Virus record (IMG/VR): IMGVR_UViG_3300034156_000107
Source: a virus
Taxonomy: Duplodnaviria; Heunggongvirae; Uroviricota; Caudoviricetes
Direction: 5' to 3' (one strand)
DNA: 18,849 nucleotides
Both the position numbers and the translations under genes were made by a program. The notes under the pieces were generated by a model. It worked only from the letters and a program-made list of their open reading frames with translations, had not been told where the DNA came from and did not search any database. Shown in pieces: positions 1-18,849 of this stretch; the first letter of the stretch is position 1; every line of letters starts with the position of its first letter.

Positions 1-2
1 CG

Positions 3-764
3 AAAGGTTCTGTCGAAGAAGGTCATTTGATCACTCTTGAGTATAATGGCGGTGTCAAAGGTGAAGCCCCTATTGTGCTGGTAGGTAAAGGTTTGACGTT
101 TGACTCAGGTGGTATTTCTATCAAGCCATCCCGTGGTATGGGTCGCATGAAAGGTGACATGGGGGGTGCAGCTACCGTTCTTGCATCGTTGATTTATGCG
201 ATTGAAACCAATGTGAAGAAAAACATTGTGGCGATCATTGCAACGTGTGAAAACATGCCAGATGCTGCTGCTCTGAAACCGGGTGATGTGATTACCGCTA
301 AAAATGGTAAGACCATTGAAGTGGAAGATACAGACGCAGAAGGTCGTTTGGTGTTGGCTGACGCTCTTTGCCATGCTCAAACCTTTAATGGTGCTGTAAC
401 CATCGACTTTGCGACACTAACAGGTGCTGTGATTGCGGCTATCGGCCATGTTCACACTGGCTTGTTCACTGAAAGTGATGAGTGGGCTGAAACCCTTCTT
501 GCGGCGGGTAAAGCTTCTGGTGATACAGCGTGGCGTTTGCCGATGGGTGATGAGTATAATCATTTTCTTGAAAGCTCTGTTGCCGATTTGAACAACCTTT
601 GCTTGGGTCAGGGTGCAGGAGCCACCAACGGTGCTATTTTCTTACGTGAGTTCGCTCCCAAAGAAAACTGGGTTCACCTTGATATTGCGGGCACCAGCGA
701 TCACAATGGCGGTACCGGACGACCTGTTGGTTTGATGTCGCATTTCTTGGACACCTTCCGTTAA
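3..764 (+). CDS. pepA: M17 leucyl aminopeptidase (PepA-like), catalytic C-terminal domain; 5' truncated by window edge
   Basis: Motifs VGKGLTFDSGG, MKGDMGGAA, (D)TDAEGRL, DFATLTGA, WVHLDIAGT, TGRPV. The frame is open from base 3 (KGSVEEGH precedes the listed TTG at 27). Confidence 0.95.
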   Translation, partial: KGSVEEGHLITLEYNGGVKGEAPIVLVGKGLTFDSGGISIKPSRGMGRMKGDMGGAATVLASLIYAIETNVKKNIVAIIATCENMPDAAALKPGDVITAKNGKTIEVEDTDAEGRLVLADALCHAQTFNGAVTIDFATLTGAVIAAIGHVHTGLFTESDEWAETLLAAGKASGDTAWRLPMGDEYNHFLESSVADLNNLCLGQGAGATNGAIFLREFAPKENWVHLDIAGTSDHNGGTGRPVGLMSHFLDTFR

Positions 765-780
765 TCGACATTGATGTATT

Positions 781-806
781 AAAAAGAGCCTTCATGGCTC
801 TTTTTT
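781..806 (+). terminator. Intrinsic terminator after pepA
   Basis: AAAAAGAGCC-ttcat-GGCTCTTTTTT. Confidence 0.9.
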
Positions 807-825
807 CTTTTCCACTCTTATAAAA

Positions 826-854
826 TTGATTAATATTGTTTTTTGTGATATTAT
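826..854 (+). promoter_or_regulatory. sigma70-type promoter
   Basis: TTGATT-17-TATTAT; the -10 sits inside the inverted repeat at 843-859. Confidence 0.75.
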
Positions 855-885
855 CACAATCCATTAAATTAAAAGGTGTTCTCAT

Positions 886-1581
886 ATGTTAAATTCCTGT
901 ATTCAAGAACTTGCAATAGAACCAAAAGAGAGTGTTGGGCCTGCACAGCTACAAATTCAGAAATTAAAAATTGTTGAAAATGCTATTAAAGTCATTGAAA
1001 CCTTTAAAGTTTCCTCAACGCTTTCGGAGCATCTTTCTGTTTGTCTTATTGATAACAATTCTTATTTTGATGAAAGATTTTCATTGGTTGTTGATTACTC
1101 AAAAGACGAAGGTATCAAAGGCACGTCTTTGCTTACTTTTAAAGATGTTGGCAATGTTTTAAACTTCAAATTAGGTTTTAGTGAAGTGTCTAAAAAACCT
1201 TCCACTATTAAAATTCAATTTGATAAAAACCAAAATATTGAAAATGTTATTTTCCAGCTTCGGTTAAACCTCAGAAACAATAGATTTGACGCCACAGAAA
1301 TTCAATTGACTTGTGATGGCTCTTTTAAATTGTTTGATTATCAATACACATCTATCCTCGTTGACCCGACAACAAAATCATTGATTAGAAATCAAATTCT
1401 TAAAGATGAAAAAACTTTATTTGATTTGTCGGATGAAGTGTTCTTTATTAATATGAAGATCAATAAGAAAAATGACGTGCTTACTGATTTGGTTCCAGAA
1501 CTTTTCATACCGTCTGCTTATGATTTCAATAGTTTTGATTTTCAATCTCGTTTTGAAATGATTGATATGGTTCTTTATTGA
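886..1581 (+). CDS. Hypothetical protein, 231 aa, with the shared C-terminal motif (..FEMIDMVLY)
   Basis: Long ORF, AAGGTG RBS, own promoter and terminator. Confidence 0.85.
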   Translation: MLNSCIQELAIEPKESVGPAQLQIQKLKIVENAIKVIETFKVSSTLSEHLSVCLIDNNSYFDERFSLVVDYSKDEGIKGTSLLTFKDVGNVLNFKLGFSEVSKKPSTIKIQFDKNQNIENVIFQLRLNLRNNRFDATEIQLTCDGSFKLFDYQYTSILVDPTTKSLIRNQILKDEKTLFDLSDEVFFINMKINKKNDVLTDLVPELFIPSAYDFNSFDFQSRFEMIDMVLY

Positions 1582-1598
1582 TTGAACTTTTGATGAAC

Positions 1599-1623
1599 AA
1601 AAGAGCCTTTATAGGCTCTTTTT
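1599..1623. terminator. Bidirectional intrinsic terminator
   Basis: AAAAGAGCC-tttata-GGCTCTTTTT between convergent genes; near-copy of the 781 terminator. Confidence 0.9.
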
Positions 1624-2028
1624 CTTTTGTGGTGTAAAAATCTTTTGCTTCATGTGATGAAGTTCTTTTCTTTCTAGTATCAGTGCATCTGGATTACTAT
1701 CGTCTACAATAATCCAGTCAAAGAATAATAAGATGACCAATCGCTCTTTATCTTCTGGTTCATAGTGCAAGTTATGTTTTTCTTTTTCAAGATATTCAGC
1801 AACTTCTGTATAGTTTTTAAACTTCCATTTTTTCTGCTTGCTTTCGATTGTTTTTTTTCTTTCAAACACGCCCATCATTTTCAATATAATTAGAAGTACA
1901 ATGAATTCGATGACAACCAGTACCCAATTAATTGATTGATGTAACAAAAAATCATTTGCAATACCAAAGGCAGATCCTATTGCATAGACAACCAAACCTA
2001 AAAATATTAATAAATCTAACATTATCAT
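1609..2028 (-). CDS. Hypothetical membrane protein (2 N-terminal TM segments, charged C-terminal tail), about 139 aa
   Basis: GGAG RBS favours ATG 2028 over GTG 2037; two hydrophobic stretches. Confidence 0.8.
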   Translation of the reverse strand: MIMLDLLIFLGLVVYAIGSAFGIANDFLLHQSINWVLVVIEFIVLLIILKMMGVFERKKTIESKQKKWKFKNYTEVAEYLEKEKHNLHYEPEDKERLVILLFFDWIIVDDSNPDALILERKELHHMKQKIFTPQKKKSL

Positions 2029-2094
2029 TTTAATCACTCCTTCTTGGTACCTATATCTTATAATGATAATCGGTTAAATCAACTTTTATTTTCT

Positions 2095-2123
2095 TTGACT
2101 TTTATTGTTATTTATATTATAAT
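2095..2123 (+). promoter_or_regulatory. sigma70-type promoter
   Basis: TTGACT-17-TATAAT. Confidence 0.85.
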
Positions 2124-2163
2124 CCGAACGGTTTAATCAATATTTATTTAATTGGAGGCTTTG

Positions 2164-2943
2164 ATGGATTTGAAACTTTTCATAAAAAAAACAATGACAT
2201 TTAGCCACAATGTTTTATTCAATTACACTGGTTTGTTGAGTGTCTTGTTTTTTGCTATCAGCTATTTCTCATTCACTTATTTTCAAAATGAACAGATTCA
2301 CTTGGTTTATTACACATTGTTACTTACACCTATTTTCTATGGTTTTGCCTTCATTTACCAATTAGGACTATTTGTAAAAAACAAAATCACACTTGAAGGT
2401 CATGTTTTTAAAAATCTCTTAGAAAATCTTCATCCCGGTCGAGAAAAAGCCTTTTACGATAACTTTTTCCCATTTTTCTTAATTATGTGTTTATCATCTT
2501 TTTATTGTTTAGGTTTAATATTTTTTCCACGATTCATAGAATCAATTAGCCTTCTTTATCAAAAGCCTTTTGACAACTTTGCTTCAAGTTTTCTTTTATT
2601 TAGTATTTCTAGTTTTTATGTTTTTATTAGTTGTTTGGCTTTTAAAATATTACAAAAAGGTAATCTATTATTGTCAGAATCAATTTCTGTTAAAAATGAA
2701 TACTGTTCAAAGCATGAAATCTCTGCACAAGATTCTTCTGATATGATGTTTACTCTTTATGATGGTAACGTTATTAATGTATTGTTTGATGATCTAATTG
2801 TTAATGTTAAAAAGGATGAAGCTATTTACAAAAAGAAAAAATACAAGCATACCGCATTAAACAGTTATCTCAACGAAACGGGATTAACCCTCAAAGAATT
2901 ATCACCGTCAGACTGGGCAGTTGTGGATTTTATGTCCATTTGA
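2164..2943 (+). CDS. Hypothetical multi-TM membrane protein with soluble C-terminal part ending in the shared motif (..AVVDFMSI), about 259 aa
   Basis: GGAGG RBS before ATG 2164; about 4 hydrophobic segments. Confidence 0.85.
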   Translation: MDLKLFIKKTMTFSHNVLFNYTGLLSVLFFAISYFSFTYFQNEQIHLVYYTLLLTPIFYGFAFIYQLGLFVKNKITLEGHVFKNLLENLHPGREKAFYDNFFPFFLIMCLSSFYCLGLIFFPRFIESISLLYQKPFDNFASSFLLFSISSFYVFISCLAFKILQKGNLLLSESISVKNEYCSKHEISAQDSSDMMFTLYDGNVINVLFDDLIVNVKKDEAIYKKKKYKHTALNSYLNETGLTLKELSPSDWAVVDFMSI

Positions 2944-2982
2944 TGGTATAATCCATTCATTACTTTAAGGTGGTGTGACTCT

Positions 2983-3681
2983 ATGTTTAGACTTCCCAAT
3001 TTGATGAAGGAAAAAGAGCGAGAAATCGACTATCTCAGTCGGTTGTCCGTTCATCCACGCTGCACACTGAAAACTACCAAAGAAGTTCAACGCATTCTAG
3101 TCGATTTTATTCAGCGGAATAAACTTGATCTCAATGGTCAAACAGGACGGCGTTATGTGACGTTCAGGGAACATGGGTTTGAGGAATCCTTCATTGGTGG
3201 TTTTGGTTCTCGCCATCAAATTGCCCACCTTATTATTGATAAAGAATTCAACATCAAAGATCATGCTGCGACAAACTTTATCAATATTGTCAAACTGTAT
3301 GAAAAGATTGACATGGATGCAATATTAACAGAAGAATGTGTGACTTTTTCTTTGAAAGAAGGTTACACCAAACTTGAAGATGTCGAATACGTTGAATTTG
3401 TTTACAATGCCTGTATTTCTAACGACAAATGGTATTACCCAGAATCAAAGATCCTTGTTCGCCATTACCTTGATGGAGCAGAACCTTCGTTCTCAATGGT
3501 AGACCGTGAAGACATTGATATGGATCTGCTTATTACCTTAACAACCTCTCTCACTAGATTTAATGATATCCTTCCACCATTCATTGAAAGTCACAAAGAA
3601 GCTTTTTGTGCAAAGCTCGGGATTGATAGCACTGATTTTAGCGATGACACAAATATGCTTATTCAGATGATGGATGTTTGA
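2983..3681 (+). CDS. Hypothetical protein, 232 aa, with the shared C-terminal motif (..MLIQMMDV)
   Basis: Long ORF, AAGGTGG RBS, TGnTATAAT at 2944-2952. Confidence 0.85.
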   Translation: MFRLPNLMKEKEREIDYLSRLSVHPRCTLKTTKEVQRILVDFIQRNKLDLNGQTGRRYVTFREHGFEESFIGGFGSRHQIAHLIIDKEFNIKDHAATNFINIVKLYEKIDMDAILTEECVTFSLKEGYTKLEDVEYVEFVYNACISNDKWYYPESKILVRHYLDGAEPSFSMVDREDIDMDLLITLTTSLTRFNDILPPFIESHKEAFCAKLGIDSTDFSDDTNMLIQMMDV

Positions 3682-3731
3682 TTTTCATTGAATAATCTGT
3701 TAGAATACAGGATATTTAAGGAGATTAAACT

Positions 3732-3962
3732 ATGTTGAATTCTGTTGCAGATGTCGCCGCTTTTGCGGAATCAATGGGCAAAGACTACCATTACAATGGT
3801 GTGCTTGCTTTGATGGAAAAGGATCGCATTCTTCCATTCTACGAAAGTAAGTCACTTGAAGTCTACAAAGGTGTTGGTAAGGATTATGGTTGGTCGGAAG
3901 CTCTTTGCGAAATCTTTGATGCTTATGTTGAAAAACATGGCGATCAGGAGCTGACTGATTAA
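3732..3962 (+). CDS. Small hypothetical protein, 76 aa
   Basis: AAGGAG RBS, followed by terminator. Confidence 0.85.
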   Translation: MLNSVADVAAFAESMGKDYHYNGVLALMEKDRILPFYESKSLEVYKGVGKDYGWSEALCEIFDAYVEKHGDQELTD

Positions 3963-3986
3963 TTCGTTTTGTATTTGTCATTAAAT

Positions 3987-4009
3987 AAGAGGCTTCGGCC
4001 TCTTTTTTT
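3987..4009 (+). terminator. Intrinsic terminator (identical to 8331-8353)
   Basis: AAGAGGC-ttcg-GCCTCTTTTTTT. Confidence 0.92.
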
Positions 4010-4010
4010 G

Positions 4011-4039
4011 TTGCCTAAAATTCTTGTTTTTGTTATAAT
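4011..4039 (+). promoter_or_regulatory. sigma70-type promoter abutting terminator
   Basis: TTGCCT-17-TATAAT. Confidence 0.8.
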
Positions 4040-4073
4040 GGCTTCAATAATTTTTAACTTGATGGATATTAAA

Positions 4074-4649
4074 ATGTTCAAAAATATCATTGCAATAGCC
4101 TTGTTGATCATCACCGCTACGTTGGCCGGTTGCTCGGGTAATCCACAATATGGCCCGCTGACTTCCATCAATGCTGATAAATCGGTAGACATTGGCTCCT
4201 ATGTCCAGTGGAATGATGAGTATGCTGTTACGGCTAAGCATGTTAAAAATGTAAAGAACGTTGCTTATGTCTCCAAACAATATGACTTGGTATTCTTCAA
4301 GCATAAGTCGTCAGCACCTTTGAAATGGGCTGATACGAAAGTCAATGAACCGCTAGTTTCCAAAGGTTTTCCTTTCTTCCCACAACGACTAAAAGAAAAT
4401 GTTGTTTCTGCTAACAATGTCAACGTCAATCTCACTTTGGATAACGTGCCGCATTATTTCTTGATGGACGCTCAACTGGTGGGTGGTATGTCAGGTGGCC
4501 CAGTGTTTAATCAATATAACGAAGTGGTTGGTATTAACATTGGTTACACAAACAAACGTTATAATATTGACCATAAAGAACAAGTTTACTCGATTTACCT
4601 CTCACACCAAGGCATTCAGCAAGAATGGAATAAATTTGTTTCACAATAA
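4074..4649 (+). CDS. Lipoprotein with trypsin-like (S1/PA clan) serine protease domain, about 191 aa
   Basis: Signal peptide with lipobox LAG-C; TAKHV (His), YDLV (Asp), GMSGGP (Ser). The promoter position excludes the listed start at 3969. Confidence 0.85.
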   Translation: MFKNIIAIALLIITATLAGCSGNPQYGPLTSINADKSVDIGSYVQWNDEYAVTAKHVKNVKNVAYVSKQYDLVFFKHKSSAPLKWADTKVNEPLVSKGFPFFPQRLKENVVSANNVNVNLTLDNVPHYFLMDAQLVGGMSGGPVFNQYNEVVGINIGYTNKRYNIDHKEQVYSIYLSHQGIQQEWNKFVSQ

Positions 4650-4676
4650 TTAATGTCGCTATGGTTAACTATTCAG

Positions 4677-4700
4677 AAACCTCTTCATTGAGGTTTTTTT
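4677..4700 (+). terminator. Intrinsic terminator
   Basis: AAACCTC-ttcatt-GAGGTTTTTTT. Confidence 0.88.
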
Positions 4701-4701
4701 G

Positions 4702-4730
4702 TTGCTATTTTTCTAATAAACCTGTATAAT
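4702..4730 (+). promoter_or_regulatory. sigma70-type promoter abutting terminator
   Basis: TTGCTA-17-TATAAT. Confidence 0.8.
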
Positions 4731-4759
4731 CCTTTTATTAATTTGGAGCGTTCTCGCTT

Positions 4760-5068
4760 ATGAAGATTTATATTGTCAATAAAGACACATTGGTAGCCTT
4801 GGAATTAGGTGACCTGTATTACATTACAGAAGAATCTGAATTTGAAGAATATACTAGCCAAGAACTTCTTGGCAATCTTTGCAATCAGACAGCAGAAATC
4901 ACAGCTCGCATTAAAAAAGCATTACTTGATTTTGGTGTAGCCGACAATGAGATGATTTTTGGCCCAAAAGATTACATTATTAAGTCGCCATCCTCTGAGT
5001 TCTTTCTCTATTGTGAAGATACTATTCAGGATAATTTTACCGTTATACCGCTTTTGGAACAAAAATAA
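4760..5068 (+). CDS. Hypothetical acidic protein, 102 aa
   Basis: GGAG RBS, first gene after promoter. Confidence 0.8.
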   Translation: MKIYIVNKDTLVALELGDLYYITEESEFEEYTSQELLGNLCNQTAEITARIKKALLDFGVADNEMIFGPKDYIIKSPSSEFFLYCEDTIQDNFTVIPLLEQK

Positions 5069-5086
5069 TATTATTGGAGGTAACCT

Positions 5087-5326
5087 ATGCATAATAATGA
5101 TTCAACTGATAACAACAATCGACCACCACAGCGAGATCGGTCTGGTCGTCGGAATCGGAATCCATTACCTAGTCAAATTCCTGTACCACCTCCCGAAGCA
5201 CCCGTGGCACATTCGAAAAAAAGTCCTTCTTTTTCAACATTGAAAAATATTGTTATGGACACTGAAAGTCTTACAGCAGAACAAAAACTTGAACTGATTG
5301 ACAAGATCAGTGATTTGTACACTTAA
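5087..5326 (+). CDS. Pro-rich small protein, paralog A
   Basis: GGAGG RBS; C-terminal TLKNIVMDTESLTAEQKLELIDKISDLY shared with the next gene. Confidence 0.85.
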   Translation: MHNNDSTDNNNRPPQRDRSGRRNRNPLPSQIPVPPPEAPVAHSKKSPSFSTLKNIVMDTESLTAEQKLELIDKISDLYT

Positions 5327-5346
5327 TTATTGAAATGGAGCAACCT

Positions 5347-5619
5347 ATGTCAGCAAAAGAACCAACACCGTACCCTGATAATTTGAAAAGACGTGGTGAC
5401 AATCGCCCTGATCATGAATGTTTTACTAACGTCAATCCACCTGCACCAGCTAATTGTCGCCCGCTTAAAGCACCCGTCGCTCCACCACGACCACCTAAAC
5501 CTTATGCAGAGCATTCACCCACATTTTTGACATTGAAAAATATCATTATGGATGACGAAAGCCTTTCTCCCGAACAGAAACTTGGGTTGATCGACAAAAT
5601 TAGTGAATTATATAGATAG
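5347..5619 (+). CDS. Pro-rich small protein, paralog B
   Basis: GGAG-caacct-ATG at 5347 mirrors the RBS of paralog A; C-terminal TLKNIIMDDESLSPEQKLGLIDKISELY. Confidence 0.85.
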   Translation: MSAKEPTPYPDNLKRRGDNRPDHECFTNVNPPAPANCRPLKAPVAPPRPPKPYAEHSPTFLTLKNIIMDDESLSPEQKLGLIDKISELYR

Positions 5620-5620
5620 G

Positions 5621-5649
5621 TTGCCAACTACCTTCATTTAAGCTATACT
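5621..5649 (+). promoter_or_regulatory. sigma70-type promoter
   Basis: TTGCCA-17-TATACT. Confidence 0.7.
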
Positions 5650-5678
5650 GTTAGCTATTAAATTGTTGAGGTTTCATC

Positions 5679-6170
5679 ATGGATCAGTTAGCTTATTTGA
5701 AAAAAAGCATTCTTGTTTTTGGCATTTTGTTTGTGGCTTGCCTTGCTTGCATTTATGGTTCTTATCGTTTGCATGATTATGGTGAATACCGGACTCACAA
5801 AGAAACTCGACATGCTCGCATGATTGATGTCTTTGACGAGCACTCTCATTATAAAGGGCAGGATTACTATTACACTTATGGCTACTTTGTTGATCGTGAG
5901 TCTGGTAATCATTTTACTGATGATATTACTGAAACAACTTTCAAATCTTTTAAAAACAATGGCAACAAAGGGATTGAAACCAGTTGGCCTTACAGTATTG
6001 ACAAGACAGAACAAACATCAAAAGGTGATTTCGCATTGATAGTTGGATTTCTTGGCATGATTTTTTTCACTTGCTTTGGGGTGTTCAATGCGTCTCAATT
6101 GATTATGGCTATCCATCGACGTAGCGAGTTGAAAGAAAAATTAACAGTGTTCAACAAAAAAAGCCCTTGA
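5679..6170 (+). CDS. Membrane protein with two TM segments flanking an exported domain; paralog of 8452-8892
   Basis: GAGG RBS; N- and C-terminal TM; GYFVDRESGNHF..I..K.I..D..EQTSKG aligns with GYFLDKETNLKF..I..KPI..D..EDTSDG. Confidence 0.85.
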   Translation: MDQLAYLKKSILVFGILFVACLACIYGSYRLHDYGEYRTHKETRHARMIDVFDEHSHYKGQDYYYTYGYFVDRESGNHFTDDITETTFKSFKNNGNKGIETSWPYSIDKTEQTSKGDFALIVGFLGMIFFTCFGVFNASQLIMAIHRRSELKEKLTVFNKKSP

Positions 6171-6181
6171 TGGGCTTTTTT
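6156..6181. terminator. Bidirectional intrinsic terminator
   Basis: AAAAAAAGCCC-ttgat-GGGCTTTTTT between convergent genes. Confidence 0.9.
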
Positions 6182-6195
6182 GTTAATCAATACCA

Positions 6196-8073
6196 TTAAA
6201 TAGGTGGTGGCCCGATGTTCACTGCAATCGTCTGCGTGGCTTTTACTCCACTCAGTGATGTGGCAGTTAATGTGTAGACTATAACGCCTTGAACCTGTGG
6301 TGTAATCACACCTTCACCACCCGTAGTCACTGCTGTGCTCACACCTGAACCTGTGACTGAGCCTGTCAATTTGTAATCAACGGTATTAGTCCCCGACCAG
6401 TAGACAATGAATGGCACGTATTGTTGACCTGTTGTTGGACCTGTGAACGATGTGATAACGGGTGGTGCTGCTACCGTAATCGTTACTGTTCTTGTAGCTG
6501 AACGTGTCACTCCATTTAATGTTTTAGCATTTGTTAACGTATAAACATAGCTTCCATTTGTGGCGGGAGCTGTTACTACTGTTGAACTTCCTGAAACGAC
6601 GCCTACGGATCTATCTATAGAGACGATTTCAGCATTACTTATGTTCCAAGATAATGTAAACGTATTGTTTGGACCCACAGCCGAGGCTGACGTTGTGAAA
6701 CTGCTGATGGTCGGATCAGCAACCACTGCAACATCTATTTTTTTCGTCACTGTTGTTCCAGCCGCATTTTTTGCAGTGATTGTATAGGTATAATCGCCTG
6801 TTGATGTGGGTGTAATATTTCGACTGGTGCTTGTTCCCATATCAATAGTCGAACTGATACCTGACCCAGAACCACCACTGCTTTTAATGGTGTAGTTAGT
6901 CGATCCTGTTGCGGTAAATGACAATGTAAAAGCAGTATTTCTAAATACTGTATTAGGGGCTGTTAACGTCACTATCACGGGAGCTGGTAGTAACACTGAT
7001 ACAGCAATACCTTTGGTTACTGAGCGGCCAGCAGGGTTTGTTGCTACCATTATGAAGTTAGTTGTTCCTGATGTTGCATTGCTCATTATTGTCATAGCAC
7101 CTCCTGTTTTTGGGGCACCATTGATTACATATGTTGATACGCCATCATCAACCCATGTAAAATCTAATTGTGTGTTAGGTGATACAGTTAAACCACAGCA
7201 AATACTATTGGCATAGAACGCATCCAGTGATGGTATATTATAGACATCCACCGTTCTTTCTTGATTGATTACTAATCCGTTAAAACTGGTGACTTCTAAC
7301 TTGTAGTTGAAATTTCCAGCAGTCCCAAATGGTACTGCCCGAGAACCTACAGCAGATTCATTTCCACCATTTAATTTTACAATCGTAGAATCGCTGACAT
7401 CCCAATTAAAGTTGGCTATATCGCCCACACTGACTTTTGTTTTATCCACAGTGAAACTATTAATCACTGCAGTGGATTCAACTTCGATTGTAACCGTCTT
7501 GGTGATGTTGGGTTGACCTGCATAACCATAAGCAATGAGTGTATACGTTGCTGTTTGAGTGGGTGTTATACTGTAACTTGTATTGGTGTAATCTGTTTTA
7601 CTCAGTAACCCTACTATTTCTATAAATTCTACGTTTTCTGTATTCCATATTAAATTAACAGTGTCGCCTTTACCTATTTTTAATGAACTAGCACTAAAAT
7701 CAGCCGTAGGTGGCGGTTGGTTAACACTGATTGTTATTTGTTGTGTGGTTGTTTCTCCACCATGTTTGATTATAACCGTGTAGGTGGTTGTTACGTTAGG
7801 TGATAGGAGGAAAGCTCCTGACTTATTGCTTGATGTATATATTGAGTAACCTTGAATACTTATTTCTTCTAAATCATTGTAATTCCAGTTTAGCAAGGAT
7901 GAATTTCCACGATTTATAACGTTTGGTGTCACTTTTAAATCTCTTACTGTTTGCGTTGGACCGTCTATTATGTCTGCGAATTCCTCTTGTGGCAATGGTA
8001 TCACGACTGTATATTCTGCGGAAGCTATTCCAGTTGACATCATCATCAATAAGGTTATTATTTTTTTATTCAT
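6196..8073 (-). CDS. Secreted Thr/Ser-rich protein with about 7 tandem Ig/PKD-like beta-sandwich repeats (adhesin-like), 625 aa
   Basis: Sec signal MNKKIITLLMMMSTGIASA; ~80-aa repeats of pattern P.I.SF......G....L.W ... Y.L.A......T..V.V. Confidence 0.85.
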   Translation of the reverse strand: MNKKIITLLMMMSTGIASAEYTVVIPLPQEEFADIIDGPTQTVRDLKVTPNVINRGNSSLLNWNYNDLEEISIQGYSIYTSSNKSGAFLLSPNVTTTYTVIIKHGGETTTQQITISVNQPPPTADFSASSLKIGKGDTVNLIWNTENVEFIEIVGLLSKTDYTNTSYSITPTQTATYTLIAYGYAGQPNITKTVTIEVESTAVINSFTVDKTKVSVGDIANFNWDVSDSTIVKLNGGNESAVGSRAVPFGTAGNFNYKLEVTSFNGLVINQERTVDVYNIPSLDAFYANSICCGLTVSPNTQLDFTWVDDGVSTYVINGAPKTGGAMTIMSNATSGTTNFIMVATNPAGRSVTKGIAVSVLLPAPVIVTLTAPNTVFRNTAFTLSFTATGSTNYTIKSSGGSGSGISSTIDMGTSTSRNITPTSTGDYTYTITAKNAAGTTVTKKIDVAVVADPTISSFTTSASAVGPNNTFTLSWNISNAEIVSIDRSVGVVSGSSTVVTAPATNGSYVYTLTNAKTLNGVTRSATRTVTITVAAPPVITSFTGPTTGQQYVPFIVYWSGTNTVDYKLTGSVTGSGVSTAVTTGGEGVITPQVQGVIVYTLTATSLSGVKATQTIAVNIGPPPI

Positions 8074-8182
8074 GATATATAAAAGATGTTATACTTATTA
8101 TATATATTATAGTATAAATATCCGATATCAATGGGCTACTTTTAGTTTTTTTATAAATTATCCTCTAAAAACAACAAAAAGC

Positions 8183-8211
8183 TTTACAGCATTGTGTTTT
8201 TTTGATATTAT
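8183..8211 (+). promoter_or_regulatory. sigma70-type promoter for a short non-coding unit
   Basis: TTTACA-17-TATTAT. Confidence 0.7.
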
Positions 8212-8217
8212 TGTGTT

Positions 8218-8353
8218 GTTGAAATGTTTGGCCAAACGAACAAGGATACTGGTGGTGCAATGGTGCGGGCACTGTAAAATCCAGAAATCTATCCGGGGTA
8301 CGATTCCATACGCACCGCCAATTCTATATCAAGAGGCTTCGGCCTCTTTTTTT
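8218..8353 (+). ncRNA. Candidate small structured RNA
   Basis: GC-rich island between a promoter and a terminator with only a 17-codon ORF; nested helices, pseudoknot potential, T-loop-like TACGATT and 3' CACCGCCA. Confidence 0.55.
8331..8353 (+). terminator. Intrinsic terminator (identical to 3987-4009)
   Basis: AAGAGGC-ttcg-GCCTCTTTTTTT. Confidence 0.92.
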
Positions 8354-8396
8354 ATTTGTTTAAAGGATTATATTTATTTTCTTATCAAAGTAATTG

Positions 8397-8425
8397 TTGA
8401 CGATTTTACAGTTTTTTAGTATAAT
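8397..8425 (+). promoter_or_regulatory. sigma70-type promoter
   Basis: TTGACG-17-TATAAT. Confidence 0.88.
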
Positions 8426-8451
8426 CGTTGCACATGTTTAATTAGGTTTTA

Positions 8452-8892
8452 ATGATGAAAATGAACAAATTTATTCCCGTTATCTTGGGTGTCATTGTTA
8501 TTTTGACACTGCTTTCTAGCTATTTAATGTATGTTGAATCAGGTAAGCGAACTGCATTGACTGTACGTGACGTTACTTTGTATGACACTTCTGTCACTTC
8601 TTACAAGGTAAAAAGCAACACTGTTGTTAATACAAAAGGTTACTTCTTGGATAAGGAAACTAACCTTAAATTTACAGCATCTATTCAAGACAAGTTGTAT
8701 CGTGAATTCCAAGAAGGCAAAAGTAAACCTATTGATCTTCAAAGAGAATTCAACCTTGATACGATTGAAGACACTTCTGATGGACCTACTTTAAAATTTA
8801 TGGCTTTTGTTTTAATTCTTTTGCTTGTGTGGTCTGCGGGCACTGTCATTATTATTAATCGACAAACGAAAAACAAAAAAGAAACCGACTAG
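8452..8892 (+). CDS. Membrane protein with two TM segments; paralog of 5679-6170
   Basis: AGG RBS, two TM segments, shared central motif. Confidence 0.85.
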   Translation: MMKMNKFIPVILGVIVILTLLSSYLMYVESGKRTALTVRDVTLYDTSVTSYKVKSNTVVNTKGYFLDKETNLKFTASIQDKLYREFQEGKSKPIDLQREFNLDTIEDTSDGPTLKFMAFVLILLLVWSAGTVIIINRQTKNKKETD

Positions 8893-8908
8893 CACAAGAG
8901 TTTATCTC

Positions 8909-8937
8909 TTTACATTAAATCTGTTTTTTGATAGAAT
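8909..8937 (+). promoter_or_regulatory. sigma70-type promoter
   Basis: TTTACA-17-TAGAAT. Confidence 0.75.
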
Positions 8938-8970
8938 AGTGTCATCTAATCAATAGCAAGGAACATCAAC

Positions 8971-9159
8971 ATGACAAACAAGACAATCACCGAAAAAGCA
9001 AAGCTTCTGCTGGTTGAATCAATTCAGCGTGATTTAGCCAGTGAACATGATGAACAGCATAGCTTTGCTGCTTATGGTTTTGTGGGTGTCTATAATATGA
9101 ATGAGGAACAGCTTCTGGCCTTGTTCACTGTTCATGGCATCAATCCTTACGAGGTATAA
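8971..9159 (+). CDS. Small hypothetical protein, 62 aa
   Basis: AAGGA RBS after promoter. Confidence 0.8.
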   Translation: MTNKTITEKAKLLLVESIQRDLASEHDEQHSFAAYGFVGVYNMNEEQLLALFTVHGINPYEV

Positions 9160-9162
9160 GCT

Positions 9163-9441
9163 ATGATTAATTGTGTAACATTACGTGATTCATCTGGTCG
9201 AATCAAAACGTTTTCCAAGAACCAAGATTTTTCAGCATATGAAAAACACAAATGGAGCCTTGGCATGGGTGCTGATGGTAAAATGATTACTTATCTGCTT
9301 ATTGCACAAGATTCTTTAATGACTTTGAGTTTTGGTCATCGAGATAGTTTTATGGCTATCCATATTTTTGCAGGTGATTACTTTACCTTGGAAGAAGAAG
9401 GTTCTCCGGCTGTGAATCCATTAACACCGTTGGGTCTTTAA
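9163..9441 (+). CDS. Hypothetical protein, 92 aa
   Basis: GAGG RBS inside the end of the previous gene; 3-nt gap. Confidence 0.78.
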   Translation: MINCVTLRDSSGRIKTFSKNQDFSAYEKHKWSLGMGADGKMITYLLIAQDSLMTLSFGHRDSFMAIHIFAGDYFTLEEEGSPAVNPLTPLGL

Positions 9442-9443
9442 AT

Positions 9444-9590
9444 ATGACTACAAGCTCAGTGACAGTGCCTAATCACTCATCACAGTCTGAATGGACATTT
9501 TTGATGAATTTGCGGTTTAGCGAAGTCTGTATTGTGGCGGCAAAAGTATCGCTGTATCATCATTTGTGCAAACAATACAATATCAAATAA
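9444..9590 (+). CDS. Possible 48-aa protein (MTTSSVTVPN...HHLCKQYNIK), below the ORF-track cutoff
   Basis: ATG 2 nt after the previous stop; fills the gap up to the terminator; no clear RBS. Confidence 0.5.
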   Translation: MTTSSVTVPNHSSQSEWTFLMNLRFSEVCIVAAKVSLYHHLCKQYNIK

Positions 9591-9606
9591 GTCTTTTGTT
9601 TAAATC

Positions 9607-9632
9607 AGTCAACTTCGGTTGGCTTTTTTTTT
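9607..9632 (+). terminator. Intrinsic terminator
   Basis: AGTCAAC-ttcg-GTTGGCT + T9. Confidence 0.88.
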
Positions 9633-9658
9633 GACTAAATTTAAATAAATTTTATAAT
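9631..9658 (+). promoter_or_regulatory. sigma70-type promoter overlapping the terminator T-tract
   Basis: TTGACT-16-TATAAT. Confidence 0.8.
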
Positions 9659-9687
9659 AATAATAATATTAACCTACCACTCACTAC

Positions 9688-10287
9688 ATGCAATTAACCA
9701 GACAAGAACTTTTAGAAAAAGTTAAACAAGCTGTTATTAAACTTAATGATGTTAACTTTATCAACCAAGTCATCAATAATCAACCTGCCACTTTTAATAA
9801 TACGTTCTGGTCAAAGAATATGGGTTATTCATTAGTACCGTTTGGATTAGAGATAATGGGTGTTAAAGGTTCTAAATACCTCAGAAAAAGACCTATGTTG
9901 TTTACTTACCTTTATCAATACAATTTGATCAATGATGACATCACCCAAGTTATAGAACACACCAAAACTGGAACACCCAATAATATTCAATATATTTATA
10001 AGAAGGATCATTCTACTATCGGTTTAAAAGTGGACAGTCATAACATAGGTATTAGTTTAACTGAGGTTATTTCTGATAATGGTTGTTTTGTGTCTGCTTT
10101 GAGAGTGGATAACTATAATCGTTTTTGGTATAACGAATATGTCTATGTTGATGGAAAAGTTAAACATATTTTGTGTGACGCTTACAACTGCTCTACTGAC
10201 ACCCTTGAATTGGAATATGTAGACAACACGGTTAGCCGTGTCTATGTTGTTAATAATGGAATAACTCGCAACTTCTACGAAATCTAA
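9688..10287 (+). CDS. Hypothetical protein, 199 aa, beta-rich C-terminal half
   Basis: Long ORF with own promoter; weak RBS. Confidence 0.8.
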   Translation: MQLTRQELLEKVKQAVIKLNDVNFINQVINNQPATFNNTFWSKNMGYSLVPFGLEIMGVKGSKYLRKRPMLFTYLYQYNLINDDITQVIEHTKTGTPNNIQYIYKKDHSTIGLKVDSHNIGISLTEVISDNGCFVSALRVDNYNRFWYNEYVYVDGKVKHILCDAYNCSTDTLELEYVDNTVSRVYVVNNGITRNFYEI

Positions 10288-10315
10288 TAATCTCATTTTT
10301 GTTGAGCTGTTTTTC

Positions 10316-10344
10316 TTGCCATCACTCTGTTTTTTTGTTATAAT
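10316..10344 (+). promoter_or_regulatory. sigma70-type promoter
   Basis: TTGCCA-17-TATAAT with TG extension. Confidence 0.8.
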
Positions 10345-10371
10345 CCATGCAATTAAACAGAGAACATTATC

Positions 10372-10791
10372 ATGAAATCCACCCGACTTCTCAATGCCCT
10401 TGATAGCTTCCAATCTTATCAGGCACTCAAAAAAGACATGGAAGATATTTTTACCCAAGTCACACTTGATCCAGTGAAAGACAAAGTTGAGATTGCTTAT
10501 ATCAATCGTGAAATCTCTTGCTTTGTCAGCTCTATGGAAATTGAGCAAGAAGACTTTAACAAAATTTGTGGTTTTGATGTGGATCTGGAAAAAATTGACC
10601 AACGTGATCTTCTTGACCTCTTGAAAGAACTGCAAGACGAAGAAAAACACCTTTCCGGTATGGCTGCTGCTTGGGAGTCTGATGACGCTTGCGAAGCGGC
10701 TTGCAATGACCCCGGCCTGCAGTATGAACAAGGTGAAAAAGTTGAACAGCTTTGGGCCGACTTTGACAACACTTACAACAAAACTAATTGA
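10372..10791 (+). CDS. Highly acidic hypothetical protein, 139 aa
   Basis: About 32 D/E versus about 14 K/R (hand count). Confidence 0.85.
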   Translation: MKSTRLLNALDSFQSYQALKKDMEDIFTQVTLDPVKDKVEIAYINREISCFVSSMEIEQEDFNKICGFDVDLEKIDQRDLLDLLKELQDEEKHLSGMAAAWESDDACEAACNDPGLQYEQGEKVEQLWADFDNTYNKTN

Positions 10792-10806
10792 TAGGAGCTT
10801 TATTGT

Positions 10807-11106
10807 ATGAAAAAACTTATTTTGGCTTTGGTTGTTGCTGGTTGCTCTATTTCAGTTCAAGCAAAAGATACTTATGATGTCACTGGTAATTATATCCTTC
10901 CTGCCGACATGGCTGACTGTAAAATTTATAAAATGATGGATGGTGTTTTTGCTCCCATCCTTTTTGTAACCAAATGTCCGATGTCTAAAACATCCACTAC
11001 GTTTACTCAAAAAAATCCAACCAATACCATTCTTGAGTATAGTGATGACGATCAAGAATCAACAGTTATTCAAATGAATGGTAAGCGGTATATGGAAATC
11101 AAATAA
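10807..11106 (+). CDS. Exported small protein or lipoprotein, 99 aa
   Basis: AGGAG RBS; N-terminal signal with possible lipobox VAG-C or SPase I site VQA; Cys pair (DCKIY..TKCP). Confidence 0.8.
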   Translation: MKKLILALVVAGCSISVQAKDTYDVTGNYILPADMADCKIYKMMDGVFAPILFVTKCPMSKTSTTFTQKNPTNTILEYSDDDQESTVIQMNGKRYMEIK

Positions 11107-11123
11107 CCTTTTGGTGGTTATAG

Positions 11124-11148
11124 AAGGAGCTTCGGCTCCTTTTTTTTT
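11124..11148 (+). terminator. Intrinsic terminator
   Basis: AAGGAGC-ttcg-GCTCCTTTTTTTTT. Confidence 0.92.
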
Positions 11149-11162
11149 CAATAATATTTGTT

Positions 11163-11191
11163 TTGATTAAATTGCTCATTTGTGTTAAAAT
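11163..11191 (+). promoter_or_regulatory. sigma70-type promoter
   Basis: TTGATT-17-TAAAAT with TG extension. Confidence 0.75.
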
Positions 11192-11216
11192 ACACCAAAT
11201 ACAGGAGAAATGAATT

Positions 11217-11477
11217 ATGCCACCAATTAAGTATTTGGTTAACGACAAATCTCGTATGTGCTCCATGACAATGGGTGCAAAAGAATACGCTGATAACGTC
11301 AAGGCTGGTTTTCGAGAAGTCACAGCAGAAGAACAAGATGCTTTCCGTGCTGAAACGAAAGCTTTGAAAGAACAAAAGAAACCAAGTAAAGCCAAGGGCA
11401 AAAAAGCTGCTGGTGGTTTGGTTATTAACGCGACGGCGGCTGAACTCGCTAAACTGGTTGAAGACTTTAATAAATAA
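11217..11477 (+). CDS. Small Lys/Ala-rich hypothetical protein, 86 aa
   Basis: AGGAG RBS. Confidence 0.85.
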   Translation: MPPIKYLVNDKSRMCSMTMGAKEYADNVKAGFREVTAEEQDAFRAETKALKEQKKPSKAKGKKAAGGLVINATAAELAKLVEDFNK

Positions 11478-11507
11478 TTGAAACTTTGATAGACGGAGTA
11501 TAAACAA

Positions 11508-11720
11508 TTGTCAGAATATCAAGATAGTGGACTTACCAAGCCTGAACGATATAGCATGTCTCGAAATCAGGTTAATCAAGACTTTGATAAAAAGATTGAA
11601 AACAAATCATTTTTCACTTCTAAAACTTCTATTCAAGAAGAACGTGAAATAGCACTTAAAAAAGTTCATGATCAATATTGGGGCAGTGGCAATCGTGGTG
11701 GAAGCTTCTGTACTGAATAA
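11508..11720 (+). CDS. Small protein, repeat-motif family member 1 (ends YWGSGNRGGSFCTE)
   Basis: GGAG RBS with TTG start; clear paralog of the next gene. Confidence 0.85.
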   Translation: MSEYQDSGLTKPERYSMSRNQVNQDFDKKIENKSFFTSKTSIQEEREIALKKVHDQYWGSGNRGGSFCTE

Positions 11721-11753
11721 TTACAATATACAAATTCATAAGAGGATAATTAA

Positions 11754-11963
11754 ATGGCAGAATCGCATCCAGAACTAGGTTTGAGTAAACAAGATTTTTA
11801 TCGTATGTCTAAACATGAAGTTAATCAAGAGTTTGATAAAAAACTTGCAAATAAATCATTTTTTGACTCCAAAAAGTCAATTGAAGCTGACCGTGAAAAA
11901 GCCTTAAAAGGTGTCCATGATCAGTATTGGGGTGGTGGCGGTGGCGGTGGTTTCTGTGACTAA
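11754..11963 (+). CDS. Small protein, repeat-motif family member 2 (ends YWGGGGGGGFCD)
   Basis: GAGG RBS; paralogy. Confidence 0.88.
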   Translation: MAESHPELGLSKQDFYRMSKHEVNQEFDKKLANKSFFDSKKSIEADREKALKGVHDQYWGGGGGGGFCD

Positions 11964-11982
11964 ACTAGGTTAATACTTTCAA

Positions 11983-12008
11983 AATAAAGACACTTCGGTG
12001 TCTTTATT
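11983..12008 (+). terminator. Intrinsic terminator
   Basis: AATAAAGACAC-ttcg-GTGTCTTTATT. Confidence 0.85.
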
Positions 12009-12063
12009 GTTGACTACGACTTTATTTATGTTATTTTTTAAAGTCACACAAACAGGAGTTTCT

Positions 12064-12456
12064 ATGTCAAAAGAACAGGATAAAAACACACCGTTTCAAC
12101 ATACATTTTATAATAAATCTGTTTTACTTATCAACCGTCATTACGATAATGAGTTGTTGACAAAATCTTTTTTCACATCAAAAAAGTCTATTGAAAGATC
12201 GCGATTGCTTGAATTGCAGGATCTGCAACAAAATCTAGAAAGTCTACAAAAGAAATCAATGATAGTACCGATTATAGATATTGCTACTGGACGAGCTGGC
12301 ACTTATCAAGCTTCAGTTAAGATTATAAATGATCATTTTGACAAAAAACTGTTGAAAAAATCTTTATTTTCGTCTACAATAGCTATTCAAATGGCTCGTA
12401 AGATAGAGCTAGAAAAGATTGAAAATAAGTTTTTCAATAAACAACTTCGCAACTAA
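12064..12456 (+). CDS. Repeat-motif family member 3 with two copies of the motif, about 130 aa
   Basis: AGGAG RBS before ATG 12064; INRHYDNELLTKSFFTSKKSIE and INDHFDKKLLKKSLFSSTIAIQ. Confidence 0.82.
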   Translation: MSKEQDKNTPFQHTFYNKSVLLINRHYDNELLTKSFFTSKKSIERSRLLELQDLQQNLESLQKKSMIVPIIDIATGRAGTYQASVKIINDHFDKKLLKKSLFSSTIAIQMARKIELEKIENKFFNKQLRN

Positions 12457-12484
12457 TCTAAAAGCCAATCAGATAGGTGTATTG

Positions 12485-12949
12485 ATGAACCATTATGTTA
12501 TCTCTCAGCATGAGTCCTACGAATACGAAGGCACTAATAGTGTTCCAGTGGCTATTCGTCATTGCGATGAGTTGGATGTGATTGCAGAAGTGGCTATTCT
12601 TAATGCGAATGTGACCACTGCACAGGGTGATTTGGTCAGTCATTATTACACTTATCATGAAGTTCCGTTGAGCGGTTTCGGCACTACGTTTGATCTGCCT
12701 TCCAAAAAGGCTGAATACAATTTTGTGTCCTTGCGTAACAGGATGGAATTTGACATTGAGCGTGCTCATGTGTTTTATAATCATGGAAAAGAAAACATCT
12801 TCTGTAGTCGCCATGACACCTTTAAAGCCTACTTTTTGGAAGATCATCGTTGCCGTGAGCGGGCGGTTGGAATTCCATATGAACAAGTGGAAGCGATGTT
12901 TGATGAAGTGTTTTCGGCTTATGTCAAACGGGGTATTCGTCTCGTATAA
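12485..12949 (+). CDS. Hypothetical protein, about 154 aa
   Basis: AGGTG RBS before ATG 12485; the listed start at 12419 overlaps the previous gene. Confidence 0.8.
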   Translation: MNHYVISQHESYEYEGTNSVPVAIRHCDELDVIAEVAILNANVTTAQGDLVSHYYTYHEVPLSGFGTTFDLPSKKAEYNFVSLRNRMEFDIERAHVFYNHGKENIFCSRHDTFKAYFLEDHRCRERAVGIPYEQVEAMFDEVFSAYVKRGIRLV

Positions 12950-12962
12950 CATCTATTTAATG

Positions 12963-12989
12963 AACAAGGTCACTTCGGTGACCTTGTTT
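12963..12989 (+). terminator. Intrinsic terminator
   Basis: AACAAGGTCAC-ttcg-GTGACCTTGTTT. Confidence 0.88.
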
Positions 12990-12991
12990 CG

Positions 12992-13020
12992 TTGTTAAAC
13001 GGTGTTTTTTGGTGTATAAT
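12992..13020 (+). promoter_or_regulatory. sigma70-type promoter abutting terminator
   Basis: TTGTTA-17-TATAAT. Confidence 0.75.
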
Positions 13021-13053
13021 AAGCTCCTATTCATTAATCCAAGGTAAGTAGTA

Positions 13054-13416
13054 ATGTCCAGCAAAAATAAAGCAGGAAAAGGCCATTCTATTCCCAACCC
13101 AGTGATGTTTTCTGTCACCATTGATACCGATGATGATTTCACGGTTGATGGTGAAACTCATGTAAAACGTAATATCACTGTGACTGGCAATGGTGATGTG
13201 ACGGTTAACCTGTCGAAATACTTGTTGGATCTCCACTATGAAGCCAGTGCTCGGAATGCTTTAAAAGTGGACGATTTCAAGAAAATGATTCGTAGCCGTG
13301 ACTTCAAGGACGCTATCCACAAACTGACGTTGCCAAAAGATCATTTTGATTATAGTTCTCGTGTATCTGCTGGTGGCAATCACACGATTGTTATCACACT
13401 GGCCGACTCTATCTAA
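13054..13416 (+). CDS. Hypothetical protein, 120 aa
   Basis: AAGG RBS after promoter. Confidence 0.8.
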   Translation: MSSKNKAGKGHSIPNPVMFSVTIDTDDDFTVDGETHVKRNITVTGNGDVTVNLSKYLLDLHYEASARNALKVDDFKKMIRSRDFKDAIHKLTLPKDHFDYSSRVSAGGNHTIVITLADSI

Positions 13417-13446
13417 CCAACACTCTACCTATTAGGAATTGAAATT

Positions 13447-13965
13447 ATGACCACTAAACGCACATTGCTGATCAATATGTTTGACGGCGAGCATCACCAT
13501 CCTTATATGTATAAAACGGGTTTTGATTTTCTTCGCCAATGTTCCGATGTTGAAATTATTCAGCACCTGCACAGTCATTTGGCAAAAGTAGATTTGAGCA
13601 GTTACACCGATCATGGAGCAAAATCTTATCTTCAAATGCTCTATGTTATCTTTAAAGACATTGAAGAGTCGCTTTTCCTTGCCAAAGAAAATGACATTAC
13701 TCACCTTAAATCGGTGTTTGTTCAATATTTTAAAAAGACAGGTGAGTTTGATGATGAACATATCAAACATGTGTTTAATGCAGACCTTGAAAAGATGGCT
13801 GCAACTGCCAATAAAGCTTTGAACATGAAGGATCAGCCATACAAAATTGTTCTGGATAAAGTCTTGGAATCCATTGACGAAATTAATGGTTGCTTTGTTC
13901 TCGACAATCGACCTGTTGTGGCCCTTGAACAACTCTTTATTGATCGAATCAACGCCGTCTCGTAA
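13447..13965 (+). CDS. Hypothetical helical protein, 172 aa
   Basis: AGGA RBS, long ORF. Confidence 0.82.
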   Translation: MTTKRTLLINMFDGEHHHPYMYKTGFDFLRQCSDVEIIQHLHSHLAKVDLSSYTDHGAKSYLQMLYVIFKDIEESLFLAKENDITHLKSVFVQYFKKTGEFDDEHIKHVFNADLEKMAATANKALNMKDQPYKIVLDKVLESIDEINGCFVLDNRPVVALEQLFIDRINAVS

Positions 13966-13983
13966 AAAAAATACAAAAAAGTG

Positions 13984-14012
13984 TTGACGTTGTAGGTGAA
14001 AGTCGCTATAAT
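13984..14012 (+). promoter_or_regulatory. Strong sigma70-type promoter with A-tract UP element (stable-RNA-like)
   Basis: AAAAAAATACAAAAAA upstream; TTGACG-17-TATAAT. Confidence 0.9.
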
Positions 14013-14131
14013 AATCGTCATCAAGAAGGGAAACACATTCTTGATTTTCGTTAAAAAGATGTGGATTATTTTAAGTTCCTCATAATCTGTATCGAGGGCG
14101 TGAAAGCAATTTTACGCTTCGTCTGTTCCAC

Positions 14132-14204
14132 AGAGGTGTATATCAGTTGGTAGATAGTCTCCCTCGCAGGGAGAAGGTCGCGGGTTCAAGTCCCGTCACT
14201 GATG
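14132..14204 (+). tRNA. Non-canonical tRNA-like element, CGC in anticodon position (nominally Ala); mismatched acceptor stem, no CCA
   Basis: D arm TATC/GATA with AGTTGGTA loop; AC arm TCTCC/GGAGA with loop CTCGCAG; variable AGGTC; T arm GCGGG-TTCAAGT-CCCGT; acceptor AGAGGTG/CACTGAT with 2 mismatches. Confidence 0.7.
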
Positions 14205-14232
14205 TGGATTTAGGCCGAGAGGTCAGGACAAA

Positions 14233-14306
14233 TACGGTGTATATCAGCGACCTAGATAATCTCTCTAATCGAGAGAAGGACGTAGGTTCAAATCCTACCA
14301 CTGTAT
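14233..14306 (+). tRNA. Non-canonical tRNA-like element, AAT in anticodon position (nominally Ile), C37, no CCA
   Basis: Acceptor TACGGTG/CACTGTA; D arm TATC/GATA; AC arm TCTCT/AGAGA with loop CTAATCG; T arm GTAGG-TTCAAAT-CCTAC. Confidence 0.7.
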
Positions 14307-14316
14307 TGCAAGAACC

Positions 14317-14345
14317 AAAAAGACTTCTTCGGAAGTCTTTTTTTT
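14317..14345 (+). terminator. Intrinsic terminator closing the tRNA-like unit
   Basis: AAAAAGACTTC-ttcg-GAAGTCTTTTTTTT. Confidence 0.93.
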
Positions 14346-14419
14346 GCTTAAAAGATCGTTGTTGGTAAGGATTACATGACTTTTTAAAAAGCAAACATCG
14401 GTGAGGCGTCACTTCATTG

Positions 14420-14448
14420 TTGTCTTCTATGCTATAATTTGCTATAAT
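14420..14448 (+). promoter_or_regulatory. sigma70-type promoter with duplicated extended -10
   Basis: TTGTCT-17-TATAAT; TGCTATAAT occurs twice, 10 bp apart. Confidence 0.75.
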
Positions 14449-14475
14449 CGGGACTTAAATAAACGAATGAGATAG

Positions 14476-15063
14476 ATGATGAGCCAATCGTTAACTTATT
14501 TTATGCATGACATGCTTAATGTTGACCGGGATCAATCCATTCAAGTGATTGGTCAGCTTGCACCTATTGATTTGGCTCAAATGACTGACTACTTTCCAGA
14601 GTGTGAAGCGATTGGTTGGGATTTCACTGAACGCATGAAAAACGTTGGTGTATCAAAAGCTGCTGGTATTGATGTTGATATTTTCGCCAGTGAGGATTTT
14701 TTGTCGTTCAATGTCGATGAAGACTGTCCAGCGTTTGAAAATTTCTTGAATGAACACTATCCAGTGCTAGCAGATGTCAGCAGCACTTACATGTTTTGTG
14801 CCGCTTCTTACGCTCAGATGCATGATGATTCCAATTTATCTTCTCGTGGGCAGTTGATGTTCATTGTCAGTAACCTGTCGAAGCATTCGTTTATTTCGAT
14901 TGATGTGGATGGTGTAAAGCACGAAGTCATTCCAGAAGCCGGGGATATTTTGTTTATGGACATTGCTTGCAGACATGCTCTGTTTCCAAAACAAGTTGAT
15001 GTCAACAACCTAGATAGTATTCAACCGCTTAAAATGGCAATGATTTCAATCAATGGTTTCTAA
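14476..15063 (+). CDS. Candidate 2OG-Fe(II) dioxygenase/cupin (DSBH) fold protein, 195 aa
   Basis: H-x-D (MHDD) plus distal His (CRHAL) preceded by GDILFMD, a typical DSBH strand; fold inferred from motifs only. Confidence 0.55.
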   Translation: MMSQSLTYFMHDMLNVDRDQSIQVIGQLAPIDLAQMTDYFPECEAIGWDFTERMKNVGVSKAAGIDVDIFASEDFLSFNVDEDCPAFENFLNEHYPVLADVSSTYMFCAASYAQMHDDSNLSSRGQLMFIVSNLSKHSFISIDVDGVKHEVIPEAGDILFMDIACRHALFPKQVDVNNLDSIQPLKMAMISINGF

Positions 15064-15145
15064 CATTTTTGAGTTTTCAAACTGTAGCATTTTCAAAATC
15101 TATATGGTATAATCAATTCGTCAAACACATAAAGGATATTCGATT

Positions 15146-15331
15146 ATGAAAGCTTATGGTCACTCTCGTTCTGATAAACTTGAATGCAAATATGGCTGCT
15201 GCACCAGCAAATCTGGCAAAGCCAAAAACTGCCGTGGTGTTGTAGACCGTGCTAACCGTAAAACTGCCCGTCAATCCGGTATCAAAGAAATCGCTGTGAA
15301 CATCCGTGAAGCCTCGGTGGTTGAGGATTAA
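15146..15331 (+). CDS. Small basic Cys-rich protein, 61 aa
   Basis: AAGGA RBS, TGnTATAAT at 15105-15113; CKYGCC..C and RANRKTARQ. Confidence 0.85.
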   Translation: MKAYGHSRSDKLECKYGCCTSKSGKAKNCRGVVDRANRKTARQSGIKEIAVNIREASVVED

Positions 15332-15333
15332 TC

Positions 15334-15705
15334 ATGGATCTCGACTTCATCGTTAGCCATATTGAAAAAACGCTGACAGATGATTTGTTGAAGCCTGTCT
15401 ATCGTAAGATGACGGACAGGCATTTGACCACTGGTCATTGCTATGCCGCTTCCGAGGCTGCTTTTCACTTGCTTGGTGGTGGTCAATACTGGATGTCGTG
15501 TTGTGGGCGTGATGAGTCTGGTGGCACTCATTGGTGGCTGAAAAACAAAGCTTCTGGTGAAATTCTTGATGTGACTTCTTCTCAATTCACTCACTTCGGC
15601 AATATCCCACCTTATGCCAATGGCCGTCCTGTTGGCTTTCTAACCAAACTCCCCAGCAAACGAGCTGTTGTTATCATTGAACGTCTAAAATCATTGAAAA
15701 ACTAG
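15334..15705 (+). CDS. Candidate transglutaminase/papain-like Cys-His-Asp enzyme (YunG-like pattern), 123 aa
   Basis: GHCYAASEA (Cys), GTHWWL (His), EILDVTSSQF (Asp); GAGG RBS in the end of the upstream gene. Confidence 0.65.
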   Translation: MDLDFIVSHIEKTLTDDLLKPVYRKMTDRHLTTGHCYAASEAAFHLLGGGQYWMSCCGRDESGGTHWWLKNKASGEILDVTSSQFTHFGNIPPYANGRPVGFLTKLPSKRAVVIIERLKSLKN

Positions 15706-15722
15706 CTTTTTAGTGGTATAAT
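15694..15722 (+). promoter_or_regulatory. sigma70-type promoter
   Basis: TTGAAA-17-TATAAT with TG extension. Confidence 0.8.
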
Positions 15723-15750
15723 CATGGCATACTCAATAGAGATCATGACC

Positions 15751-16029
15751 ATGAAAATTATTGCACGCATTCAACAATCCATCCATGATTACAAAAATCC
15801 TTCGGATGAGAAGCTTTTTGCAAAAGCCTACAAACTCTATCACTTATTCGCCAGCTATCATCACCTGCAACATACTCGTGGTGGTTATGAAGCGGCTGTT
15901 AAAAATAAAAATGACATGTATTCACGGCTTCAATCCATTCGTGACATGGATGCGAATGAGGCTCGCACTCATGAAATCAAAGACACCATTGAAGCTTTCA
16001 AAAAGCTCAACAAAATTGGTTTTCGCTAA
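15751..16029 (+). CDS. Hypothetical protein, paralog A (IHDYKNPSD family)
   Basis: The promoter excludes ATG 15724 (alternative start 15745); aligns with the next gene. Confidence 0.82.
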   Translation: MKIIARIQQSIHDYKNPSDEKLFAKAYKLYHLFASYHHLQHTRGGYEAAVKNKNDMYSRLQSIRDMDANEARTHEIKDTIEAFKKLNKIGFR

Positions 16030-16042
16030 TAGGTGATTGTTG

Positions 16043-16327
16043 ATGAACATTATCAAACTCATTCAAAAAGCCATTCATGATTACAAAAACCCTTCCGATT
16101 CTAAGCTTTTCAACAAAGCTCGAAATCTATATACACTGTATGTCAGCAACAATATTCGGTATCATGTTGTCTATAAGCACAAAATGTATGGTTCTCAACA
16201 AGCGATTGTAACCAGAGATAAAATGTTCGACATGCTGTGTGCTATTCCTAATATGCCTGCTAATGCGGCTCGCCGTGAAAAATTAGTCGAAATGGTGGCT
16301 TTGTTCAAGCAATATAACCGTCAGTAG
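16043..16327 (+). CDS. Hypothetical protein, paralog B (IHDYKNPSD family)
   Basis: AGGTGA RBS before ATG 16043; paralogy. Confidence 0.82.
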   Translation: MNIIKLIQKAIHDYKNPSDSKLFNKARNLYTLYVSNNIRYHVVYKHKMYGSQQAIVTRDKMFDMLCAIPNMPANAARREKLVEMVALFKQYNRQ

Positions 16328-16330
16328 AAC

Positions 16331-16359
16331 TAGACATTTCTAAGTTTTTTCGGTATAAT
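16331..16359 (+). promoter_or_regulatory. sigma70-type promoter
   Basis: TAGACA-17-TATAAT. Confidence 0.75.
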
Positions 16360-16390
16360 TACCCAACTTAATCAATAGGAAGACACTTCA

Positions 16391-16831
16391 ATGACTACTC
16401 AAAGTAACCCTGAAATCTTGAAATCTTTGGCTCTGAATGCAATCGACCGCCTTGAAAAAGACAAACGGATTATCTGCAGTATGCCAAGCTTGATGTCGGC
16501 TGTTGATATGGAAATTTTTTATGACAACAAAATCGAATCCATTCAGAAATTTCTGAAAGCGTTGTCGTTCACCAACGAAGTTGATATTGAACTGTGTGAA
16601 CTGCTTGAAAAAGAAGATTATTTGGTCGTTGCACAATCCTTTGACAATGAAGTTAAAGCTTTCTCGGAAGCCATGACACTTCTTCACCGTCACCTGCTGA
16701 CCACTCCGGTTAACCCTGAAAACACCGAAGCTGAAAATGACAAGATGAAACCTTACTTTGATCAGCAATGGGCAATGGTTGAGGCAAAACATGAGTTCTA
16801 CCACCTTTACAACCAAGTTCGATATAACTAA
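16391..16831 (+). CDS. Hypothetical acidic helical protein, 146 aa
   Basis: AGGA RBS, own promoter and terminator. Confidence 0.85.
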   Translation: MTTQSNPEILKSLALNAIDRLEKDKRIICSMPSLMSAVDMEIFYDNKIESIQKFLKALSFTNEVDIELCELLEKEDYLVVAQSFDNEVKAFSEAMTLLHRHLLTTPVNPENTEAENDKMKPYFDQQWAMVEAKHEFYHLYNQVRYN

Positions 16832-16845
16832 GCTAAACACTAAAC

Positions 16846-16872
16846 AAAAAAACCACCTTTTGGTGGTTTTTT
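16846..16872. terminator. Bidirectional intrinsic terminator
   Basis: AAAAAAACCACC-tttt-GGTGGTTTTTT between convergent genes. Confidence 0.92.
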
Positions 16873-16898
16873 GTTGTCTTCATGTTGGTGATGATTGA

Positions 16899-17726
16899 TT
16901 AAATTTCCAGCATGTCATGGATTAAAACAATGTCTCTTGCCGTGGTGTAGTCGGTGTCATGTTCTTTGTTATACCACTCTACAAAACTGCATTCTAATGC
17001 TTGGATATTCATTCTTTTTGAGTTATGCACACTGACTATGCCGTATTGTTTCGCTGATAGTTTTCGTTTGATTTTAATATCACTTTTTGAAATTGAGAAA
17101 AACAGTTTGCCATAGTTAAAAAAGATATAATAGCCCGAATCACTGGTAAACACGTTGGCTTCAACATGGCCTAATCTTTGAGTTTCATACTGATCTTGTT
17201 CGTGAACGGAATCCAAATATGAAAAAGTTTTAAACAATCTATTATTTTCAAATAATAAGTTGTCCACGATTTTTAAGTTGGCGTAGAGGCTTTGTTTTTC
17301 TGCGATAATTGAGTGACGATCTAACAAATATTGGTTATTTTCAAATTGACGATTAATATTATCATTGATCATATTGTTAATGGCATTGTCATCCACACAC
17401 TCTTTGAGATTAAATTCATGAGTTACGTTTTCAACAAGACCTTCAAATCCAGATGTTTTGTAATAGAATGGATAGCCTTTTTTAAAACTAATCTTTAAGG
17501 TTTCTCTCGATACAATTAAAGTGACCTCAGTGGCATAATCACCTTCGTAAATATTGATAAGGTCATCAGCAATCACTGATAACAGTCTTTTTAATTTCGC
17601 AGGACGATCTGGAATATAGAGCACGTCATCAACCAGAGAAGTGTCTACATTTTTTAATTGGCTGACTGGTATGTCTTCGACCATCCATCCTTTCAATACC
17701 AGTGGAACGTTTGTGATTGTTTCCAT
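16899..17726 (-). CDS. Hypothetical protein, 275 aa, tandem paralog with the shared C-terminal motif (..LIHDMLEI)
   Basis: GGAG RBS; LKNVD..IADDLINIYEGDY matches the upstream paralog. Confidence 0.88.
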   Translation of the reverse strand: METITNVPLVLKGWMVEDIPVSQLKNVDTSLVDDVLYIPDRPAKLKRLLSVIADDLINIYEGDYATEVTLIVSRETLKISFKKGYPFYYKTSGFEGLVENVTHEFNLKECVDDNAINNMINDNINRQFENNQYLLDRHSIIAEKQSLYANLKIVDNLLFENNRLFKTFSYLDSVHEQDQYETQRLGHVEANVFTSDSGYYIFFNYGKLFFSISKSDIKIKRKLSAKQYGIVSVHNSKRMNIQALECSFVEWYNKEHDTDYTTARDIVLIHDMLEI

Positions 17727-17727
17727 T

Positions 17728-18546
17728 TTAAATCTCCATCATGTCATGAACGATTCGAAGATCTTTAACATCAGTGTATTCAGTCCCATAAATATGATTA
17801 TAGATTCTTAAAAAGCTTTGTTCTACTTCATCAAATTTAAAACCATCTTTGGAATTAAAGACTGCTCGACACGTACTTTCTTCTTCTTTTGTTTTAGATG
17901 AGCGAATTAATATTCCCATGTCCGTGACAGCAATATAAAGCCAGCCAAAAGAAACAGTGACCATTGCTCCTTCAGACGTTGTGTTAATGCTGGCTGTTAT
18001 ATTACCCATTGTGTGTTTCTTAATTGGATCTTCATAGATTGTTTTCAGGTAAGAAAACTTCTTGACCAGTGTGTTTTCATCAAATAAGAGTTTGTCTATA
18101 TAGCCTAGATATTTGTAGAACTTCTGTTTTCTTGGAACATCAGTAAAGTTCTTTTCGTATAACCAGCTTTTGGAAGTTTCTTCAAATTTATGTCTGATTT
18201 CAGAATCAATAGATTGATGAATATCTTTATCATCGGTGTATTCATACAAAGAAAAATTATACGTGATGTCACTGATTGGTCCACTGCCTTGTTCAAAGAT
18301 AAATGGATAACTTTTTTCCAATCCAATATCGAGACTGCGATCATCTAAGGCAAAAGAAATGCCTGTTTCATAATCACCACCATTGATGTTGATCAAGTCA
18401 TCTGCCAACAAATCAAGCAACCGAACTAGATAGGTTTTATAGGATTCGCTTAAAAATCGACTAACAAATTCCACATCAACATTTTTTAGTCTGCTGATGG
18501 CGTAAGTGTTGCTCAATCTTGTTTGCAGAACCAATGGTTCATTCAT
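17728..18546 (-). CDS. Hypothetical protein, 272 aa, tandem paralog with the shared C-terminal motif (..IVHDMMEI)
   Basis: AGGTGG RBS; LKNVD..LADDLININGGDY; TGATATAAT upstream on the minus strand. Confidence 0.88.
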   Translation of the reverse strand: MNEPLVLQTRLSNTYAISRLKNVDVEFVSRFLSESYKTYLVRLLDLLADDLININGGDYETGISFALDDRSLDIGLEKSYPFIFEQGSGPISDITYNFSLYEYTDDKDIHQSIDSEIRHKFEETSKSWLYEKNFTDVPRKQKFYKYLGYIDKLLFDENTLVKKFSYLKTIYEDPIKKHTMGNITASINTTSEGAMVTVSFGWLYIAVTDMGILIRSSKTKEEESTCRAVFNSKDGFKFDEVEQSFLRIYNHIYGTEYTDVKDLRIVHDMMEI

Positions 18547-18689
18547 TATCTTTTACCACCTATAAAAACAGTTAGACATTTGTTCAGATTATATCATTTA
18601 TTCGCTTTTTTTACCATCTATTTTTTAGCTTTCGTTTCTACTGTTGTTGTGTTATAATGGAGCTTCAAAACATAGCATTCAGGTGACCT

Positions 18690-18849
18690 ATGCTTAAAAC
18701 AATGCGAATGATAGCTATCCATATTGCAATGGTTTCAATTATTTTGTCTATTGCGTCTTTCGTCAACTATTATCTACTGGATAACAGTATGGGAAAAGGC
18801 GTCTATGCCGCTACTCTGGCAGCTTCGCTGTACTTGCAAGCGGTTCTCG
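18690..18849 (+). CDS. Small membrane protein, 3' truncated (MLKTMRMIAIHIAMVSIILSIASF...)
   Basis: AGGTG RBS, TGnTATAAT at 18650-58; frame open to the window end; hydrophobic. Confidence 0.7.
   Translation, partial: MLKTMRMIAIHIAMVSIILSIASFVNYYLLDNSMGKGVYAATLAASLYLQAVL

What the first reader, a model, noticed from the sequence alone, without database searches (positions are those of the whole stretch)
13984..14345. Twin non-canonical tRNA-like domains within one highly structured transcript
Seen: a very strong promoter drives ~325 nt with three leader hairpins (one GCAA-capped), cloverleaf 1, a GAGA-capped hairpin, cloverleaf 2 and a terminator. The cloverleaves are paralogs (GGTG-TA-TATCAG..TAGATA-n-TCTC..GAGA-AGGnC..GGTTCAAnTCC..CACTG). 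Both have an A/U-rich TATC/GATA D-stem, G4:U69, a C32-G38 pair that can shrink the anticodon loop to 5 nt, and no CCA. Their acceptor stems are extended by leader/trailer pairing (CCAC 14128-31 with GTGG 14204-07, then GTCTG/TAGGC; AA/TT in unit 2). Unit 1 has tandem G.A/A.G mismatches and lacks the G3:U70 Ala determinant despite a CGC anticodon. Unit 2 has AAT with C37; A34 Ile tRNAs are atypical in bacteria. Inference: not ordinary decoding tRNAs. Options are tRNA mimics or decoys (for anticodon nucleases, synthetases or RelA), mistranslating tRNAs, or domains of a new ncRNA class.
Basis: partly seen in the sequence, partly recalled or inferred. Interest (0 to 1): 0.82.

Follow-up and report, generated by a model that had tools for sequence, protein, structure and literature searches.

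The report
Twin tRNA-shaped phage non-coding RNA
One promoter-to-terminator unit of about 330 nt encodes a strongly conserved, highly structured RNA with two tRNA-shaped domains that probably do not decode; it is an uncatalogued RNA family of giant phage-like genomes whose role, probably as a tRNA mimic, is still unknown.

Summary
Window 13984-14350 is one transcription unit. It runs: promoter, three leader hairpins, cloverleaf 1 (14132-14204), a GNRA-capped hairpin, cloverleaf 2 (14233-14306), terminator. I collected 11 distinct homologs from metagenome contigs and from one 290-kb IMG/VR record. Across them 95% of the proposed pair cells are standard pairs, and 24 pairs show changes on both sides, against 2-5 in shifted controls.

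The twin core is 90-96% identical where the neighbouring gene is 65-84% identical. Both domains pass the Rfam tRNA model (45.8 and 45.6 bits). Several features argue against ordinary decoding:
- The acceptor helix of unit 1 continues through the discriminator into the leader, with covariation. It keeps two purine-purine mismatches in 10 of 11 genomes.
- C32-G38 is present in every intact loop.
- Unit 2 has C37 in 8 of 11 genomes.
- One ortholog has lost 3 nt of the anticodon loop.
- The anticodon drifts: AAC is ancestral and this window's CGC is a private change.
- Neither unit encodes CCA, whereas 32 of 34 other tRNA genes in the related 290-kb genome do.

My best reading is a non-decoding tRNA mimic RNA, acting as a decoy or scaffold. 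The function itself is inferred, not shown. First readers of this scan noted the same family on two other genomes (e1-5429483, e1-5419794).

The parts
13984..14012 (+). Sigma-70-type promoter: -35 TTGACG, 17-nt spacer, -10 TATAAT. The transcription start is inferred near 14019.
   Evidence: TTGAC and TA(T/C)AAT are conserved in the homologs.
14020..14045 (+). Leader hairpin P1.
   Evidence: A hairpin forms at this place in all 11 homologs, from different sequences.
14058..14093 (+). Leader hairpin P2 (GAUGUGGAUUAU / AUAAUCUGUAUC).
   Evidence: Eleven pairs, 96% of cells paired, 5 pairs changed on both sides.
14096..14119 (+). Leader hairpin P3 with a GNRA tetraloop (GCAA here; GAAA, GUAA or GAGA in homologs).
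   Evidence: Pair 102:119 is C-G in 5 and U-A in 4. The loop stays GNRA through four different sequences.
14121..14229 (+). Closing stem P4: GUCU (14121-14124) with GGAC (14226-14229). It encloses unit 1 and hairpin P5 in a three-way junction.
   Evidence: L052 has GUUC/GAAC, a change on both sides.
14127..14208 (+). Extended acceptor helix of unit 1: UCCAC (14127-14131) with GUGGA (14204-14208). It pairs positions -1 to -5 with 73 to 77.
   Evidence: L040 has CCCAU/AUGGG. The pair -1:73 changes from C-G to U-A.
14132..14204 (+). tRNA-like domain 1. The acceptor stem has G2.A71, A3.G70 and G4.U69. The D and T arms are intact, with G18G19 and UUC. The anticodon loop is CUCGCAG (14163-14169).
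14213..14224 (+). Spacer hairpin P5: GGCC-GAGA-GGUC. The loop is GAGA, GAAA or AAAA.
   Evidence: 98% of cells paired, one pair changed on both sides.
14233..14306 (+). tRNA-like domain 2. It has a regular 7-bp acceptor stem plus an A-1:U73 pair. The anticodon loop is CUAAUCG (14265-14271), with A34 and C37. The D loop has lost one G of the GG pair in this genome.
14317..14350 (+). Intrinsic terminator: an 11-bp stem with a UUCG loop, then a U tract.
   Evidence: It is nearly invariant in all homologs.

Best explanation
The locus encodes one structured non-coding RNA of about 330 nt. It belongs to a lineage of giant phage-like genomes. Two ancient paralogous domains, derived from tRNA and able to fold into the tRNA L-shape, are held in a conserved scaffold. 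The scaffold consists of three leader hairpins, a three-way junction and two GNRA-capped hairpins flanking domain 1.

The domains have kept the parts of a tRNA that proteins and RNAs recognise by shape: the elbow, the T and D arms and the anticodon stem. They have given up what decoding needs. Domain 1 cannot present a free NCCA end. Both anticodon loops are closed by C32-G38. The triplet is free to change.

I therefore read it as a non-decoding tRNA mimic. It would bind tRNA-recognising factors, most plausibly host tRNA-targeting nucleases or toxins, or tRNA-processing or tRNA-modifying enzymes. It would act as a decoy or scaffold during infection.

Shown: the anatomy, the conservation, the covariation and the departures from working tRNAs. 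Inferred: that it is not aminoacylated, that it acts as a whole molecule, and what it binds.
For: 1. Structure. Across 11 homologs 917 of 963 pair cells are standard pairs. Twenty-four pairs changed on both sides, against 2-5 in shifted controls. RNAalifold independently finds P2, P3, P4, the extension and P5. The fold has z = -4.1.
2. Selection. The core (P4 through unit 2) is 90-96% identical to the window where the next gene is 65-84% identical at the DNA level. L002 and L062 differ at 1 of 187 core positions, while third codon positions of the next gene differ by 27%.
3. Closed acceptor end. The -1..-5 / 73..77 helix covaries. Positions 2:71 and 3:70 are G.A/A.G in 7 genomes, A.A/A.G in 3, and paired in only 1.
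4. Anticodon loops. C32-G38 is present in all 21 intact loops. C37 is present in 8 of 11 unit 2 copies. Unit 1 of L040 has lost 3 nt of the loop.
5. The triplet is not conserved. Unit 1 is AAC in 8 genomes, AGC in 1 and CGC in 1. Unit 2 is AAU in 6 and AAC in 5. The single L002/L062 core difference is nucleotide 35 of unit 1.
6. Internal control. In the 290-kb relative G001, 32 of 34 other ARAGORN tRNA genes encode CCA and the twin units do not. They score 40.0 and 38.2 bits against 50-74 bits for most others. No CCA-adding enzyme gene was found there.
7. Contigs from RNA libraries of two studies bridge both ends of unit 1: 14050-14248 and 14081-14260. This is a weak hint that uncut molecules exist.
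8. Context, from earlier notes that I did not test. The same genome carries other tRNA-like ncRNAs and two Rnl1 RNA ligases. G001 has an Rnl1.
Against: - No binding partner is identified.
- The loops do not copy the anticodon loop of any ordinary bacterial tRNA, which a simple nuclease decoy might be expected to do.
- AAC is kept in 8 of 10 close unit 1 copies, so the triplet is not fully free.
- AAC, AAU and AGC are exact complements of the most used Val, Ile and Ala codons of this window: GUU 135 of 317, AUU 203 of 350, GCU 114 of 247. This fits decoding.
- Unit 2 in L001, L065 and L051 is an almost regular tRNA, scoring 51-54 bits.
- Leader-trailer pairing could serve ordered processing rather than a whole-molecule function.
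- Expression rests on contigs in RNA libraries only.
Confidence: 0.5

Rival explanations
1. It is a dicistronic precursor of two unusual but working phage tRNAs. RNase P and RNase Z release them and the host CCA-adding enzyme completes them. Their A34 anticodons read the phage's commonest NNU codons (GUU, AUU, GCU). The odd loop positions (C32-G38, C37) make them resistant to host anticodon nucleases.
For: - Both units exceed the Rfam tRNA gathering score. Unit 2 reaches 51-54 bits in three genomes.
- The anticodons complement the most used codons of the window.
- Phage tRNAs with anticodon-loop changes predicted to escape nucleases are described in PMC10264068.
- G001 lacks Val and Ala tRNA genes.
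Against: - Unit 1 has a conserved non-Watson-Crick acceptor stem, and its discriminator is paired with covariation.
- CCA is missing, although 32 of 34 tRNA genes of the same phage encode it.
- L040 unit 1 has a 4- to 6-nt loop.
- C37 next to an all-A/U anticodon.
- The discriminators are G73 and U73, where Val, Ile and Ala tRNAs use A73 (established identity rules).
- The window's CGC reads the rarest Ala codon, 20 of 247, and the unit lacks G3:U70.
- The anticodon changes with no other change in the body.
- G001 has no TadA-type deaminase. Its one deaminase is a nucleoside cytidine deaminase.
Confidence: 0.2
2. The tRNA-like domains are processing and stability modules. RNase P and RNase Z cut at unit 2, and perhaps at unit 1, to define the ends of an upstream structured RNA. 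This would resemble MALAT1-mascRNA, the MHV68 tRNA-like/miRNA RNAs, or the stable RNAs C and D of the T4 tRNA cluster. On this reading the active part is the leader or the junction.
For: - Unit 2 has a regular acceptor stem directly before the terminator.
- The leader hairpins are structurally conserved.
- Earlier notes describe other ncRNAs with tRNA-like 3' parts in this genome (not tested).
Against: - The tRNA-like core is far better conserved than the leader: 90-96% against 61-89% identity. This is the reverse of what a mere punctuation signal predicts.
- Two full cloverleaves with conserved anticodon arms are more than RNase P or RNase Z need.
- Unit 1 is closed by a helix that should hinder RNase P.
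Confidence: 0.15
3. It is a Y RNA-like scaffold. A tRNA-like module would tether a Ro60/Rsr-type protein to a nuclease or to a repair enzyme.
For: - A weak YrlA match (17 bits) spans the T arm of unit 1 and the D arm of unit 2.
- Some jumbo phages carry Ro/TROVE proteins with a tRNA-like partner (PMC7824862).
Against: - The YrlA score is far below the gathering score of 69.
- Covariation supports pairing within each unit, not the cross-unit pairing that the match implies. In L040 the two anticodon stems, UCUC/GAGA and CCACU/AGUGG, cannot cross-pair.
- No TROVE gene was found in G001, which is rated 96% complete.
Confidence: 0.05
4. These are decaying duplicated tRNA pseudogenes with no function.
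For: Mismatches in the acceptor stem, odd loops and no CCA.
Against: - The core is much better conserved than neighbouring coding DNA.
- 24 pairs carry compensatory changes.
- The promoter and terminator are conserved.
- Both paralogs are kept since before the split from L040, where proteins are about 30% identical.
Confidence: 0.02

Closest known systems
Canonical tRNA genes (Rfam RF00005), in particular phage tRNA-Ile(GAU) genes
   Same: Full cloverleaf and conserved tertiary nucleotides: U8, A14, G18G19, G15-C48 and the UUC T loop. The Rfam tRNA model scores 45.8 and 45.6 bits. IMG/VR phage tRNA-Ile(GAU) genes share the UAUC/GAUA D stem. One of them (L048) has a T arm identical to that of unit 2. 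This suggests the origin, but the comparison set was biased by my search pattern.
   Different: The acceptor end of unit 1 is closed. It has conserved purine-purine mismatches. C32-G38 is present, C37 is present in unit 2, neither unit encodes CCA, and the anticodon is not conserved. Both units are embedded in a larger conserved fold.
Phage T4 stable RNAs C and D (species 1 and 2 of the T4 tRNA cluster)
   Same: These are phage-encoded stable RNAs with tRNA-like parts and unknown function.
   Different: The T4 RNAs contain one partial tRNA-like 3' part and lie inside the tRNA operon. Here there are two complete cloverleaves in a stand-alone unit with its own promoter and terminator. No sequence comparison could be made, because no model or sequence was available in the tools.
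Bacterial Y RNA YrlA (RF02553) with Ro60/Rsr
   Same: A non-coding RNA that contains a tRNA mimic which is not used for decoding.
   Different: The score is 17 bits against a gathering score of 69. YrlA has one permuted tRNA-like module without an anticodon arm, plus a Ro-binding helix. No TROVE gene was found in G001.
MHV68 TMERs and MALAT1-mascRNA (tRNA-like modules inside longer transcripts)
   Same: tRNA-shaped, non-aminoacylated modules placed next to other hairpins in one transcript (my own knowledge).
   Different: Those are eukaryotic or animal-virus systems that use the modules as RNase P/Z processing signals. There is no homology. Here the tRNA-like parts are the best conserved parts of the RNA.
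tRNA-like RNAs predicted beside RNA-repair genes (Burroughs and Aravind, Nucleic Acids Res 2016;44:8525, cited in PMC7824862)
   Same: Odd tRNA-like genes in conflict and repair contexts. This lineage carries Rnl1 ligases.
   Different: That paper could not be read here. No repair gene lies next to the twin RNA in the window. The neighbours are unknown proteins and a 2OG/Fe(II) dioxygenase-fold protein.

Membership tests
Working elongator tRNA (RF00005) | Cloverleaf that reaches the Rfam gathering score of 29 bits | tested here: met
   45.8 bits for unit 1 and 45.6 bits for unit 2. Homologs score 37.6-54.2 bits. The G001 copies score 40.0 and 38.2 bits.
Working elongator tRNA (RF00005) | Seven-base-pair acceptor stem of standard pairs | tested here: not met
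   Unit 1 has G.A/A.G or A.A/A.G at 2:71 and 3:70 in 10 of 11 genomes, and U.U at 4:69 in 3. Unit 2 meets this feature.
Working elongator tRNA (RF00005) | Free discriminator and a 3' CCA, either encoded or able to be added | tested here: not met
   Neither unit encodes CCA. Positions 73-77 of unit 1 pair with the leader, with covariation. In G001, 32 of 34 other tRNA genes encode CCA. Post-transcriptional addition could not be tested.
Working elongator tRNA (RF00005) | Seven-nt anticodon loop with U33, a purine at 37 and a non-Watson-Crick 32-38 pair | tested here: not met
   U33 is present. C32-G38 is present in all 21 intact loops. C37 is present in 8 of 11 unit 2 copies. The loop of L040 unit 1 is 3 nt shorter.
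Working elongator tRNA (RF00005) | Anticodon invariant among close orthologs | tested here: not met
   Unit 1 is AAC, AGC or CGC. Unit 2 is AAU or AAC. The only core difference between L002 and L062 is nucleotide 35.
Working elongator tRNA (RF00005) | Aminoacylation and use on the ribosome | not testable with these tools
   This needs acid-gel or charging assays. tRNAscan-SE isotype models were not available.
YrlA / bacterial Y RNA (RF02553) | Match to the family model at or above 69 bits | tested here: not met
   17 bits, E = 0.99.
YrlA / bacterial Y RNA (RF02553) | Ro60/Rsr (TROVE) gene in the same genome | tested here: not met
   No PF05731 match in G001, which is 290 kb and rated 96% complete by CheckV. 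The window's own genome could not be searched.
tmRNA | tRNA-like domain plus a tag reading frame | tested here: not met
   ARAGORN finds no tmRNA in the window.
Streptococcus sRNA SpF41 (RF02435) | Match at or above 52 bits | tested here: not met
   22.8 bits over unit 2 and the terminator.
GOLLD, ROOL and other large phage-associated RNAs in Rfam 15 | Match to any of these models | tested here: not met
   No match at the gathering score in the whole window, and none at E up to 10 in 13900-14500.

The most novel reading that the evidence does not exclude
This is a new class of phage non-coding RNA. Two tRNA mimics are held in a fixed geometry by a junction and GNRA-capped helices, forming a bivalent decoy or scaffold for a host tRNA-recognising factor such as a multimeric anticodon nuclease or a tRNA-directed toxin. 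The 'anticodon' nucleotides evolve quickly because they track that factor's specificity.
Probability: 0.25. Interest if true: 0.85.

Novelty: new variant of a known kind. Interest (0 to 1): 0.62.

Why it matters
Giant phages invest heavily in tRNA biology through tRNA arrays, suppressor tRNAs and RNA ligases. Annotation pipelines will file these two genes as tRNA-Ala and tRNA-Ile. That inflates tRNA counts and distorts arguments about codon usage or the genetic code. The evidence instead points to an uncatalogued structured RNA family that reuses the tRNA shape for something other than decoding, and that is under much stronger selection than the neighbouring proteins. If it is a decoy or scaffold for tRNA-targeting host factors, it would be an RNA-based counter-defence of a new design. 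It would also give a handle on the decades-old question of what phage tRNA-like stable RNAs, such as T4 RNAs C and D, are for.

Tried and rejected
- Rfam 15 gave nothing but tRNA at the gathering score. The weak matches to YrlA, SpF41, rliA and others are all far below their cut-offs.
- Exact-pattern scans: 2 true loci in metagenome contigs, only a chance match inside a Lachnospiraceae gene in genome contigs (L003), and only one true record (L040) in viral contigs across four patterns. The other 46 viral matches are ordinary tRNA genes or chance.
- GenBank phages have no relative of the RNA or of the downstream protein.
- A protein scan of viral contigs with the 195-aa neighbour found nothing.
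- No whole genome is held for the window. The metagenome records behind L001 and L002 cannot be searched.
- The 154-aa neighbour that also lies near the RNA in G001 has no Pfam or PHROG family. Its model (pLDDT 77) has no PDB match.
- G001 has no TROVE gene, no CCA-adding enzyme and no TadA-type deaminase. It also gave no match to three capsid or terminase Pfam families, so I could not confirm phage status myself.
- Protein coding was rejected. The 73-aa frame at 14147-14368 is conserved only because the DNA is. One-nt indels fall inside it in L001, L065 and L052, and the substitutions are compensatory in helices.
- Cross-unit pairing, as implied by the YrlA match, was rejected by covariation.
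- A slipped register that would give a CUA anticodon leaves only a 3-bp stem.
- In the RNA-library runs, the parts of the stretch without contig cover are not evidence of anything.
- The Burroughs and Aravind 2016 paper is not held.

Full report
**1. What is in the window**

A near-consensus promoter lies at 13984-14012 (TTGACG, 17 nt, TATAAT) and a strong intrinsic terminator at 14317-14342. They bracket about 330 nt without a credible reading frame. ARAGORN calls two tRNA genes: Ala-CGC at 14131-14205 and Ile-AAT at 14232-14307. The Rfam tRNA model scores unit 1 (14132-14204) at 45.8 bits. It scores unit 2 (14233-14306) at 45.6 bits when the unit is searched alone; the speed filters lost it in the larger searches. 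No other Rfam family comes near its cut-off: YrlA reaches 17 of 69 bits and SpF41 22.8 of 52. The transcript folds at -105.1 kcal/mol, z = -4.1 against shuffles.

**2. Relatives**

An exact-pattern scan found the same two-unit locus in two metagenome contigs. L001 lies in a 678-kb contig and L002 in the middle of a 1.86-Mb contig. A viral-contig scan found it in one IMG/VR record of 290 kb (L040, handle G001, classed as a provirus, CheckV 96%). Homologs of the downstream 195-aa protein led to further contigs. Eight of those contigs carry the RNA upstream.

In total there are 11 distinct versions (alignment A2). The window, L001 and L002 are syntenic, with proteins 45-88% identical. L040 is distant, with proteins about 30% identical, yet it has the same architecture of promoter, hairpins, unit 1, hairpin, unit 2 and terminator. 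GenBank phages hold nothing similar. First readers of this scan noted the same family on two other genomes.

**3. Structure and selection**

On a structure made of both cloverleaves plus the extra helices:
- 917 of 963 pair cells are standard pairs.
- 24 pairs changed on both sides, against 2-5 when the 3' partners are slid by 1-3 columns.
- RNAalifold independently predicts P2, P3, the closing stem, the acceptor extension and the spacer hairpin.
- P1 is a hairpin in every homolog, built from different sequences.
- The P3 loop is always GNRA (GCAA, GAAA, GUAA or GAGA). The spacer hairpin loop is GAGA, GAAA or AAAA.

GUCU (14121-14124) pairs with GGAC (14226-14229) and covaries; it does not pair with TAGGC. 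This stem closes a three-way junction that holds unit 1 and the spacer hairpin.

The core, from the closing stem through unit 2, is 90-96% identical to the window in the ten close homologs. The adjacent gene is 65-84% identical (92% in L059, the closest homolog) and the leader 61-89%. L002 and L062 differ at 1 of 187 core positions and at 27% of third codon positions in the next gene. This excludes pseudogenes. It also shows that the tRNA-like core is the part under selection.

**4. Departures from working tRNAs**

a. Unit 1's acceptor helix runs on through the discriminator. Positions -1 to -5 pair with 73 to 77. In L040 the pairing is kept through changes on both sides (CCCAU/AUGGG), and the -1:73 pair changes from C-G to U-A. 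A discriminator that covaries with the leader is selected for pairing, not for identity.

b. Positions 2:71 and 3:70 are G.A/A.G in 7 genomes, A.A/A.G in 3, and paired in only 1.

c. C32-G38 closes every intact loop. This leaves 5 unpaired nucleotides.

d. Unit 2 has C37 in 8 of 11 genomes.

e. Unit 1 of L040 has lost 3 nt of the loop.

f. The triplet changes among close relatives. Unit 1 is AAC in 8 genomes, AGC in L002 and CGC only in this window. Unit 2 is AAU in 6 and AAC in 5. The single L002/L062 core difference is nucleotide 35 of unit 1. Two of the eight differences between the window and L059 are nucleotides 34 and 35.

g. G001 gives an internal control. It has 37 Rfam tRNA matches, and the twins score 40.0 and 38.2 bits where most others score 50-74. 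Of the 34 other ARAGORN tRNA genes, 32 encode CCA; the twins do not. G001 has no CCA-adding enzyme gene. Its only deaminase is a nucleoside cytidine deaminase, not a TadA-type enzyme.

**5. What speaks for decoding**

AAC, AAU and AGC are exact complements of the most used Val, Ile and Ala codons in the window. The window's own CGC, however, reads the rarest Ala codon. Unit 2 in three genomes is an almost regular tRNA, scoring 51-54 bits. Phage tRNAs with altered anticodon loops have been proposed to escape host nucleases (PMC10264068). I therefore keep unusual working tRNAs as the main rival, chiefly for unit 2.

**6. Expression**

Contigs from RNA libraries of two studies cover 14050-14248 and 14081-14260. 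They bridge both ends of unit 1. In a third run, which is probably DNA, a 342-nt contig spans 14005-14345. Contigs cannot prove transcription or ends, so this is only a weak hint that uncut molecules exist.

**7. Mechanism**

The best-supported reading is a non-decoding tRNA mimic RNA. Two L-shaped domains are presented on a rigid scaffold. They can be recognised by factors that read tRNA shape and the anticodon stem-loop, but they cannot be charged, at least in the case of domain 1. Earlier notes, which I did not test, record other tRNA-like ncRNAs and two Rnl1 ligases in this lineage. G001 carries an Rnl1, suppressor tRNAs and tRNA arrays. Given this investment in tRNA conflict, a decoy or scaffold for host tRNA-targeting factors is the most likely role. 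No partner is known.

The rivals are:
- a precursor of odd working tRNAs;
- tRNA-like processing modules for an upstream RNA;
- a Y RNA-like scaffold, which has no TROVE gene in G001 and whose cross-unit pairing is refuted by covariation;
- pseudogenes, which are excluded.

**8. Origin**

Phage tRNA-Ile(GAU) genes in IMG/VR share the UAUC/GAUA D stem. One of them has a T arm identical to unit 2. This suggests descent from a phage tRNA-Ile-type gene by duplication before the split from L040. The comparison set was biased by my search pattern, so this is a lead and not a result.

**9. Verdict**

The feature is real and strongly conserved, and it is not in Rfam. It is a new variant of the known theme of tRNA-like non-coding RNAs. 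Its function is unknown.

Noticed in passing
window 14476-15063 (+); G001 125440-125874 (L101): The 195-aa protein just downstream of the RNA has its own promoter. Its model (pTM 0.72) matches 2OG/Fe(II) dioxygenases, including a bacterial prolyl hydroxylase. It has an invariant H116-x-D118...H167 motif. Its G001 homolog also sits directly behind a tRNA operon that ends in an aberrant tRNA-like gene whose loop is UAAGACA, with A33, A34 and C37. The repeated adjacency may be chance.
   Followed up: partly
G001 (IMG/VR 290-kb record), e.g. 35401-35477, 125975-126050, 179840-179914, 180849-180923: The related giant genome carries 10 tRNA-Leu(UAA) genes, 6 CAU, 4 Arg(UCU) and two CUA suppressor tRNA genes. 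It also has further tRNA-like genes with non-standard loops, including a 7-bp stem with a 6-nt loop and an 8-nt loop. Amber recoding was not examined.
   Followed up: no
L002 (contig positions 857-872 kb of 1,859,102 bp); L001 (678-kb contig): The window's closest relatives lie in contigs larger than any described phage genome. The 1.86-Mb contig holds only one copy of the pattern, so it is not a simple concatemer. Three capsid or terminase Pfam families gave nothing in G001. The 'giant phage' label from earlier notes is therefore unverified.
   Followed up: partly
window 12485-12949 (+); L040 614-1057 (-); L001 4005-4406: Two protein families of unknown function stay within about 1.5 kb of the twin RNA in the distant G001 as well. 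One is 154 aa and the other about 135 aa. The 154-aa model has no PDB match.
   Followed up: partly
window 3-764 (+): The window opens with the C-terminal 253 aa of an M17 leucyl aminopeptidase, a typical cellular enzyme (Pfam E = 2e-93). It is followed by about 17 kb of small genes without known families.
   Followed up: no
window 15334-15705 (+): A 123-aa protein matches PHROG 12251, of unknown function (E = 7e-31), and weakly matches Pfam YunG. It is 87-89% identical in L001 and L002, the best conserved protein of the neighbourhood.
   Followed up: no
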